A stretch of 64,000 nt of DNA from Octopus vulgaris (taxonomy: Eukaryota). Shown here one piece after another: positions 1 through 64,000 of the stretch (positions within the stretch are counted from its first letter, which is position 1; every line of letters starts with the position of its first letter). The notes below the pieces were generated by a model. The model ran no database searches. It had not been told where the DNA came from and saw only the letters and a program-made list of their open reading frames with translations. Both the position numbers and the translations under genes were made by a program. The stretch covers positions 9,982,001 to 10,046,000 of the forward strand of contig OX597829.1 in NCBI GenBank assembly GCA_951406725.2, given 5' to 3'.

Positions 1-527
1 ATTCACGTCCCATATTTCATTTCATTTTTAAGGAATCGTTAAAATAAAGTTTTAAAGAGTCGAATAGTTTAGAGAGATAGAATCGATTGGATTCCATAGA
101 TTTGAAAAGTTGCGTCTATGTAAATTATTGTTATTCTTCTTTGCGGTCCATCTTCAATACCGAAATATTCTTGCAAGAATATTCCAAAATAGCATGAATC
201 CCGGCTAAGGTATCTTAAAATATCTAGTTCCGTCCTTCAGCGTTCTGGTTGTAATACTCATCGAGGTTTAGCTTCAACTTTCTTTAATTGTTTAGCATGT
301 TTTTCTCTTTTTCTTTGTTAGGGGTAGGGAGTAGGAGGGTTTTTTTTCTTAATCTCCAGGTCTAACGAGAACGAACGAACTTCTAATCTTATAATCTGAA
401 ATATTCCAGACTTGACTCGCCAGTCTAATTCGAGATATGTAGGACTAAATATCCTTTTTTTTCTCTCAAAATATCCGAAAGGCAGCAGTGGATGCGTGAT
501 TTCAGAGAGACAGATAAATATACCGAA

Positions 528-563
<36 letters not shown>

Positions 564-575
564 TGTCACAGTAAC

Positions 576-644
<69 letters not shown>

Positions 645-849
645 ATAAGAGAGAGGAACAAACAGAACTGCAGATCGAGAAGCAGTGTAGATGACTAGGG
701 CTCTTTGTCACAAATCGTCTTTCCGGTTTTGATCATAGTTTTGTTATGTACATGTATGATTAAGAAAACAAGACGGGCAATAGATAGCTCATTTTTTTTC
801 ACGATAAATTTTGCATTTTTACCTCACAGCTTTATTTAACTTTTCCATG

Positions 850-1416
850 CGAAATCCATATTGGCAGCGCAAGATCAGACTTTAAGAATGAGTAAGAGTC
901 TCCACTATGCCGCATCTGTCATAGAGTAGACAAAACTGTTGCCCATATCATGAACAAATGCCATATACTTGCATAAAACCACTACAAGTTAAGGAGACAC
1001 GATGAAGTAGTGAAAGTGCTACATTGCAAACTATGCGAAACGGATCTAGAGAGAGACAAGATGCGATTTGAGCAGAAACCGAAGAGATTTCTCTATCCAA
1101 ACAGATCAGGTGCTAGAGCGTAAGAAACCGGACCTAGCGTGCCCCTTCAAGGCACGAGTAGTCAAGAAGGAAAGTGGAAAAATAGATAAATACAGCGAAA
1201 TAGCTTGGCTATGGAAAATGAAGAAGGTGTAGTTAGTGCCAAGTATCGTTGGTTCCTTGGGGATAGTATCAAAAGGCATCATGAGGAATATGAAAGAAAT
1301 TGTAATAGAGTGCACGGACAGAATAATCAGGAAAGCATTAGATAGTTGAAAAGAACAGATAGAATGGTACCGTAGGCTGCATAGAGCAAGCACGTTACGC
1401 ATCCAACAAAATTTCA
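850..1416 (+). mobile_element. Decayed 3' fragment of an R4/Dong-type (RLE) non-LTR retrotransposon ending in (TAA)n
   Basis: Manual translation across stops/frameshifts gives LAAQDQTLR, a CCHC finger (CRICHRVDKTVAHIMNKC..RRHDEV), KPDL..KIDKY and VPSIVGSLG, typical of the restriction-like endonuclease end; followed by (AAT)n 1417-1485. Confidence 0.8.
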
Positions 1417-2141
<725 letters not shown>

Positions 2142-3419
2142 AAGAAGAAGAAGAAGAAGAAGGAAAACAACAACAACAACAACAACAACAACCCAAACAA
2201 AACCGTCCAGAAACACAAGGCACTCTATATAGCAAATATCTAATAAAATGAATAACCACCAAAAGGCCGGATACCCAACAGAAGAATACGACTCGTACTA
2301 TACACACAACATACAATACAAACACCAATAAAAAAAAGCTTGCAACCAGACACCATAGCAAAACAAACGGATGCAATAGAATACCGGGAAGAGTTTGCAC
2401 TCCCCCAACAACAAAAGAAGAACACACAATGCTGCACCCCCTCCCCAGAAACATGGAGGAGTAGCAGATGATGCAGTAGAAATTTGCCTAAAATTACCAA
2501 ATGTTGAACAATAATGATGATGATGATGATAATCCCTAGATCTTGAATAAACTGCAGCATTAGTCTACATATAGGAAAAACCGTAGGAATGAATGCAAAA
2601 TCATTTCAATTATAAAGGAGGCTGATAGAAGGCAACGGAAGCAACATCAGTCTTTCACGTCACCTTACCATGCACACATTCAAAGTGCTACTCATCAGCA
2701 TTAATACACCCAAACGTCCATCTTTTCAACTAAAAGATCATTAAACTCATGCAGCCTACTGCGCATAAGCTTTACTAGAAAAAAAAAATTTGATGGCTCC
2801 AACCCCATCTCCATCCATTGACATCAGCAAAAGTTTCGCCGGTATCCAATTATACACTAAAATACACGTTGCCTCCTTATACAAAACGATAGTTAGCATA
2901 TCAGTTTTCAAGTTGCCAAGCCTGTATGGTTTATGATAACAAGATACCTAGAAACTGCGACTTCCCGAATGAAATATCATAGAAAACCTCTTTTCATCCA
3001 CACTTTTTAACTTAGGTGCCTACGCGATCTTTTCGCGTGTCATCAAAACTTACGTACAGGCTCTGATGACGCCATAATTAAATGCCCGTTCTAATACACA
3101 GCCGCGCAATAGCTTTAATTCCACTCATCTTGAAGATTGACTCCAAAAGCTCAAACACACTATACCCATTGTTACCAGCAAGACCAGAGGACATCAAATA
3201 TACCCATATAACAACAATATCTAACAACACACGCAATAGTTTCATCAGTTCTTAAATTAGTACTAGCAGGGACAACACCATTATGTACGTAGGAACTGCA
3301 ATTGTCAATAGACACATGTGTACACGTACACACACTCACACACAGGCACCCGCGCACTTACACACATGTATAGCAATGTCAGTACACATTATATATATAT
3401 ACAGCAATGTAACTGCTTT

Positions 3420-3882
3420 TCTCCGACTATTCATTTCCTTTTTCTCCGGGCATTTGCTCGTTCTTCTTTCTGATGATGTTGCTACTTATGTGCTCTCTCA
3501 ACGAGATACCAAGCATTGACCTTTCCATGGCTCTTTGAGCCGTTACCAGTCTTTGCTCTTCTCTCTTTGTGGTAGCCCATGTTTCACTACCATATAACAT
3601 TGCAGGCATAACTGCACTGTTAATGAGGTTGGCGCTGGTGGTCCTGTCCAACCTTCCCTTGAGCACATCCCTTATGCCATTGAACGCCTTCCATCCGGCC
3701 CTTACTCTCCGTGAGCGGAAAAGACCACCCGGAAGACCTCCACTACGGTGGAGTTACGATTTAAAGAGGATGATTGGGATCACGTGGATGAGAAAGGCGC
3801 GATCCAGAGAGGAGTGGACAGCGTGCTGTGACCAGCGGTGTCAAATGGACGCCTGACGGACTGGTCGGTCAAGGTGATCAAG

Positions 3883-3887
<5 letters not shown>
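3420..3887. mobile_element. RTE-clade LINE 3' fragment with inverted 5' part
   Basis: Minus strand 3420-3711 encodes ..PAMLYGSETWATTKREEQRL..; plus strand 3712-3856 encodes RKRPPGRPPLRW..W.. and is followed by a (CAAGGTGAT)x2 tail. Confidence 0.8.
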
Positions 3888-3937
<50 letters not shown>

Positions 3938-4849
3938 CTGCAAATCAAGGTTTACTCAACCATGTATGTATGTATATACGCACGCGGTCGTCTCTGTTAA
4001 AGCTGGTGTTTCATATTTAGTTTCATATCTACCTTTGTATCTAGTTTCCGCCACTGAATGCCATCCCATTGCAATTCCCAATTTGCCCCTGCTTTTACCT
4101 AGAATTCGACAACTATCTATTCACAAGAAACATCTATCTCACTAATCTGCAAAAATTTAAGACCCACCAGTTCTCTTTTCTGAAAACAAATAATTTAAAA
4201 GGACAAATGTTGTTTAGTCGTAGGCAGGTCGTTGGCCAACGTTGTCTTGTTCGTATACATTCAGATTTCTCGTTACTGGGACAGAGTTTTAAGCTAAAAC
4301 AATAGATGTTGCTTAAACGTTTTAGATATTCTTGAACATATCTTCAGATTGGTAAAATCAATTGAACAAGATTTTTATATTTTATTTTCCTTTCTTTCAG
4401 TTTCCTTTCTTTCCTTCCTTTCTTCTTTTTTTCTTTCTTCATTCCTTTCTCCTTTTGCTTTTGGTATTTCTTGTTTTAATCTTTTGGTCTAAAGGAAATA
4501 ACTAAGCAGACATTCCGAGAACAGTGAAGCAGATATACGTAATGTTACTCTTATACAATTTGAAGTTACGGTAGAGAAATCAGGTGAGAAGAATGACATC
4601 CGGATAAAGAAGGACTTGGCATCATAATTAGAGTGAGGAATTAGAAGAGGGGTGGATATACAACGGTTGACGAGAAAAGGAGAAACGATACGTTGGGAGT
4701 GTCTGGTTTGAAGTATCGCAAGACAGCCAACTCCGAAATCTCTCTCTGTATAAAGCTGAAGTTCTCTGTGTATAGCATCTTTCAACTAACACTATCTCCT
4801 CCGAGACCCTGCGGCGCAAGTTGACCAAAAGTGCTCTTCATTCCGTAGA

Positions 4850-5111
4850 AGATAACATTCAAATCGGACCTTGTTAACACCAAAAATTATTTACATCAAA
4901 AAGGTGCTTTTTTTTCTATGAAAATCCGTATTTTTTACGATTTTTTGACTGCTGTGTCGCCATTTTTCGGTGTATTTCAACCAAAAAAATGTTCACTTAA
5001 AGAGAATAACAAGCTACATAATGCAAAAATTACTTTTCAAAAATTACTTTTCAAAAATTCCAATTCTAAAGGGTCGAAACAAACCCGAGCAACGCCGGGC
5101 AATACTGCTAA
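4850..5111 (+). mobile_element. 3' portion of a non-autonomous Helitron
   Basis: Subterminal hairpin CCCG-agcaacgc-CGGG (5084-5099) followed by CTAA (CTRR) at 5108-5111 and T; 5' boundary uncertain. Confidence 0.55.
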
Positions 5112-5669
5112 TATAAAATATAATAACAATAGAAAATATCAGAAAAAAAGAACGTGTGTGTGTGCCAGAGGCTGGAGCATATTGGAGCTTTTAAATGGAA
5201 TGAAAGTATTAAGCAACAATCGCTGATGAAAATCTATATTCCGTTTTGGTTTAATCAGTTGAAAACGTTTTAGATTTGTATAACTTTTACCTCTAATTAA
5301 TTCTTCAACTAGGAAATTTTCTGTAGAGTAACTTTGTAATTGAATATTTATGGGTCTGATTTGTAGATTTCATAGGCACATACCTGTTTGTTCTGTTCAC
5401 TGTTTGGGGAGAGGTATTTACAAGTGATACCATTTAGATCTCTTCCTGATCAGTCTTGGTCCTGTAGACCTGCTATGAAAAATACTCTAAGCCGTCAAAA
5501 TCTAGTCTCTTTCCAGACATTGAAAGAAACTATTCAGTTCGTATCTCTACAATATTTAAAACTACCTACCTCAAAATCTATTAGAGCAGATCGAGGGTCA
5601 GTCATATAGAGCCTCCTGTTAACGCAAAGCAATACTATTACCAGTTTTTCCATGCACTGTTTATAACAT

Positions 5670-6120
5670 TAAACGGATTAACTATTTAATTAGCAAATAT
5701 ATACAATTAATTATTTGTTGATGACTGTGTAACTAAGCAGTTGAACGCGTATAGTTAATTATTTGTACAATTATCTACGTATATAGTTTAATATTTAATT
5801 TTGTACAGTAAACTACATAAATCATCTGTTTCTACTAATAGTTATTTGCAAAGTTCACTGTTTGTATAGATAGCTATTTCTACAGTTAACTGTCAAGATA
5901 ACTATTTACACTGTTAGCTATTTACATATTTAATTACATATACAATTAATTATTCTACAATTATTTCTACAATTAGCTATTTGTACAGTTCATTGTTTGT
6001 ACAGTAGTTAAATATTTCTACATATCTATTTGTGCAGTGAACTATTTGCACAATCATTTGTTTCTACAGATAACTACTCGTACAGATAAATATGTATCAT
6101 TTAATTGCTTAATTACATAG
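5670..6120. repeat. Degenerate ~16-bp minisatellite (consensus near AACTATTTGTACAGTT)
   Basis: Repeated variants such as tatttgtacagtt, tatttctacagttaac and tatttgtgcagtgaac; further units at 6530-6600. Confidence 0.6.
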
Positions 6121-7324
6121 CTATTTGGTTAATTCTTAATACAATGCATTGCTGTATTGCATACCTTTTCCTTTTTTAAAATATAAAATATAAGTTTAGC
6201 CTTGCCGAGGAAAATATGCAAAGTGGTTAAACCACAAGTTTTAGTTCACCGTGGATAGAAAAAATGTGGGATCGACCGATATTTAGTTTTCTTATCCGTT
6301 TGCAATTTAGACCAGTCACTTAAGTTGTGGTATGACTTTGCATACACTATAGATATAAGCTAATATTCTCTCCGTAAGCATAAATTATTATTCTTTTACA
6401 GACGGTCTTCAGTAAAAAAAATGATCTGATTGATTTCATTTTGTCTGTCCACAGAGACATTAAAACATTCTGGTGTAATCACTTTGTTTACTTTCACGTC
6501 GAACTGAAACTGTATATATATTTTTTCAAAATTAATTATTTGTACAGTTAACTATTTGTACAATTAATTTTTTAGACAGTTAATTATTTGAACAGTAGTG
6601 TGTCTGTCTGTGATGTTAAGAAAATGTGGTCTTATAATTCTTGCAGTGTTATTTTACTTTTCTATTTATTACCTTTTTTTATTTTTATTTTATCATTTTT
6701 GTTTGTTTGTAGAGATATCTGCTCGTAAAAGTTCTCTCGCATGTGGTGTTTGACTGTTTGTAGAGAGTTGACTGCGGTGCTGACAGCGAGCGGTGTTAAC
6801 AGCTTGTGGTGTTGACAATTTAAGTTGAAGATTATTGCAGTAAATTGGCTGGCTTGTTGTCCTTGTCAAACAATATCCCGTGATTAATGTTTATTGATAT
6901 GATTCCGTTAGAAAGAAAGGATGATGGGTAATGTTTTAATGGGCGAAGGGATAAAAGAGAAAATTGGCGAGCGTGCTTGGTGAATGGCCAGATTGATACA
7001 TTGACATAGAGATTGTTGTTAAGGTCGTATGAGCTTCGGTCTTCGTTAAAGATTAGCCCTGCAAGAATATTTCCAAACGAGTGATAAACTATTGATGATT
7101 ATTTTATTTTTCGCCTTTGTTCCTTTTCATTTCTTCTTTTTTTTTTTGTATATGGTGCCGAGGTGGAAAGAATCAATGTTAGATGAATGGAATTGTCATT
7201 AAAGGGGGAGTGTGAATAAATACTTTAAACATAGCCAGCTAAAAATGTAAAAATGTAAACTGAAAGACAAACACGCATAAATGTGCATAAACACAATTAC
7301 ACACATACAAAGACACACACACAC

Positions 7325-7437
<113 letters not shown>

Positions 7438-7669
7438 TACACAGAATCGCAAAACATGCATAAAACTACTTATATGCAATATTAATCACTTGGTTCTTGT
7501 AAATATGAGACAAGACTTTTCTCTTAGTTTAACGCGACAAATCACGAGGTTTATGTAATCTCATGTTTCCCTGATATTGCACAGGGATGTGTATAGGAAA
7601 CTCGTATAGAATTCGCTAATTGAAGCATTTTAAAAAGAAATGGTAGATAGTAAGAAGAACGCTGGGATA

Positions 7670-7935
7670 AGGGCGGTGAATTGATAGAATCGGAATAAAT
7701 GCATTGCGGTATTCGTCCCGGTTCCTTAGGTTTTGAGTTAAAATTCCATCGTGTTGCCTTTCATTCTTCCGGGTTTGATAACATGTAGTACCAATTGAAG
7801 GCGGTGGATTGGCAGAACTGTTAGAGCGTTAGGCAAAAATGTTATACAGCTCTTTACGTTGTAGGTTTAAATATTTCGTCGAGGTCAGTTTTATCTTTCC
7901 AATCATCCAATTTTGGTAAAAAGGAGATCCAGTGT
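7670..7935 (+). mobile_element. Two decayed tRNA-derived SINEs (Meta-domain-like)
   Basis: GGCGGTG..GAAT head, B-box-like gagttaaaattcc and gcctttcattcttccgggtttgataa core shared with copies at 12944, 17092 and 61650. Confidence 0.6.
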
Positions 7936-8470
7936 AGGGTTATTGATTGGTAGAGATATGAGCGTGTTGAACAAAATACTTCGCAATTTCCGGTTCTTTA
8001 CGTTGGTTACTTTGTTGGAAATGGCAAACATGATGATAGTATCTTGCCGATAGTTTCGTGACTTGTTTGAAATAACAGAAGGGAGACAACAGCAAGCTAA
8101 CTTTGTATTCTTTCACAAAGCTCCATGACAAGCATATAGTCACTATAGTCATTTATCGACCTGAAGTCCCAAGAAACATTGCAGCATTGATGGCACCCCG
8201 GAATGAATAACTCGCAGTAATTAGTTACGTCCCTTTGCATTCTGAATTCAATTTCTCCCGGAGTTGACATTAATAAAATGAGTAATGGAGTCCAATTAAT
8301 CGACTGCATCCTTCTCAAAATTGTCTGGCTCAGTGCCAACTCAGACTTCCAGTAAAAGCTGCATATATTGCAGGCCTTGAACTTTCAGCGATTCTCTGCT
8401 GTTAAATTTCTATCATTGTAGTACTATACCGTTTTTAACGTTTATGAATAACATGATGCTTAAAGCATTA

Positions 8471-8625
8471 TTAAATCTCAGAGCGAGATGTAAACAGTAA
8501 CCGCTCAACAACGTAAAGTATAACAGCCATCTCAATATGGCTAACGTCGATCTCCTGGGGCTAAAAGCTACAGTAACACCCCCACTTTGTGGTTAGCCAT
8601 ATTGAGATGGCTGTTATACTTTACG
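8471..8625. mobile_element. Miniature fold-back member of the hammerhead-associated family (no ribozyme retained)
   Basis: Perfect 34-bp inverted repeat 8512-8545/8592-8625; motifs shared with 33240-33755 and 40333-40711. Confidence 0.7.
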
Positions 8626-9859
8626 ATGATGCTTAAAGTTGATATTATATTCAGAATATTTCCACGATCCAGTATATTGGGTTGCTTCATAAATTCGTTC
8701 ATTTTTTTTCTTTTTTCTTTACCTACTAGACATTCCGTAATGAGCTGTCTGAAATAAGGTAAAATTTATTCATATTTAAAAAACAAAAAATGAAAGTTGT
8801 AGGGGAACAAAACAACCATAAAACACTACGATAAAAATATTTTTCACATTAATTCAAATGAAGAAAGAAAAAGAACAAACGAATACTTTAAGTTAAATTA
8901 AAATATTAAAACTGAATGACAATGATAAATGTACAAAATGAATGAGCAATAAATAAGCGATAGTTATGAATATTTGAAAATCTTTCATAATTATGTTTAC
9001 ACGCCCGCGGATTCACCGTTGCGGTTAGACAACTGTGGCAGCGTACCAACAGTTTTTCGTTTTTCAATCTTTAACTAAAAGTCATTTCACTTCTCTTACG
9101 ATGTCACAGCATAAGTGCGTCAAAGAATACCTTATATTATTTGCACTGGTTTTCATATTTCTTGGTTTTGAATCGCACAAAGATCAGCTTTATCCTTCAT
9201 CCTTCTGGGTTTCGACAAAATAAAATACCAATTAAGGCCTGAGGGTTAGTAGGATTGTTAAAATTTTCAATTAAATACCTTGCAGTATTTTGGCTCTTTG
9301 ACCTGTGAATCGCCTGTTACAACACAAATATCAAACCATCCAATCTGTTTTTTTTTCTAATGCCATCAGAGTCATGAAGAAGGAAAACCTGCTGCATGGA
9401 AAGCAGCTGGTCTGCTAGAAGAAAAATGTCCCCTGGCATATAAATGAGAAAGTGATCTCACGTGGTGCACCAATGCCAAAACCGGGACATGATCACGATA
9501 AATACAAATTAGGTTTTATAATTAAAATAAGGTTATAACTATAAATAGATTTAGTTTTTGGTGTAGTATTTTAGCTTAAAACATCATCTAAAATGTTAAC
9601 TTGTGATATGGTGGCGATATAAAAGGAAAGTGCGCTTTGGTACTAGTAAAAAAATCCGGATCTCTCTTGGACGCATTAATGCTGCTTGGCATCGTTTGAC
9701 GAAGAAATGCTGTCGACAGAAGAAGATGCAGTCATTGTGATGTCAAGTCGACAACGGATAAAGGCAGTGGCTTGCAGCGCAGTTGTATGGAAATGTATAT
9801 GCTTACATACATACACACACGCACACACACACTGAAAGAGAGAGATAGTGTGAGTAAGA

Positions 9860-10110
9860 GCGTTGGTGGTCGTGAGTTCGAATCCCGGACCAGGCTGTGT
9901 GCTGTGTTTTGAGAAAAACACTTTATTTCACATTGCTTCAGTTCAATCATCTGTAGAAATGAGTTGTGACGTCACTGATGCCAAACTATATCGGCCCCTT
10001 TGCCTTTCCCTTGAGTAACATCGGTGGCGACTACTGGTTTTCCATAAACAACCTTGGCCGGACTTGAGCTTCGGAGGGTAACATTCATGACCGAAATGGG
10101 TCTTTATCTT
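9860..10110 (+). mobile_element. tRNA-derived SINE
   Basis: B-box gagttcgaatccc followed by a SINE-like body (cactttatttcacattgc..ctgtagaaatgag). Confidence 0.6.
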
Positions 10111-10424
10111 ATCTTATAATAATAATAAGGATTATTACTAAGTTGCATATCATTGCCTTTAACTTTTTTCATGTCTGTGTGTCTGTGTGTCTGTGTGCGC
10201 GCGCGCGCGCGCGTGTGTGTACAATTTTATATAGACGTACACTGCATCGATTAGTAACCGTTGCAATTACAACCCTACTATAATAACGGTGAAGTTTCTT
10301 CAGGGTCTTTACTTTGATATCCTTCGATTTAACTGTTTAAAGTTTCTTGTTTATCAACTGTCGTTTATCACACAAGTATGGCGATACAAACACTAAAATA
10401 GAACTCACAATATGAGTAAATGTA

Positions 10425-10481
<57 letters not shown>

Positions 10482-10571
10482 ACAGAAGCAACAAGGCCCA
10501 AAAGTTTCGTGCGCAGGCACTTATCAAACTATTTGAAACTGTCGGCCCTTGAACTACTTCGTTACTTCCGC

Positions 10572-10636
<65 letters not shown>

Positions 10637-10918
10637 CAACAATTGAGGGTAAAATTAATTAATTAATCAATTTTACCAAGTATTCAGTATACAAAGGGAC
10701 CATTTAAGGCGAATTCAAATTATTACATTATATAAAAGGGCTTAGTAAAATAAATTACTTTGCCGCATACTGAACTCATTAGAAATAGCAGCTAAAAAAA
10801 ACTTTTTCAAAAACTATTTCCAATACTTAAAGAAAACCTCTCTCATATAGTGTTTGCTCAATTCAACTCACAAAAGTATGGGGGTAGAGACATTAAAAAA
10901 TCAAATGCAAAGGTTATT

Positions 10919-10971
10919 TGAGAACGTACGTTTCAAGATTAGTCAAAATCGACACTTCTATCATCAGCTCA
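10919..10971 (-). ncRNA. Type I hammerhead ribozyme
   Basis: Minus strand reads UGAG-CUGAUGA-stem II-GAAA-CGUACG-UU|CUCA. Confidence 0.8.
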
Positions 10972-11478
10972 GAACTCCCTGGTTTGGATTTGAAAACACT
11001 GAAAGTGGGAGCATACCCTTTCGGCTTGTTATCACTTCTGAAGATCTGCTCAAAACTAACAGTGCCAGCAAATTCAAATATGCAAGCGAAGAATTTCTGC
11101 TCTCCCCTTTCCACCAGCGTGGGTTAAAATCAGCAAACACTATGCTTTTTTCGGTAAAATCCGAGGCATTATATAGAGAGAGATGAATTATAATTTCAAC
11201 AATTGAGGGTAAAATTAATTAATTAATCAATTTTACCAAGTATTCAGTATACAAAGGGACCATTTAAGGCGAATTCAAATTATTACATTATATAAAAGGG
11301 CTTAGTAAAATAAATTACTTTGCCGCATACTGAACTCATTAGAAATAGCAGCTAAAAAAAACTTTTTCAAAAACTATTTCCAATACTTAAAGAAAACCTC
11401 TCTCATATAGTGTTTGCTCAATTCAACTCACAAAAGTATGGGGGTAGAGACATTAAAAAATCAAATGCAAAGGTTATT

Positions 11479-11531
11479 TGAGAATGTACGTTTCAAGATT
11501 AGTCAAAATCGACACTTCTATCATCAGCTCA
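11479..11531 (-). ncRNA. Type I hammerhead ribozyme (one stem III substitution)
   Basis: As 10919-10971 but GAAA-CGUACA-UU. Confidence 0.7.
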
Positions 11532-11566
11532 GAACTCCCTGGTTTGGATTTGAAAACACTGAGTTC

Positions 11567-11619
11567 TGAGCTGATGATAGAAGTGTCGATTTTGACTAAT
11601 CTTGAAACGTACGTTCTCA
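11567..11619 (+). ncRNA. Type I hammerhead ribozyme
   Basis: tgag ctgatga [11578-11603] gaaa cgtacg tt ctca. Confidence 0.8.
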
Positions 11620-11803
11620 AATAACCTTTGCATTTGATTTTTTAATGTCTCTACCCCCATACTTTTGTGAGTTGAATTGAGCAAACACTATATGAGAGAG
11701 GTTTTCTTTAAGTATTGGAAATAGTTTTTGAAAAAGTTTTTTTTAGCTGCTATTTCTAATGAGTTCAGTATGCGGCAAAGTAATTTATTTTACTAAGCCC
11801 TTT

Positions 11804-11878
<75 letters not shown>

Positions 11879-11884
11879 CATACA

Positions 11885-11916
<32 letters not shown>

Positions 11917-11939
11917 CATATATACATAAATACGTACGT

Positions 11940-11978
<39 letters not shown>

Positions 11979-12761
11979 TACACACATTCATATTGATTGC
12001 TGTACCTTTAGAGATGATTGGAGTCTACTAGTATATCCTCGCTGTCAGTGGCATATCTGGCATTTTGTTTCCGTATATGACTTCTCAGACCCCAATCCCG
12101 CTTTTTTTTTTATTTTGAGAAGATTATTTACTCCCGTTTCACTTCTGCATCCTTTGAAGTACAGGTGACAAATGGAAATTGTAATTTATTGTGCGCTTCC
12201 AAATGAGTAGGTCCAAACACGTCGCCACTGTTCCATATCAGGCTAAACCCTGGTATTTCTTAATTTTCTCAGTTTCTTTGATACTTGCTCTACTGTCATT
12301 GATATTACAAAATGTATGATATTATAATTTTCCTTTTTTGTTTTTGTTTTTTTTTTGTTTTGATTTTCTTTCTTATAAGCATAACTGGTTTCCTTGCTTT
12401 AATTAGATTGACAGTCTCTGTGGATCAATCTCATAAAATCTAGTAAAAATAATTTACCATCATAGCCTCCGAATCCACAAACTTGACTAACATCCCAAAT
12501 TACTATCTTACAGTCGGTCATTTCTGCTCTTGTATTCTCTTTTTTTTTTATCTTAACGTAAGTTTAATACTTCCGATTCCATTTCCAAAGATTCTGTATT
12601 TATCCTCTGACTGAGTTATCGCAATATTGGTTTTATCAAGTTCGTTCCAATGACTTGTTTCTGAACTGCTGTATTCAGCGACTCGGTTTCCCAATTCTGT
12701 TTGTATCTGTCAAACATAATCACCTGTTAATCATCATCATCGTCATCATTATAAACACCAT

Positions 12762-12809
<48 letters not shown>

Positions 12810-12854
12810 CAGCAGCAGCAGCAGTAGCAGCATTAGAAGTAGTAGTAGTAGTGC

Positions 12855-12942
<88 letters not shown>

Positions 12943-13082
12943 CCGCCGAGGTCGACTATCATCCTTTCCGGGTCGATCAAACACGTACCAGTTGCGTACT
13001 GGGGTCGCTGCAATCCACTATCCCTCACCCTCAAAATTTCAGTTCTTCTGCCTATAGTAGAAAGGATTATTATTATTATTAT

Positions 13083-13807
<725 letters not shown>

Positions 13808-14659
13808 CGTCTTTAAATTCTGCTTCCGTTTCTTTCCGCGTATCTTCGTGGCACCTAGGACAGAGAAACTCACTGTTTACATTGGCAGCCCCTGATGCTG
13901 AGGGCCTCTTCTTGAAGACGACAGGTAATCATGTGCTCTTGCTCCTTTCAGTCATGGTCTAGTCATCGGCGACTAAAACGGCTCCGCTCTTGGTTCAGTT
14001 TGCTGCATCTTGGAGGGTACCTAGCAGAACTAAAAACAAGATCGATTGATCCTAGCGGAAGAGGGCAATGTCAAATGGACTGGCTAGAAAAGCGCAACTC
14101 TAATGACATTGGAGTTAGCGGCGTTCAGTTGCAGCCCATCTTAGAAACTCGTATGTCACCCTAGGTAGTGCCACTGCAGAGGGATTTTGGGCCATATTGC
14201 GTGGGGACTCCGTTGGCAAGGGGATCTCCACCCTAAACAAACTCACGCCATTGGCTGGTTTCTTATTGATTTAACTCTTCCCCCTACTTTCTTTTTACAA
14301 CAAAAGCCCAACGGCGATGGGGTAAGGATGTTGGGAGAAGGTTTTTGTGAAATTAGAACCTACTAGTCCGGATCTGCACATTGGTGGCAGATGCCAAATG
14401 GTCGCCTTCGTGTGACCTAGGGACAACTTAGGGTCTCGGTCCTACATCTGCGAATGGGAACACCGCTCCTCACCCTGAATGAAGAAGGTCATAGAACATT
14501 AGTAGGACATTAAAATATACACATCAGATCGTTCATTTACGAAGTAATGTGATAGAAAAAAGGGGTAAGAAAGACAGAGAGAAAAAGGGAAAATAAAAAT
14601 ATATAAGTAAACAAATAAAATAAAGGGCAAAAAAGGAAAGAAAATTCATAGCGGCGATG

Positions 14660-16135
14660 CTGTTCTCAATGCCCATGACGTTACCAGTGAAGACAATCTT
14701 TTGCACTTCCTGCATGGATGGTAAACCAGGGATCATTCTCAAATAATTTTCACTTCTTTTATAATCATTCCAATTGCTGCTACTATCGCTGGTATTGTAA
14801 CCGTCTGGATATTCCACATCTTTTCGATTTCGATTAGCAAACCTTTATATTTACCGTGCTTATCAAATTCTTTTACCGAGATATTATGGTAACAGGGTAT
14901 GCTCATGTCAATCAATAACCAAAATTTATTGTTTTGGTCTTTCATAACAATATCTGGCTTATTTGTTTTGATGGTCCGGTCTAATTACTGGGATATCCCA
15001 AAGAATCGTTACATTTCCTCCCTCAGTTACAGCCCCAGAGGGATGATTGTACCATTTGTCAGCAGTTTTGATTTTATAATGCCGAATATTATCCAGTGTA
15101 GATGTTGGCCAACTCTGTCACGTCTTGATTTATATCTACAGTTGCTAAAACCTTACACCCAGAGATTGAGTGGTCCACTGTTTCAATCTCATCGTTGCAG
15201 TATCGGCACTTTGGGTCTACTCCATTTTCCATCATATTGGCTTGATAGTTCTGAGTCAATAAGCTCTGATCTTGAGCAGTCAAGATAAAGCCTTAGCACT
15301 CTGCTTTTAGCCTTGAGCTCCGTAGTCACGAATGGGTGTGCTTCTGGTTTGCTACAAGCCACATATTTGTCATGCAGAGGTTTTTGTTCCCACCTATCAG
15401 CCTCTTTGCTTTACCATTGATTTCATCTTCTTTGCAACTACAGTTACCGCACTTCCATCATGCTGTTCAATCTGAGTATAACGCACACAAGCAGATTTTT
15501 TGCATTCCATAACAGAATGAAGCTTCTTACGTCTATCGTGGTTTTCAACGAGTTTTACCATTCAGCCGTTAGATGTTTCAAGATATTATTTGGCCAGTCC
15601 AGTTGTGGTGGTTTTGTAAGAGATTTCGGCCGATCTGCGTCTACCTTTGGGTGGTGCATCTTATTGCAAGTCAGCACCTTACGGATTTTCCTGTCAATCT
15701 GTCTTATTTCGCACATATTCCAGTTTTGTAAATAACAACCGGAACTGCTAACACCTTGTTACGTGCATTTAACTCGAATTTTAGGATTACTCGAACTTTC
15801 CTGTAACATTCCTTCCTGATCTTCTCTTTCATACTTACATGCTGAATGCCAGAGCCTTCATTTATTCCGGGGTATTTGTAAGTTGGTTCCTGCTCAAGTT
15901 CTTTTATGACTGTGTCAACATCCAACTCAACTGAATGTGAGGTCTTCAGTTTCCCCTTTCTGGAAAGTGACCTTGGCACATTTATCAAGACTAAATTCCA
16001 TCCCAATGTCATCACTGAATGCTTTGATAGTACGTAGCAATCCTTCAAGCTCATTATCGTCTTTGCCATAGAGTTTTAAGTCATGGGAAAAATATTGTTC
16101 TGTTCCCAAAATTTGTATGTTTTCTCCACGAGGAT
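14660..16135 (-). mobile_element. Decayed R4/Dong-type LINE (RT C-terminal half, CCHC finger, RLE endonuclease)
   Basis: ORF pieces DLKLYGK..IGMEFSLDKCA, TYKYPGI, AQDQSL..CRYCNDEIETVDH..GC and LIDMSIP..KHGKYK..IVAAIG; abuts (TAA)n/(TAG)n at 16140-16257. Confidence 0.85.
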
Positions 16136-16153
16136 GGATGTTGTTGTTGTTGG

Positions 16154-16257
<104 letters not shown>

Positions 16258-16319
16258 TTATTTCCATAGCTAATGTTCTTAACAGTACTGTAGCCTTGGT
16301 CAAATGAAGGCCAAAAAAT

Positions 16320-17040
16320 AGGTACATAGCATCTGGAATGTCTCCAAGCGATTCCCACCCTCCACCAGGAAGTATGGATAACTTACAGAAATCTATATTC
16401 TTGCAGTGATAATGTGGGTGTTGCTAATTCGCAATAAACTCAGGAGCATGGAAGTGCTGTTAGCAGGACCAGTCTGAGATGCATACTGAGGGACAAAACT
16501 ATACTGCTTGCAATCTTTAAATGTTCGAGGCCTTGTTGAATGGAGGAGTTTTGTCAAACAACCGTTAATCGCAGGTGGGACGAAACCGTCTCAGCCGAGT
16601 CAGTTGTAGAAATCTCCCATCACCTTCTTTTGGCCGAGAAAGGTAATACAATTTTCCTTTTTCTAGAAATATGGCAAAAGATCAACTTGAAAGGACGGAA
16701 GACAGACTCATTTCTCTTTGACCGAGCTTTCATCGACTTTCTCAAGTTTCATCTAGAAAGAAAAATGAAGGGAGAGTGGCAAATGATGCCATCCAGTAAA
16801 TCTTTTGAAAGCAGGTCAGAGAAGCTAAACCGGTGCGGGTAAATGGGCTTGCTCTGTGCATATGGTTATAAGTAGAAAGACGATAGCCAAAAAAGGGCGC
16901 CTTCCTTCGTAACCATGGTGATCCAGGTTTTTGTGGAGTATCTCTTAAATAGCCCTCAATAGTGACCACCCTATTGGAGAATTTTATTTTTGTTGGAATT
17001 TTCTTGTTTTTTTTTTCGATTTTGTTATTCCTTATTGTTA
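16320..17040 (+). mobile_element. Old Tx1/L1-type LINE 3' end
   Basis: VSAESVVEI..LKGRKTDSFL..FLKFHLERKMK aligns by eye with LSAESIVNI..LKGLETNTFL..FFKYHLKRKVR in the 59044 ORF. Confidence 0.7.
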
Positions 17041-17394
17041 GGAAACCCCAGCTACCACGTTCGCATTACTCGTGTGACAAGGGAAAGAAATCATGCCGAG
17101 CTTGCAAAACCATTACGGTGTCGGAATAATGCGTTGCAGGTATCTATTCTGATTCTTTAAATTCTGAGTTCAAATACTGCCATGATCAACTTCGCCTTTC
17201 ATTCTTTCAGGATTGATGAAATGAGAATACTTCCTTGTGCCTAAATCGGAAACAATTACTATCATCATTGTCATCATCATTATCATTATCGTGATGGTCA
17301 CGACCGTGATGCTTTGTTGTTGTCTTCTTCTTCTTCTTCTTCTTCTTCTTCTTCTTCTTCTTCTTCTTCTTCTCTGTCTGTGTGCCTGTCTGTC

Positions 17395-17448
<54 letters not shown>

Positions 17449-17654
17449 CCTCTCCCTCTCCACCACACGCGATAGACTGGCGGTTGCACTGGCGCAAAAG
17501 CTACGTTGTTATCCTCATTCCGTATACGGTGACTTTTAACGGGTGGAGAGCTGAACCATCCAGAGGGTACAGAGAATTCGCAATCTAAAGTAGGGTCTGA
17601 AAGTTTACCACACCATAGTGGGTTACACCATGGTTCCTCTGCTTTGTGGTAGAA

Positions 17655-17844
17655 GTAGGAAGAAAGAGTGAGAGAAACTTGTGGCGAAAGAGGACAGGTG
17701 GGTTCACCACCTCTCCCCGCCGGAGCTTCGTGGAGCTTAGCTGTTTTTTCTCAATAAATACTCACAATACCCGGTCTGGGAATCGAAACCGCGTTCTTAC
17801 GATCGCGAGTCCGCTGCCCTAACCACTGGGCCATTGCGTCTCCA
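17655..17844 (-). mobile_element. tRNA-derived SINE
   Basis: Minus strand has A box TGGCCCAGTGG and B box GGTTTCGATTCCC, followed by a non-tRNA body. Confidence 0.7.
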
Positions 17845-17880
17845 CTGTTGATGTTGGAGGTAATGGTGGTTTTGTTGTTG

Positions 17881-17952
<72 letters not shown>

Positions 17953-18925
17953 ACAGCAGCAGCAGCAGCGCAACAGCATTAGTAGTTTCAATATTTGTTA
18001 TTGCCAATGTAATCATCGTCCCTCGTCTTTAGTAATGTAAAAATGTAATGAAAACAGTCTTGTCGTATCTGAAGACATTTTGCTCTAAAGATACGTGGGG
18101 GGGGGGGGAGAGAAAGAGAGAGAGAAAGTGAGAGATAAAGAGAGGATAGAGAGAGGTATATATATATATATATAGATAGACAGAGAGGTGACTTGGGAAG
18201 AAAGTGAATGCGGGGGTGAGATATAAAGTACGAAAGATGTTATTAGTTTTGAAGTGACCAATCACGGATTATGTTGAGAAAGAGTATTAATGGAGTGATT
18301 GTCTGTCGGTTGACACCAAGTATAAAGTTGTATATCAAACGTTGAGATAGTAATCAAATATACTGTACGACTGTAGCATACAAGTGTTTTTAGCTTCGGC
18401 CGTAGTATTTAGGCAAGCGATCAAAACTCATAGTAGTTTTCACTGGTCAGAAGAAAAGCATGATTGATGTATGTTAAATAAAGCATCTCATAGCTGGGTT
18501 AGTAGTCTATTTCAAGTGATTGCTAGAAAGAAATTAGGTACTTCGTTGTTCTGTAGAAAATGAGAGATACGGAGGGGGACAGAAATGTAGGTAGAGAGGC
18601 GAAGATAGAAGGAGTGAAAGAGTGTTTGTTAGTGGGACAAAGAGAGTGAAAGACACAAGAAGAGAGATAGATAGATAGGGAGAGAGAGAGAGAGAAGAGA
18701 TAAAGAGAATTCTAGAAACAGAGACAAAAGAATGTGCGAGGAGGAGAGGGAGATGGAATGGGAGAGAAAGTAAGTGATAGAGAGAGAAGCAAATCGATAC
18801 AAACGAAGAAACAAAAGAGCGTCATAAAGACAGTGAGGAAGGAGAAAAGGCAACAAAAGAAAGTGTGTGTGTGTGTGCGTGTGTATGTGCGTGCGTGTGT
18901 GTGCCTTAGAAATGCTCGTGCAAGT

Positions 18926-18965
<40 letters not shown>

Positions 18966-20529
18966 GAAGGCAGGAAAAAAGAGAGAGAGAGAGCCAGTGA
19001 TGAAGGTACAAAGGGAAGCAGAGTGATACAGAGACGAAGACGTAGAGACGGAAAGAACTTGTGTAAAATAGAAACTAAGAAGCAGAGAGGGAGAGAGAAA
19101 GAAAGAGAGAGACTAAGTGAGAAAGATAGACTGAGAGAGAATAGAGAGTGAGAGGGGGTAAGTTAGTGATGGAGCAAGAATAAAAGCGTTTGTGTGTGTG
19201 TGTGTGGCGGAGGTAGCAGTGGGGGGAGCGCATTTAGAATGGGAGGGAAAGTTAAATAAGGACTTTGTTTATTAACTTTTTCCAGAAAGGAAGGGAGCAG
19301 AGTCCTTTTCCTAAAGAACGTTTCTCTTTAATGTTTAGGAAGGAAATCATTGAAGTCGTTCTCTGAATGAGAGCATTAAAAATGGATATTTATGTAAACA
19401 CACCAATGGCATTATTATTAAATGCACTGGTGACAATAAAAAGGTAATGGGTTGTAGTAGTAGTAGTAGCAGCAGCAGCATGAGTAGCAGTAACAGTGTT
19501 ATAAAGTGGGATTGTATGGGTTGGGCACCGGACGAATAGTTTCGCGGCATTTTACTACATCACTGTTTGGTCTGAGTTCGAATTCCATCGTATCCGGCAT
19601 TGCCTTTCGTCCAGTGCCATGCAATGCTGAATCTTGTATGTTTTGTTGTTTCATCTTCAAAGGCGTTCCAGTCGTGCCATTTCTATCATTTTAGGAATAT
19701 TTACTATTACGTTATCAAATATATCCAATCCATTTCTACAACAGTAGAATGTTATTTCACAGTTGTTTTTAGCAGGTCAAGTGAACAAGTAAAGGCCGTT
19801 TTGTTGCTTCAAGCAAATTTATTGACTGACAACCTTTTTGGTTAAGTCACTATTGTTAACTCAGATTTCTTTCTAGCTTGATGCTTCAAAAGTATGGAGA
19901 GGCAGCCGATTCTAGTCCAAGTTCGTCATAGAACAGGTCAGGGCTCAGAATAATGGTGCCGATATTACTCAGCTGAACACCTCTGCAATTCTTCTAGTGA
20001 AAAAAGAAAAATGTCAGACCTCATATACAGGAAGAGTGAGGATGCGATAATAGTTGAAGTGTAGAACTTGAGACCAAGTAAATCGCATGCAGTATCATCA
20101 ATCATTAAATGGCAAGAGAAGGTGACTAACAAAAACAGCAACGCTGACGAAACAACCACAAGAAAATCGCACATGCATATTCCCCAAATTGATTTTTCTC
20201 CTTTCGGGAGAACGCCGAGTGTTGTTGGAATGTATAAAACAAAATTCCAAATGGAGGACGTGGATAAGATTCTACTCCCAAGGTGACAAATGCTAGTCTT
20301 CTGATGACCGTACTAGATTATGTTATCTTTTACTATGGGGAGGTTCCTGTTTGACGCGAAATCTTTACAAGTTGAAGCGACTCTTAAAATATAGCAAAGT
20401 CTTTAGAAAACGCAGAAAACTGGATTGATCGAATTGTCCAGATCCAGATGAAGGAATTCTTTTACATTTATTTCGTATAGAATACAAATATTGACGACAG
20501 TGATGTAAATGTGTGTTGCCTGATAAGGC

Positions 20530-21520
20530 TTGGAAGCAAAGTCACTTGTATTGAGCATCAGATCATCAGATATGAATGTGATAGCCATCAACGAGACAGA
20601 TAAAATGGGGACTATTTTGGGAACTAAATGCGTCAGTCCAAGCGCGGAAACCTGCGGGGATCAGATTTAGTGTAATAGCTATGGAGGAATCGAAGTGAAC
20701 AATCGGCAACAAACAGTAGTTCGTAGATCTCTCTAAGTAGGTTCATTACAGGTGAAGGAACAGGATAGAGTCAAGAAGTAACAATAGAAAACAGATGAAA
20801 TGGGAAGCTTGTCAGCAATTTATAACAAACGGCATCCTGATTGAAGTACTGGAGGTGAATATGACATTTAAATGACAACGAATGCGGTGTGAGAGCTAAG
20901 ATGCATGTTCATAGAGATAAGGGAGCAAATGCCGTTCGATGGGAATAGGAAGGAGAGGTTTGCTGTAGCAAGGAAAAACTTATCTGCATCTTTGACAGAC
21001 AACGATTAGTACGTCCTATTTCATTTGATGTGCGATTTTTCTGCCGCAGTTTGTCTGATTGTTTGGGCGTAGAGGGCGGGCTGAAGACGATGAACTTTAT
21101 TCTCTACCTATAAGTCGGCCGAAGTATGATGTGTTACGAAGCACTGAGGTATGCTCTGCCAGGTGTGATTCTGTTCGTTTGTTCTGTGACATTAATGGAT
21201 ACATGTCAAACTTATTCGCTCCTCTCGTGACAGACATTTATCATAACTGACAGCAGAGTAGAAAATTTCTCATTCGTATTAAGCGGGCTCTTATGGCACT
21301 GCTAAGGAAAGGCGCGAAGGAACATTTTGGACAATTCTGGTCCTTGATTTTACTAAATGCAGATTTAAAACTTGGGACATAATAATTGTAAAAAGATTAA
21401 TACCTGTTTTCTATAGTATACTATAGAGAGTTCTTCCTTTTGCAGTTACCGAAAGGTCTGTCCTCGAAAGCCTCCTTTGCATACGATACATTGTAGGGAG
21501 GGTGAGTGATAAACCTGGTT
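20530..21520 (+). mobile_element. Highly decayed L1/Tx1-type LINE ORF2 remnant
   Basis: MNVIAINET (APE endonuclease motif; compare IITISETRL at 42365) and FWSLILLNADLK (RT motif), with many stops. Confidence 0.5.
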
Positions 21521-21816
21521 TCGTTGAGTTTCTGACTTATTTTTGTGTCACTCCAAAGATTTCAGCCTTGGAGAATTCTTTCCCACTTTCTCTTATAGAA
21601 TTGGTCTTAATCGCCTTTTGATAATTGTAACGAATCTTCTAGAGGCAGAGACAATGTTCATAAATCAATAATTTATGATGTTCAAATACATGCCTCTCCC
21701 AATCTGAGTAATTTCTCTTAACTCATTTTTTTGTTTAATATATACACACACACATACACACGCGCACTCACACACATATAACACACTCACATATAACCAC
21801 CCAACACCCATATATG

Positions 21817-21848
<32 letters not shown>

Positions 21849-22942
21849 TACGCCACACGTCACATTCGTGTGTGTTGTTCAATAACAGAAAACGAAAAAC
21901 AGTAAAAATGTTATTTTCTTTGTCTTCTTTAAGTTTGGCTTCAAACTATAAAAAGTTTGGTTCTGAATTTCATAAAAGATAGCAAGCAGATTAACGTCAG
22001 TTATATCTCACAGCAAATAATGATTTATTTAGATGTTTATGGATAAAAATATACAAGTTTCTTTCACATTTCATTTTCCTTGGTCAATGAACAGAAAGAA
22101 AGGTAGAAACTGCTGATTCGTTGGTTATCAAAACAAAAATACGAGAAAAACAAATTAGCAGACTGAACGAAATTGAGTTTCTTTTTATAGAAATGTGGAG
22201 TAAGCATTGTTGAGCGTGTGGCAAGTCAAATGTATATGCCGTCGTGCTGCAGTTTCTGTGTTTCAATGAAGCGAGTGTGTTTCCATCGTATTAATCCCCA
22301 CCTGTATGACCTGTAAGATGCCTTGAAGGCCGACGGACGAATTTCTCGGCGTTGTATTTCTTTGCTTTCAATATGTGGTTATTTTCTTTTTCCAAAATAT
22401 AAGACTTTTATACCTGAAATGTTAAACCAGTTCAACATTGCAAGAAGCGACGTTATAAAAATAACTACCAATCCGCTTGAGATGGTAAGACGAAATCCCT
22501 TCAAGCATGTCCCAAGTGCTGAGCTCCACCATTTTGACAGTGCCTGTGCTATTCGATGGATTTCATCATGTGGCACTCACAAACTCACGGGAATGAAGAA
22601 CGAAGATGTTTAGAAATTGAATGCCAATTATATAAATGAAACAGAGTTTGTGTAAGTAGCCAGTAAATCAGTGTTTACTCTGGTTTCCTCAGATATATGA
22701 GTTCAGGGATCGATTACCTCTTTTCGTTGCTAAAAAATTAAATAAGTGAAATAAAATAGAATAAAATAAAATAATAAAATGGAGTAGCTTTAATGTATTA
22801 TAATCCACGCCAGACAAGAATCTTGCCTCTTATTGCCTGTTAAAACCAGAGAATATTCCTTAAGAGGGGGAAAGGGTGGTAAATTTTCTTACAAGATACT
22901 GCTGAAGAATAAAAAAATAACCTTCAAGAACAACAACAACAG

Positions 22943-23007
<65 letters not shown>

Positions 23008-23288
23008 GTAATAATAATAAATAATGATAAGGATTTCAATAATAATAATAATATAATTATGAAAAAGGAACAGTAACAATACTTCATTAAAATTTACTTT
23101 CACTTTCATTTTCGACTTAAATGTTCCTTGATATAGAAGTTGAAGAACTGGTAACTATACGATACTACTTTTATTGACACAACACCATAAGGATATATTT
23201 TAACAAATAACATTTTATATTTATTATTTTTAATTTTCTATTTTATATCTTATATCTGCTGGCTGCGAAAATAAATCATTTCAGCCTG

Positions 23289-23354
<66 letters not shown>

Positions 23355-23600
23355 GATAATAAAATAAATTAAAAAAATTTGAAAAAATAAAAATTGCACA
23401 TGGTGAAGATATTGCAAAAACTTCAAAGTATTCACCTTGTCTTTCTTTTAACTTATGACGTAATACATTTTTTTTTGTCTTCCTATATCGCTACATTCTT
23501 TTGCAACGACGGTTCTTATTTCTGCAAACATAAATCTCAAAGCTGAAAACTCACGTCAAAAGATATGCATCTCCCCACTCCACAAAAAAAAAAAATATAT

Positions 23601-23670
<70 letters not shown>

Positions 23671-26600
23671 GACAGCAAACAGCAAGTCATATTGATTGTA
23701 ATAGCGAAAATTCTGATGTAGCAAAATAGGAAAAATATATATACAATAATATAATAAATAGATAAATAAATAAGAAAATAATAACATTAACATCTTATTT
23801 TAAATCTAAATGAAAATAACAAAAGTTACCGAAATTTTGTTTTGCTTTGTTTTCATTATTTTTCTGCTTTTGCTATTTTTTTTATTATTATTAATATTTT
23901 TTCATAATAATTGACTAAAGGGAATAAGAGAGAAAGTATTTTTATGAGATGTCTAAATATCATGCATTAGTCAGGTATAAGACGGTTCAATATGCATACG
24001 AAATAAATGAATCATTCAAAAGAAAAGAAAAAAATGATAAACATAGTGAAAAGAAACAAAAATAGCTAAAATAGCAATATTCGGTAGCATATTAATATAA
24101 TACAATTGAGTAATATTTCCATATTTTGAACTATCCTAATTCACAACACCACGACACTACTAAGATTATAGTTAGCGCACCAGCACTACCTAACAACGCT
24201 TCCACACAAAACAAGAAACAGCTCAAATCTTTACACACTACGACATCAACATGCAACGCTACAATATGCGACAACAGTCACCCAATACACATAGAAAGAC
24301 GCTACACTGTGTAACACACCTACAACACAAAGCAGCGCAATCATATCACCACAAGCAGAACAACAACAACAGTACAACACAACACATTCATAGAACCATA
24401 CATTGCAGTACAGCCAGGATACAACTAAACGTAATGCAACACAGCGAATACTACTATCACAGCACCAACAATTTAACGTAGTACAACGTATGGTATTGGT
24501 ATAATGTATGGTAATGTTGATGGTTAGTATTGGTGTGTATTGCATGGCAGTGTTGGTGTTGCTTGTGGTAGTGCTAATGTATGGTGTATGTTGGTGTGTT
24601 GTGTATACTGGTTGGGTGTATGACGGTGTTGATATTTGGTGTACGGCAGTGTTGCTGCAGTGTATATATTATAAAATTTTCTAGATGTGTGATATATGGT
24701 ATTATTGCTGTGTGACCTATAGTCGTCTGGGTGTATTGTGTATGATAGTTATATAGCGACGAGTTGCAGTGTATGGTAGTTAACGTATAATAGTGCTGGT
24801 GTAGCGTTTGGTTATATTATTTGTGTCAAATATAGTGAAACAATGCTACCATACAGCACACACAATACGAACTTAAACCACCCCTAGTATTACCATACAC
24901 CTTATAATGCTAAAAATACTACGATGTACCACACCTACACTTCTATGAACCAGACCAGTAATACCTACTATAAACCAGGGCATCTCTGTTATACTCAGCT
25001 CAGTTTAATTTAAAATGAAGTTTAAATTCAAATTTACTTTTGAATCTCCAGTTAATATATTTACCCTTGGAAGTTTTGAATATATTCCATTCAAGAATTA
25101 TGAATATTCCATATGTTACTGCTTCTATTTATTATTTAGACAAGTATGTAAAAATAATTAATAGTGATGACTATCGATCTTTGTAAATCAATTCAATCTA
25201 CTGAGGTTGTCTTCCCACCTTTGTGGATTAGAATTAGTCATTTTAAAAATGATGTTTGTTTGCTTTTTTTTTTTTATCACTAAACATGTACCATTAATAT
25301 AACTTCGTAGCTTATTGTGGTTAACAGTGATAACAACTTATAACCGTTGAAACTGAGAAGAGTATTTCAGCATCAAAAGTTTGGTGACAACGTTCTACAG
25401 CCACAATATTTAATTTCATGTTTTGCTGCCTCCGAAAGCCAGTTCTAATTAAGAACGATGTGTTTTACTCGCCACACTCTCACAAATAAAAAAAATAAAA
25501 AAAACAAAAACAACATAATTGATATATTCTCTTGGAAGTCAGGTGCGCGAGTTTCATTATCCCGAGTTTCATTATCCCGAGTCTGCTCAAACATTCCATC
25601 GCCACCCATTGCCGTCATTCGCAACATGCTTTCGCTAATTATTTTAGGTGCTTATGTTAGTGGATACCAGACATAGGCACCCCATCACCACCACCACCAC
25701 TGAAGCATTGCCACCTTTCAACAATGATGCGACAGATGGAAGGAGACAGAAGAGAACCAGCAGCAGCAGCTATCACTAGGCTGATATTCATTTACATGAA
25801 ATGAATTGTCTTGCTGAAGGGCACGAACGTGCCACCCGGTCAATGAACTTAACCCACAACTTTCTGACCTTCAGCCCAACATGCTAACTACCAGCCCACG
25901 CACATCCACAAACAAATGCGCGTGTAACAACGGCTCCTCGCAAAGAAAGGTTAACCTCTCAGAGTTATTAAAAGAAAACAAACAATACCAGGTCAAATGA
26001 CAAAATTTTGTACATAATTATGTATAAAAATTAGGATAATTAAATATTTACTTAATAGTAATCAATTACTTGATAGTGCAGTTCTTTAATTATGGTCAAA
26101 GGTAGCTATAAGACTGTGATTAGCTTTCAGAAGCAACTCTCAATAGCAATTTTAATATATTTACACACGAGGGAGTACTATATTTCAAACTTAGTGCTTT
26201 GTAGTGTGTATGTTTCTCTCTGTGTGTGTGTGTGTATGTGTGTGTGTCTGTCTGTCTGTTTGTGTGTATGTGTATATGTACATATACATACTTATACCTA
26301 ATACAGGCACAAGGTGTGGGATTTGAGGTAGAGACACGGCCAGTTAAATAGTCACCAATATTACGTTTTAATGTATCGACATGGGAGGGATGAAAGGCAA
26401 AGTTAACCTCGGCAGGATTTGAACTCAGACATAAGAAGAAACGTGCGTGAGCGTGTGCGCGCGCATGTTCGTGTATGTATATGTGTGTTTATGTGTGTGC
26501 GTGTGTGTTTGTGTATATGTGTGTCTTTGTGCGTGCGTGAGCCGGGTCACGCATGCACAAACATACAGGGTTCTATACATATTTTATTCTACAAATTTCA

Positions 26601-27241
26601 CTCAAGACGTTAAGCTCTAATAGAAGACCTTTGCTCAAGGTATTATGAGGCAGGATCCAACCCAGGACTACATGGTTTCGAAGCGGAGTCTTTAAGCACT
26701 CAACCATGGCTTCGCCAATATTACTATCGATTTGCTTTTTAGAATCCCGTTTCAGTGGCGCCTGCTATATTTTGTTCACGAAGATCATGGGTTCAAATAT
26801 AACCAATCCGAATGTTTCCCTTGATATGAAAATTAAGATATAATATATTAAGTTTTGTTAAATCTTTACAAAGGTAGTTGTACAGTAGCATAATAATATT
26901 ATTGAGTGCTTTCAAATTCAGTCTGTAGTTAAGGTTGTTTATTTCTTAACGCAGGGTGAAAATTTATCGATAGCAACTTTCATAATAAAAGCGGCAAAAA
27001 ATGTATAACAAAGAATATAGTTTTCAAAGATGTGCTCACTTATAACTACTTACTCAGCACTACCTATGTCAAGTTTTACAGCATCAAAAGAGTTAGGTGT
27101 TTCGGAAAAACTAATACTTCAAAAGAGCCCATATACTTCGTGGTCCCGCATAAACTTAAAATCACATTAGAAATTTCAAAATAACCGTGAAATTTCTATA
27201 TATACGCAACGAGTGAGTATGTATGTATGTATGAATGTATG

Positions 27242-27283
<42 letters not shown>

Positions 27284-27479
27284 TGTGTGTGTGTACGTAA
27301 ATATCGAACGATGAAAATGAATGCTCAACACCGCATTGGTGGTTAGAATTTCATTATTTCTATATTAAGGCTAGTATTGGTTTCATGTTAAGAAAAATAT
27401 CTTAATATCTTAACAACTTTTCAAGCCGTTCTCTAATTTGAATAAAAACACAAAGTCTCGTACAATTCGCTGAGATTTT

Positions 27480-28823
27480 CGTTAAGAAAACATTAAATCA
27501 AAGAGCGCTACTCTTGGATGACATCTTTTGAGTGGTAATATCCCTTGGATTTGACTTTTGGGCAAACAGTTATGCTGCATGGTAAATTTTTTGCATTATC
27601 TTATATTCTTGGCGTATATTATAGTCGTATGCTTGTGTGCTGAGGTAGTTCATCATGGGGATATATTTCTTCTGTGTTTGGATTTTGTGTGCTATGTGTA
27701 TTCAAATTTGGCGTTCAGGAAAAGGGATATCTGGTTGGATTAGCGGAGCAGGTGGTGGTTCCTCTTTGAAGTGTTTAAATGTGAAATATTGCTTGTGTAT
27801 ACAGGGAAATATTTCATCCCTAATGTCTAGGGTATTATTTGTCGACTGTATGATATTTAGTTTTACAGTGATACGGAGTTCATATAAGGTACCCCGTCCT
27901 CTGTATTTTCTAGCTTTAGCAATGATGTTTCATTTTATCTGGAGATTACTTAGTCCACCTTCTTTCAATGTCCATATCATATTGGATAGGTACGTTGCGT
28001 GTATTTTTTTAAATTTTCGTCTCTGAATGAAGCTAGGTGTTGTGTGTACTCTTCCTTGAATGAGCTGCCCGTCATTCCGATATACGTCTTGGCTACTCTT
28101 TGACTTTGTATACAAGTTCTTTTTCGAGACAGTTGTTGCTTAGAAAGCAGCGGTTTGGCAATCTGAAGTTGCATTGTCTTTCGGGGGGTGTTTCTGGTTT
28201 GTTTATTTTTATTGCGGTTGAGTATTATTGACCCAATATTGGGGAGGCACCTATAGCTATCTTTAACAGTGTTTCTGTTGAAGATCTTGTGGTATTTTTG
28301 TGAACATGCGAAGCAGTTGTCTCTTAATTTTAAGAATTTCCTAGCTATTTTAGTGGCTACATTTATGCTATAAGTTGGGTTAATCCAGGAGATTTTCCTA
28401 TGTTTGCGTAATTTTGGTCTATCTGTATTTGATTCGGTGTAGATTATGCTAATCTTGGAGTTGGGCCTTTTAAATGCAGCCTTATATTATGGGACAGCTT
28501 TTTCAAAGGTGTCTTTATCGGCGGATAAATTGGAGACGCACCTGCTAATGTTGTTATCTATTTGTTTAATTGCTACTAGGTGGTTGGAACCTATGTCTGT
28601 GTACGATGCTTCCTCATTTGGTTTATGGTAGGGTTTAAATTTGTCTGTGCTAAGGTTCGTGTTGATATCTAGGTAGTTGACTTCTTTAAGGTCGGTGCTA
28701 ATTTTGCATAATTTTTCCTTAGTCTATCCATATCACGTCTGTTTTGATTGCGTGATATTCCCGGGTCATCGTCCCTATAAGTCTATTGTTAGCTTCTTTA
28801 TTTCTTTTCTAAGAATATCCAGG
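27480..28823 (-). mobile_element. Penelope-like element remnant (RT + GIY-YIG endonuclease)
   Basis: Minus-strand YRDD, NYLDI, KPYHKPN, WINPTYSINVATKI, KIFNRNTVK, KTYIGMTGSSFK and C-terminal LDIRDEIFPCIHK; frameshifted. Confidence 0.85.
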
Positions 28824-28842
28824 TTATATATGTAAAACACAT

Positions 28843-29176
28843 TTTTGTTCTTTTATTTGATTCAGTCATTTGACTGCGGCCATGATGGAGTGCCAACTTT
28901 TTATTCGCAGAATTCAACCGCAGGATTTATTCTTGTAAGCCTACTACTTATTTTAGGGGTTCGTTTGCCACACCGCTAAGTTATGGCGATGTAAACATAC
29001 GTATGTATACACGCGCGCGCGCGCACATGCACACACACATATATACGACGGGTTTCTTTCAGTTCCTGTCAACCAAATTCACTCACAAGGCTTTGGTCGG
29101 CCGAGGTTAAAGTAGAAGAAATTAGTCAAGGTGCCACGCAGTAGACTGAACCCGGAACCATGTGGATGGGAAGTAA
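28843..29176 (-). mobile_element. Octopus-type tRNA-derived SINE (diverged)
   Basis: Reverse-complement match to 29739-30151. Confidence 0.75.
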
Positions 29177-29429
29177 GGAGTGTCTTCAACATCCTAGACT
29201 TACAACGACCATCCCGTGTAAGTTCTGCCTACGACTCTTTCACCAACGACTTGGACTCCAAAGTCACTTTCGGCACAAACATCAACCGAGGAAACTGGAT
29301 AGAAACTGATGAACCCAATGCTCGGATACGAGCTGGAGCCGATGTTATATATATATATATACATATATATATAAATGTAAACAGGCATGCACACACACAT
29401 ACACACACACACACACACACACATATATA

Positions 29430-29620
29430 TTCTTTTGTTCTTTTATTTGTATCAGTCATTTGACTGCGCCCATGCTTTAATCGGACAAATTGACTGAAGG
29501 AATTATTCTTTGTAAGCCTAGTACTTATTCTTTCTTACTCTTTTGCCAAACTGCTAACTTACGGAGATGTAAACACACAAACATCGGTTGTCAAGCGATG
29601 GTGGGGGACAAACACAAGCA
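29430..29620 (-). mobile_element. SINE 3' half
   Basis: Reverse-complement match to 29945-30140. Confidence 0.7.
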
Positions 29621-29682
29621 CACAAACATATACATACATACGTACATACATATGCATATATGTATATATATGTATATACATA

Positions 29683-29738
<56 letters not shown>

Positions 29739-29740
<2 letters not shown>

Positions 29741-30151
29741 CGCAAGAGTGGCTGTGGGGTAAGTAGCTTACTTACCAACCACACACTTCCGGGTCCAGTC
29801 CCACTGCGTGGCACCTTGGGCAAGTGTCTTCTGCTATAGCCTCGGGCCGACCAAAGCCTTGTGAGTGGATATGGTAGACGGAAACTGAAAGGAGCCCGTC
29901 GTATATATATATGTATATATATGTGTGTATGTGTGTTTGTGTCTGTGTTTGTCTCCCCAACATCGCTTGACAACCGATGCTGGTGTGTTTACGTCCCCGT
30001 CACTTAGCGGTTCGGTAAAAGAGACCGATAGGATAAGTACTAGGCTTACAAAGAATAAGTCCTGGGGTCGAGTTGCTCGACTAAAAGGCGGTGCTCCAGC
30101 ATGGTCGCAGTCAAATGACTGAAACAAGTAAAAGAGTAAAAGAGTAAAAGA
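29739..30151 (+). mobile_element. Full-length octopus-type tRNA-derived SINE
   Basis: A-box-like TGGCTGTGGGG, B-box-like gggtccagtccc, internal TA/TG tract and (GTAAAAGA)n tail; relatives at 26590, 34507, 45380, 45665 and 62127. Confidence 0.85.
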
Positions 30152-30161
30152 GATATATATA

Positions 30162-30400
30162 CAGGGTGTTCAAAACTTCTCTCCGAAGCGAATCTTTTTC
30201 ATCCTGCGCATCAGCATGGTGCGGCTTCAAGAGTCTTTTGGTGTGCGGATTATTTCGAACGGGCTTTGGCCACCAACAGTATCTTATTTAACACCACGAA
30301 ACTTTTTTTTCTGGGAGCAAGTAAAAGGTCCGTATAAAGAATACAGAATCGCTCGAAAACCATTAAATACTTACTGCGGAGAGACGTTTTGAACACGCTA
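30162..30400. mobile_element. Tc1/mariner-type MITE
   Basis: TIRs cagggtgttcaaaacttctctccg / cggagagacgttttgaacacgcta, with TA on both sides. Confidence 0.75.
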
Positions 30401-30649
30401 TATATATGTGTGTGTATACATACATACATACGTAAGTACATACATACATACATACATACACACATACATACATACATACATACATACATACATACATACA
30501 TGCATGCATACATACATACATACATACATACATACATACATACATACATACATACATACATACATACATGCATGCATGCATGCATACATACATACATACA
30601 TACATACATACATACATACATACATACATACATACATACATACATACAT

Positions 30650-31222
30650 AAGCTCAAAATGAATTTCAAAGACTGTCTTGATACTGCTATGACAAAGACG
30701 GGAATTTCAGTTGTGGATTGGGGAAGAGGAACACAAGACCGAAAAGCATGGAGGACAAAAGTGTAGTGGTTGCGTTCAAAGATTGAAAGAGAGAGAATGA
30801 AGCAGGCCAAGATCAACAGCAGGCTTAGAATGAATGAGCCAATAGAAAATGAAGAAGTGTTGGTTTTGACATGTGTTATTTGTTGGTGGAAATACTTGAT
30901 TCATGCACGCCTGGTCAGCCATCAGAAAAGACACAAGAGTCGACCCTTTGTAAATTATGACATAGCCATTGCTCACAACAGAACATGTGCAGCCTGTGGA
31001 AATTTATACCGTGCAGTTGGAGGATTAAAAAGACACGTCAAAACCTTCATACTGTGGTACCAATTCCTTCTGCCAGCCAGTACAACTGTGGATTATGCAA
31101 TAAAATGCGCAAATCTTTGGCTGGGCCCAAGTGTCATATAAGGGACTCACATTACATCAACAGTGACTCAGTTCAATGATTCTTTCTAGAAATGGCTTTG
31201 CTTGTATACGACAAAGCAGCCT
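30650..31222 (+). mobile_element. RTE-clade LINE 3' end with three C2H2-like fingers
   Basis: FKDCL..QDRKAWR, then CVIC..LVSHQKRH, CAAC..GLKRHVK and CGLC..CHIR. Confidence 0.65.
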
Positions 31223-31270
31223 ATCTCTCTTTCTCTCTCTTTATACACACACATAAACACACACACACAC

Positions 31271-31343
<73 letters not shown>

Positions 31344-31756
31344 TTACATATATATATATATATATATTTACATATATATATATATATATATTTACCTATA
31401 TATATATGATATTTTTTTCGATTCGATTTAATATTATTAGCATTGTTGTTATACATACATACATACAAGCATATGTAATGATAATAATAAGTGGATGTAA
31501 ACACATGAACAAAATAAGAATAAACAATAAACAACAAAAACAAAATACAAATTACATAAATATATAAAATTACAAATTACATGAACATATATAAACAGAA
31601 GATACAAATATTACAGGCATCCCCCCATATACACACACTAAATAAACATAGACGCACATAGAGATATAAGCATGCCCAAATAAAGACATGCAATAGAAAT
31701 ACAAAATGGCTCACGGTTAGTAAGGAGAGACACAAATAAGTGAGAAGAAAACAAAG

Positions 31757-31800
31757 GACCACTGATGCGGTCACAGGAGTGTGACGAAAGAACTCTGGCC
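31757..31800 (+). ncRNA. Hammerhead-like motif with variant core
   Basis: gacca ctgatgc g gtcac-aggagt-gtgac gaaa gaac tc|tggcc; the A9 position is non-canonical. Confidence 0.55.
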
Positions 31801-32071
31801 GAAATAAGATTAAGATTAATGTAAAAAATAAATAACACTGAAGCAAAATAACACCAAATATATAGTGCGTGTGTTTTTATTGGCTAAAGTGGCAAAATGA
31901 CCATTCCGAAATATAACAATATCTGTTTCAACACACGACTTCACATAAAAAATCTTGCACAAAAAATATTTAAACGTGTATATATATATTACAGATATAG
32001 GTTAAAATATATATATGTATATATTACAGATACAGGGTAAAATATATATATATATATTACAGATATAGGAT

Positions 32072-32118
<47 letters not shown>

Positions 32119-32142
32119 ACTTGGGTCCATCACTATGATCCA

Positions 32143-33063
32143 GAGGGGCGTTCAATAAGTAATGCCTCTGATCCACTTGCAGTTGTTTGATCTAGTTTGA
32201 TATTCGCCAAATATCCCATAAGGTCAAGATTAGTACCGGGTCTGTGGAAACTATCATTTATGAACATTTGCATATGCAAAAGGTGTTTGCCAGATGGATT
32301 CCCAGGTTGCTCACACCTTTCCAGAAGCAAGAACGCGTCGAGTGCTCGAGGGTGAATTTGGAGATGTGCCAAGAAGATGAGTAAAAATTTCTCAAAAGAC
32401 TGATTACACAGAATGAGACTTGGGTCCATGACTATGATCCAGAGGCCAAAGCCCAGTCAATGCAGTGGAAGCACCCTGACTCACCTCCTTCAAAGAAGGC
32501 AAGGGTGCAGCCATCCGCTGGCAAGGTCATGCTCACAGTCTTCTGGGACCAGGACGGAGTAGTGATGACAGATTTCCTGGCAAAGGGTACCACAATTACA
32601 GGAGCCTATTATGCTTCATTTTTGAGGAAATTAAGAGAAGCTATCAAAATCAAGAGGCGGGACAAGATCAGCAAAGGCATCCTCCTCCTGCAGGACAACG
32701 CTCCGGTCCACAACTCGCTTGTCGCCAGATCAGAAGCACAGGCGTGCGGCTATGAACTCCTCCCCCACCCCCTACTCTCCTCACCTTGCACCCTCTGATT
32801 TTCACCTCTTCCCAGTCATGAAGTTGTTTTTGAAAGGAAAGCGTTTCCCAGATGATGCAGCCTTGATTTCTGAAGTCACGTCGTGGTTGGAGGACCAAGC
32901 TGGGGTCTTCTACAAAACCGTCTCCAGAGCTGCATCAAACGATGGGAGAAATGCGTAACTCTGGCTGGTTCCTATGTAGAAAAATACTAATAACTGTGCC
33001 AAGTTTCGTTGCTCTACTGCTATGGGAAGTGGGTCAGGGGCATTACTTATTGAACGCCCCTCG
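32143..33063 (+). mobile_element. Internally deleted mariner (DD34D-type) transposon
   Basis: TIRs gaggggcgttcaataagtaatgcc / ggcattacttattgaacgcccctcg+TA; motifs WIPRLL, NETWVHDYDPE, LQDNAPVH and PYSPHLAPSDFHLF. Confidence 0.9.
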
Positions 33064-33129
<66 letters not shown>

Positions 33130-33239
33130 TAATCGAAACGGGAAAACAGAAAAAACAACAACACGTGGAACAATTAAAGTATTACTATTAGGCGCTCAGG
33201 AAAAATGGAAGAAGGAATATATATATATATATATATAAT

Positions 33240-33746
33240 AATAAATCTCTGAGCGAGGTATAAACAGTAACTGCTCTATAATATAAGCGGGATCAGCCAT
33301 CTGAATGTGGCTAGGGACAGGGCGGGGTGGTGGGGGTGTTACTGATGCATTTAGCCCCAGGCGATTATCGACGTCACCAGAAGAGCCGACACCATCACGG
33401 TGTCCTTGCTAGCCTGCAAAGGGAGATCAGCCTCACCGAAGATACGGATTTTCTACGCCAGTGACTGTGGTTACTGTGAAAATCTATATATATCTGGCCT
33501 GTACAAGAAGTTCCTCAGCGAAGAACGGTGCTTGCCATGCGCTGACAAGAGGCAAATACCTCGAAACCGGTCCGTGTGTAGCATCCGTATCTTCGGTGAG
33601 GCTGATCTCCCTTTGCAGGCTAGCAAGGACACCGTGATGGTGTCGGCTCTTCTGGTGACGTCGATAGTCGCCTGGGGCTAAATGCATCAGTAACACCCCC
33701 ACCACCCCGCCCTGTCCCTAGCCACATTCAGATGGCTGATCCCGCT

Positions 33747-33755
<9 letters not shown>
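33240..33755 (+). mobile_element. Fold-back element with a hammerhead in the spacer, within (TA)n
   Basis: 173-bp arms 33277-33449/33583-33755 with one mismatch seen. Confidence 0.85.
33536..33578 (+). ncRNA. Minimal type I hammerhead, G8A variant
   Basis: catgcg ctgacaa gagg-caaata-cctc gaaa ccgg tc|cgtgtg. Confidence 0.65.
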
Positions 33756-33804
<49 letters not shown>

Positions 33805-34035
33805 TACAGATATTGGGTAAAACATGTAATGAATGTTTCACTCCTGTATAACATGGTGCAGTTTTTTTCTGCGGTACTATCTTGTGACGCACATGGTAAT
33901 CTTGGAGGAAAAATTTGAATTCACTCGTCTATATAATTTGGATGTGCTGACTATCTTCTGTTGTTCCCCGATGTCGCTTCATCGGGATGCAAAGGGTAGG
34001 TTCTTAGCATTTTCAAATTTAGAAATTATCGAATT

Positions 34036-34092
34036 ATTGTGCTGATGACAGGAATGATTTTGTATAATTCTAACCCCGAACGCGTCCACAAT
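34036..34092 (+). ncRNA. Decayed type I hammerhead
   Basis: attgtg ctgatga ... gaa cgcg tc|cacaat; perfect 6-bp stem I, one core A missing. Confidence 0.6.
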
Positions 34093-34257
34093 TAATCGAA
34101 GACTGTTTGATTTCGTTATTTTTCTTCTTTTGCCTATGTGAGTTACAAGTATTGTTATCTGTGGAGTAATACCTGTAGTTAAAAGGAATAAGCTGTCTTT
34201 TGGCTGCTATTTCTAAATTTTCGGTATGTGGTGAAGCAACTTGTTGCTTAACCCTTA

Positions 34258-34319
<62 letters not shown>

Positions 34320-34407
34320 GGAGTAAGCACATAAATGCGAAACAAGGTGGAAAGGATATTACTCGCATCCCAGAGGTAGAGTTATATGCTTTAATAATAT
34401 ATATATA

Positions 34408-34481
<74 letters not shown>

Positions 34482-35252
34482 CATATACATATATACATAC
34501 ATACACACACTCACACACACATACATACGACGGTCTTCTTTCTGTTTCCGTCTACCAGATCTATTGACAAGGCTCCAGTCAACCTGAACGTATAATAGAA
34601 GACATTTGCCCAACGTGCGATGTGAAAACTTACTACCACACAACCACGCCCGCACCTATTTGCATATTAGAAAATTGCATGGTGGTTGTAGGTGGCGGTG
34701 CATGTACGTATAAACGTATTTTTATTGTTTTCTATGACACTAACAACAATACAAAACATATACATATACACAAGCATATGAACGCGTGCAATGCTAAATA
34801 ATTAACAAAATATGATGAATTTTAATGAACATTCCGGTTTTCTTACATAATGTCACTTATTATGGAAGAAGGTGTAGTGCCGTTAACATTCACAGACCTG
34901 GGAATAGCCAAACTGATGGTTTTAACGTTTTACTTGAAGAGTTGAAAAATGGCGGCTACAACAGAAACAAACACGCACGCGCACTGACAGGCTCAGGCAC
35001 ACATTTTATAATATGAATACAGGTCTACATATACGAACTTACACACATATTCTCAGACACACATTTAACAATATAAATAGATATACATACGTATAGTGAC
35101 ATTCACAGAGATATATACACACACACATATACACACAAGACACATCTTACAACATAATCTCTAGATACAAGTAGAGTAAAGAGCGTAGATGTACACACTC
35201 AGAAATTAAGACGCACGCATACGAACAGATAAAGAGACACAGATACAGAAAT

Positions 35253-35289
<37 letters not shown>

Positions 35290-38200
35290 CTCTCTACTCA
35301 TATGCAAGGCTGCCTTTCCAGAGGTAACGATATAGTTGTTGGAGGGGGCGGCATCAGCGTGAATACAATATGGGGAATGAGAGAATGAGAACGAGTGAGT
35401 CGACGATGGGCTAGTGGAAAGGAGGTGGTACGTGATCAGTCAGTTTAGAGGAGCAGGGGCCATTATAACAACAGTACGTAGGTAGACAGAGGACGTCACA
35501 TCTGTGGAGGTGATGTTGATGTGGGAGGGCAGCAATGAGCGATTTCTTGAAAATGATCTTTAGATGCCTAAAAGGCCACATGTCCCCCTCCCTTGTTTGT
35601 ATCACTGAATTATTTCCACGAAGAGGTGTGACTAATAGCTTCAAAGAAAAGCAACACTATATTAAATAACAAGAGGTTTATTATTGTTTCGCAGTACAGA
35701 GCTTAGGAAGAGAAAGGCATCGGTCATGTTGAGGTGTTTTGTATAATACTCTATGCGAATGAAGTTTTTTCACTTGTTCTTGTAAGTAGGTTTGTGTGAA
35801 AACAAATATTTGTGTGCATGTGAGTGCATATACATTATATGCACACACTGCTTTTGCGTGTATAAGTGAATGTCTGCGAACGTGTGTGTATGTGTGTGTT
35901 CATGTGTATGAGAAAGTCTGTGTGTACGTATGTGTATGTGAGTTTGTACATATATACATTCGCATGTAAAATGCGTATAAGGAGTAGCAGCGGAATACAA
36001 CTGCATTAGAGTTTTATTCTGTAAGATCAAGAGGTATTGTGTATCAATATGTGGACGAAATATGTGTATATTTCGCTACGTGGCGAAATAATTATCATTG
36101 GTCTCACCGATTGGATAGCTAGCTGGTTGGTTGGTTGGTTGGCTGGCTGGCTGGCTGGATTCATTCTGAGATGGATGAAGAAATATGCTTGCGAATAAAT
36201 GCATTAACTTGTGGATAGATAGATTGATAGATGAATGGATAAGTGGATAGACGGATGGATGTATAGAAGAGTATATGGATGGTTAAACTGATATACGTGT
36301 GCTGCATGAATAGAAGAACCTATGATTGGATAGATGGATAGATAGATTACGTGTCTCTGTTCTCTCATAGCGTAAGAATTGCATTGAAGTCCAACTTGAT
36401 ATATTCACCGTATTCAGCAAAAGTGAAATATCTTAGCAGAAAGTCAAGGCTTTGCTGCTACCACTACTACTATTATAATCTGCACTGATACCATTAAAAG
36501 TACTGAGACATGGTTTGGTGTAGATACAGCCAGAAATATCGGCGCAAAAGAGCAAATCTAAAGAACTTAATGTAGGTTTTACTAATCTAATTCCCGCCAG
36601 TCGATTAAAATTATCAATCTAATCTTAGATCTGCGAGATTATTTAATAATTTTCATTCTTAACTATGGGAAAATATCTTTTTGTATGCCTTTCTTGATTG
36701 GGAAAGGAAAAGTTTTATGTCCGAATAGAAGAAAGAATATCAAGAAACGATTGTAGCTAGAAATTCGTCATCAACTATTATCGGGAAATAGAAAAGTGAG
36801 GTATTTTATAGTCTTTTATATCACTTTGTTGCTGTACTATATTGATTCAGCCGAATCGTTCATTCACAATACTCAAATGCTGCTTCTTCTCACAGGAAGG
36901 CCATCAGAGTATTGATAGTAAAATACAACCTCACATTAATGCATGAATAGTTTCTTCTTCTAACAGATAAGATAAGTAATATACAGACTAAAGCTTTAGA
37001 ATATGAATTATATTATTGTCACGAATATTTCTCAGATGTTTAACTACGGCACCAGCTATGAAACTATTGTTTGAGGTCTGCGATTCTATATTATTTATTA
37101 TTATGTTTTATTTTTATTTTAGATTTTGTTTTTGTTTACTTCTCTTTCTTTCTGTTTTCCTTTTTTTTTTCCTTTTTTCTTTTTCTGTCTCAGATGTTTT
37201 TAGCTATGAAACAAGCCTGTGACATTAACTGACCAGTCGTTTGAGCTGCAGTATTTACGACAGTATTTTATTTATTATATTCCTCATTGATATGATTTTA
37301 AAGAAAATTATGATATTTTTAAATCTTTTCCAAGGACTTTCAGCCTGTTATCTCTCCATATTCTCATTACATACTTGTGATAAGAAAGCCAGAGTGAAAA
37401 CGGCAAAAACATTAGTTTATTCGCTAAATAAGGTTTTGTACTAGTAGAACAAATAAAACTAACAGTCAAATTTCAGTGTGTATTGTAAGTATACGTTAGT
37501 ACTCCGACCTATTAAATAGTGTCACAACTATAGAATAAAAAAAAGAGCCTCTTTCCATTTTTTTTCTTTTTCTCCCCCAACAAAAGCATTTTCATGAATA
37601 AGTTCATCTCTTATCTATATGTGAAGCACATTGTTATTAATTTTTCATTTTGTTTTGCACATAATTCGAGAGACTCTACCCGACCTCTTACAAAATCTAT
37701 CTTTATTTATTTGTACGTATATTCAACTCTACCTTATTATATAGACTTCTTTTCTACTTATTTTCATCGAACACAAATAAAGTTTTTTTCTTAAAGTAAA
37801 ACTTTTTCGTACGATCACTTATCTCTCCACTATCTCCCCCTATTCTCACTTTCTCCTACTCTCTTCACACACACATACACACATATGTAAGTACGCGCGT
37901 GTCTGCGTGTGTGTTGAATTCCTGGTTCAGCAGTTATATTTCTTATCACTCAGTAGCTATCTTTGCTTTCATTCTCTACAATAACGGTTTCCACCGCGTC
38001 TTTTGTCTATGTATATGTTTATGCGTAATATGTATACAGACCTATGATGACGTGTGTATTTATGCATTTGTTTCTGTGTAAATGTGTGTGTGTGTGTGTG
38101 TGTGTGTTTATGCAGAGAGAAAGGGAGAGACAGAGAGGTAGAGAGACAGTGACAGAAACAAGCAGAGAGAGAGAGAGACGCGTAGACAACAGCGTTGTCA

Positions 38201-38379
38201 AGTTAACGGAGTTCTAGTTTCAATCCCTCTCCGCGTGATATCATGATGTTTTCTAATGAAGGTTTGGGTTGACCAGCACCTTCGAGTTGAATTCAATAAA
38301 TAGGAATTATGTCAGTGTCTTTGCATGTACGTTTTTGCATGTCTTTACATGTATGTGTGTTTGTATGTGTGTTTGTATT

Positions 38380-38653
<274 letters not shown>

Positions 38654-38991
38654 ATGGATACGGGCAATAAGTGAGTCTACATAAGCTCAGTATAGAAAGC
38701 AAACAGTAATGATCAAAAGATTTGAACTTAAACTCCTCATTCTTTATCTGGGAGAATGCTCACGGCTTCAAGAATGGTTGTAAGAGAAATTCAAGGCCAA
38801 GTGATATGAAGGTAGTGATGTGGATAAGAAAAATTATGCTTGACATGTATATATATATATGTATATATATCATTGAATAGGTTGGACATTTATTTATAAT
38901 CACTACAGAAAACTCAACGCAAATCTGGCAGTACTACTGGATAGCACCAGGTGAAATCTGAAGGTGGGCGAACTTTGTACTGTACTCTAAG

Positions 38992-39057
<66 letters not shown>

Positions 39058-39058
39058 A

Positions 39059-40314
39059 CAGAGTGCGTAACATTTGAGAACAGATTTATGTTTATATAAA
39101 AAGAAACAGATATATAATAACGGATAATAAAATGTTTTCTCAAAAAATGCTATGAGGATAAAAATAAACCTTATCTATAATGTTATTCAATAAAGTCACC
39201 TTCAGCTTCAACGATTGCTTCTATGCGAGATCTAAATCACCTACGTGCTCCGAATCAAGTGGTCCTGGTTCATTTTGGACATTACTCTGACTATGGCAGC
39301 CTTCAAAGAATCTTTGATATTATGAGCATGTTCATTGACCTCTCTCTCAAGAACGCTCCACATGTAATAGTGTAATGGATTGAGATCTAGGGAATTAGGA
39401 GGCCAAATGTTAGGGGTTATGTGATTATGAAAATTTTCAGCCTTCCACTCCTGTGTTACTAGAGCCATGTGTGATAGCGTAGAGTCTTACTAAAACACAT
39501 ATGGCCTTCCATTGCTTACACTGACTATCCAGGGCTTAACAATTATTTCTAGGGCCTTAGTGTAGGCGGCAGAGTTAACTCAAGGACATTGTGGTAAGAA
39601 GTAAGGGAAGGGGCTTCACATGTCCTTCATTGCTGACAACCCCTAAAACCATGACAGTTGTAGGAAACTTTGCATGCATGACACTTGGAACTTCAGAAGG
39701 GTCTGCACATAAGCATCTGTTATTTCTTCTGTCAACCTTTTGATCTTGGTCGAAGTTTTTCTCATTTGAGAAAAACCAAATCAAATCTGCTGGATTTTTC
39801 AGTCTTTTTAAGAACCTTTTAGATCTGATATTGTGATTTTCTTTTGCTTTTTCTGGCAAACTGACCTTTCTTCATCATATAAGACTTATATCTGATGTCT
39901 TCGTGGACAACGTTTCTGACTGCTTCTTCTGACACATGGAGATATTTTGCAATAGACCTCATGGACTTTGTAATCAATGGTCTGTTGAATTTGCTGGATA
40001 AATTCAGGTGTTCTGATGATTTCAGAGTGTTTAGACTGCTTTTTACGCTTTGATACTGGGGAAACATTTCCATCTTCAGTGTCTAGCTCTTTACAAACTT
40101 TGAAGACGAAAGCACAGGCAACTTTAAATAATCGAGATATTTCTAAATCGCTATGCTCAAACTTTATAACCACAATAACAGCATGCCTCTTCATTTCTTG
40201 AGTTAGCTGAGGGTCTGCCTTTATTGTTTTCTGAAACAAAGATTATACAGAGTCAGCAAAAAACTGCAGCAATGACCCGAAAACGTTATGACCTCAAATA
40301 ACTTACGCATCCTG
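39059..40314 (-). mobile_element. Decayed Tc1/mariner-superfamily transposon (maT-like)
   Basis: MKRHAVIV..HSDLEISR, WFFSNEKNF, VMVLGVVSNEG and WPPNSLDLNPLHY; imperfect TIRs cagagtgcgtaac / cttacgcatcctg. Confidence 0.85.
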
Positions 40315-40332
40315 AATATATACATATATATC

Positions 40333-40711
40333 GTGAAGTATATTTGCCACCTAAATGTGGCTGACCCATAGGAGACGACGTTACTGTTGTTTATAGCCCC
40401 AGGAAAACATCTCCTACAGCTGGCTATCGACACACCGTCTGTGCCCGATCAGTGATTGCCACACGCTGATGATGGGTTACTACCCAGAAACTCGGGTCTG
40501 TGTGTATCAGGTAAGGCTAGAGATGGCAACGATGATTTCCCTTCGCAAATACTGATCGGGCAACAAAGAGTGCGTCGTTAGCCAGCTGGAGATATATTTC
40601 TGAGGCTATAAACTACAGTAGCATCGTTCCCTATGGGTCACCTACATTTTGGTGGCTAATATACTTCACAATGTCGTGCTGCTACTGTTTATATTTCGCT
40701 CAGAGATTTAT
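40333..40711 (+). mobile_element. Imperfect rod-like fold-back element with a hammerhead in the loop
   Basis: Arms 40333-40459/40545-40669; tail 40670-40711 is shared with 33240-33276 and 8471-8510. Confidence 0.8.
40460..40504 (+). ncRNA. Minimal type I hammerhead ribozyme, canonical core
   Basis: cacacg ctgatga tgggt-tact-accca gaaa c-tcgg-g tc|tgtgtg. Confidence 0.85.
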
Positions 40712-41048
40712 TATTGTATATATATTTTTTTCTCTCCTTGTTTTTTTCTGGTCGGACGCTAGTCAAATGGGCTCCACGTAAGTTGGCCACGTTTACACTC
40801 CTTATTGTGAAATATTTTGTTTTTAAACGTTGTGCAAGATTATTCACTAAAAGACCTGGGAATGTTTCACGTAGAATTCCGCCCCTGTATGGACGAAATT
40901 ACCAAAAGTTTCCAAACTTTCGTGGTTTCTTTTTAGCCATTTTTCATTTTGAAAATGGGATTCAAAGGAATACGTTAGTTGGTGGCATAAATTTGGCACA
41001 GTCCAACTACGTTTCCACAATGAAAATCTAGCGAAACGATTTTCCACA

Positions 41049-41636
41049 TTGGATCTGCATACAGATGACTTGGTGATGGTACTAACTTATTTAGGCCAGA
41101 GGGTGACGGAAGTCACAATAAAAGATGTACCACCTGAAGTCGAAATACAATGGCTAGTCTCTGCCATCTGCTTTGAAATGGCAGAGACAAACATTCTTGA
41201 AATCGCTGTTTTACAACAGAGAAACTGGGTGGGAAAATCAATTCAATTACTCCTTCAGTTGGATGAAACAACAAGAGAAAAGATACCAACCACTATAGAA
41301 CTGCCAGAAGGCTACAAACTCTATGTAGTGGTAGAGGGCAGGCGACCACGTTGCTATCTGTGCGGAAGTGAAGCACATTCAAAAAAGAAGTGTCCAACCA
41401 CTGCACAACAAGAGCAACAACAACAACCACTACTACAACAAAAACACTCCGAGAAAAAAGCACTACTACCCACACCACCGTCAACACCGAAGACGACAAG
41501 AGAAGCACATCAAGCAAATCCATCAATAATCAAAAATAATACAACACCTGAGAAAATACCTGAGAAAATACCAACATCACCAACAACAGCAAGAACTAAA
41601 GGAACAGAAAAACAAAAGAAAATATACAAAAACTGA
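41049..41636 (+). pseudogene. LINE ORF1 (gag-like CCHC knuckle)
   Basis: CYLCGSEAHSKKKC = CX2CX4HX4C. Confidence 0.8.
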
Positions 41637-42269
41637 TTCCCCATCCCCTATACCGCACTCACCACACACAAACACTCAACAATCAACAGCAACGAAAACA
41701 ACAACACAACCACTTACACAGACATACATAGAAGCCTACAACATACCCCTACCCCCTTCTGATTCCTCAGAAAATTCGTCAGAAGATGAAACCAGCGAGG
41801 AATGGCAAATAGCTAGAAAAAGAAGGAAAAAAAAGAGCAGTAAAACAACCAAACCAAATACAAGCACAAACAAAGCAGGGGGATATACACCCCCCGAAGA
41901 CATTTCGAAGCCCACCACAAACAACAGCCACACCAAAAACACAAAAATATGTGCAGCAAACATGCTCACACCAAAAACACAAATTTGATGGAATACATCA
42001 AATAAAAAACAAAGATAACTGATGACATAAAAGCAAACTATCACCCATACACAACACCTCCGGATCACATCAAAATACTACATATATCCAGAAGTCTGCA
42101 CCATACACTAAAAGGCATTTTCCCCAGTGCGGTTGGTAAATGCCAAAAATATCTCACAAAGAAACTGTACTGGGATCTCCTCGAGGACAAACCAAAGGAG
42201 GAGAAAGCAAAAACTTTCGAACAGTAAGTAACCCTCTGTTCCTTTCCCTTGTATTCTAATTCATTAGGA

Positions 42270-44308
42270 TTATGGTCAAGACTGATTGTGAAAATGCGCG
42301 TGGCTTGGGGTCCCCTTAGAAACAAGGGTACCTCTTAAATGACATAAAGTCACACAAGTTAGAAATCATAACCATAAGTGAGACCAGACTCCACAATCCG
42401 CGGGCCCTAAAGACCATGTTTGGCGGACAGTTCAACATTTATTTTCCACCCTGTCCGCCGAGAATGGGCGGTAGTGGCACCGCGGTACTTTTTCGCAAGT
42501 GTCTGGATCTCAAAGTAAAGACAATATTCGTAGACCCGGAGGGTAGACTGGTCGTCCTGGATGTCGACGGAAGCAATGGGTTCTCTTTTCGACTCGTATC
42601 AGTCTACGCACCTCCTTTAACAGGTCGGGCGGATTTCTTTCAACGTCTAGAAGTATTCCTGGGAACGTCTCATCCTTTACTCTTAGTGGGGAATTGGAAT
42701 GCTATCTTGGACACGCATGTAGACTACGTGGGCAGAGATAGGAATAGACGGGAATGCAAATGCCTCAGAGACCTGTTCAGACGCTTTCAACTGTCTGACA
42801 GGTTCCGACTAGACCACCCGAATGCGCCAACGTGGACATGGAGCAAACGCATCGGGTCGTCGAGATAGTATCTAGATAGGATATTGTGTAGGACAGTAGA
42901 GATAGCGTAGGATGACCACAATTCCACATAGTCAGCTACACGGATCACAAACGTGTGACATGTATTCTAGACTTAGGTAAGACACATAGGCAGGGTCCCG
43001 GATACTGGAAACTAAACGCGTCTTTCCCATCGAGACAGGTTTTCAGAGACCGGATTAGCACACTAGTAAAGAGGGCTTTGACGGGAGCCATCATCAACAA
43101 CAAATGGTGGTTCGCCCTCAAGAGAGCAATAAAAGCAGAAGCGATTAGGTACAGCAAAGCACTACCCATATATAGAAACACAGTAGAGGGTGAGCTAGTT
43201 AAGAATCTAGAAGAGGCAATTAGAAGCGGCATCGCATCCGACTTTTGGGCGGCGAGGTTGGCCCTCGACCAACACTTCAACGCCAAGCACGGAGGGTGTG
43301 TTGTCAGAGCTAGGATGCGTGCTCTAAGGAACGAAAGTGTTGGAGCCGCGCGAGAGGCCCAGGTGGAAGAGGCGCAACAGGGCAACAATACCACTATTCG
43401 GTCTCTGGTAAATGAACATCTATCGAGACCTTTCGACATTGCACGTTCGATCCTTCTATACGTATTGACTCTCGAGCCATTATTGCGGAAGCTGGCAACT
43501 CTGAGGGGCATACCGCGAGAATTGGGATGCGGGTCGAGCGTGTCTGCATACGCAGACGACGTCACCGTCATAGTGTGTAGCCACGAGCACAGCGACCTGG
43601 TCAGCGAGACACTGAAAGACTTCGAAGCGGTGACAGGAGCGAATTCAACCGGGAAAAGTCAGTGGTCTTGCGGCTCGGCACCTGGAGAAGCATGCCCATG
43701 CCGCCCACCAGCACCTCCGTCGTGGGACGCTAGACCGACGGTCCGGTCGAGTTGCTCGGGGTCTGGTTTGGTCCGGATCCAAACGGATAAGAACTGGAAC
43801 GAGATAACGAATAGGGTGGTCACTCTCGCCCGGCAATGGGCCGAGTGGAAACTGTCCCTAAATGGTCGGGCGGAGGTGGCGAACTCGTACATCGCGTCCG
43901 TCATCTACTCTCGCCTGACCGTCGTGCCTTGTCCCGACCCTACCATTACCAAACTAGAACGCATTCTCTTTCGCTTCTTGTGGAAAGGATGCGTTCCAAT
44001 GGTCAGGCCATCCATTTGCTGTCAACACCCGTTAAAAGGAGGACTGGGCATGACGTGGTTGATGATGCGCAGACACGCGCTGAGACTGCGACATTTCAGG
44101 ATCTACGTAAACGACGGTGAACAGGTGTGGCCGCCGTTTGTGAGGCACGCTTTCCCGCAGCTCGTCTCCATGACCGAACTGCAGTCGTGGATCAAAAAGA
44201 GGCCGAGGAAGGGCGAATGGCACCGAGAGTGTCGCGTTGCTCTCAAGCAACTCTGCCGTCCCGGGTCGACCTTGAGTGACTTCAACACAACCAAAGCATT
44301 CTATAGGA
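42270..44308 (+). pseudogene. LINE ORF2 (endonuclease/RT), disrupted
   Basis: ISETRL, SVYAP, GNWNA, TDH, GPGYWKLN, YADDVT and PLKGGLG; RT N-terminal motifs are missing near 43415-43450. Confidence 0.85.
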
Positions 44309-44453
44309 GATTTTTTTCTTTTATTTTTTTTCTCCTTTCCCTTTTACGATCCCTTTTGATCGAAAACCTAGCCCACTTTTTTTTCTCCCCATAAAGAAAA
44401 GCTCTACTGTGTAATCTGTCCTGCCTGTGTGCAACCCTCTGTGTCTAATAAAG

Positions 44454-44526
<73 letters not shown>

Positions 44527-44589
44527 TATCATATATGTATGTAGATATATATGCATGGTTTGCTATATATGTATGTATATATATGTATA

Positions 44590-44683
<94 letters not shown>

Positions 44684-44873
44684 ATAAGATTAGCTCGTAT
44701 ACGAGTGGGTATATATTTGTAAAAAATGAAGTTTGAAAATGCTGCTATATTAGACAAATTTTTAATTTTTATATATATACATTATTTATTTAACATGTTT
44801 CGGTTCTTGAAATGACGAACCTTATCAAAAAAAATGTTATACATAAAAAAGATAGTTCATGCTATCAAATATA

Positions 44874-44997
<124 letters not shown>

Positions 44998-45328
44998 TAG
45001 AAAATATTTTTTTTTTTAATTGTAGGAATTAATAATTATTCCAGGTTATCAGGACACTTACTAATTTGCACTTTACTAATGCAATGTAAACAGTATCATT
45101 TATGATATTATTACAGGTAAGTTATATATATTTTTTCAAATATTTTTAAAATAATCTTATTGTAGTTTATAGTAGGTTTTTTAAATGCTTATATTATTAT
45201 ATTATTATATATAACTTTCTATGTGTATCCCATACAATAAGGCTATCCTGAAATAGGAGTTACCCTTCTATTGGTAAAATCCTAAATTTGTAATGATGAA
45301 AAATATACACACACACACACACACACAT

Positions 45329-45360
<32 letters not shown>

Positions 45361-45842
45361 GCATATATATCTTTCATCTTTTACTTTTTTCAGTCATTAG
45401 ACTGCAGCCATGCTGGGGGAACTGCCATGAAGAGTTTTTCGTCGAATAAATCGAACCAAATACGTATTTTTCTTGTAAATCTGGTGTTTAATGACTTTAG
45501 TTTTTCATTTGTTGAGTCAACATGATGCCTGACATTATTCACCCGAAAAGTAAGGTAAAAAAAATGTAAGAAGAAAGTTAAAGCTCTTGAAAGGTGTGTC
45601 TTAAAAGAACTGATGTACCCTGTATGTCTATATAATGGTAGTATCAGTAGCAATAGACAAAGGTGAGATTATAAGGTTAAGAAGTTTGCTTTCCAGCCAC
45701 ATGGTTTCAAGTTCAATCCCACTGAATTGCACCATGCGCAAGTATCTTCTACTTTAGCCATGGGCTAACCAAAGCCATATGAATGGATTCAGCAGAGAGA
45801 AACATTAAAAAGACCTAACCCAAAATGATTGTGTTTATATAA

Positions 45843-45913
<71 letters not shown>

Positions 45914-46287
45914 TGGGTGTGTGTGTGTCTTTGTGTGTGTGTGTGTGTGTGTGTGTGTACACATGCACACGTACGTTTACTGTTGACTAGTTGGCAGTCG
46001 GAATAAAAGAATACTTGATACCAGAGTAGAGATTAATAAAATCTTACTTTGATTGAGTTGGTCACGAGCTACTCCTAGTTTTTCCTGTGGATGCATAGGA
46101 TGTTCAGGCAAGGAAGATGTGCACCCACAAGCAAAACTCGGAGTATCAAGTAACATGTCTCGACTAACCTATATGTATGTGTGTGCGTGAATGTGTTTGT
46201 TTGTGTGTGTGTGTGTCAGTGTGTGTGTGTGTGTGTGTGTATGTGTGTGTGCGTGCGTGTGTGTGTGTGTGTGTCTGTGTGTGTGTA

Positions 46288-47525
46288 CAGGGTGTAGTGA
46301 ATAAATGGTCATCTAAATTACGCAAAAATGAAAATAACACTGACATCTCATTTTAATAGATATATTTACCAAAAGTACATTAAAATATTTTGAGATACTA
46401 AAGAGTAAATTTATTCAATAAAATCGCCATTGGCTTTAACCACAGCCTCCAGACGACTTTGGAATCTCCTGAAATTCTTCTGGGCGGTCTCATTGTTTAA
46501 GTTGGTGAATGCTGCCATAATCCTTGCCTTCAGTTCATCTTTGGTGGACAAAGAGTTTTGGTGGTCCCTCGTTCAACTGCGCCCAGCACATAATAATCAA
46601 TGGGGTTGCAATCTGGGGAGTTAGATGACCAGATGTCAGGGGTGATGTGGTCGCAGAAATTGTCCAACACTCATGACTGGGTTCTCCTACATATGTGGCA
46701 TGCTGCAGAGTCCTGTTGTCAGACGTAGGATCTTTTAGTAGCTAGCCTCTTGATGCAGGGCAGCACTATCTCCTCTAGGTACTTGATGTAGGCCTCCGTG
46801 TTAAGTCTGAAGCCGTGTGGGAAGATGAATGGAGGCATAACGTTGCCATCACTAGTGATCGCTCCAAACACCATGATGTTCTCTGGGAGTTTGATTTTTA
46901 TCACTCTCGGTACATGTTTTGGAGACACTGAAAGCCCACGTGAGTTCTGTGTTGAAAAACCTAAAGCATGTTCGGTTGGAAAGGATCCTTGAATGTGTTC
47001 AAAACCTTCATAGTGCGGTCTTTCCTCTTGTCCTTGATGGCTTGGGATATAAAATTGGTCCTTTCTCATCTTGTATGAAGAATATCGAATGTCTTCATGC
47101 ACTACCTGCCTGAAACTCAGACACTCCCATGACTCTGTAAATAGACCTGATTGACTTGGAGCGATCGTTGTCAATCATGGCGTGGATCTCACCAGCAAAT
47201 TCAGGAGCTTTTTTTCTTATCAGAACGATCAGATTGAGTTTTCCGAGCTGCAGTAACTTCGTAATTACCATTAGACTCATCCAGCTCTTTCCGAATCCTC
47301 TTCACTCTCCTCGGATTGACACCCCAAAACTCTGAAATGTTCGCATTGGAGCTTCCGGTGCGAATGCCAAGCAGTACAGCATGTCATTTCCAAATTTCTG
47401 GCAGAGTGAATTGCGTCACGGTGTCCAACAAACTGGCCATACTATACTGTATAGTCGACAAAATCAGAACCAAACAATGCGCAAAATTAGAAATATAAAA
47501 TGGCAATAATTTATCCCTCGCACCC

Positions 47526-47527
<2 letters not shown>
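46288..47527 (-). mobile_element. Decayed maT-like Tc1/mariner transposon
   Basis: TIR ends cagggtgtag / cgcaccctg; VVHEDIRYSSYKM, MVFGAITSDG, QQDSA and SNSPDCNPIDYY. Confidence 0.85.
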
Positions 47528-47565
<38 letters not shown>

Positions 47566-47789
47566 ACATAGATACAAACATAAGGATAAATCATTATAAA
47601 AAAGTTTATAGAAAGAGGAGGAGAAAGAAATTAGCAGAAATCTAATAGTGGAGAGATATAGAGCAATAGGTGAATTAGAATATAATTTAAAGGCATGGAA
47701 GTAGACGTATTTAGTGGAATTGAAAGGTAAGAAGACAGTCAAATGTCGAATTTTATAGAATGGTAGAAATCACTAAAGGTGTATGTTTC

Positions 47790-48130
47790 TGGAACTAAAG
47801 GTATGTTTCTGCCAATGTTTGCAACGATAAACAGGCTCTGTATACGTGTTTGCAAGAGGATTATCTGGGAACAGGATGAAGTACATTTCACTGTTACAAA
47901 GGGAACAAAATGATTTACCTTTATCATACTGTAAAAACTATAGAGAGAATATTCCATTCCAAATCAAATTGTTTATTATGATCCTTTAGATCCCAGATTA
48001 ATTTACTAAGCCCAGTATTGTTATGTGTAATGATATGTCTAAACGAATATCTAATCATTACTCTACATTTAGGCATATCAATAAATGTGACAATACCAAT
48101 GTTTTCTTCGAAACATATGTCGGAAGTAAA
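47790..48130 (-). mobile_element. Penelope-like GIY-YIG C-terminal remnant
   Basis: Manual minus-strand translation: NNTGLSKLIWDLKDHNKQFDLEWNIL..YDKGKSFCSLCNSEMYFIL..RCKH. Confidence 0.7.
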
Positions 48131-48661
48131 GAGATTTGAATAACACCTGCGTTTATTTCCATTTATTTATTTATCTATGTCATACAAAACATCTTACCTA
48201 AACATATAAAGTTTCTACCTTTATATGTAGGCTGCTACATCCTTGGTACTTTTGTAAACTTTTGCTATCCTGGTAACTATTTTCTCCGTGTTATTTGTTA
48301 ACATTGAAAATAACACGCATATATATATATATATATATATATATAAAGAGAGAAAGAGAGAGAGGGTGGCAGAAAGAGAGAGACGTAATTGTGCGGATAA
48401 ACAAATTAGATACTTTAACTATATGAAATATATTAAACATATTAAATGTATTAGTTTGTGTATATAATTTGTATATATGTTAGACATATATATTTGTATA
48501 TAAGTTAGACATGACCTGGACCAATCTTTGGTCGAAACATATCTAAGTTTTATCTAAGTTTTATGTATGCACACAAAACGAGAGAAAGCAAAAGGTAGAG
48601 TCTTTGAGATTCTTTCATTCTTTGACTTGTTTCAATCTTGTTTTGCATTAACTTTTATATT

Positions 48662-48742
<81 letters not shown>

Positions 48743-49577
48743 GCAGAAAGATAGATAAACATTTATATTAATAGGTCCAATTTACACAAAGTACAAACTG
48801 CAGAGATATGCAGAGAAGTTCAATGATTCCACCTTTGAACCTCTCTGCATTAAGATTTGAAATGTAAGATCTCTACTCTTATGACGGAGGCTTGTATTAT
48901 CCAATGTTAATTGCATCAATATGGCTGTATATTTTGATGAACTACATCTACCAACATTATAATGGATCTCCAGGTCCCCAGAAACAGCCGTTGGACTTAT
49001 AAAACCCATCTACCATCTCTTTAATTTTCCCTGCCGTTTGTACTCTGTGTAAGTATATATATTAATATAAAGTCTCCACCTTTTGCTTTCTCTCGTTTTG
49101 CGTACATACATCTGTACATATTTTGCATTTCATACTCAAGCTAATATATTTGATATATTTAAGGTATCTAATTTGTTTATGCGCATAATTACATTCTATA
49201 CCTGCTCAACTTGACCCCGCTTATAGTCTGTCTTTACCTTGTGGAATGATCCCTTGTAAACACATCGGAGTCTAAGTTTGAATCCCTTGAACACTACTAA
49301 GCGTAGTCTGTACTGAGAGTCTCTGTGTCTCATCTATGAATTATATATATATATATATAAATATATATATATATTTGGACAAGAACGCAAAACATCCGGA
49401 CAGTTAGGTGTTACAAAAATGGGACATCAAGACATTCAGATAGACGATAAAGAGAAAAAAGAACGGGTTTTTCGAGGTTTTCTTTCCTCCGTCAAGCACC
49501 AGTTTATCCTCGCAATTTCGGCTGACATATATTTATGGAAATTATTGACTGTGTGTGTGCATATATATGCATTTTTA

Positions 49578-49615
<38 letters not shown>

Positions 49616-49646
49616 CAAAATAAGCAGCAAGGATATCCAGAGGTAA

Positions 49647-49738
49647 TGCAGTACGATCGTTTCATGCGACTCCGTTCAATTGAACAATGCAATCATTTCA
49701 TTACATCAATTTAAAATGTAGAGCAATCTTCAGCTGCA
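49647..49738 (-). ncRNA. Type I hammerhead with long stem II
   Basis: Mirror image of 49945-50036. Confidence 0.75.
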
Positions 49739-49944
49739 CAAAGACATAGAATTTAATTAAATTAGAACACATTAGTATAATTTTACCTAAAATAAAAGAG
49801 GATAAGGAGATAAACAAAGAACATGTACCTACATCATAGTCGTAACTGAAATTTCTTTTCAAGAAGACACTGCCAGTCACTGATTTTGTATTTTATGGGG
49901 TCATTTTTAATCTATAGACGAGTATATCACATTCTATGTCTTTG

Positions 49945-50036
49945 TGCAGCTGAAGATTGCTCTACATTTTAAATTGATATAATGAAATGATTGCATTGTC
50001 CAATTAAATGGGGTTGCATGAAACGATCGTACTGCA
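49945..50036 (+). ncRNA. Type I hammerhead with long stem II
   Basis: tgcag ctgaaga [63-nt stem II] gaaa cgatcg ta|ctgca. Confidence 0.8.
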
Positions 50037-50639
50037 TTACCTCTGGATATCCTTGTTGCTTATTTTGATTTTAATCACCTTATTTTGAAATTGTATGGAT
50101 AATACCATACTCAATTCTGGTGCCTCAACTTAAGTACCATATTCATCTGAATGTAAATTTTTACTGAATATATCTTGTATATAAATATATATATACCTAT
50201 ATAGATATATACACACACATATATATATGTGCGTGTGTGTGTGTATGTGTGTGTGTGAGTGTGTGTATGTGAGTGTGTGTGTACAGAGTGCGTCAGTTTT
50301 TTCGAGAGACCTCTTTCAAGAGCTCTTACTTAATATTATAAGTAAATATATCGGTTCCAAATTTTGGTACGGTGTCAACAAATTCAGGGGATGGAGTAAG
50401 TCGATTACGGCGACCCCGGTTTTCAAATGGTACTTAATTTTTCGACTCCGAAAAAATGAAAGTCAACCTCGGTAGCATTTGAACTTAGAACGTAAGGACG
50501 GGGGAGATGCTAGCACGAACTTTCATCGATGTGCTAACGATTCATAATCTAAAGTTTAAGTGGCATTTTTGCTTAGTACTGAAGCGTCCTTAATTCAGCA
50601 GGCCATTAATTTAGGGGCTATTTAAATAATTATCTAGTA

Positions 50640-50945
50640 AACTTTGCCCTCGACTTACGACGGAGTTACGTTCCGACTGACCGTTCGTAAGTCGATCTGG
50701 TTGTATGTCGGATTTATATATTTATTCAATCCTATTTTCATTCAAACGCAACTGATACTTGAAAGCAACTGAGTGAGAGACAGTGGCAGGCAGTGGATGC
50801 CTGGGTCTGAGGGAGGCCTGCGTTCTTGATGCTGCCCAACGTACGAAAATCGATCTTTTAGCCATTTTTTAAAATGTTCTTATTTTTTTGTGGTCATAAA
50901 TGCTGCTGGTCGTTAGTTGCATTGGTCGTAAGTCGAGGAGGTGTA
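50640..50945. mobile_element. Tigger/pogo-like MITE
   Basis: Inverted cctcgacttacgac (50648-50661) / gtcgtaagtcgagg (50925-50938). Confidence 0.65.
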
Positions 50946-51497
50946 TTTACTTTCTTTTTTAAAGATGATTGTATGCGTTTGTACACAAGATCTGTGACAA
51001 CTGATTTTGTGTACGTTCTTTCCGCCTGAGAATGCGGGTCTTCAACGAATGAACATGGTGGTATGCATCAGGTAGTATGCGAGTTTCCGATATATATATA
51101 TACATATATTTTGGGGGTTCAGGTATGATGCATTCTTTGTATTCCCTTCCCACATACCTTGGTTATATAGTTATTTATCTTGTAGTTCTAAGCATACCGA
51201 GTGACCCGGTGAACAGAGATCCATCGTTTGATCGTAGTTTAAGGTCATAACTGACTGTATGCAAATATTAGCCGTGAGAAATGTATTAAATTCTATACTT
51301 GTGCTTCCTTATTTTAATGGGCACTTATGAGCATTTCCTCAAACCTCTACGTCTGACAAGATAGCTTCCAAAACGGCAAGTTAATATATAACGTAAAACA
51401 GGAGAACATGAGGAGGCTTGTGATGTTCTGTGTGGGTAAAAGTAAAGCAACTCATTTATCCAGTGAAATATGTTTTAGGTCATAAGGAAGGATAGAA

Positions 51498-51531
51498 GTC
51501 TAATGTTTCGAGCAGAACCCATCATCAGAGT
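51498..51531 (-). ncRNA. Minimal hammerhead-like motif, degenerate
   Basis: Minus strand ctgatga t ggg-ttctg-ctc gaaa ca tt; stems I and III are weak. Confidence 0.45.
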
Positions 51532-52101
51532 GGAAAACTGTGACTACATAAGGTAACATGTGTGTGTGTGTGTGTGCCTGCTCGCGCGCGTATGTATGTA
51601 TGTATGTATGTATGTATGTATGTATGTATGTATGTATGTATGTATGTATGTATGCATGCATGTATGTATGCATGCATGTATGTATGTATGTAATATGTAT
51701 GTATGTATGAATGCATGTATGCATGTATGTATGTATGTATCTATGAGATGTTGGCATCTCTTGACACACAGGCCGCATACAGCTGTATGCCACATGGAAT
51801 ATGATTATATAAACGAAACTTTTCTACAAAGACTTTGTAACATAGCGTTTATGTCTGATTCAGTTAATTATAACTTCATTCCTTTATCTCTCCTCTTTCT
51901 CTCTCTACCTCTATCCTTCACTTTGTCCTGCTTTTCTTCCTCATCCTCACTACCTCTTCCATTCTCTCTGGTTTTCTATGAAACAAAGTTGAAACGTTGA
52001 AATATATGATGCACGCTGTATTACATATTTTGTTTGTAAAGATATTCACTTCGCAGTATTCTCTGATTTATGATGTGCTTTGTACATCATAAATGCAACA
52101 T

Positions 52102-52746
52102 GCAGGATGTTCGGGCTAAATTTGACAATTTGTTTATGTCTTCCTTTGTTGAGAATAGCTTGGTGTATAGGCCAACAGTTAACGGAGCTGGAGAGAAACA
52201 GATTTAAGTTGAAGCTGGAATCCATCTGAATATTGGAAAAGGGCTACCTCTTCCATGATAATTTGCGCCGGGTACCAAAGTGCTGAAATCAGGACTGTCG
52301 CTCAATGCTCTGTGAACACTTCATTGGATCGTCCTAAGTATCATGAAAACCATTTTCCCCAAGTTGTGATGGTGTTTGGTGTATCTCCAGAGAAAAGGAT
52401 GTCATGCCGTACCATATCTTTGAACGGGGTCTTCAGACGGTTATGTGAAGCTTTTGGAGACGAAGGTCAAGCCCTAACTTGAGGGAGTTGCTGCTGGAAG
52501 GCCATATATGTGGCAGTAAGAGTTGATTACTTTCCACACCGCCGAAATAAGTCAGAAGTGATTGTCGGAGAATTTCCACGAGTTCACCAGCTCCAATCTC
52601 CGGCCTTTTAATTCTTCCGATTGCAATCCCATGGAAGACTATTTTGGTGGCATGGTTGAGAGAGACACCAACCGCTCTGTCTGCAACACCAAGGCCTAGC
52701 TGGTGGTCAAGATTAAGAGGGTGTTCGAAGATCGTCTCAGGGACAC
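52102..52746 (+). mobile_element. Internally deleted maT-like transposon fragment
   Basis: VVMVFGVS and NSSDCNPM motifs like those in the 39059 and 46288 elements; truncated at (TA)n. Confidence 0.6.
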
Positions 52747-53844
<1,098 letters not shown>

Positions 53845-53908
53845 TGTATATATATATGTATATGTATATGTATATGTATATATATATGTATATGTATGAA
53901 TATGTATA

Positions 53909-53948
<40 letters not shown>

Positions 53949-54825
53949 CATACATACATGTAAATTTACATTTATAAATATGAGTGCGCATGAACACGTG
54001 ATGCATGCACGCACAATTTTACCGGCGCGTTTTATGTAGGTTTATTGCACATGTGTGGCTGTGGTCGGTGTTTATTCATGTGTGACGTATCTTCGACTTG
54101 TATGCTGTACGTGTACACCATCAGTATGCATGGATACGATATTAATGTTTGTTCATGCGTCACATGTGATGCGTAGTTTCTTGTATGCATGTATTTAAAT
54201 ATTGTCATTGTGCAAAATGCAAGCGATAACAGAAAATTCAGTTGATAATATATTTCTGATAGTTTAGGAGTTCCTAGTGAGAAGATAAGTTACTGCTTTT
54301 CTTTTTCAAGTATGATCTAAGATGAGGCAGGGCGAAGTTTAGAGAGCAACTACCGCTGCTGGGAACAAAGTGCCTTTTTATCAGAGTGAAAGGCAGAGTG
54401 TTTGATACGATTCACATGACCCAACCAAGAGATATATAAGCAACACAATCTCTCACTCAAACTAGTCAAATCCTTCGGCATATTTATATGTAAACACATT
54501 TCACTCCACACAAGGATTCACATATCTATCCACTTCATTACTACTGTCAACTTTCTAAATTTCTATTGACCTAAAAAACCTCAATATCACAAACTCTGTA
54601 TTCAACCCATTCCTACATCAGCATCACATCATCCTACTCAATGCTATTCGCAGTGATTTCACCATCCTCCACTCCCTATTCTTTAGACTCCGCCATATCT
54701 GCAGTGTGGAGCATTACTTTGTAACCCAGTCTCAACGTACCAGGTGGCTTGGTACCTAGCGAGCTAGATTGGTAAACAGATTGACAAAGAGACACACAGA
54801 CAGATAGACAGACAGATGGATGGGT

Positions 54826-54890
<65 letters not shown>

Positions 54891-54911
54891 ATAGATTGGT
54901 TGGTATATAGG

Positions 54912-54966
<55 letters not shown>

Positions 54967-54983
54967 ATAGATTGGTTGGTAGG

Positions 54984-55043
<60 letters not shown>

Positions 55044-55141
55044 GAGATAGATAGAAAGATAGATAGACTGATAGATAGAAAATAAACAGAAAAAAACAGA
55101 CAGGCAAGATATATATATGTGTGTGTGTGTGTGTATGTATG

Positions 55142-55175
<34 letters not shown>

Positions 55176-55737
55176 TGTATGTATGTATTGAGAGATAGAT
55201 GTGGGTTGAGAGATAGATGTGGGTTGAGAGTGAAGCTAACATGCCTGGACTCGTTAATTTACAAACGGACGAAGAAATAAATAAATACATTTTCAATGTG
55301 ATTCACTGGAGAATTGATTTACAGCTGTAATGATCAGAAAAAAAAGGACAAGTCTTCTGTCGTTTGCTCCTTATTTGAGATGCTATAAATTATGTTGACC
55401 GCGCATTATACGTATTCTGATACACAGTGTGTTTCTACGTATCAGTGTGTAGCGTGATGCATATGTGTATGCGTGTGTGTAAGTATGTGCGTGTCTGTGC
55501 TTGTACGTGTGTATGAGTGTGTGTAATATCAGAGTCATAGACAGCCAGTTTGACACTTACATGTACGTATATATGTATTCATATTCATGCCTAAATATAT
55601 GCAAATATGTACATATGTATATATATATATATATTAGTAAAAACGGTAAGATAACAAAAGAAAGAAAGAGACCTCAATATTATGTAAATAGAGGAAATTT
55701 ATCTGTAAAATAATATGTGACAATTATTCAATAGTCA

Positions 55738-55800
55738 AGATAAAACTCTGAGTTTCGGATGCCGAAGTGGATATCCACAACACCATCTCTTCGGTTATCT
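55738..55800 (-). ncRNA. Type I hammerhead, U4C core variant
   Basis: Minus strand agataa ccgaaga gatg..gtgga-ta-tccac..catc c gaaa ctcagag tt|ttatct. Confidence 0.6.
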
Positions 55801-58180
55801 GGCCATCTGAAAAACGCTATGAAAAAAGACTGTTATACAAAGGGAAATTACTGTGTTATAATTCCGCTACTTATATAAATTAAGGTTAAAAGTTGATAGT
55901 AAACACGTAAGCATGCCTACTAATACGCTCACATGTGCGCTCGCGCACCCACATGCGTATGTATACGTCACTATGAAAACGTGCACATCTTCACTCGCAT
56001 TTTTCTCCAAATGTATACGCATATATATACAAACTCACACACACACACACGCGTACCGTAAAGATTCATACATACGTCTATATACGCACAAGCACAAGAA
56101 AAAACATGGTTAAAGGTAACAATACAGAAAAAAAACAACAATACAGAAACAGAAATATAAGGAGGTATACAAAGCGTAAAACCACGTTCATATACGGACA
56201 TGCCCTTATCCAAGCATACACACACACACGCATACACAAAAAATGTATATACATTCATATATACATTCATATATATATACACACATGCATATACATATAT
56301 ATATATTAATGTATAGAGTACATGAAATCAATGCATACACGCTCACACATGCACGCACGCACTCACACACACTCACACGCACGTACGCATATATTAGTGG
56401 CCGATGAACCGCGACCATGCAGCATGTTGTACTGGATCCCATGTTACCAGTAGCACTCATGAGAGAGCTCACAAGAAACTTGACAAAAACGGTAGCCCTA
56501 TTAGGCTTGCCTGGCGAGGAGGGTCTGCTAGAACCCCAGCAAGAAGCAAGACTTGTGTAAAGGACGGATTAAACTAGATTAAGTTCAATGATTATGTCAC
56601 AATAGCACAGTCCTTCAGAAATTCCGATTTGTGACCGGCGTCATTGAAGACCACGGGGTTGGGGTAACCCATAGTTTTTGCTAAAGCATACATCTAAGAG
56701 AAAATCACTCTGATGTAAAACCGAATATACATGGAATATCATTGAAGATTTTGGGGAACTTTTGCTTGCGCTCGAGACATGGCGCTCCCACATTCTCGAG
56801 CCTGTGAGCCATATTGTCGCTGGATATATTGTTCTGCCCTGTCTCTAAATCATATTAGTTGGATGAAGCGTGCCCATAGGGTGCTGTACAAGGATTACGG
56901 GTTGCTCAATCGCCGGTAATTCGACTATTTGATGCCCGTTCGAGCTGGAGAGTGCCGCGGCCAGCTTGAAAGCTGCTGACGCGAACCCGGCGAAATCGAC
57001 TACTGGTGCAATAACCTCATGTACGGGCATTGCTGGCACTTTGCATGGACAGCGATCAGTAATGGTCTTCCTCGAACACGAGTGGAAAGCTACCATCATG
57101 TATATTTATATATTCTTTCTTATTTAGGCAGAAGATCAGAAATTGTAGGCGCAAGGGGCTAATTGTTTACATCGAGTCTATTGCTCGATTAGTACTTGTT
57201 TTTCTACCTCTAAAAAAAAAAAAAAAATGGAAGACAAAGTCAACCTTGGCAGAATTTGAACTCAGAATGTAAAGTTGGGAAAAATACCGTTAAGCATTCT
57301 GTCCACCGTGCCAACGATTCGGTCATCTCGTTGCACCTCGATTTCAAGCAGTGACATCGCTTGACTATTCACTTAAGGACAGATGTGATTTTATAGTCCT
57401 GCTTGGACTCTTTTACACAGATGTGGCAATAATGGATGCTTCTTGCAACAGCTGTTTTAGGAAATCATAGAATTTTTCCCTGAATATTTTGCCTTTGTCT
57501 GCTATAGCCAGCCATATTATGCAAAACGTATTAGACATACTAAAAGTTAAGCTAAGTCTCTTCCTGTAACTTTCTAAAGTGATGAAAAGGTTTGTATGGG
57601 GCCAGTACCAGTCTCGAAACAACCTATGTATTTTCCCCCAAAAGAGCTCGTCTACACCATTGGATGCAAATGAAGTTGCACGTATTATGTCAAAGTTTTC
57701 CGTCTCCTTGACAGATATGTCTACACAAAGACTAGGGGTCTCACTCAGTTGATGGCTGACAGCTGACTCCGCTCAGTAAATCCCTCCTTTGACACGTTTT
57801 GTTTTTCGTCCTTCACTTTGTCCAATGATTGCCGGTTTAGTCGCTGACCATGTGGCATGTACTGGCTTATGTCACCAGTGGCATTAAGAGTGACTACACA
57901 CACACGCACACGCACGCACACATCATGCACAAACACATGTATAAAATTTATACACGTGTGTGTGTGTGTGTAGATTTTATTTTCATCATGTTAAAACTGT
58001 TAATCTTTACACATTTTATTCTCTCCCCGTTTTTTTTCTTCTCAATTCTTTTTGTGGAAGAGCATACGCTCGAAACGTCAAACCTTTACCATTCTTACCA
58101 AACGTTAAACCAATTCACCAGTTTGTTGTTCTCTCACCTGTCTTCGTCTTTTGCTTTCTGTAAATTTAAACAATAGATAT

Positions 58181-58229
<49 letters not shown>

Positions 58230-58278
58230 CAGATAGACAGATAGATAGACAGACAGACAGACAGATAGACAGACAGAC

Positions 58279-58323
<45 letters not shown>

Positions 58324-58366
58324 CATAGACAGATAGATAGACAGATAGATAGACAGACAGACTGAC

Positions 58367-58424
<58 letters not shown>

Positions 58425-58478
58425 GTAGACAGACAGACAGACAGATAGATAGATAAATAGATAGATAGATAGACAGAC

Positions 58479-58553
<75 letters not shown>

Positions 58554-58600
58554 TAGATAGACAGATAGATAGACAGATAGATAGATTAATAGATAGATAT

Positions 58601-59673
58601 GTTTCTTTATTAGCCACACAGGGCTGCACACAGACAGAACAAATTACAAGGTAGAGCTTTTCTTTTGGGGGTAAAAAAGGGGGTTGGTTTTCGATCAAAA
58701 GGGATCGTAAAAGGAAAGAAAGAGGACAAAAAAAGGGGAGGATTTTAAAAAGGTGGGGGGGGGAGGGGAAAAAAAGAAAAGGGAGAGGAAAAAAAAGTTG
58801 ATCAATAGGGATCGTAATCACAGAAATGTCAATATGAAGTGTAAAGGGGAGGACAGGTGAGGTTTACCCGTGGAAAGAAAAGCCTACGGAAAAGACCACG
58901 GTAACCTCTGTCAATGAAGTCACATGTTATATTTCTTTTTTTTTTTTTTTTTGCAAATAAGCAACTCTCTGTATTAATTTTTACGGTTCATAGAATCATA
59001 GTCAAAGTGGCTTCGTCATTCATACGTGCCATCCTTGCTACATTCACCCATCTTTTTTAAAACATTCACTAGACAAAACTTGCCTCTCTACTCTCACTTT
59101 CCTCTTCAAGTGATACTTGAAGAAGTTGATGAGAGATTGACCAGAGAGGAAGGTGTTTGTCTCTAATCCTTTCAGGCGCGTCCACCAGATACATTCTTTC
59201 GCCATAGCCACAAGTATGATAAAAATAGCTCTTCCTTCCCATTTGAAGGAAGGAGGCGTGACGATATTAACGATAGACTCGGCTGATAAACCGACACGTC
59301 CCACACGTGACAGTAGTCGTTCGACATAAGCCCACAGGTCGGAAATTGCAGGACACTGCACGATTGCGTGCAGAACGGTTTCGTCGCTCTGCCCGCATCT
59401 CGGGCAGGTCGGCCCCGTGTTTCTTGAGCCGTGCCTATAGAGCTTATCCCGAACGGGTAGCGCTTCTCTGTAGCACCGCCAGGCCAGGGATCTCTGGAAG
59501 TTGTCCATAGGTCCCGGGCGGAAAGTCGTTTGAAACAGGCGGGTCAGGTATTCCTCGTCGACGCCCAGGTTTGCCCCGAGATCGTCGTCGTACCTCCCCT
59601 CCACTAATCCCCTATAGAATGCTTGGGTTGTGTTGAAGTCACTCAAGGTCGACCCGGGACGGCAGAGTTGCTT
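58601..59673 (-). mobile_element. 5'-truncated Tx1/L1-type LINE inside (GATA)n
   Basis: Open frame with CPRCGQSDETVLHAIVQC finger; same 3' end AATAAAGAAAC as 44447-44457; GATA tracts on both sides. Confidence 0.9.
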
Positions 59674-59688
59674 ATAGATAGATAGATT

Positions 59689-59794
<106 letters not shown>

Positions 59795-60542
59795 CATATG
59801 AATTGAAATAAATGCTGTTGGTTTTGTTTAAACAAGTACCCGAACAAATTAAGTTCCATTGTATCGTTAGATAAACCTGTTTAATTTAAAGTTAGAATTT
59901 CAACTAGGTCTGTTTCCGTGCGGTTTATATACATCACTCATTGTAAGAATTCTTTTAGAATGGGAATGAAGTGTCATTAAATTATACATATAAATCATGT
60001 TTTTGTTGAGCAAATGTTCATTACAATGAAATTATCAGCCTATCAACCTACTCTGTCATATTTTAGCATATAAATAGCTAATTAAAGGTATGTTGGAGGT
60101 GAAATCAACTTTTATTTGGTTACATTTAATGAAAAAAAAAAGCAGTAGCTGTAGAAGAAGACTGCTTTTAATGTTTCCGATGGACATTTTCGTTTCAGTT
60201 TATCATTAAAGGCGATAATAAAACATTTATAATTTTATAGTGTAGGTTTACTTGTATTTAGCCTAACTAAATTCATGGGTTTAGGTCAACGCTGGAGAGG
60301 GTCAGTTTTCATTATGGAAATAATGTTATTACTGTAACTCATTTTTATTTTCCCTTCCCACGAAACTGAAACACAGAAACAATGATGCAATGGTAACTAT
60401 TATGCTGGCAATCTTGCAAACAGATTTGTCAGATTTATTTCCTTCTCTTGTTTTATCTTGTTCAACTCTTTTGTTATGTTTTACCATTTTTCGAAACGCA
60501 GTATTTAATGAGCGAGTAAATCTTCAGAGACAGAAGACACGG

Positions 60543-60584
<42 letters not shown>

Positions 60585-61219
60585 GACAGAGACAGACAGG
60601 CACACAGACAGACAGAGACAGAGACAGACAGAACACAGACAGACAGAAGAAGAAGAAGAAGAAGAAGAAGAAGAAGAAGAAGAAGAAGAAGAAGAAGAAG
60701 AAGAAGAAGAAGAAGAAGAAGAAGAAGAAGAAGAAGAAGAAGAAGAAGAAGAAGAAGAAGAAGAAGAAGAAGAAGAATGTAAGTTAAGAGTGAATACGAT
60801 TTAATTAATCAAATAAAGAAGAAAGAAGAGGTCATATCGTTACAGAATGTTTGAAAACCTACCCACATAGTTTATATTAATTTTTCATTATCACTTAATT
60901 TGTGACAAGCAGACGTAAATGTGCAGCTAAAAAGTTCACTTCACAATGATATGTGCGCCCAGATTCATTGTACGACTTTTTTGGGCAAGTGTTTTCTAAC
61001 ATAGCTCCAGAGGAATCAACTGTGTGTATTTGTGTGTATGTTGCAGCTTGGGCATTACTTTATAAGTCGGGTTAACTTATCGGGCAGAGAGAAATGTATG
61101 TATAGAAATTTGTCAGAGGGTATGCACCAAGATGCGAATTAGGTGGAGAAAGACATTCTGGAAAAACAAGATCGTAGCGTAGTTTCAGTTCCAACTCGAA
61201 ACCATTATACATCAAATTC

Positions 61220-61430
61220 ACTCATCCGCCCACAAACCCTCTCCAAGCTTGCCCATCATTTATAAACTCGCTTGCCTCTCTCGCTCCAACACTTCTAACC
61301 ACCAGAGCTTTCCTCACTCCATCCATCTGCACAAACAGAGGTCTGCTTCTGGTTTTGCTGCCTACCACTTCAGCCTTCATCACCCTCCTTACCATCCGCT
61401 CCTCATCCATCCTCCCCATTTTACTTCAAT
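61220..61430 (-). mobile_element. RTE-clade LINE 3' fragment
   Basis: RMDEERMVRRV..GSKTRSRP..DGV..DGQAWR. Confidence 0.65.
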
Positions 61431-61534
61431 GATATCTTCGAGAAAAGTATAAACATCGTCATCCACGTTTCTTTTGCCCTGAAAACGTGAACGATTTTTA
61501 TCTGACGAACAGAACTTAATATTTGTTTTAAATT

Positions 61535-61990
61535 TTAGCACAAGGCCAGCAATTTAGGTTAGAGATTAAGTCGGTTACATCGTCCCCAGTGTTTAACTGG
61601 TACTACTTTATCGACCCAGCTCACGACCTTAAACAGATCTTAGTATTTGAGATGGCAGAGTCGTTAGCACACTGGGTACAATCCTTAGCGGCATTTCATC
61701 AGAGTTCAAATTCCGCCGACGTCGACTTTGCTTTTCGTCCTTTCCAGGCCGATAAAATAAAATATCAGTAGATGAAATCGAGTTAACCCCCAACCGCGAT
61801 ATTGCTTCTGGCCTGTGCCAAAATCTGAAATCAGTTTTAGAATTTAAAATAAGGTGGTGAGCTAGCAGAATGGTTTTGCACACCGGAATAAATGTTTGGA
61901 GGCATTCCATCCGTTTTTACGTTCTAAGTTCAAATGTCACCGAGGTTGGCCTTGCTTTCATCATTTTGGGTTTGATAAAATAAGTACCCG
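61535..61990. mobile_element. Cluster of Meta-domain-like SINEs in both orientations
   Basis: gagttcaaattccgccgacgtcgactttgc..gataaaataa motif, repeated. Confidence 0.65.
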
Positions 61991-62126
61991 GATTCAATAT
62001 AATAAATAACTGGTCAATTACTATGACTGCAATAGCTTTTGTATCCTTTACCCGATTAAGTGTCCCCTTCGGCTTAGTGTCCCCTTCGGCTTACTCCCTA
62101 AGAATAGGGAGTAATGATAAAAATAC

Positions 62127-62284
62127 ACAGAAGTGGCTGTGTGGTAAGAAACTTGCTTCCCAACTACATGGTTCTGGGTTCAGTCCCACTGCGTAGCACC
62201 CTGGACAAGTGTTTTCTACTATAGCCTCAGACCGACCAAAGCTTTGAGTGGATTTGGTAGACAGAAACTGATAGAAGTCCATCG

Positions 62285-62363
<79 letters not shown>

Positions 62364-62378
62364 TAGATAGATAAATAA

Positions 62379-62460
<82 letters not shown>

Positions 62461-62625
62461 GTATTTGTGTGTCTGTGTTTGTCCCTTTACCAACACTTGA
62501 CAACCGATGCTTAGAGGTTCGGCAAAAGACCCGAATAGAATAAGTGCTAGGCTTTAAAAGAATTTGTTCAGCTAAAGGCAGTGCTCCAGCATGGCTGAAG
62601 TCAAATAACTGAAACAAGTAAAAGA
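62127..62625 (+). mobile_element. Octopus-type SINE with expanded internal microsatellite
   Basis: Colinear with 29739-30151. Confidence 0.8.
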
Positions 62626-62963
62626 ATAACAGAATGAAAGAATACTTCGCGCATGGCAAGCGGTGACGATTTTTCATCTTTCACTGAGAAACCAATCTTC
62701 ATTAAATACCCTAACGCCAACTTAACTGTTGTTTTATCATCCAGGTTTCTCAGATTTAAACATCGTGTTAGATGTTTCATATTTCAAGCATATTTTTAGA
62801 CAGTATTGTACATCATCTACTTATTGATTTCCTCATCCTTTCTTCAGCAAATATATTCTAAAATCTCTATTTTGCTACAGAGATCCAGAACTACTGAAAC
62901 ATGTCTGGTGTTCTCTTCCGTAAATGCTGAAATATAACAATGAGCGTAGTGTTTTTGTATATT

Positions 62964-63072
<109 letters not shown>

Positions 63073-63410
63073 GTGTGTGTGTGTGTGTATGTATATTTGT
63101 CCAAAATCTCGGAGTAGGAGAAAGAGTAGTATACGTGAAGGGAGAGGAGAGAAAATAGTAATTCAGTGAAGTAGAAGTAGTAAGAGTAATAGCCCCGACT
63201 TAGAGAGAGTGAATGAAAGCATTATTAACAATGAGAGAAAAGAAGTGGCAAAGAGCTCGCCGTGCATCTTTTGTTTTACTCCATCACAACATATAAATGA
63301 AAAAGGAAGGGGTGATAGTTGAATATTGAAGGAAAAGGTGAAAAAAAGTCAGTGTTTCAATTCTGTGTGAGTATATGTGTGTGTATGTAAAAGGGTGGTA
63401 TGTAAATGCT

Positions 63411-63444
<34 letters not shown>

Positions 63445-63595
63445 TGTTTGTGCAATGGAAATGGGATGGTGAATGTTCAACACTGTAAAGAAAAATCAAA
63501 CAGCATTTCAACTCTGTGTGAGTGTATGTGTGTATGTGTGTGCATGTACAAGGGAAGTATGTGAATGTTTGTGTGATTATTATGTACCTTATTTT

Positions 63596-63632
<37 letters not shown>

Positions 63633-63820
63633 ATATATATATATATAAACATAATACTACGATTAGCTGTCATTTTTGATGGTACAGGGTCAGCTAGTAT
63701 GTATATATATATATATATATAACTTGTAAAACCTCTGATGATTCCACGGCTTTCACAAAAACAGAAAAGAACAGAATTAACTTTTGTTACCTGTTGTTAT
63801 TGTGATTATGGAACCGAATA

Positions 63821-64000
63821 CTAGGTGGTATCAAAACGTTCCCGGACTAATTCTGTAGCGCGTCCAATGTACGGCAGCAAACTGTTGCCTGCGCATTGAG
63901 AGATAGCACAGTGAACTTCATGCGGAAGTGTGCCGAGTGGCATCGCTGTTTGCTTCGCAAGTTATAAAATATGTTTTTTGATCACGTGTATGTTGTAGTC
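63821..64000 (+). mobile_element. Mariner-like left end, cut by the window edge
   Basis: TA followed by ctaggtggtatcaaaacgttcccggact, resembling a mariner TIR. Confidence 0.45.

Follow-up and report, generated by a model that had tools for sequence, protein, structure and literature searches.

Introduction

The described systems closest to the locus reported here are the Penelope-type retroelements (PLEs) that carry hammerhead ribozymes and the non-LTR retrozymes of metazoans. Insertions of PLEs are described as partial tandems, often with an inverted 5′-truncated copy at the 5′ end, with a tail of 30–40 bp at one end and with a bias for microsatellites (PMC8557442, Craig et al. 2021). Another study, made with a purified PLE protein, reports cleavage of AT-rich DNA and extension of both strands, with starts at two internal sites and with mostly uncut RNA as the template (PMC11167929, Frangieh et al. 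2024). The hammerheads of PLEs are characterized by a helix I of 4–5 bp, a long helix II, a palindromic 15.2–16.2 pair and weak activity even as dimers, and the G10.1–C11.1 pair is called highly conserved in them (PMC4209133). Cleavage of dimers by PLE hammerheads is attributed to PMC5785218, as cited in a review.

Dependence of the animal retrozymes on PLEs has been proposed, and the published support, as far as the available texts go, consists of their co-occurrence and of homology to pseudo-LTRs (pLTRs). In a recent study of predicted Xenopus dimers, one out of nine was cleaved in vitro and the other eight were not (10.64898/2026.07.22.740005, Li, Clavereau and Pollet). PLEs are reported to make up 6.83% of the Octopus vulgaris genome, with 31 families counted as recently active (PMC13282606). 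The word ribozyme is absent from the text and one supplement of a 2026 repeat annotation of this species. Searches of the open-access literature listed no description of a cephalopod retrozyme, and the family may already be catalogued.

Here we describe an element at positions 10633–11811 of the window, by which we mean the whole stretch of 64,000 nucleotides of DNA that was analysed. We consider it likely that this element, inserted in an octopod-like genome, is a young copy of an abundant non-autonomous Penelope-type retroelement, namely a non-LTR retrozyme of the metazoan kind whose hammerhead is PLE-type. The microsatellite load and the base composition of the window look octopus-like.

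Results

Tandem and inverted copies between (TA)n tracts

Read in the minus-strand sense, the element consists of an inverted copy (11811–11561), a repeat (11562–11193), a 190-nt part that is present once and a second repeat (11002–10633). The features, by window position, are as follows.

10575 to about 10632–10634, no strand: (TA)n target microsatellite, adjoining the element on its 3′ side
10633–11002, minus: downstream copy of the direct repeat, pseudo-LTR-like, bearing hammerhead 2
10633–10726, minus: 94-nt 3′ extension, found on the direct copies and not on the inverted copy
10919–10971, minus: hammerhead 2, type I by descriptor, with intact helix III palindrome, GUU triplet and U–U at the base of helix II; predicted cut after 10923
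10923–11482, minus: predicted 560-nt monomer between the two predicted cuts
11003–11192, minus: 190-nt part, once in the locus and part of the family unit; base pairing predicted with the sequence immediately past the cut site
11193–11562, minus: upstream copy of the direct repeat, bearing hammerhead 1
11208–11237, no strand: AT-rich near-perfect palindrome of 30 nt within the 3′ extension; second occurrence at 10648–10677
11479–11531, minus: hammerhead 1, predicted cut after 11483; helix III pair C15.2–G16.2 broken by the change at 11485
11538–11560, no strand: inversion spacer of 23 nt, with a 2-nt microhomology at 11561–11562
11561–11811, plus: inverted 5′-truncated copy of 251 nt, the 5′ end of the element
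11567–11619, plus: hammerhead 3, within the inverted copy, palindrome intact; predicted cut after 11615
11812–11932, no strand: (TA)n/(TACA)n microsatellite on the opposite side of the element

The 560-nt unit is present in 1.66 head-to-tail copies, which make up 930 nt (11562–10633). The direct repeats (10633–11002 and 11193–11562) are 370 nt in length, have a period of exactly 560, lie 190 nt apart and differ at a single place, 10925/11485. The inverted arms (11287–11537 and 11561–11811) are 251 nt in length with a 23-nt spacer, and their sole mismatch is at 11485/11613. The first-pass annotation of this DNA had described near-identical copies, an inverted copy of about 250 bp with a 23-nt spacer and (TA)n on both sides, and our measurements agree with this description, the (TA)n covering 10575–10634 and starting again from about 11812. 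The insertion had also been called recent, and we observed one difference among the duplicated parts against a spread of 1–10% in the family, which supports this view.

Three hammerhead cores of type I

Cores of type I hammerheads were located at 11527–11491 and 10967–10931 on the minus strand and at 11571–11607 on the plus strand, confirming the two co-oriented motifs and the inverted third one that had been annotated. By the standard hammerhead numbering, the cuts are predicted after 11483, 10923 and 11615; the two minus-strand sites coincide with those given at first, 560 nt apart. We scanned the DNA with a descriptor composed of the core, a helix I of at least 4 bp, a helix II of at least 3 bp and a closed helix III. 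It gave three matches in the 64-kb window (two of the three hammerheads of the element, and one at 40466) and none in each of 20 block-shuffled windows. The upstream co-oriented hammerhead passes the descriptor in helices I and II and fails in helix III. The palindrome of stem III, another feature of the first-pass annotation, is found as ACGUACGU in two of the three hammerheads, whereas the upstream co-oriented one has ACGUACAU and lacks the C15.2–G16.2 pair. This is the single mismatch of the locus, a CpG to TpG change on the plus strand at 11485, adjoining the upstream cut site.

Helix I has 4 contiguous pairs and is open, helix II has 3 plus 3–4 pairs with a U–U at its base, and helix III has 2 bp and a palindromic 4-nt closing loop. 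The triplet is GUU, and the hammerheads of the window lack G10.1–C11.1. As judged from its sequence, the shape of the hammerhead resembles the PLE type.

Rfam gave no match at the gathering score in the whole 64-kb window, and at E up to 10 the region 10500–11900 gave 24 weak matches, none of which was a hammerhead. As there is no library match, the identity of the hammerheads stands on the descriptor and on the variation within the family. When folded as isolated 81-nt segments, none of the three motifs took the active hammerhead fold or scored better than its own shuffles (z +0.45 to +1.46). The descriptor scan revealed no ribozyme of opposite polarity inside the unit, and the third hammerhead stems from the inversion. 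Pairs of hammerheads on opposite strands, 100–700 bp apart, were reported earlier (PMC4209133). The inverted third copy had been presented as a special feature of the locus; we instead regard it as an ordinary footprint of PLE insertion, as this is described in PMC8557442 and PMC4209133.

An abundant and diverged family in sequencing runs

The unit or a part of it was present in 20 of the 24 runs listed (8 studies, 3 organism labels), and at least half of its words were present in 13; the run that contains most of the unit may be the source sample. Contigs from four runs, of which X1 and X6 are DNA runs, were aligned to one permuted unit, 10823–11382. Matching contigs numbered 4438 in X1 and 3077 in X6, and they gave depth in all 30 bins, including the 190-nt part. 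By identity, the X1 contigs fell into classes of 99% and above (1764), 95–99% (1649), 90–95% (877) and under 90% (148). None of the runs that contain the unit was listed as RNA. The two runs guessed to be RNA, whose contigs show neither ends, strand nor circles, had the unit in 29 of 30 bins. The depths were not used as copy number, and we call the family abundant from the contig counts and their diversity. On these grounds the family is abundant and diverged.

The joint 11002/11003 was bridged by at least 31 letters on both sides in 5 of the 32 matches listed (7818 further). At the tandem-order joint 11192/11193 the required 31 letters were reached in none of the 32 matches listed (7818 further), the crossings being 23 and 30. 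Two of the 24 loose ends listed (of 251), both in run X17, show (TA)n at 11189–11196, which is the same 3′ end as that of the window copy. The opposite-strand joint of a different copy was seen in X6. A diverged hammerhead was seen at one further loose end of X6; over 30 nt it carries 10 changes, and all of these avoid the 6 invariant core positions (chance 0.065). Of its changes, one is at the free position 7, one converts the U–U of helix II to A–U, and those adjacent to the core keep or gain pairs; this copy would also have a longer helix I, provided that its unseen 3′ strand is unchanged. The window copy holds the minority letter at several positions, e.g. 11234, 11251 and 11034, and therefore belongs to a subfamily.

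The very high abundance raises the question of whether the family has become a satellite-like DNA repeat which spreads at the DNA level and whose hammerhead is a relic, or whether the locus is an assembly artefact at microsatellites. The joints listed for the four runs do not include the inversion joint of the locus, a point in favour of this explanation, although contigs cannot show absence, and so is the spread of the family variants over the predicted fold that is given in the next section. The locus, however, consists of one 1.66-mer whose flanks are distinct and whose joints show microhomology. Beside (TA)n, further copies have their end at the same place as this one, another copy has an opposite-strand joint of its own and the core is conserved in the diverged copy. 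Of all the explanations weighed in this work, we find this one the least probable.

Among the changed places, A>G and T>C together numbered 22 out of 50 and 21 out of 50 in the two runs guessed to be RNA; for the DNA runs the corresponding figures were 15 out of 42 and 7 out of 35. A-to-I editing could be hinted at by these figures; the samples differ and the RNA label is guessed, and we do not count them as evidence.

Pattern scans yielded 0, 4 and 0 loci in viral contigs, 0 and 0 in genome contigs and 1 in metagenome contigs. The loci found in this way (L001–L005) match only 11–24 nt around the pattern and were set aside as unrelated.

Coding capacity and predicted fold of the unit

The unit has a GC content of 33.75%, and the sense strand of its circularised form has no ATG frame longer than 18 aa. 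On the antisense strand, a 111-aa frame (10851–11186) exceeds most shuffles in length (P 0.029 stop-to-stop; 0.007 from ATG). It has no Pfam match and no usable Atlas hit; its family variants are synonymous in 7 and non-synonymous in 26 of 33 cases with no stops, and family copies carry 1- and 2-nt indels. We rejected a coding circle of the HDV-like or obelisk-like kind because this frame has no family, no synonymous bias or other constraint, and indels among the copies. The unit is non-coding, with no coding signal.

We then weighed the possibility that an autonomous PLE carries this unit as its terminal (pseudo-LTR) region, in which case the locus would be a heavily 5′-truncated tandem and inverted insertion and the 560-nt period a by-product. 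Both the hammerhead and the anatomy are of the PLE type, PLE insertions are mostly 5′-truncated and homology between retrozymes and pLTRs has been reported. In X1, a loose end after 11027 (3 contigs) departs into other sequence. Against this, the share of contigs running on into at least 20 unlike letters was 0 and 0 in the DNA runs (0.01 and 0.14 for the two putative RNA runs), the contigs being so short that a rare ORF-linked parent could stay hidden. The depth spans the whole unit, including the 190-nt part, and the longest ATG frame of the sense strand is the 18-aa one. Copies always attached to a PLE ORF had been named in the first-pass annotation as evidence against a retrozyme, and what we observed in the contigs of the DNA runs was almost no run-on into unrelated sequence. 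Overall, we judge it unlikely that the unit belongs to the end of an autonomous element.

The locus itself was rejected as an autonomous PLE, as there are only 190 nt between the repeats and no RT or GIY-YIG frame. No autonomous PLE partner was found, and a decayed PLE in the window has no significant DNA match to the unit (best E 0.055).

The linear monomer has a predicted fold of −150 kcal/mol (z −5.25), and the circle is predicted to be 63% paired (z −5.5); the opposite strand also folds well (z −4.6 and −4.1). Among the 40 family variants listed of 76, 11 keep a pair of the sense-strand fold, 10 break one and 19 are unpaired, and on the other strand the numbers are 9, 10 and 21. The variants give the predicted fold of the monomer no clear preference, and neither confirm nor refute this model. 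One candidate compensatory pair, 11252/11325, has variant shares of 42%/49% in X1, 46%/53% in X6 and 71%/74% in X12, these shares being unphased.

Footprint of the insertion and a proposed mechanism

The features of a PLE insertion that we observed at the locus are the partial tandem forming pseudo-LTRs, the inverted 5′-truncated copy beside the 5′ end and the (TA)n target on both sides. The one-sided extension measures 94 nt against the 30–40 bp of the described PLE tail, and is a possible counterpart of this tail. The polarity of the arms fits two cDNAs whose priming took place at the two ends of a single break.

We propose that an autonomous PLE would have supplied the RT and GIY-YIG protein, and that this protein would have bound an RNA longer than one unit, either an uncut tandem transcript or a 560-nt circle, and would also have cut the (TA)n DNA. 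One cDNA, primed at the left end, would have run for 930 nt (1.66 units) across two uncut ribozyme sites. The 251-nt inverted arm would represent either a fold-back of the first cDNA or a separate cDNA started from the opposite break end, and the two cDNA arms would have been joined at the 2-nt microhomology. The joint would be the same either way, and a fold-back may account better for the short spacer. As two cut sites lie within the long cDNA, whose end is 79 nt upstream of the first of them, the template would not have been a cut linear monomer.

A more specific version of this proposal is that the template was the 560-nt RNA circle of an abundant octopod retrozyme, and that the insertion records the RT of a PLE rolling round it from both ends of the break. 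Bearing on this are the identity of the repeats (369 of 370 nt, against the 1–10% spread of the family) and the position of both cDNA ends upstream of the cut site. Near-identical repeats in so diverse a family would fit a circle copied more than once, as was proposed in PMC4209133; they would equally fit the transcript of a young homogeneous tandem. We put the circular template forward tentatively, and find it more doubtful than probable. In tandems of the family elsewhere, slow cleavage of dimers would be probable and circularisation possible.

Monomer release at this locus

The first-pass annotation had seen in the locus a candidate retrozyme whose transcript could release a 560-nt monomer. 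The young non-coding unit with its tandem hammerheads holds good; the release at this particular locus does not fare so well, owing to the mismatch and to burial in a hairpin. The helix III duplex of the dimer was computed at −7.2 kcal/mol with the mismatch versus −9.8 kcal/mol when intact, and in a read-through transcript 62 of the 63 nt around the upstream hammerhead are predicted to pair with the inverted arm. Both the mismatch in helix III and the pairing with the inverted arm therefore weigh against monomer release here. Release of the 560 nt is doubtful because it requires the upstream cut, and that hammerhead is mismatched and would be buried in a hairpin of 251 bp.

There are nevertheless some observations that would suit transcription of the locus, dimer cleavage at its two sites and release of a circularising 560-nt RNA. 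The predicted cut sites are spaced exactly one unit apart; when the inverted arm is left out of the model, pair probabilities of 0.40–0.78 are obtained for helices I and II in the two hammerheads, and the mixed helix III duplex still forms in spite of its lower stability. GUU is among the NUH triplets listed as cleavable (PMC3138052), and circles do arise from the retrozymes of mussel and coral (PMC7229834). However, besides the mismatch beside the upstream cut and the pairing with the inverted arm, the hammerheads of the PLE type are described as cleaving poorly, dimers included (PMC4209133). Insertion by an anole PLE did not need cleavage, and no RNA-seq reads are reported to have started or ended at the cut site (PMC11167929). 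On this evidence we think it very unlikely that the locus frees such an RNA. It is probably a poor source of circular RNA, and is likely to be a dead end in which read-through RNA would form a long hairpin.

Other repeats of the window

The decayed PLE of the window at 27995–28720 (minus) is 33–39% identical to two RT/GIY-YIG-like proteins; these domains are named by their motifs, Pfam having given no match. The presence of this remnant in the window is in line with the proposed PLE-type origin of the 560-nt unit. Together with a second piece at 47933–48052 (minus), it is 33–44% identical to proteins P0001 and P0002.

The descriptor match at 40466 (plus) is the core of a second, unrelated hammerhead of type I, with a helix I of 6 bp, a helix II of 5 bp, a closed helix III and a GUC triplet. 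It tops an imperfect inverted repeat of 343 nt (40330–40672) which folds as one rod (z −15), the two strands being nearly equal (−187 versus −191 kcal/mol), and which has partial relatives at 8482–8627. This rod may be a MITE-like DNA palindrome with a hammerhead, or may represent a second, rod-like retrozyme family.

A self-inverted repeat of roughly 590 nt at 33216–33805 (81% identity) is MITE-like, with (TA)n nearby on both sides. The regions 1418–2057 and 13066–13693 form a pair of 640-nt repeats, 95% identical and in opposite orientation, each ending in AAT-type microsatellites. Broken LINE frames of the Tx1/L1-like kind are present at 40953–44394 (plus) and 59044–59880 (minus), and their named animal relatives include Argonauta and fish Tx1 proteins. 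Among the 14 relatives of a LINE-like frame, the best animal-named match is from the octopod Argonauta hians (48%), and two closer or similar matches either lack a name or bear a bacterial MAG label. The frames at 32385–32958 (plus) and 39886–40242 (minus) resemble remnants of Tc1/mariner transposases.

Discussion

Taken by itself, the locus shows nothing beyond ordinary PLE biology, and its family belongs to a kind that has been described from animals before. A retrozyme-like non-coding unit with the footprint of a PLE insertion lends independent, modest support to the link between retrozymes and PLEs. If the family makes circles, it would offer an abundant and easily tested cephalopod example. 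If the template was indeed a circle, the insertion would be direct anatomical evidence for PLE proteins mobilising retrozyme circles. In that case, the inversions would also seed long dsRNA hairpins in an animal group known for heavy RNA editing.

Outwardly, the element recalls the LTR retrozymes of plants in its repeat–unique–repeat order, each repeat having its own hammerhead and the two lying about 600 nt apart. The plant elements, however, have type III hammerheads, high GC, a PBS and a PPT, and 4-bp target duplications (PMC5680766), whereas the element is of type I by descriptor, has 34% GC and lies in (TA)n with an inversion. A retrozyme of the plant LTR type was rejected, as the hammerhead is not of type III (helix I is open, and helix III is closed by a 4-nt loop). 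The non-autonomous elements of Chlamys, e.g. MRC1, are similar to the element in having pseudo-LTRs and head-to-tail copies and in the dependence on PLEs that is proposed here for the element. They differ in being green algal, and most Chlamys elements are described as lacking canonical hammerheads (PMC8557442).

With the hammerhead PLEs (PMC4209133; PMC8557442; PMC11167929), the element shares the partial tandem, the inverted 5′-truncated copy, two different 3′ ends, an AT-rich microsatellite target, a short helix I and a palindromic helix III. Unlike them, it has no RT or GIY-YIG ORF, and its one-sided extension is longer than the tail described for PLEs.

Like the metazoan non-LTR retrozymes (PMC7229834; 10.64898/2026.07.22.740005), the element is a non-coding tandem unit with one hammerhead of type I in each copy, low GC, a self-paired predicted fold and many copies. 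The U–U at the base of its helix II is also found in the axolotl HHR_Amex2 (PMC7229834). The unit of 560 nt is longer than the approximately 170–400 nt of the invertebrate retrozymes described, but lies inside the range of 51–972 bp given by Li. Its helix I has 4 bp and its helix II is long, in contrast to the 6 bp and 4 bp of the canonical form. That form and its loop contacts are typical and not universal, as mussel motifs without most of the contact nucleotides are described. The element further differs in its inverted 5′ copy. With respect to the activity criterion of Li 2026, namely at least two consecutive complete hammerheads, the element has two co-oriented cores 560 nt apart, the upstream one being mismatched in helix III. 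At the level of sequence, the features of the element are for the most part those of a metazoan non-LTR retrozyme.

Follow-up and report, generated by a model that had tools for sequence, protein, structure and literature searches.

A rod-like hammerhead locus in Octopus vulgaris: two head-to-head pieces of a common 357-nt repeat, likely joined at a Penelope-like insertion

Viroids and viroid-like circular RNAs have a rod-like fold and carry a hammerhead. A genomic locus of the same appearance raises the question of whether it encodes an RNA selected for that form or has come to it by another route. Such a locus is found in a 64,000-nt stretch of the Octopus vulgaris genome (contig OX597829.1; hereafter the window), which is rich in microsatellites. 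An earlier note on this DNA described, at 40333-40711, an imperfect rod with an intact hammerhead and the splice donor CAG|GTAAG in its loop, and offered two readings, an old inverted duplication whose ribozyme stayed intact or a selected rod-like RNA. The rod, the hammerhead and CAG|GTAAG are all present in the sequence. We conclude that the rod very probably consists of two head-to-head pieces of a common 357-nt hammerhead repeat, likely joined at the insertion of a Penelope-like element (PLE).

The segment 40333-40711 folds at -188.6 kcal/mol (z = -14.1), a value equalled by 0 of 100 shuffles. Self-match and fold place the two arms at 40330-40459 and 40545-40672, about 130 nt each, and leave 40673-40716 unpaired. 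The arms are separated by 22 substitution mismatches and one 3-nt bulge; the 21 mismatches within the trimmed arm overlap are 5 G·U, 7 A·C and 9 transversions, including 4 U·U. The minus strand folds equally well (plus -186.3 vs minus -190.0 kcal/mol). The inverted and forward pieces overlap by an imperfect 8 nt, 40452-40459. An assembly artefact is unlikely, because both junctions are spanned by contigs, the inversion junction in run X17 (40374-40489, 2 differences) and the right-hand junction in run X19 (40686-40780, 1 difference), with the reservation that either run may be the assembly's own sample. The locus is laid out as follows.

40316..40329, no strand: (TA)n-rich left flank, likely insertion site (sequence; (TA)n after 9/11 BLAST-picked tail-less ends)
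40330..40459, minus strand: inverted, 5'-truncated, tail-less repeat piece (unit columns 183-312), the left arm (BLAST to the natural unit L013:1412-1768, 87%)
40452..40716, plus strand: forward 5'-truncated repeat piece (unit columns 90-356) that includes the hammerhead, the right arm and the tail (BLAST, 85%)
40460..40504, plus strand: type I hammerhead, predicted cleavage after C40498, with 2-bp stem III and near-palindromic loop (sequence; core conservation)
40508..40515, plus strand: CAG|GTAAG, donor-like through a rare allele at 40510 only (column 148 counts; folds of L013 and L011)
40545..40672, plus strand: right arm of the rod (unit columns 183-312; self-hit 40330-40672 and fold)
40673..40716, plus strand: 44-nt tail (45 nt in the unit), in the forward piece only (3' end pile-up of 185 segments)
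40717..40724, no strand: (TA)n right flank (sequence)
40749..44456, plus strand: decayed L1/Tx1-like LINE with zinc-knuckle ORF1, APE endonuclease and deleted RT (PF03372, E 1.4e-11)

Contig depth in runs X17 and X19 is several times higher over 40680-40716 (last 35 nt of the tail) than over the hammerhead, and the tail-end contigs carry differing upstream sequence in their loose ends; other families may share the end of this tail. Further long inverted repeats, 94-99% complementary, occur in the window at 11284-11814, 10724-10998, 33277-33755, 49610-50073 and 1505-2057/13066-13618, and some of these may be further fold-back insertions.

Both pieces of the rod belong to a large family. A search of the 2.8-Gb assembly (227 contigs) with the window repeat gave 4631 first-look candidates, and the 40 that were scored have 76-86% identity, taking the best match per locus. 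A 21-nt tail motif has 295 exact matches genome-wide, compared with 0 for the control. We used one natural copy, L013:1412-1768 (357 nt), as the reference unit and mapped it onto 84 distinct loci, which gave 185 segments; duplicates, 22 loci and then 4 more in the tail-picked sample, had been removed ahead of the counts. Units are arranged head-to-tail with a period of 357-359 nt, with 21 exact tandem junctions, and 41 exact tail-less ends adjoin ATATAT. The 5' ends of the segments are spread, and the 3' ends fall at two places 45 nt apart, column 312 (46) and columns 355-357 (83), counts that are inflated since the patterns used to select loci lay at column 312 for 30 of them and at the column-357 junction for 21. 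The same two 3' ends recur in the BLAST-picked and tail-picked sets. The unit has a G+C of 0.43 and is non-coding: there is no stop-free frame longer than 81 aa lying mostly within the window copy. Partial dimers occur (L041, L084, C9:47037738); arrays of three or more whole units were not seen in the loci examined, and the window copy does not hold two consecutive units with whole hammerheads. Contigs of the family, including tandem joints, are present in four runs guessed to be RNA, although contigs of this kind cannot reveal strand, ends or circles. Divergence of the forward arms is similar at paired and unpaired positions (6.6% vs 7.4%) and thus gives no hint that the rod as such is conserved or mutagenised. 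Rates of A>G (0.022) and T>C (0.025) are close, so A-to-I editing of the template was not seen. Judged by these sequence features, the class is that of a non-LTR retrozyme or non-autonomous Penelope-like element. Neither a viroid-like rod nor an intron is supported.

The splice donor reported in the loop is not supported, since the G that makes CAG is found in only 3 of 85 copies. At column 148 (40510) the copies have C 69, T 12, G 3 and A 1, the C of the family belonging to a CpG under decay; C is likewise read at this position in contigs of other copies. Column 151 (donor +3) is divided between A 52 and C 32 (C in 32/87 by another count), and the G of the donor GT is lost in 19/85 copies, which equals the CpG rate. 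The folds of the intact units L013 and L011 put the CAG|GTAAG stretch in an internal loop predicted within an extended stem I, which CTAGC/GCTAG closes; the window copy has lost the 5' strand of this outer helix at its breakpoint. None of the contig joints listed matches a splice from CAG|GTAAG. A spliced PLE 5' intron was rejected because the donor is not conserved, the CAG allele being so rare and the +3 position split.

Read directly from the sequence, stem I of the hammerhead is 40460-65/40499-504, followed by CUGAUGA (40466-72), stem II (40473-77/40482-86), GAAA (40487-90), a 2-bp stem III with a 4-nt loop, and GUC (40496-98). All 11 canonical core nucleotides are present. Calling it fully canonical, as the earlier note did, is correct for the core and slightly overstated for stem II, which begins U-A; the available text of PMC4209133 describes G10.1-C11.1 in this stem as highly conserved. 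Inside the rod, stem III has a pairing probability of 0.0. An Rfam scan of the window gave no family at the gathering score and no hammerhead at E<=10. The available text of PMC4209133 describes type I hammerheads of this form, whose stem III has 2 bp and a near-palindromic loop, as weak when single and active when paired as dimers. The window copy has one core, and none on the other strand. The lone copy would be expected to show weak cleavage and, as two sites are needed to excise a circle, to release none; it has no pair of ribozyme sites that would release a unit-length circular RNA.

Across the family, the 11 core columns are changed in 17/821 cases (2.1%), as opposed to 1510/23844 (6.3%) at quiet non-core columns. 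We found 4/367 core changes in loci that had been selected by patterns in other parts of the unit, 16 changes against 46.8 expected from trinucleotide context, and 5/156 against 554/6097 when a fresh sample was drawn. Of the 64 spanning segments, 52 keep every one of the 11 core nucleotides. CpGs of stem I decay to wobble pairs more than to mismatches (46/148 vs 29/148), and other CpGs lean the opposite way. The p-values for these comparisons are too small because the copies share ancestry, though the core effect recurs across samples. Thus the constraint sits on the ribozyme in the family's history, and the rod is unconstrained. The earlier argument that an intact core beside diverged arms favours constraint is right for the ribozyme in the family's history; the chance of an intact core in the window copy alone is about 48%. 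Of the two outcomes that the same note set against itself, private mismatches were found (see below) and decay of the core at the neutral rate was not (2.1% vs 6.3%). Within loci, cores differ at only 4/146 cells and arms at 12.3% of non-CpG columns, a contrast that two arms identical at first and simply decaying since would not produce. The templates of the arms may have been units that had diverged beforehand, or two RNA molecules, and each round of mobilisation may have acted as a filter on the core. This gap between core and arm divergence provides a genomic test of two RNA templates for the two arms.

The ends of the copies bear the marks of PLE insertion. The features described for PLEs in the available part of 10.1101/2021.04.23.441226 are an inverted 5' copy and a one-sided tail of 30-40 bp, and the accessible text of PMC11167929 reports, for PLE activity in vitro, two start sites for reverse transcription (RT), nicking of both strands and AT-rich targets. 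The octopus repeat has an inverted 5'-truncated piece beside a forward copy, a tail on one end only and an AT-rich target, for which the 30 loci picked with ATATAT were not counted and 9 of 11 BLAST-picked ends were used. The link to Penelope that the earlier note had drawn is thus supported. The tail, at 45 nt longer than the 30-40 bp described, matches the gap between the two internal RT start sites in the part of PMC11167929 that is available. We suggest that a Penelope-like RT and endonuclease, acting in trans, inserted the repeat. The enzyme would have nicked both strands of an AT-rich target, and priming at two internal start sites of the RNA would have given a tailed and a tail-less cDNA; both presumably stopped early and were then joined in opposite orientation. 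The hammerhead would lie in the loop of the rod only through the point at which the inverted piece stopped. The ribozyme was likely required in the source copies, probably as a dimer within multimeric transcripts. Among the points against this explanation, ribozyme mutants of the one PLE tested in vitro still inserted, according to the available text of PMC11167929.

Mobilisation in trans is inferred from the structure of the ends, as no partner sharing the unit was found. The genome contains RT + GIY-YIG elements, many with 781-aa open frames, and in L113 and L118 the ends of these elements likewise lie beside (TA)n with and without a tail. None of 30 GIY-YIG loci contains the unit, the best match among them being 23 nt long (E 0.097). 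PLE protein matches lie near 4 of 130 family loci, and the 2 that were followed are separate insertions; no RT + GIY-YIG frame is attached to the repeat in the loci examined. The Penelope hallmarks of tail and 5' inversion on a retrozyme support PLE trans-mobilisation over plain rolling-circle insertion. As a separate observation, L113, L118 and others form a young PLE family with many 781-aa open frames and a CxxC linker ahead of the GIY-YIG domain, and the repeat of this family has a TATA-like box and a donor-like site. The tailed end of its terminal repeat is found in the window at 44662-44893 (minus strand), 93% identical to L118, and includes a hammerhead-like motif at 44797-44828 in which C3/G8 are replaced by U3/A8.

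Three other accounts of the locus have to be weighed. One of them, a viroid-like rod RNA under selection that holds the ribozyme in a loop and has a functional splice donor, is extremely improbable. The very stable fold, the intact core and its conservation across the family fit such an RNA, as does a whole hammerhead in the loop of 8 of 20 long rods, many of which were picked for likeness to the window. In the remaining 12 of these rods the hammerhead is cut, absent or paired, and the rod carries a single ribozyme on one strand only, besides a donor allele confined to 3/85 copies. Among 40 head-to-head junctions in the 84 loci (with L090 counted twice for its two copies), the window's 183/90 breakpoints are found at no other locus; inner breakpoints differ among copies, and outer ends are fixed. 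The test of mismatch sharing proposed in the earlier note gave the same answer: of the 22 arm mismatches, 11 are confined to the window rod, 8 recur in one further rod and 3 recur in two. Selection on an RNA rod should enrich G·U, and the pooled arm mismatches have no such excess (G·U:A·C = 123:130, p = 0.71); nor is one strand preferred, the plus strand folding better in 12/20 rods (p = 0.57). Private mismatches, varying breakpoints and the lack of a G·U excess refute the selected rod; neither the 40 junctions nor the 20 rods reveal a constant rod maintained through compensatory or wobble changes. The inverted duplication that was its alternative is supported, but as a routine product of insertion, as 16 of 26 copies picked by their tail alone have an adjacent inverted piece. 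This frequency also argues against an inversion that post-dates insertion and was produced at a lone forward copy through fold-back replication or repair, as does the fact that inverted pieces end at column 312, like solo tail-less copies, which points to the insertion enzyme. In favour of a later inversion, the arms are closer to each other than random copies are (median 11.6% vs 15.9%) and share subfamily alleles, namely a non-majority base at two positions that is common in the family (50/112, 46/132). We regard it as very unlikely.

Another possibility, also very unlikely, is that the repeat is the terminal repeat (pLTR) of an autonomous PLE family that was not found, its copies being extreme 5' truncations and no self-standing retrozyme. 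An ATG in the core opens a 28-codon frame, much as the ORF of an Anolis element starts at the hammerhead in the accessible text of PMC11167929, and a pyrimidine tract with AG follows the tail. But copies that continue past the tail run into the start of their own unit (31/77 tailed ends by a strict script rule), and upstream of a unit lies the preceding one, in no case the end of an endonuclease. The preferred reading thus remains two pieces of a retrozyme-like repeat joined at a PLE insertion. The window rod is itself ordinary; it serves as a warning that viroid-like folds with a hammerhead are routinely made by Penelope-type insertion.

The LINE to the right of the rod is a separate insertion. 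It belongs to a microsatellite-flanked family, whose flanks are mostly (TATC)n/(TA)n, and lies beside the rod by a shared taste for microsatellites. A role of the rod as 5' UTR of this LINE was considered and rejected, since the link occurs in no other of the first 30 loci and the repeat in 0 of 48 other loci of the LINE 5' or 3' end. To the left, decayed transposase-like frames at 39241-40315 (minus strand), which we take to resemble Tc1/mariner, end at the (TA)n and have no Pfam hit; a similar decayed frame lies at 46719-47174 (minus strand).

Related LINEs, with 28-51% amino-acid identity to that of the window, lie beside hammerheads. We are confident that Tx1-like LINEs insert at one site just upstream of several hammerhead families. 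Their 3' ends adjoin the unit at columns 77-84, and the insertion site, with target duplications, is 21-23 bp ahead of hammerhead cores. In LINE family A (30 of 41 matches fetched, 27 reaching the 3' end, read by eye), 22 of 27 3' ends lie at a hammerhead target, 16 in this repeat and 6 in a second hammerhead family, or 17/22 if the 5 ends first found through the repeat are excluded; another 2 lie in a further LINE copy inside one unit and 3 in neither. By the strict core pattern alone the figure is 11/23, against a background of 24/2842. In family B, all 10 pattern-match 3' ends (2 known beforehand) are at CTAG or a one-letter variant followed by a hammerhead core or core-like motif, in four different families. 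Both proportions (22/27 and 10/10) lie above the threshold for a target-specific Tx1-like LINE, which is that more than 20% of ends share a kind of target and that the target is duplicated. L203 has unit columns 1-96, a 4.9-kb LINE (ORF1, endonuclease, RT) and then the unit again from column 81, and L204 and L147 have the same layout with truncated LINEs; since the unit resumes after the LINE, these are insertions with target duplications of about 7-16 bp or slightly more. An example locus among L203, L204, L147 and L149-L197 is G000:C4:106177626-106182818. A 15-nt LINE pattern was discarded because it was no rarer than its control (9 vs 12), and only its 5 true LINE ends were used.

A tentative and rather doubtful reading is that these LINEs home to ribozymes by RNA guidance: transcripts would be cut about 55 nt into the target, and the 3' flank so made would pair with the next target and guide insertion. 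It builds on the ribozyme being left whole behind the LINE 3' end, so that transcripts could be trimmed there. The genome has at least 4 more type I hammerhead families, whose stems differ from family to family (L158-L166, L184, L187, L188, L190, L194, L195), and some weakly match the 3' half of the unit (69-82%). In L165 and L161, an ORF1-like zinc-knuckle frame runs nearly directly into a family-B 3' end with no RT frame between, which suggests a non-autonomous, ORF1-only LINE derivative. Neither the hammerhead repeat family nor a hammerhead as a Tx1 target was found in the literature searched, though Repbase, subscription papers and supplements may hold them. LINEs beside hammerheads of differing sequence would thus be a target class absent from that literature, and one that offers a clear test of protein against RNA guidance.

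The window rod resembles viroids in its fold and its hammerhead, but it is a DNA inverted repeat unique to one locus; its single ribozyme has one polarity, and its mismatches show no wobble bias. The repeat is closer to the non-LTR retrozymes of Mytilus galloprovincialis, which the available text of PMC7229834 describes as 350-390 bp type I hammerhead repeats, and has the traits of the class: a type I hammerhead and a head-to-tail unit of 150-450 bp with low G+C and no coding frame. By that description, the likeness extends to the 357-nt non-coding head-to-tail unit, the short stem III and palindromic loop, a G+C of 43% and thousands of candidate copies. Unlike the Mytilus retrozymes, the octopus family is seen mostly as truncated monomers and partial dimers with 5' inversions, and long arrays were not seen. 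The part of 10.64898/2026.07.22.740005 that is available argues that non-LTR retrozymes derive from PLE pLTRs, and calls a retrozyme active when it has two consecutive units with whole hammerheads. PLE insertions (10.1101/2021.04.23.441226 and PMC11167929, as available) share with the family the inverted 5'-truncated copy, the one-sided tail, partial tandems, AT-rich targets and a hammerhead in the repeat; the family differs in its 45-nt tail and in having no RT or GIY-YIG frame. Target-specific LINEs of the Tx1 clade, according to the available text of PMC4494074, include Tx1L into Tx1D, Keno into U2, Kibi/Koshi into microsatellites and Tx1-Mar into Mariner-N4. The octopus LINEs, whose placement in this clade is suggested by domain order and resemblance, are likewise APE-type, with a fixed site in a multicopy repeat, target duplications and a tandem pile-up (L198). 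They differ from these precedents in their target, the 5' strand of the extended stem I of the hammerhead, in at least four hammerhead families that have little in common except CTAG and the core.
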